From the IMG/VR virus record IMGVR_UViG_3300037467_000294, positions 1 through 61,157 of that record: a stretch of 61,157 nucleotides of DNA; one strand, given 5' to 3'. Of the stretch, positions 1 through 61,157 are shown one piece after another. The DNA is from a virus. Lineage: Duplodnaviria; Caudoviricetes. The notes under the pieces were generated by a model. The model worked only from the letters and a program-made list of their open reading frames with translations, searched no databases and was not told where the DNA came from. Within the stretch, counting starts at the first letter, position 1. Each line of letters opens with the position of its first letter. The translations under genes and the position numbers were made by a program.

Positions 1-299
1 GAATTGATGAAGTCAGCTAACACCTTGATAGACAGACTCTCCCCCGGATTGCATACACGGTCCTGACGAGCGTACGGTACGTACGGCATGAATAATTTCA
101 GCTTGACGCCGGGAAGATCACGGCGGATGGCGTCCGCCAGCAGTGCCAGATCGAACAGGTCGGAGTTCGACTCAAATGCGAGGTTCAGTGTGACATCATC
201 TTCAAGCCACACCGGGGGCTTCACACGAATGCAGCTTTCGCCAGCGGGGAACGTGGTCTTGGTAAGGGCGCTATCGTAGCCAACGATACTTACGCTCAT
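1..299 (-). CDS. Ribose-phosphate pyrophosphokinase-like protein (Prs/Adps family), partial, runs off the left end
   Basis: Manual translation MSVSIVGYDSALTKTTFPAGESCIRV...LFMPYVPYARQDRVCNPGESLSIKVLADFIN; FPAGE and PYxPYARQDR are Prs signatures; absent from the ORF track. Confidence 0.9.
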   Translation of the reverse strand, partial: MSVSIVGYDSALTKTTFPAGESCIRVKPPVWLEDDVTLNLAFESNSDLFDLALLADAIRRDLPGVKLKLFMPYVPYARQDRVCNPGESLSIKVLADFIN

Positions 300-300
300 C

Positions 301-507
301 TTACACTCCAACGCGCAGCGAGCGGATGAAGGTCAGGCCGGGGATGACAGCGTAACCATCGAAAGCGTTGCGCACGCCTTTGACATCGGCCGTTGCACCA
401 GCACGGAGGCCGGAACGGTAGACGCCATCACGACCTTTCTTGTAGTTCGGGTTCAGGCACCAGCCCGGAATGAATTTACCTTCACGTTGATTGCGGCTCT
501 TGCTCAT
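301..507 (-). CDS. Hypothetical basic protein (68 aa)
   Basis: MSKSRNQREGK start with AAGGAG RBS; abuts the Prs-like gene. Confidence 0.6.
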   Translation of the reverse strand: MSKSRNQREGKFIPGWCLNPNYKKGRDGVYRSGLRAGATADVKGVRNAFDGYAVIPGLTFIRSLRVGV

Positions 508-664
508 TATCTTCTCCTTGTTCATAGCCCGAATACGGGCAGTAGGTTGGTCCGGGGCAGGTTCCCGGTAATGAAGCTCCAGTTCCACACTGACAGCCTC
601 GATTGTAACGCTCACTACGTACCTGCAATCTTAACTCGTAGATGTCGTCGTTGAATGTGTCCAT
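482..664 (-). CDS. Hypothetical Cys-rich protein
   Basis: 60-aa ORF packed in the minus-strand operon. Confidence 0.5.
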   Translation of the reverse strand: MDTFNDDIYELRLQVRSERYNRGCQCGTGASLPGTCPGPTYCPYSGYEQGEDNEQEPQST

Positions 665-667
665 TAT

Positions 668-1159
668 CTACAGGTTCTTTCGTGCCGTCAAGCTATTTGG
701 AAAAATAATTTCGCACTTGTCTTGCAGCCTGTCGAGCGCATCGGCGTCGATACGCAGCGGGAACAAGTACGCAGGCTTCTCCAGAGCGATCATACGGTGC
801 AGCATATCAAGTGAGCCAGTGCTACGACCGTTCCACACAATCAGAGCTGCGTCTGCGATCTGTGCCATCTCTTCGTTACGCCAGTGCCCCGCCAGAGCGT
901 TGTAAGGCTTGCCAGCACGGTTATAGCGGATGACAGCGCCCTTCGCTTTGATGTTGTCCCAGTCCGCAGCCTTCTTGATCGGCTCTTTCAGTCCGGCCTT
1001 CTCCGAAAAAATGAGGCCGTGCTTGTCCGGTCCTTCAGCAAGGCCCGACACAACGACGATACTCTTGCCATACTTCTTCCACAGACCGGATTCGATGATG
1101 GCCTGACGGGTGACGTTATAGTCCCGGATGCTCCGGGAGCCTGCGATTACAAGCTTCAT
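668..1159 (-). CDS. SLOG-family (DUF2493/YspA-like) nucleotide-binding protein
   Basis: MKLVIAGSR, VVSGLAEGPD, ADW, AGHWRNEEMA and WNGRSTGS motifs. Confidence 0.8.
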   Translation of the reverse strand: MKLVIAGSRSIRDYNVTRQAIIESGLWKKYGKSIVVVSGLAEGPDKHGLIFSEKAGLKEPIKKAADWDNIKAKGAVIRYNRAGKPYNALAGHWRNEEMAQIADAALIVWNGRSTGSLDMLHRMIALEKPAYLFPLRIDADALDRLQDKCEIIFPNSLTARKNL

Positions 1160-1273
1160 GTTGTTGCTCCTTCGGTTGTTGCATGATATAGAAAATATGG
1201 AATGTCAGTCCTTCGCTCGACAGTCCTTCGATGGTTACAGCGACGTGTACGCCATCCGTTTGTGTCGTAACGT

Positions 1274-1561
1274 TCACGTCATATCTCTTACCCACGCATG
1301 GGGTGTATCGTCAATCATAACGTCGATGCGGATACCTTGCCCGTACATGAAGCGTTCCTTATTCTTCCTGTCCGTGGCGTAGATACCCTCGCATTCAACC
1401 TTCCAGTATTGCATAGCCATGTGCACTTCCTTAGCTTCTCCTTCGTTTCGCCACGTGACGATGTAGACCTTGTGCCCTCGTTCTGTGAAGCGTTTGACGA
1501 ACTCGGCCCAACCGATGGGATCACGCGTGAACGTATCGTCGTAGTCAAGCCCGATGTTCAT
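1274..1561 (-). CDS. Small HAD-superfamily phosphatase
   Basis: N-terminal LDYDDT (DxDxT), IVTWR, and C-terminal MIDD. Confidence 0.75.
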   Translation of the reverse strand: MNIGLDYDDTFTRDPIGWAEFVKRFTERGHKVYIVTWRNEGEAKEVHMAMQYWKVECEGIYATDRKNKERFMYGQGIRIDVMIDDTPHAWVRDMT

Positions 1562-1752
1562 GGCTCGATTCCTTGAATTGGGAAGCCCAATTCACGTTTT
1601 GCACGTTGCTCCGGCGTCTCGTTGAAACGGAAGTATGGGTGCAGGGTGAACTCGTACGGCTCCGTGTTACGCCCTTTCAGGACGCGTACGCCGGTACTGT
1701 TGCTACCTTGCGGGGTCAGGTAACTTTCGAGGTCGATAATCATGCTGGTCAT
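1558..1752 (-). CDS. Hypothetical protein
   Basis: Likely start MTSMII with GGAG RBS. Confidence 0.55.
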   Translation of the reverse strand: MTSMIIDLESYLTPQGSNSTGVRVLKGRNTEPYEFTLHPYFRFNETPEQRAKRELGFPIQGIEP

Positions 1753-1818
1753 TTCTATCTCCGATAAAAGAAAAGGCCAGTGTAGCCGAAGCCACACCAG
1801 CCTGTCAAGTAGTGCTTC

Positions 1819-2046
1819 TTACGAAGCGTTGTTCAGGTGCGACTCCAGACCCTTGAAACCACCGGGGATCAGAACGTCGTCCTTGTAAATCTGCGGCATG
1901 GACCTGTGCCCTTCCTTCTGGATGAAGCGAGCAGCGGTCATGTCCTCGTCAATCTTGATGACGATGTGCTCAAGACCTTTGGCCTTCAGCTTGTTGACGG
2001 CAGCAGTGCACGAAGCACAACCTTCCATACTGTACACGACGTACAT
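1819..2046 (-). CDS. Glutaredoxin (NrdH-like)
   Basis: MYVVYSMEGCASC (CxxC), RSMPQIY and GGF; downstream of the nrd genes. Confidence 0.9.
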   Translation of the reverse strand: MYVVYSMEGCASCTAAVNKLKAKGLEHIVIKIDEDMTAARFIQKEGHRSMPQIYKDDVLIPGGFKGLESHLNNAS

Positions 2047-2057
2047 AGTATTACTCC

Positions 2058-2474
2058 TTAGCTTACGATGATGGCACGTTCTTCGAACACGCCGAGATTG
2101 ATGACAGCGCCGTCCGCTTTTGCACGGCACAGGGCGACAGGCCCATTGATTGCCTGCACTTCGAACAGGGCCAGATGACGGCTCTGTGCACCAGCGAACG
2201 CGTATGCGATGGTATCGCCCTTGCTTATGGTGTTGCCTTGGATGTCGGTCAACGTCGGCGGAGGGTTGACCTTGCCAACGATTTCGTACTTAGACGGCTT
2301 CCAGAACGCACGGGGCCTGCCCGATTTGTCGGTGAACTCTGCGTAGTTGCCCGCCATCCAGTCAGAGTAGCCGTGGCCCGTCACTTCGAACAGATCACCT
2401 TTCGTAAGGTCGCCCGTTGTTTCTCCGACGTAGCGGATGATGTCGCCGGTTACGGCCAATACAGTATTCGTCAT
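2058..2474 (-). CDS. Hypothetical protein
   Basis: 138-aa ORF with CCAACCAAAGGAG leader and an upstream promoter. Confidence 0.75.
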   Translation of the reverse strand: MTNTVLAVTGDIIRYVGETTGDLTKGDLFEVTGHGYSDWMAGNYAEFTDKSGRPRAFWKPSKYEIVGKVNPPPTLTDIQGNTISKGDTIAYAFAGAQSRHLALFEVQAINGPVALCRAKADGAVINLGVFEERAIIVS

Positions 2475-2506
2475 TTGGTTCTCCTTTGGTTGGTAAGAAG
2501 GGCTAC

Positions 2507-2535
2507 ATCGTAATGTAGCCCTTCGTTTCTGTCAA
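2507..2535 (-). promoter_or_regulatory. Sigma70-type promoter overlapping a hairpin
   Basis: TTGACA-17 bp-TACGAT. Confidence 0.65.
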
Positions 2536-2539
2536 GCAG

Positions 2540-4285
2540 TTATTGGCAGGCGATACACTCCGACTTCGAGGAGACAATCGCACGGCTTGAGTAGATGTAG
2601 TACAAGCTGTGGATCAATTCGTTTTCGAACGCTTCCTTGTGCAGCAGAGCGATTTCACGCTCCGTTGTACCCTTTGCGATGTACACGTTGATGCTCTGGC
2701 CTTGGTCGATGTGCTTCTGTGCAGCAGCAGCCAAGCGCAGCACGATACGCTGATCGTACTCGAATGCCGTACGGAACACAAGCTTCTCGAAATCATCCAG
2801 CCAGTCCACGTGCTGTACGGAACCGTAGCCCTGTACCACGTCAGCAATGCACTTCTCCACGTCCAGTCCCTTACGTTTGATAAGGGCAAGCAGTGGCGGA
2901 TTCACACGGTCCACTTCACCGGCAGAGGTTTTCTGCGTGAACGACATCGCCGTATCGAGGCCACGACCCTCCGAGATGCCGCCCATGATAAGGGCAGTGC
3001 TCTTGGTAGGAGCCACAGCAATACGGTGCGTGAAGCGAAGACCGTAGCCTTTGCACCACTCCGGTTCACCCAGTTCAACAGCCAACCACTTCGACGCTTC
3101 CAGCGATTTGTCGTCCAAATGCTTGAAGAACTCTGCGTTGAAAATGTACGCATCCACAGAGTCAGCAGGCATCATGTGCTCTTGCATGTACGTGTGCAGG
3201 CCACCGCAACCCAGACCGATAGCACGACCCGCTTTGGTAGCGTTGACAGCCTTCTCCAGTCCCGGAATCCCTTCAGCTTGCTCGATGAACTCCGAAATGA
3301 CGCAATCGAGGAACACGGTAGCAACAAACACAGCATCCGTATCCTTCCACTCGTCGTACTTCGAAGCGTTCATCCACGCCAGAACGCACGTGTACGTGTA
3401 CTTCGTTGCATCGCTGTGCAGGAAGATTTCGGTGCAGAGCTGTGAAGCCTCGACCATCAGGCCGAGGTCTTTGTACATCTGCGGACGGTTCCGGTTCACC
3501 TTGTCGATGAAGAAGAAGTAGCCCTTACCCGTTACCATCTTGACACGCATCATACGCTTGAATCGACGGTGCGCTTCCTTGTCGCCCTTGTTCAACTTGG
3601 CAACAAATTCGTCCGTGATGATCCAGCCCATGTTGAAATCGTCATCATGCTTTTCGAGGTACGCGATCACTTCCCAGAAGTCACCATGCATCACGTTCAG
3701 ATAAGCGGCCCATGCGCCACGACGAGCGGTTCCTTGGGTCACGTTACGCATGATTTCGATGTGCTCTTTGATGACAGGCATCACTCCGTTGGCCTTACCG
3801 CCACGGCTGATCTTCGAACCACGTGCACGGATACCTGATAGGTCCGTAGCAGTACCGAAGCCCTCTTGGCTCAGGATCGCGATTTCCAGCTCGTTGCTGT
3901 AGAAGCCGTAGATCGAGTCAGCAGCTTTCGTACCAGCGCAGGACACGGTGCAGCCACGACGAGTACCCATGTTGGCGAGAACCGGCGTAGAGCATGCCAG
4001 CCAGCCTTTCCACAGGATTTCGAAGAACTTGTCGGTCCAGTACGTGCTGAACGTCTCGGTCGGCATCAGGATGCGTCCCATCTCCCGGTCCAGCGGTGCC
4101 AGCTTCTCCGGTGCGTGTTTTGCAGCGGTAGCAGCGATACGGAGGTACTGTTGACGCGGGCTCTCCGCTTCGTACAGGTACTTGTCCATGAACATCTGGT
4201 AGCCAGCGGTTGGCATCCACACTGGGACCGTACCGTCTAGTTGGCCCTGCTTACGCGCCTCACTGTAGCGCTCATACTTCGACAT
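2540..4285 (-). CDS. nrdA: Ribonucleotide reductase class I alpha subunit (no ATP cone)
   Basis: STPVLAN, TVSC, GTARRGAWA, SQLCTEI, APTKST, DQGQS, SLYY and C-terminal CIAC. Confidence 0.95.
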   Translation of the reverse strand: MSKYERYSEARKQGQLDGTVPVWMPTAGYQMFMDKYLYEAESPRQQYLRIAATAAKHAPEKLAPLDREMGRILMPTETFSTYWTDKFFEILWKGWLACSTPVLANMGTRRGCTVSCAGTKAADSIYGFYSNELEIAILSQEGFGTATDLSGIRARGSKISRGGKANGVMPVIKEHIEIMRNVTQGTARRGAWAAYLNVMHGDFWEVIAYLEKHDDDFNMGWIITDEFVAKLNKGDKEAHRRFKRMMRVKMVTGKGYFFFIDKVNRNRPQMYKDLGLMVEASQLCTEIFLHSDATKYTYTCVLAWMNASKYDEWKDTDAVFVATVFLDCVISEFIEQAEGIPGLEKAVNATKAGRAIGLGCGGLHTYMQEHMMPADSVDAYIFNAEFFKHLDDKSLEASKWLAVELGEPEWCKGYGLRFTHRIAVAPTKSTALIMGGISEGRGLDTAMSFTQKTSAGEVDRVNPPLLALIKRKGLDVEKCIADVVQGYGSVQHVDWLDDFEKLVFRTAFEYDQRIVLRLAAAAQKHIDQGQSINVYIAKGTTEREIALLHKEAFENELIHSLYYIYSSRAIVSSKSECIACQ

Positions 4286-5312
4286 CAGTAACTCCTTCCT
4301 CAACAGGCCAAATGAACTCTTCCTCGTTCCATGTGTTCGTGTACTCGCGTCCCTTGCCGACGAAGAAATCGTTCAGTTGGAACTTCTGCACGCCACCGTA
4401 GAACCATTCGGCAATCGGGTTATGTTTAGTTTCACGTTTACCGAAGATAGGCGGGAAGCCCAGATCGGTAACGCAGATGTTGATACGGCTCTTTACGAAC
4501 GTCTTGGCGTCAGCCACGGTCCAGCCAGTACCTACATCACCTTTCTCGCCCAGCATTTCAGCAATGCGAGCCTCGTGTTCGTACAGCTTCAGTGCAGCCT
4601 TCTTGATGGCACGCTGGAGCTTCTTGTACAGCTTCTTGTACTCTTCCGGCGACAGGATGTCTTCCCATTCCTGCATCGCGGTACGGAACAGTGTGGCCCC
4701 GCCGATCTGGTGCAGACCTTCATCCACGACGGATTGGTCAATACCACGGACAACGTTGCCGATTAAGTTGTTGCCTTTGCTCTGGAAGCTCTTGAAGAAC
4801 GCGAACGAGCTGAACAAAATCGCACCTTCGAGGATCGAGAACACGGCGATAGATAGCAGATCATCCTTGTGGTCCACCATCTTGTTAAGGAACTCAACAC
4901 GGTCATTCAGGACCGGATCGTCCACGTACGAAGTGTAGAACTCGTCTGTATCAAGGCCCAACACTTCGTTCAGTTTGTTGTAAAACGGTGCGTGAACGTG
5001 GAGTTCCATCATACCGTTCACCGATGCCAGTCGCTCCACTTCAGGCCGGGGGAAAGCCTTGATGACGCGATTGAGCCAGTATTCTTTACCAGCGAACATC
5101 TCGTAACGGGTGAACAGCTTCAGCCCGGTCGGAATGCCGTGTTGAGCGGACTCGTTCACGTTCACTAGCAAATCTTGTTTGTCTTTCTCCACTGCAATCT
5201 CGTTCGCGGTCCATCGGCAGTCTTCGAACTGGGTATCAGCCAGCTTGACGAATTGCGGATAGACCGTTACGTAACTTTCAGTGGGAGTCATAATTCTTGG
5301 TTTTTGCATCAT
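4272..5312 (-). CDS. nrdB: Ribonucleotide reductase class I beta subunit
   Basis: ELHVHAPFY, EGAILFSSF, DEGLH and C-terminal DFF...REY. Confidence 0.93.
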   Translation of the reverse strand: MMQKPRIMTPTESYVTVYPQFVKLADTQFEDCRWTANEIAVEKDKQDLLVNVNESAQHGIPTGLKLFTRYEMFAGKEYWLNRVIKAFPRPEVERLASVNGMMELHVHAPFYNKLNEVLGLDTDEFYTSYVDDPVLNDRVEFLNKMVDHKDDLLSIAVFSILEGAILFSSFAFFKSFQSKGNNLIGNVVRGIDQSVVDEGLHQIGGATLFRTAMQEWEDILSPEEYKKLYKKLQRAIKKAALKLYEHEARIAEMLGEKGDVGTGWTVADAKTFVKSRINICVTDLGFPPIFGKRETKHNPIAEWFYGGVQKFQLNDFFVGKGREYTNTWNEEEFIWPVEEGVTDVEV

Positions 5313-5327
5313 ACTCCCTTCTATGTG

Positions 5328-5350
5328 AAAAGAGGGCCGAAGCCCTCTTG
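5328..5350 (-). terminator. Terminator-like hairpin
   Basis: AAGAGGGC-TTCG-GCCCTCTT followed by T on the minus strand. Confidence 0.55.
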
Positions 5351-5361
5351 GTTGGATCGAT

Positions 5362-5390
5362 ATTATAACACAGGTAGCGTTACTTATCAA
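5362..5390 (-). promoter_or_regulatory. Sigma70 promoter for nrdBA with GTAACGCTAC in the spacer
   Basis: TTGATA-17 bp-TATAAT. Confidence 0.75.
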
Positions 5391-5934
5391 CCTTGACGGA
5401 ACGCTTCCTGCGCTCCTTCTTCACCGGCTCGGCAGGCGGAGCATGGTATTCGAAGATGGTTTTCAGGCTACCATCCTCACGTCGCATGTTCGGCCGTACT
5501 TGGTCGATCAGGTTTTGTAACACTTCGATCTGTTCGATGATAGCAGCTTCGTCCGGATTGCTCAACTCTGCCGGGAACGCTTCTGCAACACCGCTGTACT
5601 CGCGGCTCGTAGACAGCGAACGCGACATCTCGTTGGCAAGGCTAATGTCCTTGTAGCCAGCAGCGATGATGCGATCTTCTGGCGTTGCGAACGAACTGGT
5701 AAGGAAGCTGGAATTGATATCCACTTCACCCACGATCATGTACGCGATGACAACTTCACCAGCTAGGTTGCGATGCTGACGTGCCATGTATTCAATCGGG
5801 TAGTCCAGATCGAATCCCAGCACTTTCAGGTAAGGAGCGATCAGAGCGTCATTCCGGGGATCGATGAAATCGATCATGCGCAAATGTGACAGCTCCGGGA
5901 TGCGCTTCAGGTCCGTGACGCTAATCGTTTTCAT
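5380..5934 (-). CDS. Hypothetical protein
   Basis: 184-aa ORF with AAGGAG RBS. Confidence 0.8.
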   Translation of the reverse strand: MKTISVTDLKRIPELSHLRMIDFIDPRNDALIAPYLKVLGFDLDYPIEYMARQHRNLAGEVVIAYMIVGEVDINSSFLTSSFATPEDRIIAAGYKDISLANEMSRSLSTSREYSGVAEAFPAELSNPDEAAIIEQIEVLQNLIDQVRPNMRREDGSLKTIFEYHAPPAEPVKKERRKRSVKVDK

Positions 5935-5943
5935 GTTATCTCC

Positions 5944-6360
5944 TTAGTAGCTCTTACCACCCGCTGCTTCGCGGGCTTCCTTCTTATGGTCCGGACGGAC
6001 GGCGTTGAACGCAAGCTTCTCTGCGATTGCTCCGCCGAGGTCGAGGTTCAGTGCACCAGCCAGATCACATGCACGAATGATGGCATCGGCCAGTTCGACT
6101 TCGATCATCGGACGGTGCGGTAGCTTGTCGTCCATCAAACCCTTACGATGGCCTTCCATCGCTTCGCTGATTTCACTGTGGGTCAGGCACAGTTTTTGTG
6201 CTACCACGGCACCACCCAGCAGCTCTTCCAGCGGCGATTGCGGGGCCAGAATGACACGCTTCAGGTCCAGACCGCTCTTGCTGTGGTTCCACCAGCCAGC
6301 GTTATAGGAAGCCTCGTGGCACTCGTAAACCAGCTCGTTGAAGTTTTCTGCGATAGACAT
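5944..6360 (-). CDS. MazG-like nucleotide pyrophosphohydrolase
   Basis: HSEISEAMEG...EVELADAIIR all-alpha NTP-PPase motif. Confidence 0.85.
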   Translation of the reverse strand: MSIAENFNELVYECHEASYNAGWWNHSKSGLDLKRVILAPQSPLEELLGGAVVAQKLCLTHSEISEAMEGHRKGLMDDKLPHRPMIEVELADAIIRACDLAGALNLDLGGAIAEKLAFNAVRPDHKKEAREAAGGKSY

Positions 6361-6370
6361 ATGTTTCTCC

Positions 6371-6649
6371 TTAGTTAAGTTGCAATTTCTGTTGAATCAG
6401 CCACGCCTTCAGCAATGGCAGTTGTTTGTACTGGTACGGCACACCGTAGTCGTAGTCCGTCCATCGTCCTTCCCCGTCCAGCAGGCTAAAAGCCGTGATG
6501 TTGAACACGCCCGACACGCCTTCAGGATAGTGGTCGTAGAACGCCTCGAAGAAGGGGGAACGCTGTAACATAAGCGTCCCGTCCGACAGAAGGATCAAGA
6601 CCAGTCCGGTGTTGCCGACAGGCACTTCCAGAAAGGTCAGCGTGGTCAT
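6371..6649 (-). CDS. Hypothetical protein
   Basis: ORF translationally coupled in the operon. Confidence 0.65.
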   Translation of the reverse strand: MTTLTFLEVPVGNTGLVLILLSDGTLMLQRSPFFEAFYDHYPEGVSGVFNITAFSLLDGEGRWTDYDYGVPYQYKQLPLLKAWLIQQKLQLN

Positions 6650-6879
6650 TTCAGCCAGCCCAGTTCGATTGCTTTATTCAGGGCTTTGACGAGGTTGCGG
6701 GCATGCTCTGCGGAATTCACGTACACATAGTCCCCGGAGCCGTCGTATAGCTTCACATCAGCCCCTTCCGTATGCGGTTCGATCCGGCTGGCCTGATAAC
6801 TCCCGTCAGGGGCTTTGCCGTCTGCGAACACCAGTTGATCGATCTTCTCTTCACCTTCGTTACGTACGTCGTAAATCAT
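6646..6879 (-). CDS. Hypothetical protein
   Basis: ORF with AACCAAGGAG leader. Confidence 0.75.
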   Translation of the reverse strand: MIYDVRNEGEEKIDQLVFADGKAPDGSYQASRIEPHTEGADVKLYDGSGDYVYVNSAEHARNLVKALNKAIELGWLK

Positions 6880-6910
6880 ATTGCTCTCCTTGGTTAGTTG
6901 GTAGTGCTAC

Positions 6911-7750
6911 TTACAGTTTCATTGCTTCCAGCACCGGCACGCCTTCAATAATCAGCCCGGTTCCGATGATCGGACGGTGCGGGTTGATCTTGTTGTATGC
7001 GAATGCCAGCTTCTTGTCATCGATCAGGCAACCAGCGTTCATGCCGAAGTACAGACCTTTCGGATTCGCCCAGTATTCGATACCGAACGATTCGTGGTAG
7101 TGTCCGCACACGTGGCTCATGCTCATAGCCTTACTCGTCATGATAGCACGTTTCGTCTTCCCGTGGTGAACATAAACGTCAGGGACGTTCCATTCGCTCA
7201 TATCCAACACCAGATCGTTGTGCCACTTCCACCCGTCGCCCACTTCGAGGATTTCGTTGTAGGTACGCATGTAGCGCTTCGAAAACCCGTGGGTCTTCGC
7301 CTTGCGCAAGTGCATCGATCCGTGGTTCGACTCCACCAAATCCATGACAGGGAACATCACTTCCAGTTGCTTGATATACGGAAGCGAACGTTCCAGTTCA
7401 TCGCCAGCACTCGGAAGGTCAGGGTCCGAATCGTGGTAACTCATCGCATGCTTGTCCAGCTCGTCTCCGAGGTTGACAACACGCGTTGGGTCGTACTTCT
7501 TCTTCAGCATCTCCAGAAATTCGAACATACCTTCGTGATGATACGGGATGTGTTGGTCCGAGATGAACAGGATACGGCTGTTGTCGTAGCCATCGTTACC
7601 TGCTGCGATCTTCTTCTGTGCATGGTAGCCACGGAGGAAGTCGCTGACAGTGCTCTTCGGCTTCTTCAACATCTCTGCGATTTCGCGCCAGCTCGACCCT
7701 GCCTCGTCCAGCTTCACAGCGAGGACAGTCCAGTCAATTGTGTTGCTCAT
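6911..7750 (-). CDS. Calcineurin-like metallophosphoesterase with N-terminal HTH
   Basis: SDQH, GDELD, SNHG, HHG and GHYH; N-terminal SWREIAEMLKKPKSTV HTH. Confidence 0.88.
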   Translation of the reverse strand: MSNTIDWTVLAVKLDEAGSSWREIAEMLKKPKSTVSDFLRGYHAQKKIAAGNDGYDNSRILFISDQHIPYHHEGMFEFLEMLKKKYDPTRVVNLGDELDKHAMSYHDSDPDLPSAGDELERSLPYIKQLEVMFPVMDLVESNHGSMHLRKAKTHGFSKRYMRTYNEILEVGDGWKWHNDLVLDMSEWNVPDVYVHHGKTKRAIMTSKAMSMSHVCGHYHESFGIEYWANPKGLYFGMNAGCLIDDKKLAFAYNKINPHRPIIGTGLIIEGVPVLEAMKL

Positions 7751-7751
7751 A

Positions 7752-7997
7752 TTACCCCTTGTAGTCGTAAGCTGCTTGCAACGCTTGGATTAGCTTTGGA
7801 ATGTCGTCTCGCGGCACTGAAAGCTGACCGTGCCCGCAATCTGGAGCTTCAGCGATTGCATCGTATTCCGCACCAGCAGCGCAGTTGTAGATCACTACAG
7901 TACTTTTTGTGTTATACAACCTCACCCACGTGGTGAAGCCGTTTTTAGACTCAAACGATGCCTCGCTGTGCATCTTAGGGCGTCTTTTGTAGAACAT
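7752..7997 (-). CDS. Hypothetical protein
   Basis: Start MFYKRR with AAGGAG RBS. Confidence 0.65.
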   Translation of the reverse strand: MFYKRRPKMHSEASFESKNGFTTWVRLYNTKSTVVIYNCAAGAEYDAIAEAPDCGHGQLSVPRDDIPKLIQALQAAYDYKG

Positions 7998-7998
7998 T

Positions 7999-8535
7999 TC
8001 ATTCTCCTTTAAGAATTTTGGTGACAAGCTCCTTACGCTTGGTAGCGTTACTTACAGAGGCTCCAGTATATCCATGCTGCATCAAAAACTCAAGGACATA
8101 TTTCACAGACTGTCTCGTTACTTCCAACACTTGCTTCGCGAACCGGGCCTCTTCGAACGTGATACCTTCACTCTGGGCGTACGTGTGAATCTTGTGGCAC
8201 GGCTTGCAAACAGCCCGGAGGTTGTCTACTTCGCAGTATAGCCGTCCAACGAACGGACCGATGTCCTCCACCGACAAGATCGATCCAGCATCGTGCGGGT
8301 AGTGGTCCACTTCCATCTCCTTTGCTACGTGCCACTCCTTACAGATGGAGCACTGGTATTCCCATTTCTGCTGCTTGCTCGGACCCTTGTAAGCCCGTCT
8401 TGCAGCCTTCAGGCAGTCGTTGCGAGGTTGCCACCGGAGCCACTTCGACCGAAGCGCAGAACGAATCCACGCAAGGTACTGAGCCTCCGTCATCGTCCCC
8501 GAACAGCGGGTCATGGGTTGCTTAGGCTTCGCCAT
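7999..8535 (-). CDS. HNH endonuclease
   Basis: CSIC...EVDH...NLRAVCKPCH. Confidence 0.85.
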   Translation of the reverse strand: MAKPKQPMTRCSGTMTEAQYLAWIRSALRSKWLRWQPRNDCLKAARRAYKGPSKQQKWEYQCSICKEWHVAKEMEVDHYPHDAGSILSVEDIGPFVGRLYCEVDNLRAVCKPCHKIHTYAQSEGITFEEARFAKQVLEVTRQSVKYVLEFLMQHGYTGASVSNATKRKELVTKILKGE

Positions 8536-9517
8536 ATTCGATCCCCGCCTTCTTCAGCACCTTCCGGACATCGAATCGATCCCCCTCCCAGCGCCGCATG
8601 AACGCACAGTCAGCATAAAGCTGCCAGATGTCCAGCCACGATTTGTTCTCCTGTAGCGAATCGTCCCACGCACGGTACGTAATCGGTTTCGGATACCAAA
8701 TCTGATACTGCTTGGCAACGGCTTCCAAAGCCTCCTTATCGGTCTTACAGCCCTTCAGCACGTTGTACGCACCGATATCCCCGAACTTCACTTTCGCAAG
8801 CTCACAGGGCTTGTACGCGTCCACAGGATCGCCAAACAGCATTTGGAAGTACAACCACACACGTCCTTTACCTTTGATGTCTTTCTGCATCATTGGCGTA
8901 CCGTCTGCCTTCTTCTTCGCTGTCTCCTTCTCGATCAGGATCAGTTCTCCGAATCCGCTGATGTATTCCGGTTCCGTCATGTTGTCCCAGTTGTACAGGT
9001 ATCCCGGCCCGTGGTTGGCATCCTTATCAATCGACGCTTGCGTGTGTCCAGCGGTCATGTAAGCAACGAGCACATCGTCCGCTTCCACGCCATCGCTGAT
9101 TTCAGCGGCATGCGAGTTGATGAGGTAGTTCTTGCAGTCTTGAAGCTGCAACGGTTTCGTGCTCTCCTTACGGGAGTCCTTGTAGCGCGTCGGCAACGGA
9201 AGGTCGAGGCGGAAGTTGTTGTCTCCGCTAACGACGATGTGATAGCTCTCTGCCTTGCACGCTTTCACGATGTTGTCGATCATATGGTTCAGGATGTGGA
9301 AGGCGTTCTGCAACGGCCCTGCCTTCTGCCCCGGCGTCACATCGTACGCCCCCGCCTCGTCTCCTGCCCATTCTCGGAACTTGGTCAGCGTATCGAACTC
9401 TACCTCGTCCGCTGTCTCTTTGTGGATGCATTTTACGAAGCGCTTCTCGTTTGCTGCTGATGCTCGGTACGAAAGGATGTCGCCATCAATACACACCAAC
9501 TTTGGCAGTTCTGTCAT
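8522..9517 (-). CDS. 5'-3' exonuclease (T7 gp6/FEN-like)
   Basis: IDGDIL, NFR..YK, EADD, IDKD and GDPVD motifs. Confidence 0.9.
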   Translation of the reverse strand: MTELPKLVCIDGDILSYRASAANEKRFVKCIHKETADEVEFDTLTKFREWAGDEAGAYDVTPGQKAGPLQNAFHILNHMIDNIVKACKAESYHIVVSGDNNFRLDLPLPTRYKDSRKESTKPLQLQDCKNYLINSHAAEISDGVEADDVLVAYMTAGHTQASIDKDANHGPGYLYNWDNMTEPEYISGFGELILIEKETAKKKADGTPMMQKDIKGKGRVWLYFQMLFGDPVDAYKPCELAKVKFGDIGAYNVLKGCKTDKEALEAVAKQYQIWYPKPITYRAWDDSLQENKSWLDIWQLYADCAFMRRWEGDRFDVRKVLKKAGIEYGEA

Positions 9518-9732
9518 TGGTCCTCCGTCCAAAATTTATCGCACACTGGACACTTGCACTCGTACCAATAGCAATCTTCACTCGGGTCATAATTCCCGGT
9601 GTTTGCTTTCGGTATTTTCGCAACGCCTGTGTGAGCGCATTCTTCCTGTAATGCCCGGATTGTCTCTAGACACTTTGCCGACAGCGCTTTTGCGGACGCA
9701 ATTCCTGATCTGATTTCATCATTTGTTCGCAT
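9514..9732 (-). CDS. Hypothetical zinc-finger-like protein
   Basis: CAH...CPVC; AGGAGG RBS. Confidence 0.65.
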   Translation of the reverse strand: MRTNDEIRSGIASAKALSAKCLETIRALQEECAHTGVAKIPKANTGNYDPSEDCYWYECKCPVCDKFWTEDQ

Positions 9733-9746
9733 TATTCCTCCTAATG

Positions 9747-9776
9747 AAAAAGCCCGCACCCTTGCGGATGCGGGCT
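9747..9776 (-). terminator. Rho-independent terminator after the SSB-like gene
   Basis: AGCCCGCATCC-GCAA-GGGTGCGGGCT followed by TTTT. Confidence 0.8.
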
Positions 9777-9800
9777 GGTAGTGTTACCTACTTGATATTA

Positions 9801-10781
9801 TCAAAAAGGAATGTCGTCGTCCATGTCTTGATCGACAGGAGCAACCGGCTTCTTCGGCTTGGCCGGAGCAGCTTTCGGTTTCGCTGCTGGCTTCTCAGCC
9901 GGAGCGTCGTCGGCATCATCGTTGGATGCAGTACCAGTCTCGGCCTCGTAGGCTTCGATAGCTTTCTGCATGTTCGAACCAGCGTAGTTGTTCGCCAGTT
10001 TGATTTTCTTGATGAGGTCACGACGAATCCACTTGATGACTTCCTTCGTGGCGTTGTCGAACGTGATGCACAGTGCCGGATTCTTCAGCGGACGAACCGT
10101 AGGCAGTGCTTCAATCGGATTGCCGTCATCATCCACTTCGCCCGTATCGACCGGGGCCAGCGGAGACAGACCCTTGGTGTTCACGTTCTTGTAGACGATA
10201 TCGTTGCCGTCCTTGTCCTTCTTGCCGCTGTTCGTTTCCTTCACTTCCAGCGTGATGTTCAGGGCTTGATCCAGCAGTTGTTCGATGTCAGTGTTGTCAC
10301 CAACGCCCAGCTCGTTCAGGCCGGTAGCTTTCGCCAGCTTCGTGAGCATGTTTTGCGGATGGAACGTCCACGGCTTGCCTTCCAGCAGTTTGCCGTTTGC
10401 GTCCTTCGGAGGAACTTGACCGAAGTTGATACCTTCGATTTCACCCTTGAAGCCCTTGTTCAGCATATGGCGGTAGGGTTGCTTACCAATTTCGCCACCG
10501 TAGTCCACGATGTTCGACACGAGGTCAACGAAGACAGCCACTTGGTCAGCGGGTTTCTGCGTCTTGGTTTCTGCACCTTCCGTACCTTCCGGAACCAGCT
10601 TACCGTTCAGTTCGTAGATGTCTTTGCGATTTTGCTCGCCCAGATCAACGATCAGCGACACACGGGCCGGACGAACTTGCGTTACGCCTTTCTCGCTACC
10701 GTTGAACGGAGTCGGGAAGTTACGCGGAGTGAAGTCGCCACCGTTGCCGCTGCCACCGCTTTTCTTTGGTTTGAATGCCAT
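9801..10781 (-). CDS. Putative single-stranded DNA-binding protein
   Basis: Acidic C-terminal tail DMDDDIPF after a Pro/Ala/Lys linker; replication context. Confidence 0.7.
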   Translation of the reverse strand: MAFKPKKSGGSGNGGDFTPRNFPTPFNGSEKGVTQVRPARVSLIVDLGEQNRKDIYELNGKLVPEGTEGAETKTQKPADQVAVFVDLVSNIVDYGGEIGKQPYRHMLNKGFKGEIEGINFGQVPPKDANGKLLEGKPWTFHPQNMLTKLAKATGLNELGVGDNTDIEQLLDQALNITLEVKETNSGKKDKDGNDIVYKNVNTKGLSPLAPVDTGEVDDDGNPIEALPTVRPLKNPALCITFDNATKEVIKWIRRDLIKKIKLANNYAGSNMQKAIEAYEAETGTASNDDADDAPAEKPAAKPKAAPAKPKKPVAPVDQDMDDDIPF

Positions 10782-10872
10782 GCTATGTTTCCTTTATGTA
10801 AGTTCGTAGCCTTTCGGTCATACGCAATCGCCGTTTTGTTTATAGACACTGACGGCATTTCGTCTCTCGAAA

Positions 10873-11073
10873 CTATAATGTTGCCACGTAGGCGTCGAGC
10901 GCGGACTTGCACTCTGCTTGCGTCTTGTAGCCGTAGATGTCGATCTGACTTGCCTCGTCACTGTAGTGGTACAAACCAGTTTCGCAGCACTCCCACACGT
11001 GGTTGTCGCTCGTGCATCCCCAGCTATATTTATCGACCCAAGCGGGATTGTTCCAGTCCCCGATCTTCGTCAT
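10873..11073 (-). CDS. Hypothetical protein
   Basis: 66-aa ORF in the operon. Confidence 0.6.
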   Translation of the reverse strand: MTKIGDWNNPAWVDKYSWGCTSDNHVWECCETGLYHYSDEASQIDIYGYKTQAECKSALDAYVATL

Positions 11074-11074
11074 G

Positions 11075-11233
11075 TTAGCGTGCCTTACGAGCCGCGTCCT
11101 TCGCCGTCTTGCCCGGACGAGCCACCGGATGCAGGCCAGCAGCTTTCAGCAGGCGGATGCAGTTCTCGTGGGTACGCGGGGCGTTGCCGATGGCACGGGA
11201 TTGGGCAGCGGTCATGAACTCTTTTCGTTGCAT
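11075..11233 (-). CDS. Small basic hypothetical protein (52 aa)
   Basis: MQRKEFMTAAQSRAIG...KAR with AAGGAG RBS; absent from the ORF track. Confidence 0.65.
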   Translation of the reverse strand: MQRKEFMTAAQSRAIGNAPRTHENCIRLLKAAGLHPVARPGKTAKDAARKAR

Positions 11234-11258
11234 ATTTTCTCTCCTTTACATGGTTGGT

Positions 11259-11334
11259 TGGTAGGTCGTGTAGGATTTGAACCTACAACCAATGGCCTAG
11301 AACACCACTGCTCTATCCGTTGAGCTAACGACCC
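11259..11334 (-). tRNA. tRNA-Arg(TCT)
   Basis: GGGTCGT acceptor, D-loop with A20, anticodon loop GT-TCT-AG, TTCAAAT T-loop and encoded CCA. Confidence 0.88.
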
Positions 11335-11352
11335 GAAGTAATGACGTTATCG

Positions 11353-11720
11353 CCATTTAGTAGCAGACGCTACGTAGCACCTTCCTATCAAACATAAAGC
11401 TCCATCCTTGGCTATCAAAACTTTTTGTGGAAGATTGAAGAAGCGTTTAACTCCAAGGCCACACCGGGCCTCAATCTTTTACGTCTTGAACTTTGATGCT
11501 GTCCGTTTTCCGCGTTTCCGCCACTGTCAACAGCATAACCTTTCAGCTTTCAGATACAAGCGTTAAGCTCCAACTATAGTCGGGCAGGGAACTACCCCTG
11601 TCCAGAGTTAAGAAGTCTCTTAAAGCTATCCATTAGCGATTGGTTGGCCCATAGTTTCCGTCCTTGGGCCACATGACGGGATAGATTCTTGTTTTACTAC
11701 GCACATCTGCTACTAAATGG
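11353..11720 (-). ncRNA. Candidate ~370-nt structured ncRNA
   Basis: No credible ORF; perfect 15-bp terminal stem (11353-11367 with 11706-11720), several internal hairpins and heptamer repeats. Confidence 0.65.
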
Positions 11721-11737
11721 GGACAAGCCCCATACTG

Positions 11738-12349
11738 TTACGAAAGGTTCACTTCCACCTTCGTTACAGCGTTTGCTTCCGACAGGACGTAATCCACTTC
11801 GGTAGCGAACTGTTCCAGCTCTTTTGCGATTGCATCGATCTGGTCCTTCAGGCCGTCGAACGTGACGACAGCGATCTTGGTGTTGCGCTCGGCCAGCGTA
11901 CGGAAGACTTGGATTTCGTCTTCGTTCGCTTTCTTCGTACCGGACGATGCACCAGCGACTTGCTGTGCGATCTTCGCTTCGATCTGCGCTTGGACCTGAT
12001 CGACGCGGGCCTTGCCGTTGTTCATCTGAGCACGCAGGGTGTTCAGGAAGGTCAGGCGGTAGACGTTAGCAGCCTTACGTGCCAGCGCTTCGTCGATGGT
12101 CATCTCGATACCAGCGATCTTCACTTTCGTGGTAGCGTTCGCTTTGTTGCGTTCCGCCTTCAGAACCGCCAGCTTCTTCAGCAGCGCTTGGATGTTATCG
12201 AAGTTCGATTGTGACAGGCGTTTTGCTTCGTCGGTATCTGCCGTCGAATCCACCGGGACGGTGAAGACGAAAGCGCCGGAAGCGATCTGGCTCAGTTTTT
12301 GTTCGGTTGCCTTGATTTCAGCGATGACACGGTGCAGGGACATTTCCAT
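11738..12349 (-). CDS. Coiled-coil protein, DIP1984/DUF6847-like (tentative family)
   Basis: All-helical; internal repeat SLHRVIAEIK / TIDEALARK, with KANATTKV and LSEANAVTKVEV. Confidence 0.7.
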   Translation of the reverse strand: MEMSLHRVIAEIKATEQKLSQIASGAFVFTVPVDSTADTDEAKRLSQSNFDNIQALLKKLAVLKAERNKANATTKVKIAGIEMTIDEALARKAANVYRLTFLNTLRAQMNNGKARVDQVQAQIEAKIAQQVAGASSGTKKANEDEIQVFRTLAERNTKIAVVTFDGLKDQIDAIAKELEQFATEVDYVLSEANAVTKVEVNLS

Positions 12350-12412
12350 AATTTTCTCTCCTAAGATTTAGTTGGTTGGTTGCGGTCCGGAGTGGTTTGC
12401 TCCAGAACCGCT

Positions 12413-12441
12413 ATCTTACACTACGTAGCGTTACTTGTCAA
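12413..12441 (-). promoter_or_regulatory. Sigma70 promoter driving the coiled-coil gene, ncRNA and tRNA
   Basis: TTGACA-17 bp-TAAGAT; spacer contains GTAACGCTAC. Confidence 0.8.
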
Positions 12442-12457
12442 GAGTTACGCTTCGCTG

Positions 12458-12805
12458 TCAGTTGGTTGTGAACATTCGTTCGATGGATGCTTCCAGTCGT
12501 TCGAAGTCTTCGGTTTGTTGCACTAGCTGTCTAGCACTGTAAGCACTGTACCCGTTTCCGTACAGCCAGTCAAGCAGTTTTACAGCATTTATTTTGTGGA
12601 CGTTGGTAGTGCTACCACGCTCCACTACGTACCCTTTCGGGAAGCCACGAGTGAACGTGGCCGTGTTGGAGAATTCTACCAGAACATATTCCGCCTGTCT
12701 TCTGTTCGAATAGGACGAATTCCGGGTACGTAGCACTACCTCACTTGCCGCCCTCACAAGGGCTTGGTAGTCCTTGGACGACGCTTTCTTCCTTCTCAGT
12801 CCCAC
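12458..12805 (-). CDS. Hypothetical protein
   Basis: 115-aa ORF overlapping the upstream stop codon. Confidence 0.65.
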   Translation of the reverse strand: MGLRRKKASSKDYQALVRAASEVVLRTRNSSYSNRRQAEYVLVEFSNTATFTRGFPKGYVVERGSTTNVHKINAVKLLDWLYGNGYSAYSARQLVQQTEDFERLEASIERMFTTN

Positions 12806-13827
12806 GATCCGCCGCTACTGTCCGACGAGCTGGACGAACCCCAGTCACTCGAAGACGACGAGGACGAAGAAGACGATCCCCAGTCGTTATCGCTGCTGGA
12901 CGATTTGGACGACGAGCTGAACCAGCTATCGTCACTGCCCGACTTGTACGAGGAACGTGTCGTCTCGTAGTCGGTCGTATCGCTTGGATACGAAGGCTGG
13001 TAGGCCGGAGCTGCTACCACATCACGTTCGACGTACGTTTCCCGCTCGATGACTCGATCATGGCCGTACGAATCGTGGTGATGATGGTGATGCATCGCTT
13101 CGTTCAGCATCATGCCGGTCATCAGGTTGTTCATGCCGTTATCGTGCACTACCACCGTACTCGGCTGGATCACTGCTGGAGCCGAAGGGTAGACCGGATG
13201 CGGCGGAGCATCATAAGTACGGCCTTGGTTGCGATACACCGGCTGCAAGCTGCCACCAGCAGGAAGCGGCTCACTAGCAGCGTACCACGACGGATGGTAC
13301 GAATCCGCGTTGTGTACCACTACCTGCCGACTGTTGCGAACGATGCAGTAGATGAAGTAGACGATCAGGCCGATGATGGTTGCCCAGAACATGAACTTCA
13401 GCACAGCCATGATACCACTACCACCTGCCGGTTTCACTTCGGTGTACATCGCCGTAGCGGGCTCGTATCGCCGTTGGGACGGAGCGTACCGTTGTACCGG
13501 ACTTGCCGGGGCTCGTTCCAGCTCTGCCGCGATGCGGCCGAAGAGCGAAGAATTCGACACGTTTCGTGGCTCCTTGTCCAGCAGGCGAGCCGTCTTCAGT
13601 TCAGCAGCAGCGCCTTCCCGGTTATGGTCGCCTTCCAGCAGGACAGCAGCGTTCAGCAAGTGTGCACGGGCACTGTCCGGACGCTCACGCAGCACTTCCT
13701 GCGTCATCGACTTGGCCGATTGGTAGTCGTGTGCGGCGAGGGCGTTCTCGATGTCCGAGGGACGGGGCATTGCCAGTGCTGCGACGGTTGCCAGCGACAG
13801 AATGATACCAGCGAAAAATTTCTTCAT
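12796..13827 (-). CDS. Secreted TPR-like membrane protein with His/Ser-rich tail
   Basis: Signal peptide, TPR-like helices (PDSARAHLL), one TM helix, HHHHHH and poly-Ser/Asp tail. Confidence 0.8.
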   Translation of the reverse strand: MKKFFAGIILSLATVAALAMPRPSDIENALAAHDYQSAKSMTQEVLRERPDSARAHLLNAAVLLEGDHNREGAAAELKTARLLDKEPRNVSNSSLFGRIAAELERAPASPVQRYAPSQRRYEPATAMYTEVKPAGGSGIMAVLKFMFWATIIGLIVYFIYCIVRNSRQVVVHNADSYHPSWYAASEPLPAGGSLQPVYRNQGRTYDAPPHPVYPSAPAVIQPSTVVVHDNGMNNLMTGMMLNEAMHHHHHHDSYGHDRVIERETYVERDVVAAPAYQPSYPSDTTDYETTRSSYKSGSDDSWFSSSSKSSSSDNDWGSSSSSSSSSSDWGSSSSSDSSGGSWD

Positions 13828-13853
13828 GTTCTCTCCTTAGTTGGTTGGGTTGA

Positions 13854-14645
13854 TTACTTAGCGACGCTGACCATACCCTTGAAATCGTAGGGGACGATGA
13901 TCGTGTTCACCTTGCCAGCGGCGATACCTTCAGCGATCTTCATTTGGGCTTGCGCTTGCATATAGCTCACTGCACCGGCATTCGCGTTCAGCGCTGCGAT
14001 ACGCTTCGATTCCTGTTCGGCCTTCTGCACTTCGATTGCCGACTGCTTCAGTTCATTCTGTGCACGGACGAGGTTGTTGGCCGATTGCGTGATTGCAGCA
14101 GGCGGAACCGCGTTACGTACCAATACCTTCGACACGAGGATGTCGTTGCCCAGCTTCTCGCTGTCCAGCTCCGACTTCATCACTTCGAGAATTTCCTTCT
14201 CGACCGATTCCCGTTGGATGTTGATCTTCAGGGCTTCGTACTTCGGGACCACCTTCATCACGGCGTTCTTCGCCACGGTTTGCAGGTAGGACTGCATCAG
14301 CAGCGTTTCACCGTGCTCGTTCGTACCGTGGAAGGAACGGCTCTTGTTGATGTAGAGGTCGCTCACAGCGGTCGGGTTCACGTTGTACACGACGGTAAGG
14401 TCGAAGTCGGCCATCGTGACGTTTTCAAGGGTCTGCGGCTGGAGGTCTTTCACTTCAGCGTTGATTTCGCGGATCGGGAACGTCAGAACATCGTGCGTCA
14501 GGGTTTGGTTGACCGAACCGGCTACCACTTCCTTCGTGTCGATGGTCTTGTCCCAGTTGACCACCAGACCGACTTCGCCCGTGGTGACGCGGGTGCAACC
14601 CGTGAATGCCATTGCCATTGCGATCATTGCCAAAATCTTTTTCAT
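13854..14645 (-). CDS. SPFH/band-7 (prohibitin-like) lipoprotein
   Basis: Lipobox FTGC, GEVGLVV and a C-terminal coiled coil. Confidence 0.85.
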   Translation of the reverse strand: MKKILAMIAMAMAFTGCTRVTTGEVGLVVNWDKTIDTKEVVAGSVNQTLTHDVLTFPIREINAEVKDLQPQTLENVTMADFDLTVVYNVNPTAVSDLYINKSRSFHGTNEHGETLLMQSYLQTVAKNAVMKVVPKYEALKINIQRESVEKEILEVMKSELDSEKLGNDILVSKVLVRNAVPPAAITQSANNLVRAQNELKQSAIEVQKAEQESKRIAALNANAGAVSYMQAQAQMKIAEGIAAGKVNTIIVPYDFKGMVSVAK

Positions 14646-14667
14646 TGTGTTTCTCCTTTGTGGTTGG

Positions 14668-14817
14668 TTAAACAAGAGCTGAAATCATGCTGAGGAAAAA
14701 TCCGAGCACAAACAATCCGAGGCCGACATTCCCGAGGTCTGGGCAGTCCAGTAGCATCGCGAGAAAGAAGCAAACGGCGGGAAGAGTTGCACAGAGTACG
14801 ATGATGATTCCCAACAT
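14668..14817 (-). CDS. Small two-TM membrane protein (49 aa)
   Basis: MLGIIIVLCATLPAVCFFLAMLL...; AGGAG RBS; absent from the ORF track. Confidence 0.6.
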   Translation of the reverse strand: MLGIIIVLCATLPAVCFFLAMLLDCPDLGNVGLGLFVLGFFLSMISALV

Positions 14818-14880
14818 GATTAAACTCCTGAGTGGTTAAGTACTGCTATCTTACTGCTTACTTGCTTACGCCGTCAAGCG

Positions 14881-15171
14881 TTATTTTGCTGATTTTTCCA
14901 GAGCTTTCGTGAACTCGTCGGCACGTGCCTTCGCTGCAATCGGCATGTCGATCAGCGAGAAATCCGCACGCATCAGCGCTCCGTACTGGCGTTCCATTTG
15001 CGGAATCACTTGCGTGTTGACGAAACGGCCGAGCGCTTCGAGTTGACGCTGTTCCAGAGCGTCCAGCTCTTCCATTTCCTTCTTCTGCACTTCGATGTCA
15101 CCGTTCCACTTCGAACGAGCTGCTTCGACACGTTGTTCCAGCGTGCCACGGTTCTTTGCTTGACCCATCAT
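14881..15171 (-). CDS. Hypothetical protein
   Basis: MMGQAKNRGTLEQRV start with AAGGAG RBS. Confidence 0.7.
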   Translation of the reverse strand: MMGQAKNRGTLEQRVEAARSKWNGDIEVQKKEMEELDALEQRQLEALGRFVNTQVIPQMERQYGALMRADFSLIDMPIAAKARADEFTKALEKSAK

Positions 15172-15178
15172 TTTCTCC

Positions 15179-15493
15179 TTAATTAATAGCTTCCGCCAGT
15201 TTAATCGCTTTGTCGAACGCTGACAGCACTTCCTCGTGGGTATGGTTGTCATTGTAGTTCGCAACACTCCCGCCCATTACTTCATCGATAGTCATGTACG
15301 CCTTCTCGGCGTCGAAGAAATCGGTTCCGATAACGGCTTCGATAGCACCGAGGGAACAGAAGCAAACTGCCCCTTCGCTATAACCGCTCATCAATTTGTT
15401 GCCATTCTCGTCCCGTGCGAATTCGCCTTGGGTCCAGTTGGCGGGGTTCTCGATTTTGGCTTTAGCAGCCTTCAAAATTTCAACAGCATCCAT
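15179..15493 (-). CDS. Hypothetical protein (WxQG...CxxGAI...ND phage family)
   Basis: Start MDAVEIL with CCAACCAAGGAG leader. Confidence 0.75.
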   Translation of the reverse strand: MDAVEILKAAKAKIENPANWTQGEFARDENGNKLMSGYSEGAVCFCSLGAIEAVIGTDFFDAEKAYMTIDEVMGGSVANYNDNHTHEEVLSAFDKAIKLAEAIN

Positions 15494-15561
15494 TTCATCT
15501 CCTTGGTTGGTTGCGACAGGTAAGATAGTAACGCTACCTACCCTACCTGTCAACAACTATT

Positions 15562-15708
15562 TTACAGCGTTGTTTCGCCTTCAGCGTCATCGAAACCATT
15601 CATCCATTCTTCGTGCTCGTTACTGCCATACGGGTACGGGCACTCGTCAATGGTCCAGCCTTCCCGGAAAGCCTGCTTTCCTTGGTAATACTCTTCTGCG
15701 TTAAACAT
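15562..15708 (-). CDS. Rmf/CrpP-fold small protein (48 aa)
   Basis: MFNAEEYYQGKQAFREGWTIDECPYPYGSNEHEEWMNGF matches Y..G..A...G.....CPY...W..G; AAGGAGG RBS; absent from the ORF track. Confidence 0.65.
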   Translation of the reverse strand: MFNAEEYYQGKQAFREGWTIDECPYPYGSNEHEEWMNGFDDAEGETTL

Positions 15709-15732
15709 TCTACCTCCTTTATTGCAAATATG

Positions 15733-18234
15733 TCAATGACATGTGGCCCAATTTGTTCCGATCATGTAGCCAGCCGTCAGCTCCACTTTCAGTTTGTAGT
15801 ACTTACCAGCGTCAGTGACAGCCTTCGTAGCAAGCTCTCCGGCTCGATTATAGGCCACGTAGAAGCATTTATCGGTGTGGCCGATATCAGACCATACCTT
15901 GTCCTCCTGCGCGTCTTTAAACGCCTTACAAGCCTTCTTAGCGTCTGCTGCGGATTCGGTCAGCTCTCCGTCAACTTCCATCGGACCGTCGAACTTGAAC
16001 AGCTTGAACGTCACACTGGACTTCGTGACCTCACACTGCGCCTCGTCGTGGTAAGCGATGAGCTGCTGTGCGAACTGATCCTTCTCTTCCAGTTTGGCCT
16101 TCCAGTCATCCACGAAGAAATCGACGGACAGACCTTCTTCCTTCAGGTAACGGTCATGCAGCACCATTGCCCGTTTTGCGCAGATAACGCCGCAAGACTG
16201 GAAGGCAGTGTTAATCACGTTACCCTTTGCACGGATCGGAAGCTTACGACCATCGATACCCAGCAGGAACTTCTTCCCGCCTGTGGATTCCCAGTATGCT
16301 TGCATCGCCTCTTTCAACTGCTTCAGCGGGAACGCTTGCTCCCAGAACGTGTTGAAGATGATGGTCGCCTCTTCGATGCTACAGCCCACGGTCTTAGCGA
16401 TACGTGGAATCTGTGCATTGTACGAACAACCGTACTTCACGTTCTTTGCAGTCGAACGAGGGAACTTACGTCCCAGAATGTCCGTGATCTTCGCCGCGAG
16501 GACGGAGTGACAGTCGTTCGGCTTTTCGGCCGTCAGCGACACACCATACTCCGGCCCGCCCGGATAACGATAAGTATAGTGCGCTTCCACCTTTGCTTCA
16601 AGCGAATCGAAGTCGTAGCCCATCTGGTAGAAGAATTCGTCCGTACCGAACAACTCCCGCATCTCGTACCCGTACATCGAAGACACACGCGGCACGTTAC
16701 ACACGAGCCTGTGTTTGAAACGGCTCGTAGCAGCGCCACACGTATCAGCAGGCGTCGGGATGCGTCCGTCGATGTCTAGTCGATCAACCGACATCCAACC
16801 CTTCTGCATGTCCTCGTCGTCGTCCGGGTCGATACCACCACCCAAGATACTGTTACGACGGTGCTTATACGTCAGGTAGTGCGAAATCTCCTTGGCATAC
16901 GCAAACTTCTCCGACAGCTTCAACAGCTCCGGGTCAATCTCCTTCTCCATACCGATTGTCAGCGTCGGGTTCGTATAAACCTTCAGCGGACGTTTCATGT
17001 GGTCGTGCGACAACAGCTTCTTCAGCACGAAGTCTTTGCTGACACGAGGCGAGTATTCCAGCTCTTCCAGCCTGTCCGCTTTGAACGGGCTATCAAAGGT
17101 CTGGTCCACCCACTTCGTTACCGCTTCCACGAATTTTTCCTTCGTGATCTTCTTCTTCTTGCTGTCAACCGTCAGGTCGCGTTCCTTGTACTGCGTAGGG
17201 TTCCAGCCCAGCTCGACCAGCCATTGCTTGATGTGCAACGTATCGTCCAGCCTTGCAGGTTCCGTCGTGAACAGCGGTTCAGACGGGATCGGAAGTTTAT
17301 GCGTTTTACCGAACACTTCCAACCACCAGTCGCCCGATTCCTCGTACAACGTGCCGCCGTGCTTCTTGGCGAAGTTGAACATATGGCTGACGGGTTCTCC
17401 GTTGTTTTTGAACTGCTTCTTCGTCGGTGTAACATCTGCCAGCTTACCCTTCGTCAACGGCTTCGGAGGGATGAGCGGTTCAACGGTTGCCCGTAGCTCT
17501 TCCATCTTCGCATCGAGGAAGCGAACGTTTTCAATCGCTTTGTTGCGATTGAATTTGAACCCTCGATGCTCCTGTCGCGTGATGATTTCAGCGACGGATT
17601 TCTCCAGTTCGTACGCATCGTTCCAGTCCCAGTCGCCCCACTCCTTCATCAGCCAGCGGTACACCCGCTTGTTGACGTGGCAGTCTCGCATCATGTAGAC
17701 GCCCATCTCCGGGTGCCACTGACGGAACTCCGCTCCTTTCGGTGCATCAGCGGGAATCAGGCCCAGCTCTACAGCCTTCGCCCGCCAGTTGATCTTCTCC
17801 AGCCCCAGCACGCTACCGAAATACTCGATACTGTGTTGGGGACGATCAGGGTTGAGCGTCTTCGACATGACGAGCGTGTCGGTAATGATGATGTCTTTCG
17901 TCTTCCCTTTGTACGAGATACGGTCTGGAATGTCCAGTGCTCGGCAACCGATGGAGTAGTTCATTCCATCGTGCAGCTTCATCAGCAAATGGTCGTAGCT
18001 GATCGTATTGTGACCGATCATCTCGTCAACCTCTTCCATGATGAATTCAGCATGTTCGCCCCGCCTCACTTGCTCAGGGCCGAACAGCCATTCGTCTTCG
18101 GTATCGCGTGCTACGAACCCGGCACAGTGCATGAACTCCGGGTCGCGTAGTCGGTAAGGGGAAGCCGTGTAATCGATGGACTCGGAATTGAGCAGGTTCT
18201 TCGCTTCCGTATCCCAGATTGCGGCAATGCCCAT
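15733..18234 (-). CDS. polA: DNA polymerase, family A (T7-like), with 3'-5' exonuclease
   Basis: ExoI WDTE, GHNTISYD, motif A DFDSLE, motif B RSTAKNVKYG and motif C YHDE. Confidence 0.96.
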   Translation of the reverse strand: MGIAAIWDTEAKNLLNSESIDYTASPYRLRDPEFMHCAGFVARDTEDEWLFGPEQVRRGEHAEFIMEEVDEMIGHNTISYDHLLMKLHDGMNYSIGCRALDIPDRISYKGKTKDIIITDTLVMSKTLNPDRPQHSIEYFGSVLGLEKINWRAKAVELGLIPADAPKGAEFRQWHPEMGVYMMRDCHVNKRVYRWLMKEWGDWDWNDAYELEKSVAEIITRQEHRGFKFNRNKAIENVRFLDAKMEELRATVEPLIPPKPLTKGKLADVTPTKKQFKNNGEPVSHMFNFAKKHGGTLYEESGDWWLEVFGKTHKLPIPSEPLFTTEPARLDDTLHIKQWLVELGWNPTQYKERDLTVDSKKKKITKEKFVEAVTKWVDQTFDSPFKADRLEELEYSPRVSKDFVLKKLLSHDHMKRPLKVYTNPTLTIGMEKEIDPELLKLSEKFAYAKEISHYLTYKHRRNSILGGGIDPDDDEDMQKGWMSVDRLDIDGRIPTPADTCGAATSRFKHRLVCNVPRVSSMYGYEMRELFGTDEFFYQMGYDFDSLEAKVEAHYTYRYPGGPEYGVSLTAEKPNDCHSVLAAKITDILGRKFPRSTAKNVKYGCSYNAQIPRIAKTVGCSIEEATIIFNTFWEQAFPLKQLKEAMQAYWESTGGKKFLLGIDGRKLPIRAKGNVINTAFQSCGVICAKRAMVLHDRYLKEEGLSVDFFVDDWKAKLEEKDQFAQQLIAYHDEAQCEVTKSSVTFKLFKFDGPMEVDGELTESAADAKKACKAFKDAQEDKVWSDIGHTDKCFYVAYNRAGELATKAVTDAGKYYKLKVELTAGYMIGTNWATCH

Positions 18235-18329
18235 CTAGTTCTCCTTTCTAAAATGGTAGTGTTTCTATCTCCGCTTCGGTGTAACCGTCAGCACGTCGAG
18301 CAGAAACCCACTCTTCATGGGTCTGCACG

Positions 18330-19997
18330 TCAGCCTTGCCAGTCGATGTCACGTTGCATTTCCCGAAGCTCCCTCCGAAGGTTGGGCGGCATATCGTTAA
18401 GGCCCATCTCTGCGTGCATCGCATCAATCGCGTGCTCTCCGCGCATTCCGAACCCACCGTTCCAGTTTTTCGCGTTAATCATCTCCGCAGCAAGGCCATT
18501 TGCAGGCTCAGACGTATGCTCCCGATAGGCTGCACCGTCTGCGTAGTAGTCCATCGCTTCTGCAACGGGGTCGTTGATTTCCAGCACACGCATCGCACGG
18601 GTCACAGCGACGTACAGAAGGTTCTGTTCCATCTCGTTCAGGCCGACCCATTCGCCGCCGTCGTAGTGGCTCGGGAAGTCGTCCGCCAGCAGTACTTGGT
18701 CATGTTCACGGCCCTTCGACTTGTGGGCCGTAGTGTACACGATTGGAGCGTTCGCCGGGTTATGGAACCCTTCCAACGTACGTACGAAGCGGAAGTAATC
18801 TCCGCCTTCGATGATGTTGACGATGCGCTTCATCTCGCCAGCCATCTTCTCAGACTCTTCCTTGTACTCCTTCCACGTCGGGTACGGCAGGATATTCTCG
18901 TGCTTGACGTTCTTCATGTCGTCCTTGGACAGCGCGTACGCCGATTCCAGCAGGCGGAGGAAGTCTTTCACGTCGATTTCCAGACGGATGTTCTCGCCCT
19001 TCGAGATTGCAGCCACGGCGGTGTACAGCAGGCCGGAGTTCGTACGGAACAGGTACATATACGGCTTCGTACGATCCACCACGCCACGACCGATAGTCGA
19101 GGGCATATCGTCACGGCCAGTCAGCTTCATCTGGCCTTGCAGAACAGCGGTAGCAACGTCGGCAACGCCTTGACCGAAGCGGAAGCTTTTCGTCAGGTAT
19201 TCGCTGTGGCCGTCGATACGGGTCATAGCGTTGATCGCACCACGCCAGCCGTAGATCGCTTGGCGACGGTCGCCCACGAGGACGATCTTCGAACCCCTCT
19301 GTGCTTGCGTCATCACGATGTCCAGAACGCAAGGAGTGCTATCCTGCGCTTCGTCCAGATAGATGACGTTGTACGGCAGACGCGGTTTCGACAGTTGGAA
19401 CTGCTTCAGGTACGTATCGTGCGTTGCCAGCACCGGGCTACCCGGATCGATGCGATCCTGCCACAGACGCTTGGCGAGACGCAGAACGTATTCACCCGAC
19501 GACGGATCGGCCTTCAGAGCCTTTTCCATGTCGAAACGCGGCAGATGGTTCGCGGTAATCTCCATGTCGGCGGATTGCTCGAAGCGTTCCACAGTCTGAC
19601 GGACGAACAGGCCGACAGCGTTTTCCGTGATAGCGAGCGTTCCCAGCTCCATGTCCATGATGCAGCCGATCTTGTAGAAGCGGGCGATTTCCGTGCCGGT
19701 GAATGCCACATTGACGTAGCCACCCTTCGGACGGTTCAGCTTGTCCATCAGCGCACGGCCGAACTTGGCGAACGCGAGGCTGTGAGTGGTCTTGCACGTC
19801 ACGTGCGACGGGAACTTCTCCGACGCTTCCGTAGCGGTCACTTTGTTGAATGCGATGTACAGGGACGATTGTGCCAGCTCTTCGGACACGAGTTTGAGGG
19901 TCGAGGTCTTGCCACTACCTGCGCCCGCTTCGATCTTCACAATCATGTACTTGATTGCAGCGGCGATACAGTTGAGTTGTTGTTCGGTAGGCTTCAT
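18330..19997 (-). CDS. UvrD/Rep-like SF1 helicase
   Basis: AGAGSGKT, LDEAQD, VGDRRQAIYGWRGA, TAHKSKGRE and YVAVTRA. Confidence 0.95.
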   Translation of the reverse strand: MKPTEQQLNCIAAAIKYMIVKIEAGAGSGKTSTLKLVSEELAQSSLYIAFNKVTATEASEKFPSHVTCKTTHSLAFAKFGRALMDKLNRPKGGYVNVAFTGTEIARFYKIGCIMDMELGTLAITENAVGLFVRQTVERFEQSADMEITANHLPRFDMEKALKADPSSGEYVLRLAKRLWQDRIDPGSPVLATHDTYLKQFQLSKPRLPYNVIYLDEAQDSTPCVLDIVMTQAQRGSKIVLVGDRRQAIYGWRGAINAMTRIDGHSEYLTKSFRFGQGVADVATAVLQGQMKLTGRDDMPSTIGRGVVDRTKPYMYLFRTNSGLLYTAVAAISKGENIRLEIDVKDFLRLLESAYALSKDDMKNVKHENILPYPTWKEYKEESEKMAGEMKRIVNIIEGGDYFRFVRTLEGFHNPANAPIVYTTAHKSKGREHDQVLLADDFPSHYDGGEWVGLNEMEQNLLYVAVTRAMRVLEINDPVAEAMDYYADGAAYREHTSEPANGLAAEMINAKNWNGGFGMRGEHAIDAMHAEMGLNDMPPNLRRELREMQRDIDWQG

Positions 19998-20026
19998 GTG
20001 TTCTCCGTTGGTTGGTTAGTGAGGCC

Positions 20027-20055
20027 ATTATACGTAGGTAGCGCTACGAACGCAA
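20027..20055 (-). promoter_or_regulatory. Sigma70 promoter with a perfect GTAGCGCTAC palindrome in the spacer
   Basis: TTGCGT-17 bp-TATAAT. Confidence 0.7.
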
Positions 20056-20096
20056 GCCCTTCACAAAAAGAAAACCGCCCCGGAGGGCGGTTGTTG

Positions 20097-20207
20097 TCAG
20101 CCGTAGTTACTGCCGAGCCAGATCAGCAGGAAGATGAGCAGGAACAGCGCTGCGTCTTCCGCCAGAACGAGCATGAGTGCGAACAGAATGATGATTCCCA
20201 GAAGCAT
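20097..20207 (-). CDS. Small hydrophobic membrane peptide (36 aa)
   Basis: MLLGIIILFALMLVLAEDAALFLLIFLLIWLGSNYG, followed by a terminator hairpin. Confidence 0.5.
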   Translation of the reverse strand: MLLGIIILFALMLVLAEDAALFLLIFLLIWLGSNYG

Positions 20208-20209
20208 AG

Positions 20210-20464
20210 TTACCCTTTCTTGTGTAGTTTGCTATGCAGGAAGGTAGACGTAATGCTACCAAGCCCGCCTCCGAGGCCGATTGCCAAGACGACCCACCCC
20301 ATTCCGTTGTGGACCACGTTGAGCAGGATGATAGCCTCGCATGCAGCCATCACCATACTCGTCGGCAGAATCCACCAGTACTTCCTGTGTATCACATTGA
20401 GCTGCTGAAACGACCGCAGCCCGATGTTCAGGAAGCTCGTAATGAACGCTAGGAAGTAAATCAC
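20210..20464 (-). CDS. Small multi-TM membrane protein
   Basis: Three hydrophobic segments. Confidence 0.7.
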   Translation of the reverse strand: MIYFLAFITSFLNIGLRSFQQLNVIHRKYWWILPTSMVMAACEAIILLNVVHNGMGWVVLAIGLGGGLGSITSTFLHSKLHKKG

Positions 20465-21759
20465 TTCTGATCCAGCGTGTAGTGCTTCGGGTTCTTCCCG
20501 GCGTGAAGCTCGTTCAGGCTCTTCACGATGTCCTTCAGGGCGTCACGTTCCTTCAGGTATCCCGACATCTTCAAGCGGTCATCGATCAGCATACCGGCAG
20601 CACGGGCTTCCAGCAGGATTGCGATGTTCGCCAGCACGCCACCGAGATTCGGCACGCCGTCAGCCGGGTCGAACTCTTCGCCAGCAGCCCACGCGTTCAG
20701 GTGACGCATTGCAGCAGCGATGTAGATCGACGCTTCCACCGGAGTGTTGGCGAAGTTGGCCTTGCCGTACTTCAGCGAACCGTTGTACAGACCGAGTGCA
20801 CCGTACGCGGATGCCAGCGGGCTCCACATATTCAGCGGGACCGATTGCACACCGTACTGCTTCTTCGGGTTCGTATCCGGAGCTTTTGCGTCGATTTCCG
20901 CACACATACTCATGAACCGCTCGCTCGTGGATTCCACCGGGATTGCTAGCGGTTTGCCGATGCTGTCAGCCAGTGCATCCACCATCTCTTCCTGCGTGAC
21001 GGTCTTCGTCACACGCTCGCTCTCCGGTTGGATACGGTACGCTACGATGTCGCCACCATTACCTTTGTGCTCCCAGTAGCATTTGTCCGTGTTCTGACTG
21101 GCTACGTTCGAATTGAACCCGGCCCGGAACTTGATTTGCACGTAGTCTTCAGCTTTTACCGGGCACGAGCCACCAGTCCATTTGATCCATTCGCCTTCAA
21201 CCGTTACCGGCTTCGGCTTGTGCGTGTTACGCGCATGGACCTTGTAGCTGACGATGGTAGAAGAACCGATATCGTTCGCCCAGTTCCATACGCCTGCGTT
21301 CGCAGTGTGAACTTCACCGCTTGCGAACTTGACTGACACAATCTCGTCCTTCCGAACCGGGCAACCGACGAAGCAGTTCTTTCGTGCCGTCGCATCCCAC
21401 TTACGCTTTGCACGGCACTTCTTCGATTCCTTGTTCTCACGGCGCTTGATGGCCTTCACTTCTGCGGCGGCTTCCATTACGTATTCGCGAGTTACCTCCT
21501 TGAAAGGAGTGTCGCCAGCCTCGATATACTGGTTCGGTGTCGCGTGAGGGTCCGAACTGTGCATCAGTTGGCCGTCTGGGTGTATGGAAATGTACGTCCG
21601 CGCGCTATCATTGATGTCACGGGTGACGCCGCTCTTCCACCGTGCCCACGTGAAGCCCATCGTGAAGAGCGCCTTTTGCAGTTCTGCGTCAGGTCCGTAA
21701 CCGATTCGCACATACGTGTTCTTCAACTTCGACGTGATTGCTGCGGTTGCTTTACTCAT
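20461..21759 (-). CDS. Multidomain protein with C-terminal dATP/dGTP diphosphohydrolase (DUF5664-like) domain
   Basis: TNPK...GSLKYGKANF...AAMRHL...GEEFDPADGVPNL...IDDR; two CPV...IVxY repeats upstream; start MSKATAA. Confidence 0.8.
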   Translation of the reverse strand: MSKATAAITSKLKNTYVRIGYGPDAELQKALFTMGFTWARWKSGVTRDINDSARTYISIHPDGQLMHSSDPHATPNQYIEAGDTPFKEVTREYVMEAAAEVKAIKRRENKESKKCRAKRKWDATARKNCFVGCPVRKDEIVSVKFASGEVHTANAGVWNWANDIGSSTIVSYKVHARNTHKPKPVTVEGEWIKWTGGSCPVKAEDYVQIKFRAGFNSNVASQNTDKCYWEHKGNGGDIVAYRIQPESERVTKTVTQEEMVDALADSIGKPLAIPVESTSERFMSMCAEIDAKAPDTNPKKQYGVQSVPLNMWSPLASAYGALGLYNGSLKYGKANFANTPVEASIYIAAAMRHLNAWAAGEEFDPADGVPNLGGVLANIAILLEARAAGMLIDDRLKMSGYLKERDALKDIVKSLNELHAGKNPKHYTLDQK

Positions 21760-21785
21760 ATTTTCTCCTTGGTTGGTTGGTAGTG

Positions 21786-22130
21786 TTACTGATGGCAGAC
21801 GAAACGGCCAGCCTTGGCATTGATCGCAACGCGCTGGTTGTATGTCAGCGTATCGCACACATCTACCGTATGCACGACCACAGGATGTGCTACGACTACC
21901 GGGTGCGGAACAATCACGGGAGCCACGATGACGGGACGTGGAGCGGCGACGGCCACAGGATGCGGAGCCACGACGACAGGGTGTGCTACGACCGTAACGT
22001 GTGGAGCAACGTGTGCCACCGACACGTGGGCGACGGATGCGTGTGCAGCCACCGGGAATGCTTCGGCCTTCTTGCCGCATGCGGTCAGGGCCAGAGTCAG
22101 AATGGATGCGATCAGCAGGGATTTCTTCAC
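21786..22130 (-). CDS. Lipoprotein with Val/His/Pro repeats
   Basis: Lipobox LALTAC; repeated HPVVV/APH units. Confidence 0.7.
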   Translation of the reverse strand: MKKSLLIASILTLALTACGKKAEAFPVAAHASVAHVSVAHVAPHVTVVAHPVVVAPHPVAVAAPRPVIVAPVIVPHPVVVAHPVVVHTVDVCDTLTYNQRVAINAKAGRFVCHQ

Positions 22131-22163
22131 TGTATTTCTCCTTCGTTGGTTATGGAAGTACGT

Positions 22164-22192
22164 AGCTTACACTACGTACGTCCGTTTGTCAA
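22164..22192 (-). promoter_or_regulatory. Sigma70 promoter
   Basis: TTGACA-17 bp-TAAGCT. Confidence 0.65.
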
Positions 22193-23952
22193 AACTCTTT
22201 TGTACCGTTCTTCGAAAGCCAGTCGTCCTTGTCCCACATGGTATGGGTTTCGTTCGAATAGTAGTATTCGCCTGCTACGCCGGTTTTGCCGGTCCAGCGA
22301 ATCTTACTTGCCTTCATTCGAGTGGTATTGCGCTCGATTTCGTCTTCCGCTTCCTTGTTACGGGTGAACAGCAGGTTACACGCACCAGATTTGAAGATGG
22401 ACGAGCTACCTTGCATATCCTCTTCGAACAGGTCTGCACCCGTCGAGTTCGCCTTCTGTCCGCCACCGCTCTTACGAACGTGGTTGACGTTGATGAACGT
22501 GACATCGTGCGACTTCAGCATGCCCTTCATCCACTTCAGGAAGACAGCTTGCTCTTCGTTCGTCATGCCGTCCAGAATGTCCTGCAACGGGTCCAGAATG
22601 ATGAGCTGGCAACCGCACGCGATAATCAGCTCTTCGATCTTCGCCTTCATCGAATCGAGGCCACCGTCGCGGTCTTCGATAAGGTAGAAGCGATCCGTAC
22701 CATCCGGCATGAAGTACAGCTCTTTTTCCTTCTCCCGAACATAGTCCGAGTCGAGGTATGCCAGCTTGTCCGTTTCGTCTTCGATCAGGTCGATCTTCCG
22801 TCCGACGTGTCGGCTCAGAATCTTCGTACCGTACTGTCCGCTGTCGCTTTCGAGCGTAACGATACCTACCTTGTATGGACTGTTGAAAATCCAGTAGTAC
22901 GTCATCTCGTCAACGATGGTGGACTTGCCGGTGCCTGATGCGGAGCCGAGGTTGATGATCGTCTTGAGCGGGAAGCCCCCGGCCATCATCTTTTGCAGCT
23001 TGTGCATGAACGGAGGCAGCGGAATCTTCTTCATTCCGGCAGCTTCACGAATCTTGTCACCCAGTCCGCTCGATCCCACGATACCGTCCGGCGTGTACGG
23101 CTTGGCCTTGAAGTAGTTGTTGACGAACTCCTTCTCCAACCCCGCCTGCAACATCGCGTTCGGGTCTTTGCGGGACCACTTGGCGACGTACACCTTACCC
23201 TTCGGCAGTACCTTCGCGTACTTGTGCATGGCCTTCTCGCCCGCTTCGTCGTTATCCAACCCGATGATGATGCGGTCGAACTTGTTGAACCACTCGTACT
23301 GCGCCTGAATCTGCTTGACGCTACCACCTTCACCGACAGTCGGGGACACGACCGGGACAGCATCGTAGCCCTTCGACTCTTGGTACTCCGCCAACATTTG
23401 GTAGGCCGACAGTTGGTCTACCTCGCCGCCGACGATGACGACTACACGGCCACCATTGGGGAACCGGAATTGCCCCACGAGGTCGCAGTCTTTACCAACA
23501 ACTCCAACGGGACCGCTGAAGTCTTTAGGGAACTGTCGCACCTTGTATCCGACAAGCTTTCCGCCGATAGTCGTAGGGACGTATTGTGCGTCCGGTTCAC
23601 CAGTTTCTTCGTCGTAGGTATAGCGGACACCGAAGAACTTGTTTGTATCGTCCTTGATGCCACGCCAGCCCTTCGATTTGATGCCGGTGTATGTCTTGAT
23701 CTGTTCATTTTCTTCCTTGGTTAATGGTTCCTTCGTACTCACTTCTTCCTCGCTTTCGTCTTCATCGTCAATGCCGCGTGCTTCTCTTTCTTCGTCACTG
23801 AGGATGGTGAACTCGCACGCGTGGCAGTACGCCCCTTTACCCTCGCCATAAACTTGCAAGTTGTCCTTCGCCGTATCCCGACCGTTCCGGGCACAGCGAG
23901 GACACTGGCAATTATGGGGATACGACAGGTCGATGCCCCACTTGTTTTCCAT
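22189..23952 (-). CDS. DNA primase-helicase (T7 gp4-like)
   Basis: Zn finger CPRC/CHAC, TOPRIM GEVD and DNDEAG, Walker A SGTGKST and ILDPL. Confidence 0.95.
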   Translation of the reverse strand: MENKWGIDLSYPHNCQCPRCARNGRDTAKDNLQVYGEGKGAYCHACEFTILSDEEREARGIDDEDESEEEVSTKEPLTKEENEQIKTYTGIKSKGWRGIKDDTNKFFGVRYTYDEETGEPDAQYVPTTIGGKLVGYKVRQFPKDFSGPVGVVGKDCDLVGQFRFPNGGRVVVIVGGEVDQLSAYQMLAEYQESKGYDAVPVVSPTVGEGGSVKQIQAQYEWFNKFDRIIIGLDNDEAGEKAMHKYAKVLPKGKVYVAKWSRKDPNAMLQAGLEKEFVNNYFKAKPYTPDGIVGSSGLGDKIREAAGMKKIPLPPFMHKLQKMMAGGFPLKTIINLGSASGTGKSTIVDEMTYYWIFNSPYKVGIVTLESDSGQYGTKILSRHVGRKIDLIEDETDKLAYLDSDYVREKEKELYFMPDGTDRFYLIEDRDGGLDSMKAKIEELIIACGCQLIILDPLQDILDGMTNEEQAVFLKWMKGMLKSHDVTFINVNHVRKSGGGQKANSTGADLFEEDMQGSSSIFKSGACNLLFTRNKEAEDEIERNTTRMKASKIRWTGKTGVAGEYYYSNETHTMWDKDDWLSKNGTKEF

Positions 23953-24333
23953 CTACACTTCCTTCCTTCCGTAGTAGCAGTACACTCCCATCGGGTCTTT
24001 TTGCTCAAGCGTCGAGCGTATCCGATAACGCATGAACTCCAAAGCTTCGGGCTTCACGTACTCGTCAATCCAGAGATGTGAAATCTGGTATCCGGCATAC
24101 TCGCGAACATCCCTGTCGGCATGCCGCAACATAACCTTACCCCCGTCCTTATGGGTAATCGAACGGCTATGAGCGTCGTACGTGAAGCCAGATATCTTAC
24201 TCGTTGTGAGGAATTTCCACAAGGCATTTTCGCTTGTAGCCTTACCACACATGATTATCGAGACAGTGTTCGGACAAGCCTTGGCTTGCACCAAGGCCCG
24301 TTGCCCTATCGTTTTAAGCTGACGGGCCAACAT
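23953..24333 (-). CDS. Hypothetical protein
   Basis: ORF in the operon; GYQISHLWIDE resembles a Walker B segment. Confidence 0.6.
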   Translation of the reverse strand: MLARQLKTIGQRALVQAKACPNTVSIIMCGKATSENALWKFLTTSKISGFTYDAHSRSITHKDGGKVMLRHADRDVREYAGYQISHLWIDEYVKPEALEFMRYRIRSTLEQKDPMGVYCYYGRKEV

Positions 24334-25351
24334 AGTTCTCGCCCGGAATGAGCTTACGATATTGAATCCAACCCTTCAGATTTCCGCTCCACAGCTTGTG
24401 ATTGCGGTCCATGTGTGTGATACCTTCTTCCCACGTTGACGGAATTCCGGGGATGTTCGTTCCGACCCCGTTGTCATAATCCGTTTCAGCGATTGGTTTT
24501 GCGCAATGCTCGAACGCAGAAGCATGCTTTTTCTCGTCGCCCACCAGACGGTCGTACACTTCCAGCGACTTCTCCAGCCCGTAGCCTTCGTTACGGTAGC
24601 TGACAGCAGCGCAGCGAGCACACGAAATCTTGATCGCCTGTTCCAGCGTCAGCAGTGTAGCCTCATCCCCGCCCGGTGCAGGAGGCAGGAAGAACACCTG
24701 ACGGCTCGTGTCTTCCGGCTTCATCTCATCCGGTTCTAGGAAGTACCAGTCTACGTACGGTAAGTGCCATTCGCCAGCTTCCAGCAGCACAGGCGTAGAA
24801 GCCTTACGGGCTTCGTTCATCACGCGGGCCAGCTCTGCCAGCGACGGATCAGCGGCCGAGTGGTCACGGAGCCAGAAGAAGTTCTCCCACTCCGTAGCCG
24901 AGATGACAGTCTTCATCATCTGCCACGGTTCCAGCAGGCGATTGTACACTTGCTTGTGGTAGCCAGCGTTACTAAAGCTCTCCGCAAGTTCGATAGCAGC
25001 TTCTTTGCCTGATTCCCAAGCCTCTTCCGGCGTCTTCGACTCTGGCCTCCACTCTCCGTAGGAGTGCTCCCATACGTCAACAAATGCATTGAAATCGACT
25101 CCCTGATCCTGCATACCGGCCTGATTCGCACCGAAGCGTACCGGACGACCGTTCAGTTGCTCGACCATTTTCTTGAACGGGACGGCACGGGAGCTGAACG
25201 AATTCTTCGACAGCATCTTGTGCGTGTTCAGTTCCGCCAGAACGATACGCGGGTATTCGATTTCGAACGTCAGGAACCGGACCCCTGCCTTGTTGATCGA
25301 GTCAGCGAGGATGGTAGCCTTGATTCCGTATTTACCTTGAATCGTCAGCAT
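24314..25351 (-). CDS. thyX: Flavin-dependent thymidylate synthase
   Basis: PRIVLAELNTHK..SKNSFSSRAVP, HKQVYNRLLEP and HASAFEH (phage Thy1 type). Confidence 0.85.
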   Translation of the reverse strand: MLTIQGKYGIKATILADSINKAGVRFLTFEIEYPRIVLAELNTHKMLSKNSFSSRAVPFKKMVEQLNGRPVRFGANQAGMQDQGVDFNAFVDVWEHSYGEWRPESKTPEEAWESGKEAAIELAESFSNAGYHKQVYNRLLEPWQMMKTVISATEWENFFWLRDHSAADPSLAELARVMNEARKASTPVLLEAGEWHLPYVDWYFLEPDEMKPEDTSRQVFFLPPAPGGDEATLLTLEQAIKISCARCAAVSYRNEGYGLEKSLEVYDRLVGDEKKHASAFEHCAKPIAETDYDNGVGTNIPGIPSTWEEGITHMDRNHKLWSGNLKGWIQYRKLIPGENYVGPSA

Positions 25352-25686
25352 TACTCCCCCACGATATCAAGGATGCGCTTGATCTGTTCCAGCGACAGTT
25401 GCTTGCGGACGAAGATAGCGGTGTTGTCCTTGTTCACTTCGACGTTGTACGTCACTTTCTCAACCGCCTCTTCCGGGACTGGTTCCAGAGGCGTCAGGCG
25501 TTTGATATTGACGTATGCCGTTGCCTTATCGGACACGCGGCGGAAATGTGGGTTCAGGCTTCCATCGTCAAAGATGAACTCCAGCACGTCGCCAGTATTA
25601 AACTTGTGGTGACGCTCCCCGTCAACATCTTTGGACACCACGTACTTCTGTCCGATGACGAAGCCGTTATTGGTTGCGATAGTCAT
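25351..25686 (-). CDS. Hypothetical protein
   Basis: ORF with AAGGAG RBS. Confidence 0.7.
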   Translation of the reverse strand: MTIATNNGFVIGQKYVVSKDVDGERHHKFNTGDVLEFIFDDGSLNPHFRRVSDKATAYVNIKRLTPLEPVPEEAVEKVTYNVEVNKDNTAIFVRKQLSLEQIKRILDIVGE

Positions 25687-26144
25687 TTGTGTTTCTCCTT
25701 TGGTTTGCGGGGCATGTAAAAAGCATGCTTTCCGATGGTTAGAATTCGTTTCATCCTAGCGGCCCATTTGGGCCGTACATTGTTGCTATGAAAGTACGTA
25801 GCGTTACCAGCGACAGGCGCTATTCTACGGACTTTCGACAAGCGTTGCAACATCTCTTCGGTCGCTGTCAACCTCATGCCGCGATGGTAGCCGGAGAACT
25901 GCTTGTACTCAGTTACTACCTCGCAAGCTGTAAGCTTACGTATTTCCATCCGGTGCTTGACGACATCATACACGGCACGCTGGCCCCGCAGTGGTTCACC
26001 ACGGGCTTCGTCATTAATGACCCATGCCATGCAGATGTCTTCTCGCGACACAGCCGGAGCTGGCGGGATGTGCGGCGGGGTTGCCAGCGTGTTCGTGACC
26101 AATGATGTACATAGCACTACCACACTAAGCAACCGTCTTATCAT
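25683..26144 (-). CDS. SleB-like cell wall hydrolase
   Basis: EARGE, QFS, ATYFH, PKWA and IGKHAFY; N-terminal hydrophobic segment. Confidence 0.9.
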   Translation of the reverse strand: MIRRLLSVVVLCTSLVTNTLATPPHIPPAPAVSREDICMAWVINDEARGEPLRGQRAVYDVVKHRMEIRKLTACEVVTEYKQFSGYHRGMRLTATEEMLQRLSKVRRIAPVAGNATYFHSNNVRPKWAARMKRILTIGKHAFYMPRKPKEKHK

Positions 26145-26704
26145 CTCCCATGCCTTTCAGTATAGCCCGCACCTTCACTGTTGAGAGTTGCGATACGCCT
26201 GTCACGCTCCTGTTTCGCCAACTCCAGTGCCCTATTATACCCTAAATCATCAACGGAGAAGTACTTGTTTCGCACCTTCCCGTTAACTCTCCATGTCGTA
26301 GCTACGTAAGTCCTGTTACCGTTGCGCTTTATATTCGTTCCAGTAACGCCAGTCTTATTATCAGCTCGTTTAGGTTTGTTACGACTCTGCACGGAATGGT
26401 CCGCCACGCGAAGATTATTCTTCCGATTATTGAAGCCGTTACCGTCCTCGTGGTCGATCTGTACATCCTGAGACAATTGTACATTGTTCGCCAGCATGTA
26501 CACGGCCCTATGCACCATCAGGGAGCGGAGTTTCCAATAACCTTCCCGCTTCGTACCAGCTACAGAGTCTTTCGCAGCCATCAAACGTGTGTAGCCTCTT
26601 CCAGACCAGCGGTCTACCTTCCAACGAAGCCCGCTTTCACTGGCTTCGTCGTAGTAGAATATCGACTGTAGCTGCGCTAACGTTAATTTATTGGATACCT
26701 CCAT
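26141..26704 (-). CDS. HNH homing endonuclease with AP2-like domain
   Basis: VHR...IDHEDGNGFNNRKNNLR, then NKTGVTG and KYFSV. Confidence 0.88.
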   Translation of the reverse strand: MEVSNKLTLAQLQSIFYYDEASESGLRWKVDRWSGRGYTRLMAAKDSVAGTKREGYWKLRSLMVHRAVYMLANNVQLSQDVQIDHEDGNGFNNRKNNLRVADHSVQSRNKPKRADNKTGVTGTNIKRNGNRTYVATTWRVNGKVRNKYFSVDDLGYNRALELAKQERDRRIATLNSEGAGYTERHGR

Positions 26705-26707
26705 ACT

Positions 26708-27850
26708 TCACTTCCCTGTGGCAATCAGATAACTGTTCGATACAGCCTTGAAGCTGAAGTCACGGTCCATAGCCTTCGCTACGAAACCTTCCCGCTTTAC
26801 CCCTGCATTATCACTTGGACCTTCTGCGTAATCAAGGCACTTCGCAACGATGTCATCACCGGGTTTGTACCCAACAACGTCACGTAACGTCCCTTCGGCA
26901 AGGATCGTAACATGCGGGATACTCAGTTGACGGCAGAAGTCTTGCCGCTGCTTAGGCAGCATGTACTCTTGTCTATCGATGGAGAACACATCGAAGCAGT
27001 GCACTTCGACATCATCCACCTTCTCATAGTTACCCTGAATATCCGGCGCTACAAGCTCAAGCTGGACAGCGACCGAACCTTTAAAATAGTTCAGCTCGTC
27101 CAGAACTTTTGCAGCACCCTTGTGAAAGTTAGTGCTACCTTCCAGCTTCAGTTGCAAATTACGGGAGCAGATACCGTACACAGGTTCAGCCTTCTTGAAG
27201 AAGTTAAGAAATCGCTGACCGAACGACAGTTCCTTATTATCTCGCGCTTTTGCATCCTTGTAGTACGGCGAATCCGGCATTACCTTAAATACCGTAAGAG
27301 AGCTTCCATCCTTCTTCAGTGAAAATTCGAATTCCGTGTCGAGGCTCTGCTCTACCATACGTCCAAAGTTTTGCACGCGTTCCTGATCCGTTTTACGGAT
27401 GTAATAAGGGAACGGTCTGTTTTTGGCTCCGGTTGCTGCACCGTTGTTCGCAGCTTTCTCTTCCGGTGCTTCCCACTTCTGGACGCCGAGGGCTTCGGTA
27501 ACGTCCATGCCACGGCTTTCAGCCGGGATGCGTTCGTAGTCTGGGACCACACTCAGCGGAAGCAGCAGACCTTGCGACAGCGTTTTGCGCAGCTTGATCG
27601 TCTTCAGGCGCTCGCCCTTGATGCCGTTGTATTCCTTCGGTTCGTAGCCTTCTTTCGTCAGGAACGGGGCGACGGTGTTCGGGACAAAACTGTCGATTTC
27701 GAAGTAGACGGCCAGTTGGCCTTCGGTGAACTCGCCCTTCTTCACGACGACTTGCCAGCCATCGACCAGAGCGATTTCGATCTTGTCTGCACCAGCGATG
27801 GGCAGGATTTGTTTGATGCGACGGATGGTCGCCAGTTTGCGTTCAGCCAT
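26708..27850 (-). CDS. ATP-dependent RNA ligase (DRB0094/Rnl5 family)
   Basis: N-terminal RKLATIRRI..IAGADKIE, KTDQERVQN, KKDGSS, REGFV and SFKAVS. Confidence 0.9.
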   Translation of the reverse strand: MAERKLATIRRIKQILPIAGADKIEIALVDGWQVVVKKGEFTEGQLAVYFEIDSFVPNTVAPFLTKEGYEPKEYNGIKGERLKTIKLRKTLSQGLLLPLSVVPDYERIPAESRGMDVTEALGVQKWEAPEEKAANNGAATGAKNRPFPYYIRKTDQERVQNFGRMVEQSLDTEFEFSLKKDGSSLTVFKVMPDSPYYKDAKARDNKELSFGQRFLNFFKKAEPVYGICSRNLQLKLEGSTNFHKGAAKVLDELNYFKGSVAVQLELVAPDIQGNYEKVDDVEVHCFDVFSIDRQEYMLPKQRQDFCRQLSIPHVTILAEGTLRDVVGYKPGDDIVAKCLDYAEGPSDNAGVKREGFVAKAMDRDFSFKAVSNSYLIATGK

Positions 27851-27898
27851 TGTTTCTCTCCTTGTTCAGTTTGGTTGGTTGTTCACGTTACGTGAACG

Positions 27899-28447
27899 TT
27901 ATTCGTCAAATTGGCCTTCGACCAGTTTCACTTTGGCACAGCCCACGCGGTCATCGTTCGCCTCTTCGTCAGCCCGTGCACGGCTGGACCAACTGGCTCC
28001 GGCATGAAGCTCGCCGCCTCGTTTGTAAACGTTGAAGTACACTTCCTTCTCCAGCGGCTTCTCTTCCACGTTACGCAGCTTGAATGCCGGATGATTGCAC
28101 GATGGTTCGCCCTTGCCGTTGAACTTCATCACGTAGTCTCGATCCCCGACGTAGCCAACGATGTTGAACGCGCCACGGCCTTCTTTGGACAGCAGAACGA
28201 ACGGTTCGCCGCTGATAGTTTCCAGCGGCTTCGACAGGTTCAGCGCTGGAACTGGCTCTTCGTGCAACTTGAAGCGTTGCGGGAAGTAGCCTTGGCTCCG
28301 GCCTTGGTCGTTGATGACATTCACGTTCGTGTCGTATGTTTGGTCCACTGCTACCTCGTAGACTTTGCCGGTAGTAAGGTAGTTCATCTCGCTACCGTCG
28401 ATCATGTCGCCGTTTACGACGGTAACCTTATCGCCTTTTTTAAACAT
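27899..28447 (-). CDS. Hypothetical protein
   Basis: 182-aa ORF with AAGGAG RBS and an upstream promoter. Confidence 0.75.
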   Translation of the reverse strand: MFKKGDKVTVVNGDMIDGSEMNYLTTGKVYEVAVDQTYDTNVNVINDQGRSQGYFPQRFKLHEEPVPALNLSKPLETISGEPFVLLSKEGRGAFNIVGYVGDRDYVMKFNGKGEPSCNHPAFKLRNVEEKPLEKEVYFNVYKRGGELHAGASWSSRARADEEANDDRVGCAKVKLVEGQFDE

Positions 28448-28482
28448 TGTTCTTCTCCTTGGTTAATTCGGTAGGAAGCGCT

Positions 28483-28511
28483 ATCTTACTTCCTACCGTT
28501 CAGTTTGTCAA
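28483..28511 (-). promoter_or_regulatory. Sigma70 promoter with the -10 inside an inverted repeat
   Basis: TTGACA-17 bp-TAAGAT. Confidence 0.7.
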
Positions 28512-28536
28512 GTGATACTACGAAAAAGCATGCTTT

Positions 28537-29910
28537 TTATCCTTGCTTCGCTGCTTCAAGCTGTGCGTAGATGCGCTCCGTAGTGTCTGCTACCAACTTG
28601 TCAGCTCGCACTTCACAGAAGATCGGTAAGGACAGCGCCGGTTTCTTCTTCCCGTCCCGGCTGGTAGTGATGTCGTTGGCTTCCACCATAACTACGCGGC
28701 CGATTATCTTCAGAGGGTCGTGCCAATACTCTTTACGCTGCTTGTCATCGAATCCACTTCCGCACGAACACTCAATTCCGTCGTCCTCGCTAATGATGTT
28801 GATGCCTCCGAGACTATCCTTCGCTTTGCCTTCGCCTTCGTAGATAGACACTACACGCATCTCCACTTGGAACTTGATCTTCAGCTTCACGATGTCCTTA
28901 GCAGTACCATCCTTCCACAGCGATGCCGGGTCTTTGATGATACAGCCTTCGAGGCCACGTTGCAAGTGCTGTTGGTAGATAGCGAACGCTTCTTCCAACG
29001 AGCTGACGATTTCCGTGAAGATGCCGGTAACGTGATCGCCACTGCCGCCGAACACAACAGATGCTTCCATGTGCTCAAAACGCTCTTCGTAAGGACGGGA
29101 AGACTTGCCAGCTTCAAATTCTGCCTGCGTCAGCATATCCCACGCTTCCATTCGTACGGAATACTTCGACAGGTCGAGTCGGTCGCCATCCTTCAGGACC
29201 GAGTTCAGCAGGCCGTTGGCAGTCTTACGTTCCACGGGCTTCGTCATACCTGCGTCGCAGCCGTCGAGGATTTCATCCACCAACAGTTCACCGACCAGAA
29301 CCTTGCCCGGAGCCAGTCCGTAGGTCAGCTTTTGAGCGAACCATTGCGGATACTTCGAGCCCTGCCGCGTGATGACATCCACGGTGCCGTCGAGACGCTT
29401 GACGACGTACGCGAACGAACCATCTGCCTTGGTCTGGACGTAGAAGCGCTTCAGTTTACCGAACCGTTCACGAGCCTTCGCATCCAGCAGCGAACAACGC
29501 TGGTACGGAGGGATGAAGTACAGGTCGGGCCACGTCTTCAGGACCATCGTATCGCCCACGGACGCACCGATGGAGCGCTTCAGCATCAGGCCCAGCAGCT
29601 CTTGCCCTTCCGGATTCAGCGCTGCGGCATGGCCTTTCAGACGGTTGATCGCTTCAGAGCCGGTGTACACACGGTTCGCCAGATGTTCCATGAGGCGCAT
29701 GTCAGCTTCCCCGAATTCAGCAGTAGCCGGACCCAGCTTTTCGTAACCCTTCGGCAGCTTCGATTGGTAGTAGTTGATACCTACGTCGTACACTGCCTTC
29801 ATGTACGCCTTGAAGTTCTCGTCGCCCTTATTGGCGTCGAGGATCGCTTGCTTGGCGATGTTGCCCTGAGCCGTTTGCAGGCTCTTGACGATGGTGTACG
29901 TATTGTTCAC
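28537..29910 (-). CDS. ATP-dependent DNA ligase
   Basis: KADG, GELL, EGCIIK, KLK, GSGF and LPIF. Confidence 0.93.
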   Translation of the reverse strand: MNNTYTIVKSLQTAQGNIAKQAILDANKGDENFKAYMKAVYDVGINYYQSKLPKGYEKLGPATAEFGEADMRLMEHLANRVYTGSEAINRLKGHAAALNPEGQELLGLMLKRSIGASVGDTMVLKTWPDLYFIPPYQRCSLLDAKARERFGKLKRFYVQTKADGSFAYVVKRLDGTVDVITRQGSKYPQWFAQKLTYGLAPGKVLVGELLVDEILDGCDAGMTKPVERKTANGLLNSVLKDGDRLDLSKYSVRMEAWDMLTQAEFEAGKSSRPYEERFEHMEASVVFGGSGDHVTGIFTEIVSSLEEAFAIYQQHLQRGLEGCIIKDPASLWKDGTAKDIVKLKIKFQVEMRVVSIYEGEGKAKDSLGGINIISEDDGIECSCGSGFDDKQRKEYWHDPLKIIGRVVMVEANDITTSRDGKKKPALSLPIFCEVRADKLVADTTERIYAQLEAAKQG

Positions 29911-30236
29911 TTCTTGCCTCCTTTACGCAGAATTTTAATCATGTTGTCCAGCATCAGGAAGCGCCACGCCTGAATCTGCTCTGGCGTCATCTTGTCCACA
30001 GCCAATCGGCCGAACTTCTCCCGCAACAGGCTGGTCATGAATACTTCACCTTGGAGATGGGCGTCCACAAGGTCTTCCAACTCTTTCGGGGTTTGCCCCT
30101 TGGGAGATGCCGCCGACAGAGCGTAGCACACCCACGTGTTCAAACCCTTTGGACGGATACCTTTACCATCCCACAGAAACTCCTTGGCCTTCTGGCAGAT
30201 GGCGATGAGTTCCGATTTGGTGTACGTACGGGACAT
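29907..30236 (-). CDS. Hypothetical protein
   Basis: Coupled ORF with GGAGG RBS. Confidence 0.7.
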   Translation of the reverse strand: MSRTYTKSELIAICQKAKEFLWDGKGIRPKGLNTWVCYALSAASPKGQTPKELEDLVDAHLQGEVFMTSLLREKFGRLAVDKMTPEQIQAWRFLMLDNMIKILRKGGKK

Positions 30237-30553
30237 TATGCAGCCTCCAGTTGTTCGGTGTAACGTGCGATCAGCGTATCGATCATTTCGATCCGGGCTG
30301 CTTCGACAATCGGGTCGTAGTTGTCGTAGTGCTTTCCGTTCTTGTCACTGAGCCAGTTCTGAACACCGAACGAGCCGTCGATGTACTTGTCGATATCCGC
30401 ACAGATCGCCTCGCCTGCCGGGGTCGTGCTGTAGTCCAGTTGGCAGTTGATGTTGTCGCAGACGTACGGCGAATCGTTGCTCTTGGCTTCGCGGAGTTCC
30501 TTCACTTCCTTGAGGATGTCGATCTGCTGTTGCAGTTGGTTCTTGTCGGTCAT
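30236..30553 (-). CDS. Hypothetical protein
   Basis: First gene of the arm; CCAACCAAGGAG leader. Confidence 0.75.
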   Translation of the reverse strand: MTDKNQLQQQIDILKEVKELREAKSNDSPYVCDNINCQLDYSTTPAGEAICADIDKYIDGSFGVQNWLSDKNGKHYDNYDPIVEAARIEMIDTLIARYTEQLEAA

Positions 30554-30652
30554 TGTTCACTCCTTGGTTGGTTGGTGTGATTCGCATTCTCCACGAAAAA
30601 TTTTTCCGTGTCAAGTAGGTAGTGCTACTTATTTTCGTTCCCGGCAGATTTT

Positions 30653-30708
30653 CGAAATTCGATTTGGAAATCAAAAGTCAGAATTTCAACATGGGCTGGG
30701 GAATTTTT
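30653..30708. repeat. 56-bp imperfect direct repeat, copy 1
   Basis: 47/56 identical and ungapped against 34033-34088. Confidence 0.85.
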
Positions 30709-31371
30709 CACTTCTTTCTTATATAGGTAGCTCTACCCCGCATACAAAACGTCGTACCATGTTGCTTACCTACATCAAATTTTTAGGTAAAGCAACTCCC
30801 ATCCTTATGATTGTTTCTCATAAGAAATATTGTAGGTAGTGTTGTATTTTTAATACGATATCTGCTGGTTTTGTTGGTTTCAAGCAATGCAGCAGCTACG
30901 AAACCTTACGGCTCCTTCAAAAGTTGCATAATTTTTAATCAAAATTCACCCTATTTGGGTAAGGGTGAAGTACCACCAACTTCTCATTTTACAACGAATT
31001 AGCGTGTACGACTCTGCGCACGATTAAAAATTCCTGTATGCATACACAGCATTTCTTAACACTGTTGTCCTTTGCTTATTAGCAATATGTACACAGGTAG
31101 CACTACGTACTTACCTAACTCGTTGATATGTAGGAGTCTTCTTACAAATTTGTTAATAGAAGTGTTACATCCGCATTACAGCGAAATTTATTTGCGATAC
31201 GTTGTATCTTCACAACGTCGTTATCATATTTTTATCAAAAAGGGCTAGCACGACTGCTTTTTCCCCTTGCATTCTTCTTCGCTATGTATAAACTTGAGTT
31301 GTCCGCTGCGATGCAGCACGAGACAAAGTTAAACCTTGTGTTCACTATCACCTTCTGTAAGGAGCAACATC

Positions 31372-32241
31372 ATGGCTACCGACATCCTCTGCCGTTTCGA
31401 CCCCGCACAACAAACTCCGGTCGTCTTTCTGCGTGATTCGATCAACGGCAACAAGGTTCAAGTGTGGAAAGGCACCGGGAAACCGGAGTACGTGCCGCTG
31501 GACTACTACAAGATGACCTCGCCCCTGTCTGCTGACGATGAACGCGTACTAATGGAACGCTTCAAACAGGCTACGGGCAAACAAGATCAAGTGATCCGCA
31601 TCACGCACCGTATGCCCCGTACTTCGCGTCCGCTCCCTAACATGCTGGCTGCTGCATCGGCCCCGGCGAGCGTAGTGAACGAAGAAAAGCCGCAGGCTAC
31701 GCAGCGCAAGACCAATGCCAAGCCCATCGACGCACAGAACGCTCCTAGCGGCCCTACAGGCGATCTTCCGCAAGCGGGCGAGGTTCCGGCTGCACTGCCT
31801 GCTACGACGGCTCCTACGGCCCCCGTAATCGATCCTAACGAGCCTCCTAGCGCTGCCATGTTCCGCCGTATCAAGGAACTGAACGCCCGCATGGCACAAC
31901 TAACGGAGACGATCCAGAACGCTACCACGGATTACGACGCGACGAAACAGGCGTGCAAGGAACTCACGGCAGAATTCGAACAGCAGATCGAACGCGAATC
32001 GCAGGAAGAGTTGCGCAAACGTAAGGAAATGCTGGCACAGGTGACGGGCCTGTCCGATCCACTCGCCACGGCTGCACAGGCATTGCATGACTCGGCAACG
32101 AAGCCAGCCGAACAACTCGCCGCCCCGGCAGAGCCCCCGAAGGATGAGCCGAAGGCAGACGCCCCAGCAGCACCGAAGGCTCGCCACATAGGCGGACGCG
32201 TCCAGCGTTCACCCGCACCAGCAGGTAAGGCCAAGAAATAA
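31372..32241 (+). CDS. Hypothetical protein with Pro/Ala linkers and a coiled coil
   Basis: Start MATDIL with AAGGAG RBS. Confidence 0.8.
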   Translation: MATDILCRFDPAQQTPVVFLRDSINGNKVQVWKGTGKPEYVPLDYYKMTSPLSADDERVLMERFKQATGKQDQVIRITHRMPRTSRPLPNMLAAASAPASVVNEEKPQATQRKTNAKPIDAQNAPSGPTGDLPQAGEVPAALPATTAPTAPVIDPNEPPSAAMFRRIKELNARMAQLTETIQNATTDYDATKQACKELTAEFEQQIERESQEELRKRKEMLAQVTGLSDPLATAAQALHDSATKPAEQLAAPAEPPKDEPKADAPAAPKARHIGGRVQRSPAPAGKAKK

Positions 32242-32456
32242 CCTAGCCGTTGTGCGGGACAGGATGATGTGATATCGTTGGATTTCCATCAACTCCTGTC
32301 CCCGACGACGTGCTATGAAAACTCTTCTCGACATCCCTGCCATCTGGCGCTCCGTGAACAAGCCGGTCCCGGCGTGGTATCGTCTCAACGTCTCCCTCGG
32401 CCTGTCCGTGTGGCGTCCTCGCAACAAATTCTCCGCTATCTGATTGCACAAACCCC

Positions 32457-32485
32457 TTGACGGGTTTTTTATTGGTCGCTACCAT
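32457..32485 (+). promoter_or_regulatory. Sigma70 promoter followed by GTAGCACTAC
   Basis: TTGACG-17 bp-TACCAT; -35 lies in a terminator hairpin. Confidence 0.65.
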
Positions 32486-32515
32486 ACGTAGCACTACTTA
32501 ACGACGAGGTATCAA

Positions 32516-33073
32516 ATGAAAATCGAATACAAGGGTTTCAGCATCACCCAAACTGGCGCTACTGGCAAATTCGTAGTGTCCCCGGATGCCACGGCATTCA
32601 ATCTGGACGGGTACGCTACCCTGAACAATGCCAAGGGCGCTATCACGAAGCATCTGAACAAAACCGCCCCTGTGGTAGAAATCGAAGGTTCCAACCTCAA
32701 GGCTCGTGTTATGAACGGCCTCAAGGAGAAGGCTATCGTCAAGAAGGTGAAGGCAGCTTCTAGCGACGACAAGGATCATGCCACATATACGGAACTGTCG
32801 GCTGCTGTGAAAGCTGATGCCGACCGCACCACAGCTCTTCTCCGCTACTACGGGCTCGTCGATATGACGGGCACTCCACGTAACAGAGACTACCGGAGCC
32901 GTAACAAACGCGAGGGCGGGTACGTCGGTAAAGTTAGCCTCAAATACATCGTGGAAGATGGTCCGTCCAACACTGCGATGCGCATCGGCCATATGCGGAG
33001 GGGTAAGCGCCCTTTGCTGCAAACTCTTCGGGAAGTATCCCGATACAATAAATCGCTCGATCAGGGCGAGTAA
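32516..33073 (+). CDS. Hypothetical basic protein
   Basis: 185-aa ORF with GAGG RBS. Confidence 0.75.
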   Translation: MKIEYKGFSITQTGATGKFVVSPDATAFNLDGYATLNNAKGAITKHLNKTAPVVEIEGSNLKARVMNGLKEKAIVKKVKAASSDDKDHATYTELSAAVKADADRTTALLRYYGLVDMTGTPRNRDYRSRNKREGGYVGKVSLKYIVEDGPSNTAMRIGHMRRGKRPLLQTLREVSRYNKSLDQGE

Positions 33074-33102
33074 TCTACCACATCCAAAACTAGGGAAATA
33101 CC

Positions 33103-33279
33103 ATGCAAGGCAATAGCAACTTCGAACGCATCCGCAAGAACTCCAACCAGCGCCCGCCGCGTGGCGAACAGCGTGAACAGCAGCCGCAACAGAAACGCGG
33201 CAAACAATGGTCACGTGAGAACGATAAGCGGGAACAATGGAGCGCCTTTGACGCTCAGTCCTTCAACTCGTTCCAGTAA
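33103..33279 (+). CDS. Small Arg/Gln-rich protein (58 aa)
   Basis: MQGNSNFERIRKN...; absent from the ORF track; followed by a terminator. Confidence 0.55.
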   Translation: MQGNSNFERIRKNSNQRPPRGEQREQQPQQKRGKQWSRENDKREQWSAFDAQSFNSFQ

Positions 33280-33366
33280 GTAGTGCTACCAACATACGGC
33301 CCCGCTATTGCGGGGCTTTTCTTTTTGTGCTACATTGTAGTCTCATCAACCTGAAGGAGAATTAGA

Positions 33367-33963
33367 ATGAATCTTACCGCTGCCGAACGTGACCTTCTCG
33401 CTAAGCGTGACACGATGCTCAGCCAAAGCGAGCGCATGATTATCTCGCAATCGCTGGACGACGTGGTGTACCGTGCGAAACTGGAAGGGTTGCGTCTACT
33501 GATTGACGACAACCTTACGAAGCTTGAGGCAGCGTTCGTTCGCTACCTGCTGACCTGTAAGGGCTTCGATACCAGCGTTGCAGAGAACGGTTTCCCGGCT
33601 CTGGACATCGACAAAACGCTCTGGAAAGATCAGCCGATGCACATCCGTGCAAAGAACGAGCGAAAGGTTGTGTATGCCCTCCTCACGCAAGCCGTAGAAG
33701 CTGGATTCAAGTTTGTGGACGTGTACGACGGTGAAGAACACGAGAAGGTGAGCAACGTCAAGGAAGCAATGGAAGTGGTATTCAACCTCGACATCTCGTA
33801 CGTCTGGATGTGCAAGGAAGGCTTCAAGAAACACTACCTGATGTTCGTACTGGGGAACGCGGAAGACGGCTCAGAAGCGCTCGCTGACTGGAGCTACACC
33901 GAGGGCGATCCTGACGGCTGGAATGCTCTTGTAGACGGTTTTGACGCGTCCAAGGTAGTGTAA
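33367..33963 (+). CDS. Hypothetical protein
   Basis: 198-aa ORF with AAGGAG RBS, followed by a terminator hairpin. Confidence 0.8.
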   Translation: MNLTAAERDLLAKRDTMLSQSERMIISQSLDDVVYRAKLEGLRLLIDDNLTKLEAAFVRYLLTCKGFDTSVAENGFPALDIDKTLWKDQPMHIRAKNERKVVYALLTQAVEAGFKFVDVYDGEEHEKVSNVKEAMEVVFNLDISYVWMCKEGFKKHYLMFVLGNAEDGSEALADWSYTEGDPDGWNALVDGFDASKVV

Positions 33964-34032
33964 CCAGATTCTGAAGATTTCGAAAAGAACGCCCCGGCCT
34001 GTGCTGGGGCGTTTTCGTTTCTGGACATTTCC

Positions 34033-34088
34033 CGAAATCCATTTTGGAAATCAAAAGTTGAAATTTCTACTGGGGCTGGGGAATTTTT
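34033..34088. repeat. 56-bp imperfect direct repeat, copy 2
   Basis: Matches 30653-30708. Confidence 0.85.
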
Positions 34089-34180
34089 GAAGCTCTTCTT
34101 AAAAGAACCTCGCCCGATCCACCCCCGAAAACGCCCAAAATGGTGCATCGCAGCAGAAAAGTTGCCGAGAATCAACGAAC

Positions 34181-34938
34181 TGTGGATAACCTGTTGACAA
34201 GCTGTGCACAACCCTTCCCGGCCTGTGGGCAACCTTGAAAAAGCACGTCCGTTCTGTGGATATGTTTCTCCTGTGACACGTTATCCACAGGCTATAGCCA
34301 AACGCCAATCATATGATGACGCCCGATAGCAATAGGCTATAGACTATCGAATCTTACATATCGATAGGTAACACTACTCCGCTCGCGCACTACGGCCGAT
34401 AGACCACTGTAGCAGGGTAGCAAGCAATATTGAATGGTATTGGACATACCCTGTAACGCTCGTGCATCCGTCTAGTGTCGTAAATAGCACTAGCTGACAC
34501 GCTGCTGGCCTATGCAATCTCTATGCCATGCGTTTTCAAGTCTTATATAAGACATAGGAGTTTGACAGTTTAACAACTCTTATATAAGAGTGGTCTTAGG
34601 TCTTATAGAAGAGTGGTTTGTAGTCTTATATAAGAGTTAAGTTGTTGATTTAAAAGGGAAAACATCGCTTCAACATCTGCCCGAATGCTCGTGATTTCAC
34701 ACATTCGCATGTAAATTTACAGATTTTCCAGCGCTGATTTACATAAATGACGAGTTATCCACAGATTTTTGAGTTATCCACATGCCGTTTAAACGCGTTT
34801 TAAGGGGGCGCCACGCCACGCGGCGGAACAGATGACAGCATGTGTACGTCGTCGCCCGCGTTGAAACGGGGGCCGTTTTAATCGATTTTAGAGGCATGTG
34901 GATAAGTACGGCTAGATACGTTCCTAGCTTGTGGATAA
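34181..34938. promoter_or_regulatory. Cluster of DnaA boxes
   Basis: Six perfect TTATCCACA/TGTGGATAA at 34181, 34281, 34755, 34774, 34897 and 34930, plus degenerate copies. Confidence 0.8.
34541..34636. repeat. Four copies of the palindrome TCTTATATAAGA
   Basis: Three exact copies and one TCTTATAGAAGA variant. Confidence 0.85.
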
Positions 34939-35416
34939 GTAGCACTACGTTCTGGCATATTCCTTGCTACGCGTGCGCGTGTGTCACGCGTGCGCATTTC
35001 TCTTTCAACGGGCCGCGTTCGTTCGTCTGTTACAAATTATTTTGTTCGGGGTATTGCGCATACCCTATTTTGTCGGCATAATCCTAATCACTGAGTCACA
35101 CAACGATGATTCAGGGAAGGGCGGAACGCTAGGGCGGACCGTCCAGCATGGATAGGTGGATACCTTGAAGAGCTGGACGGGATAAACGGGCAAGTATGCG
35201 GGCAGTCGGTTCTATAACAATTCATCAGTAGACAAACAATGGCGCTTTGGTTGACGCGTAACGACGGGATGTCGTGACAGTCAATAAGTACTAACGACGG
35301 GATGTCGTGAGAATAGCGCACAACACTAGGCACGCGGGATGCGTCCCTAGCTAGGTTGGCAAAACTAGGAACCGTTCGAAATAGCGGTTCCGAATTTGTC
35401 ACTTAGGAGCAATAAA

Positions 35417-35617
35417 ATGGGAATCGAAGCATTGAATAAATCGCAGTTGAAAGAGATTCAAAAACTCGCGATCTACTACAAATTAGAAATGCAAGACAGT
35501 GTGGCGCTAGGGCTGTCCGCGTTGATCCGATCGTCTCGCACTAAAGCGCAACGCGCTGCATTGCTGGAATATGCCGAGTTGTTCGGCGTGAAAGATCACA
35601 AAGAATTCATCATTTGA
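35417..35617 (+). CDS. Hypothetical early protein
   Basis: Start MGIEAL with AGGAG RBS. Confidence 0.7.
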   Translation: MGIEALNKSQLKEIQKLAIYYKLEMQDSVALGLSALIRSSRTKAQRAALLEYAELFGVKDHKEFII

Positions 35618-35829
35618 AAGGGTTGATATGTTCATTAACTGGGAAATTCATTTCTGGGAAATGTCCCCAGAGTTTCAAAACGCTGAAGATAAGCATTGTG
35701 ATAATCTTCCGCCGTCATTTGATGACGTGCTGTATTACGATTGCATGATGTTGTTTTTCGGACTGTGAAACATTCCAGATTAAAGCGCTACGGGTTAGCG
35801 CTTTTGTATGTGATGTTTAAACGGAGGGG

Positions 35830-36051
35830 TTGAAAATGAAAATTAGTCCTAATGGCGTTCTCGTCATTCTGATTATCGCACTTACCGCTTGCGTTGCTGG
35901 AGTTTGGGCGCTAGGTGAATTCGGTCAATGCTTTGACCGTGCAACGCAATTCAATATCGAATTCGCGTTATATGCTTTACCGTTCGTATGGCTGTTCGCT
36001 GCTATGTTCTTTGATACTGATTTTAAGAAAGGTAACAACAAATGCGACTGA
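35830..36051 (+). CDS. Hypothetical membrane protein
   Basis: Two hydrophobic segments; GGAGG RBS. Confidence 0.65.
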   Translation: MKMKISPNGVLVILIIALTACVAGVWALGEFGQCFDRATQFNIEFALYALPFVWLFAAMFFDTDFKKGNNKCD

Positions 36052-36260
36052 TTCAAATCATTCAACTACCTGACGCACCGAAAACTGGCCGTGCGGTAAA
36101 GATCAAAAAGGATAGCGAAACGGCCGAATATGTTTGCCAATTGTTTATTCAAGGCGGACATTACGAACCGGCCGATTATTTCACGCCTGATTACTTGGAT
36201 GCGCTAGAAACGGCGCGTGAAATGTGCAAACCCGTCGAAATGTCTAAAGTGTCCTCTTAG
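36042..36260 (+). CDS. Hypothetical protein
   Basis: ORF in the early operon. Confidence 0.7.
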   Translation: MRLIQIIQLPDAPKTGRAVKIKKDSETAEYVCQLFIQGGHYEPADYFTPDYLDALETAREMCKPVEMSKVSS

Positions 36261-36271
36261 GGAAAACCAAA

Positions 36272-36484
36272 ATGAGCTATTACGAAAAAGCCGTAACGAT
36301 GATTATCGACGGCAAGAATAAAACGAACAGCCAAAACAAAACGGAAATCGAACAAGCGCGAGCAATTCAACGCTCGTTAGGTATCAAGGTTGCGGCCCGT
36401 TACCTTGAAAAGCGTAATTGGTCGATTGATGCGGCATTGTGGGAATTGCTGCGCACTACTCAACGATTTGAACCAACAATTTAA
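36272..36484 (+). CDS. Hypothetical protein
   Basis: ORF in the early operon. Confidence 0.7.
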   Translation: MSYYEKAVTMIIDGKNKTNSQNKTEIEQARAIQRSLGIKVAARYLEKRNWSIDAALWELLRTTQRFEPTI

Positions 36485-36498
36485 TAAGGGGAATCAAA

Positions 36499-36783
36499 AT
36501 GGCAAAGCGTAAGACTAACGTGCAATTCGTGAAACACATCATGGAATTCTCGAATCACGGTGCGCTGATGCAAGCGTTCATAATGCAAGCGCTTGAACAG
36601 TATGCAAAATCCGTTGCATCCAAAAAGCCGGAACAATTGGACACGCCGATGGTATCCGGGCAAGCATGGCACGGATGCGCTACGGAATTGCTTGCGGGGT
36701 TGAATGAGCATTTCGAACGTCCGAAGCCTAAAACGCTAGCCGAAATGGAAGCGGAAAATACTGACGGATTCCGCAACCCGTAA
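36499..36783 (+). CDS. Hypothetical protein
   Basis: ORF in the early operon. Confidence 0.75.
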   Translation: MAKRKTNVQFVKHIMEFSNHGALMQAFIMQALEQYAKSVASKKPEQLDTPMVSGQAWHGCATELLAGLNEHFERPKPKTLAEMEAENTDGFRNP

Positions 36784-36852
36784 GAGCTAATCAGCTAATG
36801 CCGATGTTTGTATCAGTCGGCATTGTCGGACTAACTCAAAAGACACTATGCG

Positions 36853-37155
36853 ATGAAATTACTTTATTCAGACGGTGCGCCGAAAGGAATCACTTTCAGA
36901 CGGCACAAACAAAACCCGAATAGCTTTGTTATCCGGGTTAATGGCAACGGCTTTACTACTGACATCGGGGCGGATGCTAACAACATGCCCGAATGCTACG
37001 AAAAGGCGATAGACAAGCGTTTAGAGTTGCTTGGCATGCCGGACGATGCGGACGCATGGCAAACGCTTGCAAGCGCCTACGGTGCGTTCCTGACGCATTA
37101 CGGCGTGACTATCGAACCAGTGACTAACTACGAATTCAAAATAAAGGGGAAATGA
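36853..37155 (+). CDS. Hypothetical protein
   Basis: ORF in the early operon. Confidence 0.65.
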   Translation: MKLLYSDGAPKGITFRRHKQNPNSFVIRVNGNGFTTDIGADANNMPECYEKAIDKRLELLGMPDDADAWQTLASAYGAFLTHYGVTIEPVTNYEFKIKGK

Positions 37156-37424
37156 ACATGGAACTCCAAACTATGCGCACTATCCGGTCCGTTGTGAGTG
37201 GCGGACCTAACACTATGGAAATTATCTACGCCGTAGGCGCGTCGGACGACGGAAAATCTATCGTAGCTGCAACGGTATCGAAAACTGGCGAATTGCCTAC
37301 CAAGATTAAAACGCGACGGGGCGACACGATTAACGTATCCGATGATTCGCTTGAGGGGTTGATTATCGCCTTGCAAGCGATCAAATCCGCAATCGATCAA
37401 GGTACGCTTAAAAGGGGTAATTGA
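37152..37424 (+). CDS. Hypothetical protein
   Basis: Coupled ORF. Confidence 0.65.
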   Translation: MNMELQTMRTIRSVVSGGPNTMEIIYAVGASDDGKSIVAATVSKTGELPTKIKTRRGDTINVSDDSLEGLIIALQAIKSAIDQGTLKRGN

Positions 37425-37822
37425 CTATGCGCAATAATTCAATTCTCACTATGTCACAGTGGGAAGCACGCGTTAACGAACTCTTCAGCACGGCGATTAT
37501 CTGTTCCGTATCGCACGATAAACTTTTGCAAATGACGAATGAGCGTATCTATTCTGAATTGAACCGGAAATATGCAAATGGTCGGCGCGTATATCCGGCC
37601 TATATCAACGGATACATTCAAGGGTTAATGACTGTGCACCGTGCGAATCTGTATCGTCATCATCTGGAATTCTGTTACGACGTTGACGGCGTGATTTATT
37701 CCACGCACAGACAAACTACGCGAGCGCATACAACAGAGGAGTTTTACGCCGCTAACAAGGGGTATGTTTTGTGTAATGCAAAAGGCGCGCATTACTGGAA
37801 AGATTCTGATAAACAGTTTTAA
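37421..37822 (+). CDS. Hypothetical protein
   Basis: Coupled ORF. Confidence 0.7.
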   Translation: MTMRNNSILTMSQWEARVNELFSTAIICSVSHDKLLQMTNERIYSELNRKYANGRRVYPAYINGYIQGLMTVHRANLYRHHLEFCYDVDGVIYSTHRQTTRAHTTEEFYAANKGYVLCNAKGAHYWKDSDKQF

Positions 37823-37835
37823 TAGGAAACAAATC

Positions 37836-38333
37836 ATGAACGCTAAAGAAATCGAAAGCGCTATTGCGCAAAAGCTGGAAAGTCTGTTTATCACTTTCAG
37901 CGTTGTATATGCTGGTGAAACAGTGAAAGAAAATGATTGGAAATGCGACGCGTGGCGAATCACTTTCAAGCGTGGGGCGCAACACGCGTTTAAACAGTTC
38001 GATACTGACTACTTTACCGGCTTAGGTCATCGTAAATCGAAACTGAAACGTCCGCATTTCGTCAACCCTCGTTCTATTGCTGCTGCTGAATGGGACCGAA
38101 ATAACCTTAAACCTGTTGCCCCTAATGCCGCAAGCGTGTTGCATTCCGCTCTAATGGATGGGAAGGCAATCGAAACATCATTCAAATACTGGTGCGATGA
38201 ATACGATTATGATTCGGACAGTATTAGCGCATTTAATACGTATAACGCGTGTTGCGCTATCGGGGAAAAGGTTAATGCGTTCTTTTCCAGCACCGAACGC
38301 GAAGAGTTGGAAACACTTTTACAGGACTATTAA
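37836..38333 (+). CDS. Hypothetical protein
   Basis: Start MNAKEI with AGGA RBS. Confidence 0.75.
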   Translation: MNAKEIESAIAQKLESLFITFSVVYAGETVKENDWKCDAWRITFKRGAQHAFKQFDTDYFTGLGHRKSKLKRPHFVNPRSIAAAEWDRNNLKPVAPNAASVLHSALMDGKAIETSFKYWCDEYDYDSDSISAFNTYNACCAIGEKVNAFFSSTEREELETLLQDY

Positions 38334-38335
38334 TC

Positions 38336-38980
38336 ATGGCATACGAAAACGATTGTAAAGAAATTCTTAACCTGTTCAAACTGTCCGGGAAGGAAATCCC
38401 GCACGAGGATAGCAATACCGGGCAAGCAATCATCGTGTTGCAAGAGATTTGCGATGCACATTCGCATACGATCCCTGATGCTCGCGAATTGCGGGAAGAG
38501 ATGATTAGCGAATTGGAAGATGAGAATTGGTATATCTTTCCCGGCAATGCCGCTGCTAATCCCTACGCGCAAATCAAAGGGGGATTAACACATATCGAAG
38601 ATAACGATTTGTTTGTCGTCATCGGCAAAGCTTCGGAGATTGCCGGTATCGGTTTTGACGGCGGAGACTTTCTAGAAGCATTAGACGAATTAGAATCAAG
38701 CATGAATTCGGACGATGATTTTTCGTTCGAATTCGACGGCAACGAATATCGGATTATCAAAGATAGCTCTATCTGGGAAATCTACCGGGACGAGATACAA
38801 CGTACCGTAGAGGAATGTTACGATTTGAAGTTGGATAACATTCCTAATTTTGTGGAATGGTCCATTGACTGGGAACAGACGGCAAAAAATACCTACGTTG
38901 ACGGATACGGGCATACGTTCAGTAGTTACGACGGCTCAGAGCATGAGGCGGGCGAATGGTGGATTTTCAGGACCAATTAA
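38336..38980 (+). CDS. Highly acidic protein, possibly ArdA-like antirestriction
   Basis: Very D/E-rich; IDWEQTAK resembles the ArdA C-terminal DYE..ARD segment. Confidence 0.55.
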   Translation: MAYENDCKEILNLFKLSGKEIPHEDSNTGQAIIVLQEICDAHSHTIPDARELREEMISELEDENWYIFPGNAAANPYAQIKGGLTHIEDNDLFVVIGKASEIAGIGFDGGDFLEALDELESSMNSDDDFSFEFDGNEYRIIKDSSIWEIYRDEIQRTVEECYDLKLDNIPNFVEWSIDWEQTAKNTYVDGYGHTFSSYDGSEHEAGEWWIFRTN

Positions 38981-39062
38981 GCTAATCAGCCAATGCCCAT
39001 TATTAAACGTGGGCATTCACGGATTTGCTACAAGTAGCATTAACTAACAAAGGATTACCAAT

Positions 39063-39290
39063 ATGAACAATTACCGCGTTGATCGTAACGATAGCCAAAC
39101 GCAAACGCCGTGCGGCATGAATTCGATTATCTACATTGGCGACAACTGGGAAGATGCACGACGGGCCTATGCTGATGCCGTGCCGGGATTTGATGCGTGG
39201 AATCAGCCTAATTCGCGTTATGGGATTACGCTTTCCGTGTGGGATTTCCGAAAGAACGATTACACCATTAAATGCATGAAAGGGTTTTAA
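39063..39290 (+). CDS. Hypothetical protein
   Basis: ORF with AAGGA RBS. Confidence 0.7.
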   Translation: MNNYRVDRNDSQTQTPCGMNSIIYIGDNWEDARRAYADAVPGFDAWNQPNSRYGITLSVWDFRKNDYTIKCMKGF

Positions 39291-39291
39291 A

Positions 39292-39810
39292 ATGACTTCG
39301 AATGAAAAAGCATTACCTAATGCTGTTGTTCATATCTTTGACGGCGCACGAGGCATTTATATCCCGCAAGCGTTTGCACAATCGTGCAACGAGGGTTGGC
39401 ACGGGGTAAGCGAAGAGAACAGAGAAACGCTATTAGCTGGTCCTGAGCATGAATGGTATTGTGATGCATGGGATGCCGTCTTAAACAATGCATACTGGGA
39501 AAAGGATGGCTTCAAATGGCAATTGCATCAAGACGGTGATTTGTGGGCGTATTGCGAAGCTATGATGACATCCGAAGAAAAGCGCAATTTCGGAATGGAT
39601 GTTGATCCGTTCGAATATGTAATCGATCTAGACGAGCGCGGGGAATTTAGAGCGACGGTTTATAACGATAATGGAAGGGTTGTTTTCGGAATTGATGGGT
39701 ATGACATTTTCGAAGATGGGTTCATGGAAGATAAAAACGATGTTATCGGCTTAAAGGAACATCTTGTTAGCTTAGGCATTATGCACAAAGATGATACGTT
39801 AATCATGTAA
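39292..39810 (+). CDS. Acidic hypothetical protein
   Basis: 172-aa ORF. Confidence 0.75.
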   Translation: MTSNEKALPNAVVHIFDGARGIYIPQAFAQSCNEGWHGVSEENRETLLAGPEHEWYCDAWDAVLNNAYWEKDGFKWQLHQDGDLWAYCEAMMTSEEKRNFGMDVDPFEYVIDLDERGEFRATVYNDNGRVVFGIDGYDIFEDGFMEDKNDVIGLKEHLVSLGIMHKDDTLIM

Positions 39811-39909
39811 AAGCTAATCAGCTATAGCGTATTGGTGCTAACGCATCGTGCGCTATGTCAGATTTGTTCTAAAGAACATTCTCTTAACAACACTCAAGAG
39901 GTAATAGAC

Positions 39910-40518
39910 ATGAAAAACTTTAAAGCATCGGTTCCCGCAACTGTCAAAACCAAAATCAATGAATTGGCCGAATTCATCCAATCGAATTTCCGTGATGTAG
40001 TAACGGCTCGTATCGAAAGCATGGGTGATGTTCAATTATCGGAAATAGAGGGTAACTACGTATCAGGTTGGATACCGCGTCAAGATGGTGGGTTTGATGT
40101 TAGCTTGCTTGTCGATAGCGGTATTGATTCGTCCTACCACGTCACAAAGAAACAAACAGAATTCGTCAACGAACAAGAGAAAAACTGTTTCGAATCGTTC
40201 CTATCGGATAACGAATTGGACCGTAACGAAATGTCATGGGACGACTTAACGGAGGAACAGAAAGAGGAGTATTGCGATTACCAGAATGACTGGTTTTCTG
40301 ACGGCGCATTGATTCAAATTCAAATGTTCGCTAGCGGTTATCCGGGCTCATACTGGGAAGAAAAAGAACAAACCATTACCGTACGCGTTAGCATCAATTA
40401 CAAAGATGCACCGTATTTCCGTGAAAAGAGTGCAGAGGATATCAAAACCTTGATTCTGTCTGAATCGGAATTTCTCGAAACGTCCATTGACGACATCGCA
40501 AAACAAATCACTATCTAA
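39910..40518 (+). CDS. Acidic hypothetical protein
   Basis: Start MKNFKA with GAGG RBS; D/E-rich. Confidence 0.75.
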   Translation: MKNFKASVPATVKTKINELAEFIQSNFRDVVTARIESMGDVQLSEIEGNYVSGWIPRQDGGFDVSLLVDSGIDSSYHVTKKQTEFVNEQEKNCFESFLSDNELDRNEMSWDDLTEEQKEEYCDYQNDWFSDGALIQIQMFASGYPGSYWEEKEQTITVRVSINYKDAPYFREKSAEDIKTLILSESEFLETSIDDIAKQITI

Positions 40519-40519
40519 G

Positions 40520-40753
40520 ATGAAAGTTAATAGCTGGAATTCATTCCTAGCTGGTTTTGAAATAGGCGAACGCCACTATATCGAAACTACATTAGACAAC
40601 TATCCTAATCTGATGCGGACGGCTAATGCCCCTAAGTCTCGCCGTCCGTCTGAGATAAAAGACTGGGAATTTAAAACAGAACTATTTACAGCAGTTAGCG
40701 CGAGTAAAGCTGGAAACATCAGATACCTAATTTCTATTGAGAGAGTAAAGTAA
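40520..40753 (+). CDS. Hypothetical protein
   Basis: Start MKVNSW right after the upstream stop codon. Confidence 0.6.
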   Translation: MKVNSWNSFLAGFEIGERHYIETTLDNYPNLMRTANAPKSRRPSEIKDWEFKTELFTAVSASKAGNIRYLISIERVK

Positions 40754-41079
40754 TGACTAGCAAAATTGTAATGAATAACGGCAAGACCAAAGATGCACCA
40801 TTGAAACTCAAAACCCGTTACGTGTTTCGTAACGAAGTGGTAAAGATTACGCACGGCACGAATCTGTTTGAAGCTGGTCTTAACGTAATGCGTAATCTTC
40901 AAATCAACAAATACGGCGCCACGTACGCTGAAGTTTTGGACGCTGACACGGAACAACTGTATTACTCGCAATCGCGTAGTATGTCCGGGCAAATCTCCAA
41001 ACCTCATTACGAATGGAACCCTGAAGATACGGCAATCAAATTTGCCGCAACCATGCTGTTACCGAAGAAAGGCGAATAA
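40753..41079 (+). CDS. Hypothetical protein
   Basis: Coupled ORF. Confidence 0.7.
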   Translation: MTSKIVMNNGKTKDAPLKLKTRYVFRNEVVKITHGTNLFEAGLNVMRNLQINKYGATYAEVLDADTEQLYYSQSRSMSGQISKPHYEWNPEDTAIKFAATMLLPKKGE

Positions 41080-41316
41080 ATGAAAATCGTCACTATCTGG
41101 CACGACGATAAGAAATACCAAGTAACGTTAGACGATAAGGGACAAGCTATCGCCTACCACGTAGAAGTGCATCCCCGTGGCCGCCGCACGTCTTTCCGCT
41201 TGCTCTGGAGTGCTGAAAGGCACGGACACGTCAACGGAGACATTCCGCAAGGGCTGAAGGACGTTATCAACGCACGGGGCGCTAGCGAAGCAATCGCCTA
41301 TGCAATGGGATGGTAA
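41080..41316 (+). CDS. Hypothetical protein
   Basis: Coupled ORF. Confidence 0.7.
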   Translation: MKIVTIWHDDKKYQVTLDDKGQAIAYHVEVHPRGRRTSFRLLWSAERHGHVNGDIPQGLKDVINARGASEAIAYAMGW

Positions 41317-41477
41317 ACAAGGGGGAAATAAATGATTTACATTATCGCAATCGTCCTAATCATCGTTATGGCTCGTATCGGTCATACGCCGACTGATAAA
41401 GAATTGGATGCCAAGTTGAAAGAACTTGAGGCATCCCATCGTAACGATGTGTACGGCGCAAAATGAAAGGAAACTAA

Positions 41478-41810
41478 ATGATTCTCATATCTAAATCGTT
41501 CTCTATTGTTATGCCTGAATCGGCAGAACATGGTGAAACGGAGGATAGTGGTATGGAATTCGAAAACGTGCCGTTTTCGTTCCGTGAACTGGTAGACATG
41601 ATTATTTCAGACGGATTAACAAACTCGTCATGCTACCCCGCCAAAGGCGACATTTTCGAATGGCTTTCTAATGACGGAAGGGAAGATTACCGGACAGCGG
41701 AAACTGAAACTATCTCAATCCATTACAGCAGAGATAATAAACCACGTTCCGCTAAATACTGGCGGATGGCTTTTGTTGTGGCTGGAGTTATCAAGGTAAA
41801 CAAATCATGA
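41478..41810 (+). CDS. Hypothetical protein
   Basis: ORF with AAGGA RBS. Confidence 0.7.
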   Translation: MILISKSFSIVMPESAEHGETEDSGMEFENVPFSFRELVDMIISDGLTNSSCYPAKGDIFEWLSNDGREDYRTAETETISIHYSRDNKPRSAKYWRMAFVVAGVIKVNKS

Positions 41811-42067
41811 CAACCAATCAAACCGCGTTTAAAAAGCGATTCGGCCAGCGTGGGCAATATCACGCCGAACTAATCCTCAATGTCAACGGGGAAGGGGGTA
41901 ACGGGGTCTATATCGAATATAAGGCCCGTTCCGGTAAAAGCTTTAATGCGTCCCTATCCTGTGCAATGGATACAGGCGAACTCGAAAGCCACGACGGTAC
42001 AGCCCATGTAATCGAATCGGCATTGTTGGACGATATCGAAGCATGGGCAATTGAAAACGGATACTGA
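41807..42067 (+). CDS. Hypothetical protein
   Basis: Coupled ORF. Confidence 0.7.
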   Translation: MTTNQTAFKKRFGQRGQYHAELILNVNGEGGNGVYIEYKARSGKSFNASLSCAMDTGELESHDGTAHVIESALLDDIEAWAIENGY

Positions 42068-42079
42068 AAGGAAAATCAA

Positions 42080-42310
42080 ATGAAAGCATATCAAGCATTC
42101 GGCAAAGCTGGCCGTATTACCAAAGAAACGCCCCGTAAAGCTGCAATGGCGTATTTCGAACAATTCCCGTCAAGCCGTAAATGCGATGTCATACAAGGCG
42201 AAACGGATGGCCCATTCTTTCGCGTGACCTACGGACGCTCATCAAATGGTGAATGGCCCGAAAGCTATAAAGACGTTACCAAGAAAACCGCATCAACCCT
42301 TCCCGATTGA
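42080..42310 (+). CDS. Hypothetical protein
   Basis: ORF with AAGGA RBS. Confidence 0.7.
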   Translation: MKAYQAFGKAGRITKETPRKAAMAYFEQFPSSRKCDVIQGETDGPFFRVTYGRSSNGEWPESYKDVTKKTASTLPD

Positions 42311-42321
42311 AAGGCGACATC

Positions 42322-42477
42322 ATGAGAGACATTCTGATTAACGCGTATCTTGATTACGTCGATAATTACCTGACCATTGAGAAATACGCTGAGCATAACG
42401 GGCTCACAGTGGAACAAGCAAAGCGCTTGATTGGCTTGGGCCGGGACATTCACATTACCCCGCATCCGGATGCATAA
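42322..42477 (+). CDS. Hypothetical protein (51 aa)
   Basis: MRDILINAYLDYVDNYLTIEKYAEHNGL...; absent from the ORF track. Confidence 0.6.
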   Translation: MRDILINAYLDYVDNYLTIEKYAEHNGLTVEQAKRLIGLGRDIHITPHPDA

Positions 42478-42493
42478 CTGAAAGGGTAATCAA

Positions 42494-42727
42494 ATGGCAC
42501 GCCTTATACAGCGCTTACAGAACTACAGATGTTGTGGCGCTGTCTCTGGTCAAATCTACGCAATAGACAACAGAGACACGCCCGTATTTCAATTCGCATC
42601 GTTTGATGAGAAAGGTAAGATTGTCGAATTAGTGGAGTTTCCGCAATCGTGGGGTATATGGGAAATGCGGGAATGCATTTCAGCATTCGACGAGAAATCC
42701 CGTGGTAAGTGGTCTAAAGGTGGATAG
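42494..42727 (+). CDS. Hypothetical protein
   Basis: Last early ORF, followed by a hairpin and T-tract. Confidence 0.65.
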   Translation: MARLIQRLQNYRCCGAVSGQIYAIDNRDTPVFQFASFDEKGKIVELVEFPQSWGIWEMRECISAFDEKSRGKWSKGG

Positions 42728-42842
42728 CCAAAGAGCCCGGACAGATAACTCTGTACCGGGCATTTCTTTTTAGTCAACACTTGACTAATCATGTACTACT
42801 CACATAACCCTGTCTGCCGGGAACGTACATAACGCTACATAG

Positions 42843-43963
42843 GCCAATGGCGCTAGGACGCATCAGAACGGGCCTACATTCAACGAACGCCATTGCTTGG
42901 CTAGGCTGGTATCGGCCACATCGTTTAAAACGCCTATAGCGCTTCTATTCAAGTCTGCCCTATCATCCATACCTAGCTGTTATTCGGCTAGCGTATCATC
43001 TATGTCTAGTGCCATAGGCACAGAACATATCTGCTATGGGCCTACGGCCCCTCACCTACCCCCCTTTTCCCATTGACCCCCCTTAGCGGGGTCAACCTAT
43101 CAGCCATTGGCTTGTAGTCCTATCTGTGCCATTGGCACTAGACAATACTATCGCCATTGGCGAATAGATAGAAATAAATGTGTTGACTGTTCTCCCCACT
43201 CGTGCTAGGCACTCGTGGGTTAGGGTATCACACGTGTTGCTTAAAGTCAACCATATAGAACCGGTCCTTTATTACTTTCAGCTATATAAGAGCTTATAAC
43301 GGAACGTTATATAGAACGTCATGCCCATAGGGCATAGTAATAATAAGCTGTGCCTATGGCACTAAACATGCTCATATGTGTATCAAATGACAGATCGGCG
43401 GGCGATAGCTTAGCCGCTGCGCTTGCTAAACGCTCTTTCTTGGCATGGAAATTGCATCAATGAGCCATTGGCTCCAGCCAAACCCTATCGACCAACACTA
43501 GGCCATAGGCCAGAGCTATAATCGTTTAAACGAGCTATGAGACGTTTACAGAACGTGCCCTAGTGCGGACATCAACGAGACATCGTTCGGCCCTCTACGG
43601 GCCTATACGCAAGCCATAGGCGTATGCCTGTGCCAATGGCACGAATAGTTATCCACACTGGACAGGCAGATGTCCACAACCCAGACGTTCCTCTGGGTTT
43701 TATACACAGGCTCATAGACGCGTTTAGAGGCCCATAGCGGCGTTCTCTGTGCCGATGGCACTTTCCCCTGTCTGACCCCCTGACGGCCCCTCCTTGATAT
43801 TTCTGGTGCGTTCCAGACCCCAAAACACGCCCCCGGCGAGCCGTTAAGCCACCCCCTCGCCCTCCGATGGTATTGCCCTTTTTGGATGCATGTTCGGGAG
43901 TATGTTTCATAGGAGAAAGCTTGTGAAAGTTGCTGTTTTGGCGTGATAAATTTCGCCATTGGC
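42843..43963. repeat. Dispersed array of GCC-N3-GGC palindromes
   Basis: About 12 copies (42843, 43011, 43103, 43128, 43153, 43352, 43464, 43502, 43613, 43632, 43751, 43955) in non-coding DNA. Confidence 0.8.
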
Positions 43964-44040
43964 GATGGACATTGCGGATGAAGGGCTATTTCTGAAAAAT
44001 TTTTTAGTAAAATCAATGACTTACGTTATTTTCGGGCAAC

Positions 44041-44064
44041 AAAAAGCCCCGCACGAAGCGGGGC
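44041..44064 (-). terminator. Rho-independent terminator
   Basis: GCCCCGC stem followed by TTTTT on the minus strand. Confidence 0.75.
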
Positions 44065-44164
44065 AATATTGATTATCAAGCGGGAGCCATGCCGGTAGGC
44101 GGCATCTTGTCGTCTCTGAACAGCTCGCGGAGGCGAGCCAATAGGGAAGAAGTGAGCCTAGCCA

Positions 44165-44512
44165 TCATGGCATCAGCGCTTTTACACGTAGCAGAGTAGC
44201 TTCCAGTTCCTTCGCCGTTTCCAGCGTAGCGTCCAGAGCGGAACTTTCCACTTCGATCTTCAGGGACTTCAGGGGTGACGGATCGGCCTTCACGGCGGAA
44301 CCGAGGATCGCCACGGAGTTGTTCAGATCGCTGAGCAACGACATCTCCGTCATATTGTCTTTGTACACATTCGAAGTGTCTCCATCGCTTAGAGTGATGA
44401 GCGTCAGTTTGCCGTTCGTTTCGTTCTTACTGACTGCTGCGTAGTAGCGAACACCGATGCCGGTAGTGTACCCGACGATGAACGGGAAGGCTGGCAATTT
44501 ATCGTATTTCAT
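44165..44512 (-). CDS. Hypothetical protein
   Basis: Start MKYDKL with AAGGAG RBS. Confidence 0.7.
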   Translation of the reverse strand: MKYDKLPAFPFIVGYTTGIGVRYYAAVSKNETNGKLTLITLSDGDTSNVYKDNMTEMSLLSDLNNSVAILGSAVKADPSPLKSLKIEVESSALDATLETAKELEATLLRVKALMP

Positions 44513-44522
44513 AATTTCTCCT

Positions 44523-44723
44523 TTAGTCAAAGATTTTGGTAAGCTCGTAGCGTTTGTTATCGTACGAGGGATGGAGCCGATGGTTGCAACCCATACGTAC
44601 GGCCCAGTCGGTGAACGGGTTGTTCAGTCCTACGAGTCCACAGCCAGTGCACCATTGCTTCCCTCCGACCCGGAGGTTGAAGGTGTGAGCAACGTATTCG
44701 TATTTCTCCTTGGGCTCTGCCAT
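44523..44723 (-). CDS. Hypothetical Cys/His protein
   Basis: H...CTGC...C; GGAG RBS. Confidence 0.65.
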   Translation of the reverse strand: MAEPKEKYEYVAHTFNLRVGGKQWCTGCGLVGLNNPFTDWAVRMGCNHRLHPSYDNKRYELTKIFD

Positions 44724-44724
44724 G

Positions 44725-45033
44725 TCAATACTCCGGATTGGAACGACGGAAGGTGATGGATTTCATCCCTGTCCTCCAGTCGAACCGATCCCACGTCGTC
44801 TTCACGTCCAAGTCCTTCCGATCCTTCGGCGGAGCGGGACGAAGATACGTATCGATACACGCCTCGATAACTCCGCCGTCTATGAGCACGCCGTAGGCAA
44901 TACGGAAGACAGGATGGAAACCGGGCAGTGCTACCACAGTACCTACCTTCCCGTTGTAGATGCAGTCGGCGGAGAAATCGGGCAAACCATGAATCTCAAC
45001 CCTCTGTCCTACCTCGAATTTGTAGTTCGTCAT
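44725..45033 (-). CDS. Hypothetical protein (SH3/KOW-like)
   Basis: KFEVGQRV..GKVGTVV. Confidence 0.65.
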   Translation of the reverse strand: MTNYKFEVGQRVEIHGLPDFSADCIYNGKVGTVVALPGFHPVFRIAYGVLIDGGVIEACIDTYLRPAPPKDRKDLDVKTTWDRFDWRTGMKSITFRRSNPEY

Positions 45034-45200
45034 GATCCAACTTTCTCCTTCGGCTTCAGCAGAGCGTGCATACGCTCCGTGGTTGCATCGTAGACAGCCT
45101 TAGCTGCTTTCGCTCGTCCGTTCACCGGACCTTCCGTCAGTGCACGGTAGAGTTCGCTACCCTTCGCAGCGAACGTATCCTTGTACGGTAGCCCGTTCAT
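45030..45200 (-). CDS. Hypothetical protein (56 aa)
   Basis: MNGLPYKDTFAAKGSELY...; coupled on both sides; absent from the ORF track. Confidence 0.6.
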   Translation of the reverse strand: MNGLPYKDTFAAKGSELYRALTEGPVNGRAKAAKAVYDATTERMHALLKPKEKVGS

Positions 45201-45376
45201 CGGTGTCCTCCTGTTCTTGGCAGATGTGGCCCGTGACCCGTAAGTGGCGAAACAACACTCCGTTCATTGACCTTGTGCCCGCAGTGGCAGCACTTCTTCG
45301 GGTAGATTGGCGGAGACGACAGCAGAGCGTAGCCTTCGTAGTGGTAGCAATGTTCCTTGCAATCTTCCGGTTTCAT
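45197..45376 (-). CDS. Small Cys-rich protein
   Basis: MKPEDCKEHC...CCHCG. Confidence 0.55.
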   Translation of the reverse strand: MKPEDCKEHCYHYEGYALLSSPPIYPKKCCHCGHKVNERSVVSPLTGHGPHLPRTGGHR

Positions 45377-45555
45377 TTCAGCGCCTCGTACACACGGAAC
45401 TCCGACTCTGGAATCGTCTCCTTGTGGATTTCGCAGACACGCTTCGCAAAGTCCTTGTCCTCGTACGGACCGGCCTGTACGACCCATCCCCGCCCATCTA
45501 GCGTAAGAACCTCTACGTTCCAGCCGTTGTGGTTCACAGCGTTTCGGTAGTCCAT
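45373..45555 (-). CDS. Hypothetical protein
   Basis: Start MDYRNA. Confidence 0.6.
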   Translation of the reverse strand: MDYRNAVNHNGWNVEVLTLDGRGWVVQAGPYEDKDFAKRVCEIHKETIPESEFRVYEALK

Positions 45556-45556
45556 G

Positions 45557-45733
45557 TCAATCCTTTTCCTTATACTCAAGGTAGCTGTAGACCCCGTACA
45601 GTGCAACACCGAACAGGACGAGGACGACGAACAGCCCTTTCGTCCATACCATCATCAGCATTACCAACAGCAGGGTGAACATTACAAACACTACGATGAA
45701 TAGCGACTTCATCAGCCGTACAAATTTCTTCAT
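45557..45733 (-). CDS. Small two-TM membrane protein
   Basis: Hydrophobic; AAGGAG RBS. Confidence 0.65.
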   Translation of the reverse strand: MKKFVRLMKSLFIVVFVMFTLLLVMLMMVWTKGLFVVLVLFGVALYGVYSYLEYKEKD

Positions 45734-46242
45734 TTTCTCTCCTTGTGCCAACTTTGGCCTTTGATAATACGATTCACTTGGGAAGTACCGATGCCGAATG
45801 TCCTCGCCAACTGCGCCTGAGACTCGCCAGCACTGTGCAACGCACGGATTTCAATCACCTGTGCAGCCGTAAGCTTCGACGTTACGCACTTCTCGCCTGC
45901 TGAGTCTGTCAATCCGGCTTGCCAAGCGTGATCGACTTGCTCTTGCATCGTGCTCCATTCGAGATTGGTATGCACGTTGTTTTCCGTGTTTCCGTCCTTA
46001 TGGTTCACCGTGGGCTTGTTATCCGGGTTCGGAACAAACGCTTCAGCTACGAGTCGATGTATGTAGTGCTTCTTAACCTTCCCGTCTTTTGACAGGCGAA
46101 CGTAGAGGTAATACTTATTACCATTCTTCTTCCGTTGGCGCTGAGGTTTCATGAACTTGAAACCCTTCACACTCCACACAGCACCATCCTCGAAGACATC
46201 GTAATCGTACCCCGCTACGCGTGCATAGCGAAGTACGCCCAT
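45730..46242 (-). CDS. HNH homing endonuclease with C-terminal HTH
   Basis: IHRLVAEAFVPNPDNKPTVNHKDGNTENNVHTNLEW. Confidence 0.9.
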   Translation of the reverse strand: MGVLRYARVAGYDYDVFEDGAVWSVKGFKFMKPQRQRKKNGNKYYLYVRLSKDGKVKKHYIHRLVAEAFVPNPDNKPTVNHKDGNTENNVHTNLEWSTMQEQVDHAWQAGLTDSAGEKCVTSKLTAAQVIEIRALHSAGESQAQLARTFGIGTSQVNRIIKGQSWHKERK

Positions 46243-47441
46243 TACGCCCCCTTGCAGCAGAGCACGGCTTTCAAACGATGCACTACTTCAATCAGCGAAG
46301 CCTGATTCGCCATCACCGTTTCGATGTCTTTGTAGCTCGACGGGATTTCGTCCAGTACGGCATCATCCTTGCGGCATTCGATACCCTGCGTCTGGGCTTT
46401 CAGATCGTCCACGGTGAACATCTGGCGTGCCTTCGTACGGGACATCTTGCGACCGGAGCCGTGAGAGCACGAACAGTAGGACTCCTTGTTACCCTTACCA
46501 CGTACGATGAAGCTAGTTTGGCCCATTGCGGAAGGAATGATACCCAGATCATCTTTCCCGGCTTTGATAGCTCCCTTCCGGGTGATCCATAGGTTCTTGC
46601 CAAAGTGGTTCTCCTTCGTAACGTAGTTGTGATGGCAGTTGATCGCCTCTTCCGTGATGCCGAACGGGACCGGAATCTCGCGGCGGAGCACATCCAACAC
46701 CGCTTGCAGCATCGCCTTGCGGTTCTCCATCGCGTAGTCCTGTGCCCACTGGACAGCAGCCACGTAGTCTTCGAACAGGTCGGTTCCTTCCGGCAGGTAG
46801 GCCAGATCGCCATCCGGCAGGGTAATGTGGAACTGGTTCATCAGCTCCTTACCCTTGTTGATGTAGTACGTACCGATCATGTTGCCGATACCACGGGAGC
46901 CGGAGTGCAGCATGACCCACACATCGTCGTTCTGGTCGATGCAGATTTCGATGAAATGGTTGCCGGAGCCCAGCGTACCAAGCTGGGAAGCAGCCTTGTC
47001 AACTGCTTTAGCTTCGTTCCCGCCGAACACGGTCCGCACAGCGTCATTCAGGCCTCGCGGCAGGGACCAGTTGTGGTCTTTGTGTTGTCCGCCAGTACCC
47101 ATCGGTACGACACGTTCGATTTCGCTGCGGATGCGTGCCAGCGAGTCCGGAAGCTGGTGTGCCTTCAGCGACAGGCGGGTAGCTACCATGCCACAGCCGA
47201 TATCGACGCCGACCATCGCCGGGACGATAGCACGTTCAGTTGCTACCACGCTACCTACCGTCGAACCAATCCCGGCATGTACATCGGGCATCACTGCAAC
47301 GCCTTGTCGTGCGACGAACGGAAGTCGTGCTATGTTCTTCAACTGGTTCAATGCTTCCGTTTCAACGTCCTTCGTCCAAATCTTGATTGGAACCGAGCCC
47401 TCTTCATGCACGACCTGAGCAGCCGTAGTCTTTTCTTGCAT
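46242..47441 (-). CDS. rtcB: RtcB RNA-splicing/repair ligase
   Basis: MPDVHAG, VGVDIGCG, GTLGSGNHF, LHSGSRG, HHNY, SHGSGR and DEIPSSYK. Confidence 0.96.
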   Translation of the reverse strand: MQEKTTAAQVVHEEGSVPIKIWTKDVETEALNQLKNIARLPFVARQGVAVMPDVHAGIGSTVGSVVATERAIVPAMVGVDIGCGMVATRLSLKAHQLPDSLARIRSEIERVVPMGTGGQHKDHNWSLPRGLNDAVRTVFGGNEAKAVDKAASQLGTLGSGNHFIEICIDQNDDVWVMLHSGSRGIGNMIGTYYINKGKELMNQFHITLPDGDLAYLPEGTDLFEDYVAAVQWAQDYAMENRKAMLQAVLDVLRREIPVPFGITEEAINCHHNYVTKENHFGKNLWITRKGAIKAGKDDLGIIPSAMGQTSFIVRGKGNKESYCSCSHGSGRKMSRTKARQMFTVDDLKAQTQGIECRKDDAVLDEIPSSYKDIETVMANQASLIEVVHRLKAVLCCKGA

Positions 47442-47464
47442 TATATTCTCCTTGGTCAGTAGTG

Positions 47465-47965
47465 TTACCATTCACCGCCGTGGTACTGGCTGTGACAATT
47501 ACCGCATGTTAGCACGCATTTCTCCGCCTCCGCAAGTACCCTTGTCCAAGACCAGTTGGTAAGGATACGTGACATCGCAATCTCCTTCGCCTCCGGGTCT
47601 GTATGGTGGAAGTCGAATATTGCCGCATTCCTCCCGTTGTATGCCGTGCCACAGAAGTTGCATGTGTTTCCCATCAAAGCCATAAGCTTCACTTTCAACG
47701 CCCTGTAGCGGTCCCGTTTTGCGTCTCGCACTTTGCCAGCGTTCTTCGCTACCCAACGCCTCTGCGCAGCAGCTTTAGCAGAGGCTTCTCCAGTGTACTT
47801 CCTCGTATTGTGTCCGTTTACATATCTAGCCGGGCGGGCGTACTTATCGACAGCCTTCAACTTCTCCCCGCAACCACAAGCGCAGTCAATAATCGGAGCC
47901 TGTTCATACTTCTTCTTTGCGTGACGCTGGCGCGGCGTCAATCCATCTTCAATCTTGTGCGACAT
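47465..47965 (-). CDS. HNH endonuclease
   Basis: CACGCG N-terminal module, CNFC...FDFHH...KCVLTCGNCH. Confidence 0.85.
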   Translation of the reverse strand: MSHKIEDGLTPRQRHAKKKYEQAPIIDCACGCGEKLKAVDKYARPARYVNGHNTRKYTGEASAKAAAQRRWVAKNAGKVRDAKRDRYRALKVKLMALMGNTCNFCGTAYNGRNAAIFDFHHTDPEAKEIAMSRILTNWSWTRVLAEAEKCVLTCGNCHSQYHGGEW

Positions 47966-47985
47966 ACTTACCTCTTAAAGTAAGT

Positions 47986-48014
47986 ATATTACACTACCTA
48001 CGTCTACCTGTCAA
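47986..48014 (-). promoter_or_regulatory. Sigma70 promoter
   Basis: TTGACA-17 bp-TAATAT. Confidence 0.7.
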
Positions 48015-48511
48015 GTTTTGATAGACAAAGGCTGAAGGATAGATACGATGTGTGGTTGCGTAACGCCGTACTTTCTTGCTAGCGCAACGTCCGTTATGCC
48101 GCCAGCAGCAAACTCTTTACGAATTGCGTCCTTTGTAGCATCAGTCATACTCCTGAAAGTATCCCACCGAGCCCGCATCACCGTCTTCGCTTTTTCAAGC
48201 TTTATACGATGAATCTCTTCTACCACGTGAGCGGCAGGGTAAGCGCAGACACGCGGAGCTACGTATGCCTTCAGCGCATCTTCTGCGGCCTTTAGCGCTT
48301 CGAGTGCAGCGGTCTTAGCAGGGGTTGTCGTAGGTCCGTGGCGGACATCATCTGCTTCAGGTCCGGGTGGCATTGCATCCGCCGCCCGGTATGCAGCGTA
48401 CCTCGCTTCTGATTTCGCTGCGTAATATCTCTTACTAGCTGCATCTGCGACCTTACTAAGACGCTCGTGCTCTTCTGACAGAAACCACTTTCCATCGTGC
48501 TTACTTGCCAT
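48011..48511 (-). CDS. Hypothetical protein with C-terminal HTH
   Basis: TDVALARKYGVTQPHIVSI. Confidence 0.7.
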   Translation of the reverse strand: MASKHDGKWFLSEEHERLSKVADAASKRYYAAKSEARYAAYRAADAMPPGPEADDVRHGPTTTPAKTAALEALKAAEDALKAYVAPRVCAYPAAHVVEEIHRIKLEKAKTVMRARWDTFRSMTDATKDAIRKEFAAGGITDVALARKYGVTQPHIVSILQPLSIKT

Positions 48512-48553
48512 GATTTCTCCTTGGTTGGTTGGTAGAGAGGATTGTAGTGCTAC

Positions 48554-49108
48554 TTACGCCGCATCGCAAGCGTTTTGTCGCTGAAATTCACGCACGATGG
48601 TGTCCAGCTTCGCCCAGAGCACCGGGCAACCGCCGACGAGGGCTCCGTCCAGAAGTTCACGCGTCTCCGCAACGATGACGGGAGCGAATTTCGGGTCGTG
48701 CTCGATCACGGACGGTAGGTTGTCATAACGGTCCGCCAGCTTGATCGTCTTGACGATGGCCGGAGCATCCTTCAGGCGAGAGATTTCGAACGCTTTGCGC
48801 TCCGCACGCGCTGGGGCCGGTGCATCCCACTCGGTTTTCGTCAGCCAGCCGACGAGGACAGCCACGTCGTTGCCAAAATACTCGATGATTTGCTCCTGTG
48901 TGACGTGCGTGTCCTCGACAACATCATGCAACAGGCCAGCGACAAGCGTTTCAACGGTCTTGTGGCCGTGCGCGTCCAGAATTTCGCAGACACGTTTCGG
49001 GTGATGGTAGTAGTCCTCGCCCGTGTATTTGCGTTTCTGGCCCGCGTGTGCAGCCAGTGCGAAACCTGCTGCGCCTGCGATGATGGTCATATCGATTTCG
49101 TTACTCAT
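48554..49108 (-). CDS. HD-domain (p)ppGpp hydrolase-like protein (Mesh1/SAH type)
   Basis: AHAGQKRK..GEDYYHHP, LLHDVVEDT and IKLADRYDN. Confidence 0.88.
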   Translation of the reverse strand: MSNEIDMTIIAGAAGFALAAHAGQKRKYTGEDYYHHPKRVCEILDAHGHKTVETLVAGLLHDVVEDTHVTQEQIIEYFGNDVAVLVGWLTKTEWDAPAPARAERKAFEISRLKDAPAIVKTIKLADRYDNLPSVIEHDPKFAPVIVAETRELLDGALVGGCPVLWAKLDTIVREFQRQNACDAA

Positions 49109-49177
49109 TTTCTTCTCCTTTGGTAAAAGCCGGGACTCCCGGCACATAAAAATTTTTTGCGGCCCGCCTGCGGCGCT

Positions 49178-49843
49178 TTAAGCGTGCTCGAAGCGGTCCA
49201 CGACGTTTTTGACGGTCATGGCATGCCAGTCGCCGCCACGGGCGGTCTTGACCTTCATGGCATTCAATTCGAGCGCCATCGCCCGATACGACATCCCGGC
49301 GAGGATCATCCGCTGGATCATCGGACGCAGCTTGTCAGCGAACGCGTCGGCCTGCGCCGTCACGGCTACCGTCGCATATGCCACGGCTTTCGCACGAACT
49401 TCTGCGGTAGCCCCAAGCGTCTCGCCACGGGCCTTCTTGGCCTGCAAACCGGCCTTGGTGCGGTCCGCAATCATCTGACGCTCTTTCTCCGCCAAACCGG
49501 CGTAGATGTGCAGCGTGAACGGGTCAACGTCCTCGCCAAGCTGGGTCACGATGGTGCGGGGATTGTCGCGAACGTACGTGAGGATGAACACGGCGTCGCG
49601 GGAGAGACGGTCAAGCTTGTTGACGACGATGTAGGCGCCGATCTTCTTGGCCCGTTTGGTGATTTCGGCAAGCACAGGGCGCTCGTCATCTGCACCCGTG
49701 CGAACTTCCTTAACGATTTCGATCAGATCATAGCCGTTGTAGTGGGCGAACAGGCGGATTGCCTCTGCCTGTGCCTCCAGACCGTTTTTCGTCTTGCCCT
49801 GCTCCTTGGTCGATACGCGGGTGTAACCGATAAGCTTTTTCAT
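49178..49843 (-). CDS. Serine recombinase (resolvase plus short recombinase domain)
   Basis: GYTRVST, RPVL, KLDRLSRD and RGGDWH. Confidence 0.92.
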   Translation of the reverse strand: MKKLIGYTRVSTKEQGKTKNGLEAQAEAIRLFAHYNGYDLIEIVKEVRTGADDERPVLAEITKRAKKIGAYIVVNKLDRLSRDAVFILTYVRDNPRTIVTQLGEDVDPFTLHIYAGLAEKERQMIADRTKAGLQAKKARGETLGATAEVRAKAVAYATVAVTAQADAFADKLRPMIQRMILAGMSYRAMALELNAMKVKTARGGDWHAMTVKNVVDRFEHA

Positions 49844-49902
49844 GATGTCCTTCCATGCGTTGAGTTGCGATGGAAGGATTATCACGTATAAAACCTAGAC
49901 GG

Positions 49903-50298
49903 TCAAGCAGTTTTTGCAACTTTCGTATCTACGAAGGCGAGGGCCAGTTCGGACTTCTGTTCTGCCAGCAGCGTATCGAGCATCGCCTCCTGCTCTTGCG
50001 TCGTGTGGAGGTTCTGCTCAGGCAGCTTGCCGAACACTTTCAGGTACTTGCGGCGGATGCGCTCTTTGCGGAAGATCGTGGAGATTTCAGCTTTGATGCG
50101 GAGTTGCATCTCAACTGCCTTCTCCAGTTTGCGCTCGTGCTTCCGGCGATCTGCGCATGCTTCCACGAAATACGCCATCTCGCCTTGCTTGCGCCAATGT
50201 GCTGCTTCCAGCTTGCATTCCTTGACGGCAAATTGCAGCAGGGTAATGACATCAGCGTTCAGTTTCAGCGAATTGCGCAGGATCGACAGGTTGCTCAT
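49903..50298 (-). CDS. Hypothetical protein
   Basis: 131-aa ORF with GGAG RBS. Confidence 0.7.
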   Translation of the reverse strand: MSNLSILRNSLKLNADVITLLQFAVKECKLEAAHWRKQGEMAYFVEACADRRKHERKLEKAVEMQLRIKAEISTIFRKERIRRKYLKVFGKLPEQNLHTTQEQEAMLDTLLAEQKSELALAFVDTKVAKTA

Positions 50299-50433
50299 CT
50301 ATTTCTACTCCAAGTTGTAGGTTGTTTGTTCTCGGCTTGTTGCCGACAGGAATAATTATGCCCCATGAGTGCGGAAACGGAACAGGAATTTTATAGCTGT
50401 GTTGTTTCCGCACATCAACGTGCGAACAGACAA

Positions 50434-50721
50434 TTATTTTCCGTCAGATTTACCCCATCTGGCTTGACGGGCCTTTGCCAAACTGTCAGCTTTCGACTGT
50501 TTCGGCGTCTGATCCTGCACACTGCCAACGTTCGTGCGAAGACGCTGCACAGTGTCGTTGCTCCGCTCAAGCGTTACGGTGTACGTTCCGCCCCAGAGTC
50601 CGATGACATCCCCCGGATTCGACTTGCTGATGGCCCAGCCATCCATGATCTTCAGTTCCAACTCCTTCAGGAATGCGACGAAGTTGGCTTCGGTGATGTC
50701 TTGATAGATGATGTCGTTCAT
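50434..50721 (-). CDS. Hypothetical protein
   Basis: Start MNDII with AAGGAGG RBS. Confidence 0.75.
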   Translation of the reverse strand: MNDIIYQDITEANFVAFLKELELKIMDGWAISKSNPGDVIGLWGGTYTVTLERSNDTVQRLRTNVGSVQDQTPKQSKADSLAKARQARWGKSDGK

Positions 50722-50752
50722 TGATACCTCCTTGTTTATGTAAGTAAGGAAC

Positions 50753-50813
50753 ATTATATATTACTTGTTAAAATATGTCAATGGTTGACAAAAGAAGGTA
50801 CGTAGTGTAACAT
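50753..50813. promoter_or_regulatory. Back-to-back divergent sigma70 promoters
   Basis: Minus TTGACA-17-TATAAT (50753-50781); plus TTGACA-17-TAACAT (50785-50813). Confidence 0.8.
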
Positions 50814-50992
50814 ACGACCGAACGAGCGCAGCGAGTGAGGGAGTAAAGGAAGGAAAGAAGTAATATTTATAAACTACTACTATATGTTCCCTGAAGGGGA
50901 ACAATAAATAGGTAGTTAAGTAATACTATAGATATACTATAACATAGTCAATAGATAATAAATAGTAATGTATCTATAGATGTTGCGTAAAG

Positions 50993-51021
50993 TTGACAAA
51001 ATGGTGTACGTAGTATATACT
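50993..51021 (+). promoter_or_regulatory. Sigma70 promoter
   Basis: TTGACA-17 bp-TATACT. Confidence 0.8.
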
Positions 51022-51044
51022 AAGAACTTTCAGGAGTAGCAGGT

Positions 51045-51389
51045 ATGGCAGTAGCACTACGAGAGGGTCAAATCTTCGTGAAGAAGAAGCATGAGCTTGC
51101 TGACCTCGCAAAAGCTCTGGACAGAGTTACGATGGACTCCATCGCATTGATGGAAGCGTCGCTTGCAGACGCAGAAAACAAGCTGACGCTGAAGGAACGT
51201 CTGAAGTTGGCTGAAACGATCCTCGATCTGAAGATTCGTATCACTGACCAGATCAACAAGGACGAGCTGAACCGTCAGATCGCAGAAATCAAGGCGAAGG
51301 GTGTGAGCACTCCGCTCGTTCCCGGTGAAGGTGATAAACCGAAACCCAGTGCTCCCCGCCTCGATATGAATACCATCCAATCCGTATGA
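51045..51389 (+). CDS. Helical hypothetical protein (possible terminase small subunit)
   Basis: First gene of the rightward arm; function inferred from size and position only. Confidence 0.6.
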   Translation: MAVALREGQIFVKKKHELADLAKALDRVTMDSIALMEASLADAENKLTLKERLKLAETILDLKIRITDQINKDELNRQIAEIKAKGVSTPLVPGEGDKPKPSAPRLDMNTIQSV

Positions 51390-51413
51390 CCACATTAACC
51401 CAAGGAGTAGAAA

Positions 51414-51782
51414 ATGGCGAAGAGCTGGAGTGAATTGACCTTGGACGAAGCAGTAGAACGGGCCAAAGGCATCTCCCGCCAAGCCCTTCACATCGCGATC
51501 AAAACGTACACAGCCAATGGCCGTACCGATATCGTAGAACAGCTTCGTCTCGTACGCAAGACCCTGAAGCGTGATAAACGCATCGCGAAGGTAGGTAAGG
51601 AGGCAGTCGAAGCCAAGGAAGCCTCAACGGCTGCATACGAGGCCCGTGTCGCGAAGATCAAGCAGATCAAGGCCCAGTTGGCGAGTGGCAGTTCTGTAGC
51701 GCAGGTAGCGAAGGATAACAACGCATCGTACGCTGTAGTCTACAGTATCGCAAAAGGGAAGACATGGGGCCGCTTGCGGTAA
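51414..51782 (+). CDS. Putative DNA-binding protein (C-terminal HTH)
   Basis: SVAQVAKDNNASYAVVYSIAKGKTW. Confidence 0.7.
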   Translation: MAKSWSELTLDEAVERAKGISRQALHIAIKTYTANGRTDIVEQLRLVRKTLKRDKRIAKVGKEAVEAKEASTAAYEARVAKIKQIKAQLASGSSVAQVAKDNNASYAVVYSIAKGKTWGRLR

Positions 51783-51785
51783 AAC

Positions 51786-51814
51786 TTGACAAGTAAGGGT
51801 TCATAGTGTAAGAT
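51786..51814 (+). promoter_or_regulatory. Promoter of the sRNA/tRNA operon
   Basis: TTGACA-17 bp-TAAGAT. Confidence 0.8.
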
Positions 51815-51865
51815 AGCAGTACGTAAGAGATAAAGCAGCCAGAAGAAACCGCTGGGTGCAGAATT

Positions 51866-52040
51866 AGAGTAGTCGCCACTTGATTTAATTTCCGAAAGGA
51901 GGTTGATCCTATCTCGATAGGCTCTAGCGTTGCAGGAGCCTTGGCGAAGTTACCGTCCCCGAAACGACACGCTACGGATTGCTCCAGTGTTGTCGTAGGC
52001 GACTACTCTTCCGTTGTTCTCCTTGGGTTGGTTGCCCGCT
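51866..52040 (+). ncRNA. Candidate structured sRNA
   Basis: 12-bp closing stem 51866-51877/51998-52009 with internal hairpins; no credible ORF. Confidence 0.55.
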
Positions 52041-52080
52041 GGCGCTTCGGCGTCCCCGTAAAAGTAAGCGGGACGAATTT

Positions 52081-52156
52081 GCCGTCTTAGCTCAGTTGGT
52101 AGAGCGACTGCCTTGTAAGCAGTGGGTCGAGGGTTCAAATCCTTCAGTCGGCACCA
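52081..52156 (+). tRNA. tRNA-Thr(TGT)
   Basis: Cloverleaf, loop CT-TGT-AA, CCA. Confidence 0.92.
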
Positions 52157-52225
52157 GAGCAGAGGGTTCCCGGTGCACTATACGAACCGGGTAGTGAAGG
52201 GAACACACGATAAAAACCGCACAAT

Positions 52226-52299
52226 CTGGGTGTAGGATAATGGTAGTCATCCTGTCTTGGATACAGGAAGCGCAAGTTCGATTCTTGCCACCCAGACCA
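52226..52299 (+). tRNA. tRNA-Pro(TGG)
   Basis: Cloverleaf, loop CT-TGG-AT, CCA. Confidence 0.9.
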
Positions 52300-52323
52300 G
52301 AATTCAGCGCGTAAGCGCAAAGC

Positions 52324-52352
52324 TTGACAAATAGTGCCACGTATGCTAATAT
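52324..52352 (+). promoter_or_regulatory. Internal sigma70 promoter in the tRNA cluster
   Basis: TTGACA-17 bp-TAATAT. Confidence 0.7.
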
Positions 52353-52458
52353 GTCACTACTTGTCGCTGTAGCAGAGTAATCGCAGAAGCGGCGTGAGTT
52401 AATCTACTCTCACTGAGGACGCCTGTACTCCAAGAAACAGAAGCAGGACAAGAACAAT

Positions 52459-52532
52459 TGCGGTGTGGTGTAACGGTTAGCACAATGGGCTCATAATCCG
52501 AAAGACCAGTTCGAATCTGGCATCCGCAACCA
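52459..52532 (+). tRNA. tRNA-Met(CAT), possibly initiator
   Basis: Loop CT-CAT-AA, TTCGAAT, CCA; imperfect anticodon stem. Confidence 0.78.
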
Positions 52533-52641
52533 AGATACGGTGTGACTGTTAGCCGTAGGCGTCATAGAGCGTCTGAACCCGACAGCACAGCTTAGCCTGA
52601 GCGAAATGATGGCCTCGCGGTGCAACGCTGCGTCGAACAAT

Positions 52642-52720
52642 TGTGTAGAATCCGAGCAAGGTGCATGGACCTGCCTGTTAAGCAGAGGTTAGAGTGGTTC
52701 GATTCCACTGTACACAGCCA
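52642..52720 (+). tRNA. tRNA-Asn(GTT)
   Basis: Loop CT-GTT-AA, TTCGATT, GCCA. Confidence 0.8.
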
Positions 52721-52735
52721 AGATAAGGGAAGAGT

Positions 52736-53020
52736 ATGTCAATCATTTTGTTTGTAGCCCTATGTGTGCTCCAGATGTGCGACGTGTACTCCACGAAACG
52801 CTTGCTGGATGCCAGTGTAGCACACGAGGCGAACCCTGTCATGCGTTTCATAATTGATAAGGTAGGAACTGTAGCAGGACTCATCTTGCCGAAGCTGGTA
52901 GTGCTGGCTCTGGCGTGTGCGTTCCTGATGCAACTGCCAGTTATCCTCGCGGCATTGTGCGCAGTGTATGTAGCAGTGGTAACGAACAACTTACGCCTGA
53001 TGCGGAAGCTGATTAAATGA
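52736..53020 (+). CDS. Membrane protein (DUF5658-like) within the tRNA cluster
   Basis: D..ST...EANP motif and three TM segments. Confidence 0.75.
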   Translation: MSIILFVALCVLQMCDVYSTKRLLDASVAHEANPVMRFIIDKVGTVAGLILPKLVVLALACAFLMQLPVILAALCAVYVAVVTNNLRLMRKLIK

Positions 53021-53022
53021 AT

Positions 53023-53098
53023 GCTGTGTTAGCTCAATTGGGAGAGCGCTTGATTGTCAATCAAGGGGTAGCGGGATCGAAACCCGCACATAGCGCCA
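53023..53098 (+). tRNA. tRNA-Asp(GTC)
   Basis: Cloverleaf, loop TT-GTC-AA, T-loop ATCGAAA. Confidence 0.88.
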
Positions 53099-53168
53099 GA
53101 GTTCGGGCCTGTCGGTGAACAGGATAGAGAAAGGGTAGCGGACTAGGCTACTCCCCGAAAGTAACAAT

Positions 53169-53241
53169 GCGGCCTATCTACTGGGATAGGGCTTTGCCTT
53201 CCAAGCAAATGAAAACGGTTCGAATCCGTTAGGCCGCTCCA
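53169..53241 (+). tRNA. tRNA-Gly(TCC)
   Basis: GCG acceptor, loop CT-TCC-AA, TCCA end. Confidence 0.88.
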
Positions 53242-53341
53242 GAGCACTTCGTAAGAAGCGCAGCCCGTCGCCTAATCGGCACGGAACTTCCCGACAAGGA
53301 CAGGTTGCCCGTCACCCTGAAAAGAAAACGGCCTGAATAAT

Positions 53342-53418
53342 GCGGACTTGACGGAACTGGTTTACGTGCTTGCCTCAGAAGCAAGATTTTGTGGGTTCGA
53401 CTCCCACAGTCCGTACCA
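53342..53418 (+). tRNA. tRNA-Leu(CAG), short variable arm
   Basis: Loop CT-CAG-AA, ACCA end. Confidence 0.85.
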
Positions 53419-53426
53419 AATACAAT

Positions 53427-53509
53427 GTGCGAGTGGCTTGGGTAAATCGGTACAGCCAGTAGGCTCAAACCCTACGCTCTTGTCGGTTCGAATCCGGCCT
53501 TGCATACCA
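53427..53509 (+). tRNA. tRNA-Leu(CAA)
   Basis: GTAGG-CTCAAAC-CCTAC arm, TTCGAAT, ACCA. Confidence 0.8.
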
Positions 53510-53514
53510 ACAGT

Positions 53515-53588
53515 GGTGACGATAGTGTAATGGGAGCATAACTGTCTGTGAAACAGTTGGAGAGGGATCGAAACCCAGCGTCACACCA
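53515..53588 (+). tRNA. tRNA-His(GTG)
   Basis: Loop CT-GTG-AA, T-loop ATCGAAA, CCA. Confidence 0.8.
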
Positions 53589-53591
53589 AAA

Positions 53592-53736
53592 TTTATTTAC
53601 TCAGATGTAAGGCTAAGCGGGACGGGTTCGATTCCTGTCAGGGTTCGCGTGTCAAATTGACTAGCCTTGATGCTACCGTAAGGTCGCTCCTTACGAAATT
53701 CTACGACTAGCAACCGTAGGCATCTGCGTAAGTAAA
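53592..53736 (+). ncRNA. Candidate tRNA-like ncRNA with an internal T-arm
   Basis: Closing stem TTTATTTACTCAGATG/CATCTGCGTAAGTAAA; GACGGG-TTCGATT-CCTGTC arm; no anticodon arm or CCA. Confidence 0.5.
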
Positions 53737-53739
53737 TTT

Positions 53740-53814
53740 GTGCCTCTAGCTGAGATGGATTAGCGTTTGCCTGAAAAGCATTCGAGGATGGATCGTTACC
53801 ATCGGGGCGCACCA
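53740..53814 (+). tRNA. tRNA-Phe(GAA)
   Basis: Loop CT-GAA-AA, T-loop ATCGTTA, ACCA. Confidence 0.8.
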
Positions 53815-53824
53815 AACAGACAAT

Positions 53825-53916
53825 GCGTGTAAGCCGAATATTGGTTAAGTCGGCGCTGACTGTAAATCAGTAGTGGGCTCGACCCGGTGGAGGTTCAATT
53901 CCTTCTGCACGCACCA
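53825..53916 (+). tRNA. tRNA-Tyr(GTA)
   Basis: Loop CT-GTA-AA, long variable arm, ACCA. Confidence 0.88.
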
Positions 53917-53923
53917 TAACAAT

Positions 53924-54000
53924 ATCGTAATCGTCTAACGGACTAGGACAGCTTGGCTTTCAACCTTGCGATGCGGATTCGAATTCCGCTTACGATACCA
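53924..54000 (+). tRNA. tRNA-Glu(TTC)
   Basis: Loop CT-TTC-AA, TTCGAAT, CCA. Confidence 0.85.
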
Positions 54001-54094
54001 GTACATTTAAATCAGGCGCAGCCAACGGCACCCTCCCAGCGCTAGGAGGCGTCTGACTTAAACGTATTTATAAACTTACTCTGGGAGGGGTAAT

Positions 54095-54631
54095 ATGCAG
54101 GAAGTGGTATTAAGGTTGCTTGTAGATGAAGGCTACACAACAAGGCAGATTGCAGAAAAACTAGACACATGCCAAACTAATGTGAGGCACTATCTGGCGA
54201 AATATGATCTTAAAACAAAATATACGAGAACAGAAGAAGCAAAACGCCACTGTCTAGAGTGCGGGAAGCAACTTGGAAGAACCCGTGGAAGGCTTGTAAG
54301 GACGTATTGCAACGCTAAGTGTCACCAAGCATCTATCTTCAAAGGCCGCTTGGAAAACTGGCTGGCGACTGGATGTTTCCACCACAACGATACTGTAAAG
54401 AAGCTGCTGATAGCCGTTGATGGTGAAAAGTGTAGTGTATGCGGCGTCAACGAGTGGTGTGGAAAGAAGTTGTCGCTAGAAGTAGATCATAAAGATGGTA
54501 ATAGCGAAGATTCAAGCTACACCAACGTGCGTCTCATCTGCCCGAATTGTCATTCGCAGACTGATACGTACAAAGCAAAGAATAAAGGAAACGGCAGAGC
54601 GTACAGACGCAAAGCCGCAATGGTGGGTTAA
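54095..54631 (+). CDS. HNH endonuclease with N-terminal HTH, in the tRNA cluster
   Basis: CSVC...LEVDHKDGN...NVRLICPNCH. Confidence 0.9.
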   Translation: MQEVVLRLLVDEGYTTRQIAEKLDTCQTNVRHYLAKYDLKTKYTRTEEAKRHCLECGKQLGRTRGRLVRTYCNAKCHQASIFKGRLENWLATGCFHHNDTVKKLLIAVDGEKCSVCGVNEWCGKKLSLEVDHKDGNSEDSSYTNVRLICPNCHSQTDTYKAKNKGNGRAYRRKAAMVG

Positions 54632-54697
54632 CTCAGTAGGTAGAGTTCCTGTTTTACACGCAGGCTGTCGGCGGTTCGAGCCCGTCACCCACTACCA
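54622..54697 (+). tRNA. tRNA-Val(TAC)
   Basis: Cloverleaf, loop TT-TAC-AC, ACCA. Confidence 0.92.
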
Positions 54698-54703
54698 TAC
54701 ATT

Positions 54704-54777
54704 GGGCTTGAGCGTAGGTTACGTCGTCCTCCCTTGCACGGAGCGATGCTGGGTTTCGATTACCCACAGGTCCACCA
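54704..54777 (+). tRNA. tRNA-Ala(TGC)
   Basis: G3:U70 pair, loop CT-TGC-AC, ACCA. Confidence 0.82.
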
Positions 54778-54783
54778 GACAAT

Positions 54784-54856
54784 ACGTGATCCGAGGGATA
54801 TCGGCTCTGGCGCTACGAACGCTGGCTGGGTGGTTCGACTCCATCATTACGTGCCA
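54784..54856 (+). tRNA. tRNA-Arg(ACG)
   Basis: Loop CT-ACG-AA, TTCGACT, GCCA. Confidence 0.8.
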
Positions 54857-54861
54857 GATAT

Positions 54862-54951
54862 GGAAGATTAACCAGCCGGGGCGCTGGCGGGCTTTGCTAA
54901 AGCTTTGGTGCGTGTCGAGCGCATGGCAGTCGGGATGTCAATCTTCCGCCA
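54862..54951 (+). tRNA. tRNA-Ser(GCT)
   Basis: GGAAGAT acceptor, long variable arm, GCCA; degenerate T-loop GTCGGGA. Confidence 0.78.
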
Positions 54952-54962
54952 GAATAGAATAT

Positions 54963-55054
54963 GGAGACTCAATCCGATTGGCGACGGAACCGGCCTTGAA
55001 AGCCGTGCGAGCTAGAAGTAGCCTTGGGAGTTCGACTCTACCCAGTCTCCGCCA
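54963..55054 (+). tRNA. tRNA-Ser(TGA)
   Basis: Loop CT-TGA-AA, long variable arm, GCCA. Confidence 0.85.
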
Positions 55055-55142
55055 AAATAGGTTGGCCGTAAATTTGTGTGCACACGAAGAACGGCGTGAT
55101 GGTACTAATGTACATGACAGGTCGAGAAAGATCGACACGAAT

Positions 55143-55218
55143 AGTCCCGTAGTTTAACTGGTTAAAACGGTGGACCGATAATCCACTAATCTGTGTTCGA
55201 TCCACAGTAGGACTACCA
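55143..55218 (+). tRNA. tRNA-Ile(GAT)
   Basis: Loop CC-GAT-AA, TTCGATC, ACCA. Confidence 0.85.
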
Positions 55219-55226
55219 AGAACAAT

Positions 55227-55301
55227 TCCCGGCAAATCGACAAGGGCAGATACTACTCTTTGAAAGTAGGTGGCTTGGAGCGTTACCAAGGCTGGGTGCC
55301 A
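55227..55301 (+). tRNA. tRNA-Gln(TTG)
   Basis: Loop CT-TTG-AA, T-loop AGCGTTA, GCCA. Confidence 0.78.
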
Positions 55302-55308
55302 ACGCTAT

Positions 55309-55386
55309 ATACGCGCATGTACCAAGGCTGGCGAGCGAGGTTCCAACCCTTGCTGTGGAGCGTTCGATTCGATTCCGCGTATGCCC
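55309..55386 (+). tRNA. tRNA-Trp(CCA), divergent, no encoded CCA
   Basis: Loop TT-CCA-AC, TTCGATT; weak D-arm. Confidence 0.55.
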
Positions 55387-55394
55387 TCTAAGGT

Positions 55395-55424
55395 AGCCCG
55401 TGTCTAACGATACGGGCTTTTTTT
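55395..55424 (+). terminator. Terminator of the tRNA operon
   Basis: AGCCCGTGTC-TAAC-GATACGGGCT followed by a T-tract. Confidence 0.85.
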
Positions 55425-55458
55425 GTGTTTCAGAAGAAGTATAACTAAGGAGCATTAA

Positions 55459-55701
55459 ATGACACCAAAACTTGTCGACATTGCAAGCGGATACGTTCCT
55501 GCGTTCATTCCGTTTGCATACGACCAATCTGGGCAGTTTGCTTTCAGTCCTGATTCCCTTTCTGTGTCGTACACCTACGACACAAGCAGCAATCTCCAAT
55601 CAGAGACTCGTGGACCCGATCTAGCTGGTAACTACTACAAGAAGACTTACACCTTTACAAACGGCCAGCTAACGGCAGAATCTATGTGGGTGAAGCAATG
55701 A
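55459..55701 (+). CDS. Small beta-rich protein (YD-repeat-like)
   Basis: YTYDTSSNL, TYTFTNGQL; AAGGAG RBS. Confidence 0.7.
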   Translation: MTPKLVDIASGYVPAFIPFAYDQSGQFAFSPDSLSVSYTYDTSSNLQSETRGPDLAGNYYKKTYTFTNGQLTAESMWVKQ

Positions 55702-57383
55702 CGCGGCTTGCTGACCTATTAAAGTTCGGAGCCAATGTCGGAAGTGATCTACACGTCACGGGCAACAGTGCTCCCGGTGGTGTCATAACAGGAGCTTATC
55801 TGAAAGGTTCTGGGACGTTCAAGTTCACCAGAACACCAGCGTCCGGGGGAGCAGCAGTGCCGTTTGGAAGTGAAGTATCGAGCGGTTCTACTTACACCGT
55901 GAAAATCTCGGACATGGGGTATATTATTGGGGCTGTTCCCGTAACTTACCTACCGCCCCCTGCTGCCGGAGCTACCGTTCGTGTAGCCCCGGCACTACGT
56001 CCAGTGACAGATCGTGGTGCGCTACCGAACTTCTACAGCACCAGTTCTCAGTTGACTTATTTGCAGTGCCGGTCCGCACACATCGCGCATGACGTGATCA
56101 CAAAGCCTGTGGTCGAGTGGACGCTGGCCTACCCGAATGGTTCTACCGAAAATGGCGTATCTAGCGTCGCAACACTAATTTCCTCATCGGTTGAATACCC
56201 AGCAGGGACGTTTACTAGGCTCACGTATAATGGATCGGTGAGTGCAACAATCGATGGCACTTCAATCTTGTCGAGTGATGCAAACACTCTTCTAGCCTCG
56301 ATTCCAGACGGCGCAACTTTCTGGGTATGGGTGAATTTGCACTATACGTCAACGAACAAGGCGTACTACGATGACGGACTTAATTTTTATTATACGACTG
56401 CATCCGGTGAGGTAACGAAGGCTTCAACGTCTGCCTTGACCGATTACACGATGGTAGGTGGAATGGTGTCAGGCGGCGTTGGCTCTCCGGGATGGTCTTT
56501 CCGTCCAGTGGCTATTAGGGATATCTCAACCAAGCTATCAGCATTCCTAATGGGGGACAGCCGTCAGCGAAAAACACAAGGGGTCTATGGACACGTTGAT
56601 CCGAAAGGACGTACAGGCGAAGCACAACGAGCTGTCGGTGCACGTATGGCCTGCATTAACGGTGCAGTATCAGGTGATAGCTACTTCAATGTGACCCAAG
56701 CTGGAGCGTACACTATCCGTAAGGCACTGGCCGACCGATGCGACATTATTATTGACGAATACGGCATCAATGATTTGGGCACGGGCGTCAATCTCAGTGT
56801 GGCTAGCTTCTCAAATGACATTAATACGATGCGTGCGTTGCTTGGCCCGACGAAGCCATATTTCCGGCAGACCATCACGCCGAGGGCTACTAGCACTAAT
56901 AGATTTACGGATACGGCTGGGCAGACTCCAACGTCGAACGCGTCTTACCGTAGTGCACTCAACGACGCGATTCGAAATGGCACGCTGACGCTCAACAACG
57001 CGATGGCGGGATATTTCGAAACAGCGGATGCTGTGGAGACAGCACGGAACTCTGGCATTATCAAACCACTGTCTGGGCGAGTTCTAACAGATATCACTGT
57101 TTCTGCCAATAGTACTACTGTTACATCGACTAATAATGATTTCACATCTGCTGATGTTGGACGCTCTCTATTTGCGTCGTCTAATAACTTCGGCGCAGAA
57201 ATTGTAGCTTACGTCTCTCCTACTCAAGTGACTATTAGTCAAAGCCAAACAACAGCTATCAACCCCGGCGATTCAGTTTACGTAGGACTGTCTACACAAG
57301 ATGGCCTGCACTACTGGCCCGAAGCAGAGATTTTAATGGCTGCTGACCCATCATGGAATCAGCTAGGAAATCCGCAGTATTAA
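55698..57383 (+). CDS. SGNH/GDSL hydrolase-domain protein, probably virion-associated
   Basis: LMGDS, GAVSG, YGIND and DGLH blocks; Thr/Ser-rich N-terminus. Confidence 0.82.
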   Translation: MTRLADLLKFGANVGSDLHVTGNSAPGGVITGAYLKGSGTFKFTRTPASGGAAVPFGSEVSSGSTYTVKISDMGYIIGAVPVTYLPPPAAGATVRVAPALRPVTDRGALPNFYSTSSQLTYLQCRSAHIAHDVITKPVVEWTLAYPNGSTENGVSSVATLISSSVEYPAGTFTRLTYNGSVSATIDGTSILSSDANTLLASIPDGATFWVWVNLHYTSTNKAYYDDGLNFYYTTASGEVTKASTSALTDYTMVGGMVSGGVGSPGWSFRPVAIRDISTKLSAFLMGDSRQRKTQGVYGHVDPKGRTGEAQRAVGARMACINGAVSGDSYFNVTQAGAYTIRKALADRCDIIIDEYGINDLGTGVNLSVASFSNDINTMRALLGPTKPYFRQTITPRATSTNRFTDTAGQTPTSNASYRSALNDAIRNGTLTLNNAMAGYFETADAVETARNSGIIKPLSGRVLTDITVSANSTTVTSTNNDFTSADVGRSLFASSNNFGAEIVAYVSPTQVTISQSQTTAINPGDSVYVGLSTQDGLHYWPEAEILMAADPSWNQLGNPQY

Positions 57384-57514
57384 TAACACGTGGGAAAATT
57401 AATGGCAACATTAAACCGATCCCACGTGTGCCAAGACTGCTGCCCCACCAACGAGGTTGGGGCAGCTTCTCACATAGCTTTTTAAAAGCTTACATACTAC
57501 CTTAAAGGAACAAA

Positions 57515-57958
57515 ATGAGCAAGTCGGATACATGGGAAAATGACCTCCTGAAACTGGTCTTTAATAATGTTGGAACATCCCTTATTGGTGACGCAACTGG
57601 TATCGTGCCTAGCACGACAGCGGGTAGTCTTTACCTGTCGCTTCATACGTCTGATCCGGGCGAAACAGGAACACAAGCTACTAACGAAACTGCGTACACC
57701 GGCTATGCTCGCGTCGCCGTCGCCCGTTCATCGTCTGGATTCACTGTCTCAGCCAACTCTGTAAATCTTGCAGCGAACGCTGACTTCGGCCAGTGCACCG
57801 CGTCGCCGGGAGGCAACCTTACACACTTCGGTGTAGGAACGTCGTCGTCTGGTGCAGGTAAGCTTCTATACAGCGGAACGCTAACACCCAACATTATAAT
57901 GAACATTGGCGTGCAGCCGCGTATTACGACAGCTGCTGGACTCGTTACAGAGGACTAA
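57515..57958 (+). CDS. Virion accessory/fibre-associated protein
   Basis: LYLSLHTSDPG...YTGYARVAV...THFGVG motif common in phage fibre modules. Confidence 0.7.
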   Translation: MSKSDTWENDLLKLVFNNVGTSLIGDATGIVPSTTAGSLYLSLHTSDPGETGTQATNETAYTGYARVAVARSSSGFTVSANSVNLAANADFGQCTASPGGNLTHFGVGTSSSGAGKLLYSGTLTPNIIMNIGVQPRITTAAGLVTED

Positions 57959-57964
57959 TTAAAC

Positions 57965-58372
57965 ATGGCAATCACGAAAGAAGAAATCCTTGCGAAATGC
58001 TCTGCTGAACTGATTGCCAGCCGTGATTGCCATGCAATTGCGGAGGTAGTTAGCGAAGGTAGGACAAAAGCTAGCGGCCTGACGATTGGCAACGGGACTA
58101 TTATCACTGCAATCGGAGATTTGGCGACCGCAAACACGCTGCTCGACGCATTACACAGCGATCAGCGTTTTAAGTACGTAATCCCTCTTCTAGATCAAGG
58201 CCGTCTAATTGGTAGCGATCCGTTAGTAGTGGCAACAATTCAAGCATTTGTGCCGTCCATTTTGAACCAAGCGCAAGCTGACAAGCTGATTGCTCTTTGC
58301 AGGGTAGCCGACCCAGTATCTCAAGGGGAAGTGGCAGAAGTTCTTTATAACCCTGACGGGAGTATGAAATAA
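57965..58372 (+). CDS. Hypothetical protein
   Basis: ORF in the structural operon. Confidence 0.7.
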   Translation: MAITKEEILAKCSAELIASRDCHAIAEVVSEGRTKASGLTIGNGTIITAIGDLATANTLLDALHSDQRFKYVIPLLDQGRLIGSDPLVVATIQAFVPSILNQAQADKLIALCRVADPVSQGEVAEVLYNPDGSMK

Positions 58373-58746
58373 TGGCAATCACAAAATCGAATAAGGTTAT
58401 TATCGCGGCGGGAACGTCTTGTGCCGCTGGCACAACCAAGGCGTCGCCGGGTGTAACTGGTACGGCATATGATTGCACTACGTATTACGGAGGCGAACTT
58501 ACTTGGCGTATTACTAATGGTTCGTCAGCTCCTACGGTGGCATGTACGATTCAGTTTCAAATTTCCCCAGATAACAGCACTTGGTACGACTATTATGCTG
58601 TGGCTGGCGATGTCACTGCTAGTAGCGCATACAGTGGAGCTTTTATCCTTGATAGGGGTGCTATGTATGTAAGGGCAATTGCTTACGGTAACGCAACTAA
58701 TGCAGTTACCGTAGAAGCAGCTCTTCAGGCCGTGACAGGAGTTTAA
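58372..58746 (+). CDS. Hypothetical beta-sandwich virion protein
   Basis: QISPDNSTWYD; coupled ORF. Confidence 0.7.
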   Translation: MAITKSNKVIIAAGTSCAAGTTKASPGVTGTAYDCTTYYGGELTWRITNGSSAPTVACTIQFQISPDNSTWYDYYAVAGDVTASSAYSGAFILDRGAMYVRAIAYGNATNAVTVEAALQAVTGV

Positions 58747-58747
58747 T

Positions 58748-60448
58748 ATGCCGGGGATGCGACACCAGCCGTCAGGGCGTGCGCAGCTTGATAAAACAAA
58801 TCCGCTGTGCCAAGGCATTGTGTTTGCAACAAGTGACCTAACTGTTCCTGTCTCTGCATCAGGTCACGTACAGACGCAGATCAGTCCGTCAACATTTGCA
58901 CGAACAACTGATCCTAACGGACGAGGGGTAGCAGTAAACGCATACTCCGCTAACGCTGCTATTTCTCTTCCGGCGAGTGTTAGAGACGCTATCGTAGGAA
59001 GTCCTTACACTATTGCGTGGATTTGCAGCCCAATCTTGAACTCTGCTGGCGGTCAATTGCTATATGGTAATCGTAACGACGGGCAAGGTACTGCGCAATT
59101 CACTGTCGTGCTGTCGCAGGGTCAATTGGTGGTTAGCAATGCTAGTACGTCTGTAACTTTTAACCGATCCAGCATTACGCAGGGCGGGAGAATGTCGATG
59201 TCGGTTAATTCGTCAACAGTAACGTTCCGCAATAGTGGAGGCACACAAGGACCGGCATTTAGTAGTTCTACGAATACTATTGGTCTTCCGGCGTCCACAA
59301 CTATTCTTCCCTACGTGTTGAATAAAGGTGATGGCGCTCGTGGATTTCTTTCTGGGGTAAGTTTCCTTGCGATCTGGAACAGGGCGCTAAGTGCTGCTGA
59401 ACAGGCCGCGTGGGAGGCTAATCCTTGGCAGATTTTTGCCAGTGCAGAAGATGAACATTACGATACGGATTACATTGCAGCAGCGGGAGGCATCTTTTCC
59501 GCAGACGGGTCGTCAATTGGTACGAGTAATCTGACGGCGGCAGCTAATGCTATTTTCAATGCGTATGGCTCTAGTACAGCGATTGCTGGTGCAGCAGGAG
59601 CTTCGACATCTGTGTTCCCGTCAAATGGAGCATCGAACGGGACAAGCTCGCTTGACGCTGCAAATATCGTGCTGTTCTATACAAACGCAGCAGCGTCCGG
59701 TACAAGTAATGACAGTGCAAGCAGCGTAAGCGTCTTTACGTCAGACGGATCAAGCACAAGTACTGCAAGTGTGTCCGGTAACGCTTATGCCATTTGGCGT
59801 GTGTCCGCAGAAAGCTTTGGCTCTGCTTCAAACTCTGGTGGCGGTGTAGCACTTGCTCCAGTTGCCGGAGCTTCAGCTGGGTCATCTTCGTCAGGTGGCG
59901 GCGGTTCATCTATGGGACCGGCCGATGGGTCGGCGGATGGAACAGCAGTTGGAACATCAAATGCGGCAGCAATCGCAAGCGCTTTCTACAATGCAATTGC
60001 AAATGCTGTAGGTAGCGCAACAGTTACGGCCGTTGGAGCATCAACCAATAGCGTAACAGCTAGTTCGAACGGGTCTGCGTCCGGAACAGGAAACGTTACA
60101 GCTTTGGCTACAGCGAACGCAAACACAGGCGGGGCATCGTCGGCAGCTGCTGGCGGGGTTATTTTGGCTTGCGCTTCTGGCGCAGCAACTGGCCTTGCGA
60201 ACGTTGGAGGTTTGTCCGTTGCTATCTACAGCACTGGTGGTATCTCAATATCAGCAGCACAAGTGCAAGCACTCGCTGCATCTGTAGCATCTACGTTCGG
60301 GAATTCGGAAGGACGTTCAACTGTATCTGGCGTCACGGAAGGAGGTTTGCATTATACGGCTTCTGGAGACAAGTTCTCGATTACGTTGGTCCTATCTCCG
60401 TACAAACTGACGTTTAATGATGTCCCTTTCAAACTGAAACTTAACTAA
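58748..60448 (+). CDS. LamG-like domain plus Ala/Gly/Ser-repeat fibre protein
   Basis: IWNRALSAAE LamG-type end, followed by ~21-aa A/G/S quasi-repeats. Confidence 0.72.
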   Translation: MPGMRHQPSGRAQLDKTNPLCQGIVFATSDLTVPVSASGHVQTQISPSTFARTTDPNGRGVAVNAYSANAAISLPASVRDAIVGSPYTIAWICSPILNSAGGQLLYGNRNDGQGTAQFTVVLSQGQLVVSNASTSVTFNRSSITQGGRMSMSVNSSTVTFRNSGGTQGPAFSSSTNTIGLPASTTILPYVLNKGDGARGFLSGVSFLAIWNRALSAAEQAAWEANPWQIFASAEDEHYDTDYIAAAGGIFSADGSSIGTSNLTAAANAIFNAYGSSTAIAGAAGASTSVFPSNGASNGTSSLDAANIVLFYTNAAASGTSNDSASSVSVFTSDGSSTSTASVSGNAYAIWRVSAESFGSASNSGGGVALAPVAGASAGSSSSGGGGSSMGPADGSADGTAVGTSNAAAIASAFYNAIANAVGSATVTAVGASTNSVTASSNGSASGTGNVTALATANANTGGASSAAAGGVILACASGAATGLANVGGLSVAIYSTGGISISAAQVQALAASVASTFGNSEGRSTVSGVTEGGLHYTASGDKFSITLVLSPYKLTFNDVPFKLKLN

Positions 60449-60455
60449 GGACGAT

Positions 60456-60785
60456 ATGCAAATCACACGTATTCGTGGAGATACAGCCCCGGATAGTTTC
60501 ACAGTCACTAACGCAAAAACGCGGGGTGTAGTGAACCTTACCGGGTGCACGTTCAAAATGACAATTAGTACCGTTCCTGACCCGGTTGATACATCTACTC
60601 AGGTATATCAATTGGACGGAGTAATCAACACCCCGGAAACGGGGATTGTTGAATTTTCCCCGACAGCGGATCAAGCAAACCAAGTAGGGTACTTCTACTA
60701 CGATGTTCAGATGACGGACTCGTACGGACGTGTCCTTACGTTAGATAAAGACGTGTACCTGTTCACACAGGACATCACGAAATAA
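60456..60785 (+). CDS. BppU-like Ig-fold adaptor
   Basis: RGDT, NLTG, GIVEF and YYDVQ. Confidence 0.7.
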   Translation: MQITRIRGDTAPDSFTVTNAKTRGVVNLTGCTFKMTISTVPDPVDTSTQVYQLDGVINTPETGIVEFSPTADQANQVGYFYYDVQMTDSYGRVLTLDKDVYLFTQDITK

Positions 60786-60796
60786 GGAGTAAGAGC

Positions 60797-61157
60797 ATGG
60801 CTAAAAAGAAGCCAATCCCGGAAAGCGTAGAGCAGGCGTACGAAGAAGAACAATTGGTTCTAGGGCCATGCTCTGAAAAGCAGCGGATGGTGTTGACGGA
60901 TAATACTACCGATATGCTGTTGATCGGTGGTGGTGCCGGAGGCGGTAAGTCGTATCTGGCACTTCTGAAAGCGCTTAACTTTTGCATGACCGACCCGGCA
61001 GCTCGCGTGCTAATCGTACGTCTGACGTACCCAGTGCTAAAAGCTGTCGGTGGCCTTGTGGACGAATCGAAGTACCTCTACAAGCAATTCGGCGCTGAAT
61101 TCAAACTGCAACCCCTTGAATGGCACTTCCCAAACGGCGCTGTCATTAAGTTCGTTG
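60797..61157 (+). CDS. terL: Terminase large subunit (N-terminal part, runs off the right end)
   Basis: Manual translation PCSEKQ...LIGGGAGGGKS...IVRLTYPVL...WHFPNGAVIKF; AAGGAG RBS. Confidence 0.92.
   Translation, partial: MAKKKPIPESVEQAYEEEQLVLGPCSEKQRMVLTDNTTDMLLIGGGAGGGKSYLALLKALNFCMTDPAARVLIVRLTYPVLKAVGGLVDESKYLYKQFGAEFKLQPLEWHFPNGAVIKFV

Follow-up and report, generated by a model that had tools for sequence, protein, structure and literature searches.

Can a phage repress a whole class of its own genes with an RNA made at the head of its tRNA operon? The question arises in an uncultured soil phage of the Felix O1/PAK_P3-related, lytic-type group, represented by a 61,157-nt stretch of DNA (the whole of it hereafter called the window). 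Plus-strand positions 52016-52034, just ahead of the tRNA cluster, read GTTCTCCTTGGGTTGGTTG. The reverse complement, CAACCAACCCAAGGAGAAC, is the ribosome-binding leader of many minus-strand genes, CAACCAACCAAGGAGAA, with one inserted C (0 substitutions, 1 insertion and 0 deletions across the 17-mer in an indel-tolerant scan). A preliminary description had claimed complementarity over about 17 nt with one bulge, and this is what we find, the bulge being one extra G.

The leader is a recurrent minus-strand element. With up to three mismatches allowed, the 17-mer occurs 10 times, always on the minus strand, against an expected 0.11 (100 shuffles, none of which reached 10); an indel-tolerant scan of the window returns 19 minus-strand copies and 1 weak plus-strand match. 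All six genes that had been named as sharing the leader do carry it, at 2479-2497 and at the first five positions in the following list, which also gives two genes of RNA repair.

48515-48531, minus strand: exact leader copy of gene 48011-48511, with ATG 3 nt downstream
21763-21779, minus strand: exact leader copy of gene 20461-21759 (leader scans)
15497-15513, minus strand: leader copy with 1 mismatch, gene 15179-15493, 12 nt past a TTGACA/TACTAT promoter-like site
30558-30574, minus strand: leader copy with 2 mismatches, gene 30236-30553 (leader scans)
6884-6900, minus strand: leader copy with 2 mismatches, gene 6646-6879 (leader scans)
27865-27881, minus strand: leader-like tract upstream of the RNA ligase gene 26708-27850 (leader scans)
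47446-47462, minus strand: degenerate leader upstream of the RtcB-type RNA ligase gene 46242-47441 (leader scans)

An ATG or GTG lies within 25 nt past every minus-strand copy except 52017-52034, mostly at a distance of about 8 nt or less; the copies at 12367-12382 and 27865-27881 have a separate Shine-Dalgarno (SD) sequence and a start codon farther downstream. Past 52017-52034 itself, neither ATG, GTG nor TTG follows within 15 nt, which bears out the claim that the minus strand has no ATG after it. On the arm opposite the tRNAs, genes with the leader and SD of this type include ones for replication, nucleotide metabolism and RNA repair, and their 5' leaders are very short. Across orthologues the leader is retained at some genes and lost at others, as judged from crude gene calls that miss many orthologues.

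The antisense segment at 52016-52034 belongs to a conserved structured non-coding RNA of about 260 nt. It had been ascribed to a plus-strand transcript from the tRNA-operon promoter, and it does sit within a predicted promoter-driven non-coding RNA upstream of the tRNAs. The simple linear antisense segment first envisaged gives way, however, to a multi-helix RNA set between promoter and tRNA.

51786-51814, plus strand: sigma-70-like promoter TTGACA-17-TAAGAT, 10/12 consensus matches, upstream of the RNA and the first tRNAs
51821-52080, plus strand: structured non-coding leader RNA of the tRNA operon, ~260 nt, no credible ORF, MFE -93.9 kcal/mol, z = -3.08, nine homologues
52081-52156, plus strand: tRNA-Thr(UGU), first of the tRNA cluster, directly 3' of the RNA in 6/7 homologues tested (ARAGORN)

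The 5' end of the RNA is placed from the promoter, and its 3' end from the cut that RNase P presumably makes where tRNA-Thr begins. Pattern scans, together with a model search of selected loci, yielded nine distinct homologues in uncultured phage and metagenome contigs. They were recovered through three different motifs, two of them outside the anti-leader. The RNA always heads the tRNA cluster, and TTGACA with a -10-like hexamer of variable sequence occupies the same place in all nine homologues. Three further pattern-scan finds with a common 31-nt pattern, L046 and L047 from metagenomes and L056 within an ORF of an Acidobacteria MAG, were rejected as members (by model, E = 2.1, 2.8, and 0.05 over 14 nt). 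Among five cultured relatives (vB_PseuGesM_254, Boevelstad, PAK_P3, phiA047 and KLEP7), the RNA model R1 gave no meaningful hit in any (best E = 0.99, 7.5 bits).

Rfam holds no counterpart of this RNA. Searches of the window at the gathering threshold and of 51700-52500 at E up to 10 returned nothing over the anti-leader and nothing reaching a family threshold at the RNA; the sole overlap in the window was a chance-level match to CC2171, at 16.1 bits where the gathering score is 75. The homologous places of seven relatives likewise gave no Rfam match. The RNA at 51821-52080 is a real, new and uncatalogued structured phage RNA.

Compensatory change supports the fold. In the alignment, 15 of 45 pairs changed on both sides, against 6.4±1.5 in shuffles (0/500 reach 15) and 1-5 in slid controls, and 95.8% of 400 cells are paired. 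G-U pairs account for 45 of these 400 cells and would read A-C on the opposite strand; these pairs, the UUCG and GAAA loops and the promoter all point to an RNA made from the plus strand. At least six helices are supported by covariation. The parts of the RNA are, from 5' to 3':

51835-51859, plus strand: H1 hairpin GCAGCCAG / CUGGGUGC with loop AAGAAACCG; arms co-vary in the alignment, e.g. GCUUCUAG/CUGGAAGC and GAAGCAG/CUGCUUC
51867-51877 (5' strand) and 51998-52008 (3' strand), plus strand: H2 long-range helix, 11 pairs, 100% of cells paired, 5 double-sided changes
51892-51909, plus strand: CCGAAAGGAGGUUGAUCC, near-invariant internal Shine-Dalgarno-like element with a GAAA loop, identical in 7/9 homologues
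51919-51941, plus strand: H4 hairpin with conserved loop CGUUGCA, all 6 pairs changed on both sides
51964-51996, plus strand: H5 hairpin with conserved apical GGA-UUGC-UCC, 13 pairs, 3 double-sided, A-U/G-U alternation at 51978/51983
52017-52024, plus strand: anti-leader part A, UUCUCCUU, which complements AAGGAGAA; UUCUCCU invariant in 9/9 homologues
52024-52038, plus strand: anti-leader part B, HL hairpin, UGGG 52024-52027 / CCCG 52035-52038; stem covaries, 9/9 homologues
52041-52054, plus strand: H6 hairpin GGCGC-UUCG-GCGUC, sequence or size differing in each lineage
52055-52072, plus strand: H7 terminal hairpin CCCGU / GCGGG with conserved loop AAAAGUAA; stem covaries (CCCGC/GCGGG, CCCGG/CCGGG, GACGG/CCGUC)
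52073-52080, plus strand: A/U-rich tail ACGAAUUU ahead of the tRNA (sequence, alignment)

The anti-leader lies between the central multi-helix domain and the two 3' hairpins, and is kept in all nine homologues. Its two parts together complement CAACCAA-CC-AAGGAGAA. Part B presents a seven-base invariant loop, UUGGUUG (52028-52034), complementary to CAACCAA, on a stem of 4-6 pairs in 9/9 homologues that falls into four families: UGGG/CCCG (with variants UGGG/CCCA and UUGGG/CCCGA), CUUGG/CCAAG, GGUCG/CGAUC and UUGGUG/CACCAA. An invariant loop on a covarying stem is a geometry that, judged from sequence, suits antisense recognition, and UUGG, with which the loop opens, presumably conforms to YUNR, the U-turn motif of loops that take part in antisense recognition. 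Because both halves of the anti-leader are invariant in 9/9 homologues, several of which were recovered through motifs elsewhere in the RNA, the complementarity is not a product of chance.

Pairing with the leader is predicted to be strong. Against the exact leader, the anti-leader forms a predicted duplex of -26.3 kcal/mol, compared with -8.9 for a 16S-type tail against the same leader. In the manner of an anti-SD sRNA seed, the invariant UUCUCCU and UUGGUUG complement 10-19 leader copies in the window. Predicted accessibility is ordinary, the mean unpaired probability of the two parts being 0.27-0.72 and 0.16-0.62 against 0.36-0.42 for the whole RNA. No conserved intramolecular partner of part A was found; a search for partners of the anti-leader within the RNA is uninformative for a segment this invariant and G/U-rich. 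A near-invariant AAAGGAGG within the RNA could mask part A.

Candidate targets concentrate on the arm opposite the tRNAs. By a crude in-house ORF and SD picker, on which the gene counts by arm rest, AAGGAGAA occurs at 72/209 GGAG-type ribosome-binding sites (RBSs) of the opposite arm versus 5/78 of the tRNA arm when six genomes are pooled. The bias has the same direction in each of the six, with a pooled odds ratio of 7.7 and Fisher p = 4e-7 over genomes that are related, not independent. In the window, AACCAACC tracts lie upstream of the SD in 10/30 opposite-arm genes versus 0/12 tRNA-arm genes. Predicted duplexes of -18 kcal/mol or stronger involve 12-20 of 43-55 opposite-arm genes versus 2-6 of 23-59 tRNA-arm genes in each of the six genomes.

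Shuffling the G/U-rich 3' part alone lowered the number of well-paired genes in the window only modestly (16 observed against a shuffle mean of 11.5 and a maximum of 18). A/C-rich leaders will pair with G/U-rich tracts of any kind. In a duplex scan of the whole genome the leaders did not stand out from background, and the best energies were much the same when the query was reversed as a control. Across relatives, CAACCAACC leaders on the opposite arm range from 1/37 to 10/30 genes (1/37 in G002, 4/33 in G005, and none beyond the locus itself in G007, a 53%-complete contig), while the loop is invariant throughout. The anti-leader linker varies by indels (G, none, UG, UCG) that find no counterpart in the leaders of the same phage.

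The RNA had been suggested to explain the conservation of the leader, but this conservation does not require it. An identical 19-mer is a working RBS leader in five unrelated phage contigs, and an RNA-model search of the whole records of these five phages (one 100% complete, the others 19-50%) found no homologue. The same leader serves unrelated phages in which the RNA was not found.

The gene immediately upstream of the RNA offers a further match on the same strand.

51397-51407, plus strand: RBS AACCCAAGGAG of gene 51414-51782, an 11-nt perfect complement of 52019-52029

In the three GGG-type phages examined, the corresponding RBS is ACCCAAGGA, and the two GG-type phages have ACCAAGGA or ACCGAGGA instead; the GGUG-type phage has no such upstream-gene RBS. 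These lineages are too few for specific targeting of the adjacent gene to count as evidence, and we set that idea aside.

Class-wide translational repression by the RNA is plausible on this sequence evidence, and we put it forward tentatively. Host RNA polymerase would transcribe the RNA from the sigma-70-like promoter heading the tRNA operon, and RNase P would most likely release it by cutting at the 5' end of tRNA-Thr. The HL loop could then nucleate pairing with an A/C-rich leader, and pairing might extend across the SD and block 30S binding. Translation of the leader gene class would fall while the tRNAs of the same transcript accumulate. We infer the transcript ends, the abundance of the RNA, its pairing in vivo and the repression alike. 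Since sigma-70-like promoters precede the RNA as well as several of the leader-bearing genes, nothing points to a temporal switch. A bolder and more doubtful proposal is that one transcript, in giving rise to tRNAs and a folded RNA, couples tRNA supply to a class-specific translational switch: with its exposed loop and adjoining strand the RNA would outbind the ribosome's anti-SD at the shared leader and SD and, as it builds up, silence the replication, nucleotide-metabolism and RNA-repair arm, and free ribosomes for the other arm.

It is possible, if rather unlikely, that the RNA is a structured leader of the tRNA operon whose UUCUCCU and UUGGUUG elements are kept for the fold itself or for contacts with the translation machinery, and that phage mRNAs are not its targets. 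An SD:anti-SD helix might be mimicked if part A paired with AAAGGAGG of the same molecule; or else the RNA might act on ribosomes, with AAAGGAGGUUGAUCC as the element that docks on the 16S rRNA 3' tail. The match to the leader would in that case be a simple consequence of what the two are, sequences of SD or anti-SD character flanked by A/C- or G/U-rich stretches. The internal SD-like element lends itself to such roles: it has no start codon at usable spacing, and it departs from its common sequence by 1-2 changes in only two homologues (GGAGG-UAAUCC in G001, ...GAUCG in G006). About 13 nt of the conserved 3' tail of 16S rRNA would be complementary to it if one extra U is allowed for; in G001 a substitution stands in place of that U. 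This tail is taken from general conservation and may not be that of the phage's host. Pairing is possible between AAGGAG (51897-51902) and CUCCUU (52019-52024), the loop is invariant even where leaders are few, and ribosomes reportedly bound GOLLD RNA in pull-downs described in part of a recent preprint (bioRxiv 10.1101/2024.12.08.627333). Against the architectural variant, the candidate partners are all invariant, so that covariation can support no intramolecular pairing of the anti-leader, and in thermodynamic folds the SD-like element is taken up by a local hairpin (unpaired probability 0.01-0.27) rather than by part A. Neither variant explains the full 17-nt match to the leader beyond the SD core. 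In another, improbable reading the HL loop recognises a tRNA 3' end, in the way of a T-box bulge, and the RNA would sense, protect or escort tRNAs. UUGGUUG does complement CAACCA(A), the 3' end of the phage tRNA-Met(CAU), which ends in CGCAACCA in 6/6 genomes examined and in the window is followed by A to give a 7-nt match (52525-52533). The consistent position of the RNA at the head of the tRNA cluster, the phage-encoded RtcB and RNA ligase, and a leader that is an ACCA-type repeat starting inside the CCA end of tRNA-Arg (11245-11260) would all fit. The match is nevertheless post hoc and only 6-7 nt long, no more than 4-5 of the matched nucleotides are single-stranded in the folded tRNA, Rfam returned no T-box or other tRNA-binding family in the window or seven relatives, and the invariant UUCUCCU beside the loop is left unexplained.

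Two further readings are both very improbable. If the site were a functionless minus-strand RBS that decayed after gene loss or inversion of a promoter-leader cassette, its absolute orientation, which matches all other copies, would be accounted for, as would a TTG 7 nt downstream in G004 that opens a 23-codon frame. Yet no relative has a minus-strand gene starting at the site, eight of nine lacking any start codon within 15 nt and the ninth having just this TTG. Both halves are invariant in 9/9 homologues while the flanking hairpins have diverged, the plus-strand stem around the loop covaries, no promoter-like site lies upstream on the minus strand, and the DNA around the site gives a plus-strand RNA fold that includes G-U pairs; on the aligned sequences, conservation largely refutes decay. 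The motif could instead act in DNA, as a strand-oriented protein-binding or initiation-region element common to all copies, the one in the RNA gene included. All copies do share a single orientation, and several lie 5-14 nt past -10-like hexamers or a recurrent GTAAGTAGCACTAC-type motif, so that the leader coincides with the transcription start region. Start-codon spacing at the other copies nevertheless indicates RBS function, no promoter-like element precedes 52017-52034 on the same strand, and covariation of the stem around the loop is a signal at the RNA level.

As a candidate class-wide repressor, the phage RNA invites comparison with small RNAs that act on many mRNAs through an anti-SD seed, such as the alphaproteobacterial alpha-r14/'cuckoo' RNAs (CcsR, NfeR1) and RsaE/RoxS of Firmicutes. 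Like them, it has a conserved pyrimidine-rich SD complement, partly in a hairpin loop, and potentially could act on a whole mRNA class. Unlike them, it matches no Rfam family, is encoded by a lytic-type phage, and is a ~260-nt RNA that has a multi-helix core and heads a tRNA operon transcript as its 5' leader. Its recognition element is single and in two parts, strand plus loop, without repeated C-rich loops, and the match goes beyond the SD, taking in 9 nt of leader upstream of it. A tRNA precursor is also the source of the external transcribed spacer that sponges sRNAs in E. coli, a short 3' spacer cut from a tRNA operon transcript. By analogy, the phage RNA would be a tRNA-precursor spacer that base-pairs after processing, but here the spacer is a 5' leader, long and structured, that keeps a conserved fold of its own; mRNA leaders, not sRNAs to be titrated, are its proposed targets.

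Other phage RNAs share its neighborhood. The band C and D RNAs of T4 are encoded in that phage's tRNA region and processed together with the tRNAs. We know of no RBS complementarity in them, and the likeness, drawn from descriptions, is one of genomic logic only. They are presented as small RNAs of a virulent phage without assigned function in part of an account (PMC4933390) that also describes sRNA1 and sRNA2 of PAK_P3, abundant ~100-nt RNAs encoded beside or among the phage's tRNA genes. Trans action is proposed there for both, as are a TψC-loop-like 11-mer and two single phage targets, not RBS leaders. The present RNA likewise adjoins tRNA genes in a related phage type: PAK_P3, a Pseudomonas phage, has ~47% DNA polymerase identity to the source phage. 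Covariance model R1 found 0 candidates in the PAK_P3 genome (NC_022970.1). GOLLD and ROOL, structured non-coding RNAs without assigned function beside tRNA islands in phages and prophages, have one trait in common with the phage RNA, the adjoining tRNAs; in the part of the source considered here (bioRxiv 10.1101/2024.12.08.627333) no anti-leader element is reported for them and many GOLLD members exceed 800 nt, compared with ~260 nt. Both are in Rfam, and their models do not match the phage RNA.

Our literature search found no virulent-phage regulatory RNA that targets the shared ribosome-binding leader of the phage's own genes. To our knowledge, very few regulatory RNAs of virulent phages have been described at all. 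The result is a new RNA family of nine members whose fold is backed by covariation and whose candidate seed is sharply delimited, which makes the hypothesis directly testable with synthetic constructs although the phage is uncultured. Should the mechanism prove false, the RNA remains a conserved, structured and unexplained molecule with invariant SD-like and anti-SD-like elements. Should it prove true, a phage could switch translation between gene classes without a protein factor, and some of the many unexplained RNAs beside phage tRNA clusters may have found a possible function.

The segment at 52016-52034 is part of a conserved, real and previously uncatalogued structured phage RNA. The surrounding ~260 plus-strand nucleotides hold no credible ORF and separate a sigma-70-like promoter from a tRNA-Thr gene on a 61-kb IMG/VR viral contig (estimated completeness 67%). 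The DNA polymerase of this contig shares 47-50% identity with its counterparts in PAK_P3-type phages and in related phages of Pseudomonas and Aeromonas. The preliminary description had the segment read from the tRNA-operon promoter; the arrangement of promoter-like site, ORF-free stretch and tRNA-Thr stands, and transcription from that site remains a prediction from sequence. No Rfam family accounts for the region, and 261 nt of the RNA have a predicted folding energy of -93.9 kcal/mol (z = -3.08).

Features of the RNA and its flanks in the window
51786-51814, plus strand: sigma-70-like promoter, TTGACA-17-TAAGAT, directly preceding the RNA
51867-51877 with 51998-52008, plus strand: long-range helix H2, 11 pairs, 5 compensatory, among the best supported
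51919-51941, plus strand: helix H4, among the best supported
51964-51996, plus strand: helix H5, among the best supported
52016-52034, plus strand: anti-leader, GTTCTCCTTGGGTTGGTTG
52081 (start), plus strand: tRNA-Thr, with eleven further plus-strand tRNAs behind it

Pattern scans and a neighbor-protein search yielded nine distinct members including the window: seven IMG/VR contigs (G001-G005, G006 and G007) and a 3-kb metagenome contig (L048), with L049 a duplicate of G003. All nine carry TTGACA and a -10-like hexamer of variable sequence at the same position, and tRNA-Thr directly follows the RNA in six of seven homologues tested. A covariance model of the RNA (R1) found no family member in five cultured relatives including PAK_P3, and the sole match from one pattern scan of bacterial genomes was a non-member.

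Covariation supports the fold. An RNAalifold consensus on a 184-nt core predicted 45 pairs, with standard pairs in 95.8% of 400 alignment cells. Both sides changed at 15 pairs, against 6.4±1.5 in 500 shuffles, none of which reached 15; sliding partners by 1-3 columns left 1-5 such pairs. Covariation in H1, H6 and H7 was seen by eye. G-U pairs fill 45 of the 400 cells; read from the minus strand they would be A-C. These pairs, the promoter and the UUCG and GAAA loops place the RNA on the plus strand. Invariant or near-invariant elements that look unpaired include CCGAAAGGAGGUUGAUCC, CGUUGCA, GUCCCCGAA and UACGGRUUGCUCC.

Within the anti-leader, two blocks, UUCUCCU and UUGGUUGC, are unchanged in all nine members. 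Members were sought with three motifs, one of them inside the anti-leader, so this conservation is not merely an artefact of the search. The letters between the blocks vary (UGGG, UGG, UGGUG, UGGUCG, GGG), and G004 has an 11-nt insertion upstream of UUCUCCU. In every member 4-6 pairs close UUGGUUG into a seven-base loop, and linker variation is compensated in the stem, which falls into four families: UGGG/CCCG (with close variants UGGG/CCCA and UUGGG/CCCGA), CUUGG/CCAAG, GGUCG/CGAUC and UUGGUG/CACCAA. The anti-leader thus appears to combine an unpaired UUCUCCU(U) with an adjoining hairpin whose loop displays the complement of CAACCAA. The loop start, UUGG, would conform to the YUNR U-turn pattern of antisense recognition loops. 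Predicted accessibility is average, no conserved intramolecular partner could be demonstrated, and UCUCCU occurs on the plus strand of the tRNA cluster in this copy only. With its changes compensated as RNA pairs, the anti-leader is unlikely to be a DNA-level site.

Read on the minus strand, the anti-leader gives CAACCAACCCAAGGAGAAC. This differs from the 17-mer leader by a single inserted C and bears out the complementarity with one bulge described at the outset. The leader is indeed common: the window holds 10 matches with up to three mismatches where 0.11 would be expected, every one of them on the minus strand, and 19 minus-strand copies when indels are allowed. ATG or GTG follows each within 25 nt, mostly within about 8 nt, except at 52017-52034; two copies have a separate SD and a start codon further downstream. 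After the 52017-52034 copy no ATG, GTG or TTG lies within 15 nt, the missing ATG having been reported at first, and a decayed RBS, for all its likeness to a leader, is unlikely. Behind tRNA-Arg, the leader of a minus-strand gene begins inside the tRNA CCA end (11245-11260, minus strand); ACCA occurs there three times over, making the leader itself an ACCA-type repeat.

Genes behind leaders encode, among others, a helicase, a pyrophosphatase, a MazG/endolysin-like protein, an RNA ligase and RtcB. Their 5' UTR is essentially the leader alone; in several cases a -10-like hexamer or a recurrent GTAAGTAGCACTAC-type motif ends 5-14 nt before the copy begins. Several leaders and RBSs have this GTAAGTAGCACTAC / GTAACACTAC motif directly upstream (48531, 6900, 21779, 47462 and 18234, minus strand). 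It looks similar to the tRNA-operon promoter around its -10 region and start site, and possibly marks a class of phage promoters that lack a -35 element. The RtcB-type tRNA-splicing ligase (46242-47441, minus strand) and second RNA ligase (26708-27850, minus strand), both behind leader-like RBSs, suggest RNA- or tRNA-repair capacity beside the large tRNA set.

Leader-type tracts favor the arm opposite the RNA over the arm that carries it (the tRNA arm).

AACCAACC tracts (up to 1 edit) upstream of SDs, by arm; gene calls from a crude caller
Window: opposite arm 10/30, tRNA arm 0/12
G004: opposite arm 9/34, tRNA arm 1/10
G003: opposite arm 6/31, tRNA arm 0/13
G001: opposite arm 5/40, tRNA arm 0/11
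G005: opposite arm 4/33, tRNA arm 1/22
G002: opposite arm 1/37, tRNA arm 0/9

The 8-mer AAGGAGAA, an exact complement of UUCUCCUU, is steadier across genomes, occurring at 10-14 of 31-41 opposite-arm GGAG sites per genome, whereas tRNA-arm sites have it at 0-1 of 9-22. Pooled counts are 72/209 versus 5/78 (odds ratio 7.7), a comparison whose p-value overstates independence because the genomes are related. For an exact leader the duplex with the anti-leader has a predicted energy of -26.3 kcal/mol.

Other results argue against co-evolution of leader and anti-leader. Linker variants of the anti-leader are not matched by leaders within the same phage, and in G006 and G007 perfect matches occur only at the RNA locus itself. 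Energy-based scans did not single leaders out, since any A/C-rich tract pairs with a G/U-only tract. The identical 19-mer CAACCAACCCAAGGAGAAC precedes an ATG by 4-6 nt in all five distinct unrelated phage contigs examined (L003 4109-4127; L004 1612-1630, identical to L007; L008; L009; L010; GC 39-66%), leading genes for SSB, a possible major head protein and unknowns. Model R1 found no homologue of the RNA in these five records (one 100% complete, the others 19-50%). Leader conservation therefore needs no sRNA, which the preliminary description had offered as an explanation for it, and this A/C-repeat leader seems to be a strong type of RBS in wide use among phages.

The RNA's neighbors add observations of their own. 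The product of the adjoining upstream gene (51414-51782, plus strand) is 122 aa long, has no PHROG match and carries an N-terminus that looks helix-turn-helix-like by eye; the gene is kept beside the RNA in six relatives at 72 to 244 aa. Its RBS (51397-51407) is perfectly complementary to 52019-52029 over 11 nt, and its C-run tracks the anti-leader G-run in five phages, not in the sixth. At 52324-52458 (plus strand) a second consensus-like promoter (TTGACA-17-TAATAT with TG) and a ~105-nt untranslated leader, possibly another leader RNA, precede tRNA-Met. Rfam places an 89-nt tRNA at 53825-53913 (plus strand; 38.7 bits) that is absent from ARAGORN output and may be long-arm or atypical. The G007 tRNA cluster contains a below-threshold hit for YrlA, a Y RNA-like family (L017 1670-1791, minus strand; 38.7 bits, gathering score 69, E = 5e-5), of interest because phages of this group carry RtcB.

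Competing seriously with the anti-leader reading is a role directed at the ribosome or in the RNA's own architecture, possible if rather doubtful. A near-invariant SD-like element inside the RNA could mask UUCUCCU(U) or dock on the ribosome; its presumed match to the conserved 3' tail of 16S rRNA spans about 13 nt, with one extra U. A phage tRNA-Met(CAU), encoded in 6/6 genomes, has a CAACCA 3' end to which the UUGGUUG loop is complementary as well. This tRNA (52459-52532) and its homologues in G001-G005 end in CGCAACCA; the window copy has a GGG run in the anticodon stem, and these features recall initiator tRNAs, aside from an elongator-like position 11:24.

By genomic logic the RNA stands nearest to regulators cut from tRNA-precursor spacers. 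The same holds for GOLLD and ROOL, RNAs beside tRNA islands, for the T4 stable RNAs, and for PAK_P3 sRNA1/2, to which an R1 search of the PAK_P3 genome found no homology. Functionally nearest to this RNA, itself outside every Rfam family, are anti-SD sRNAs acting on many mRNAs. A trans-acting anti-leader, which would shut off leader-bearing phage mRNAs, is tentatively the single best explanation, though unproven; its display in a hairpin loop and an RBS type specific to one arm strengthen it.
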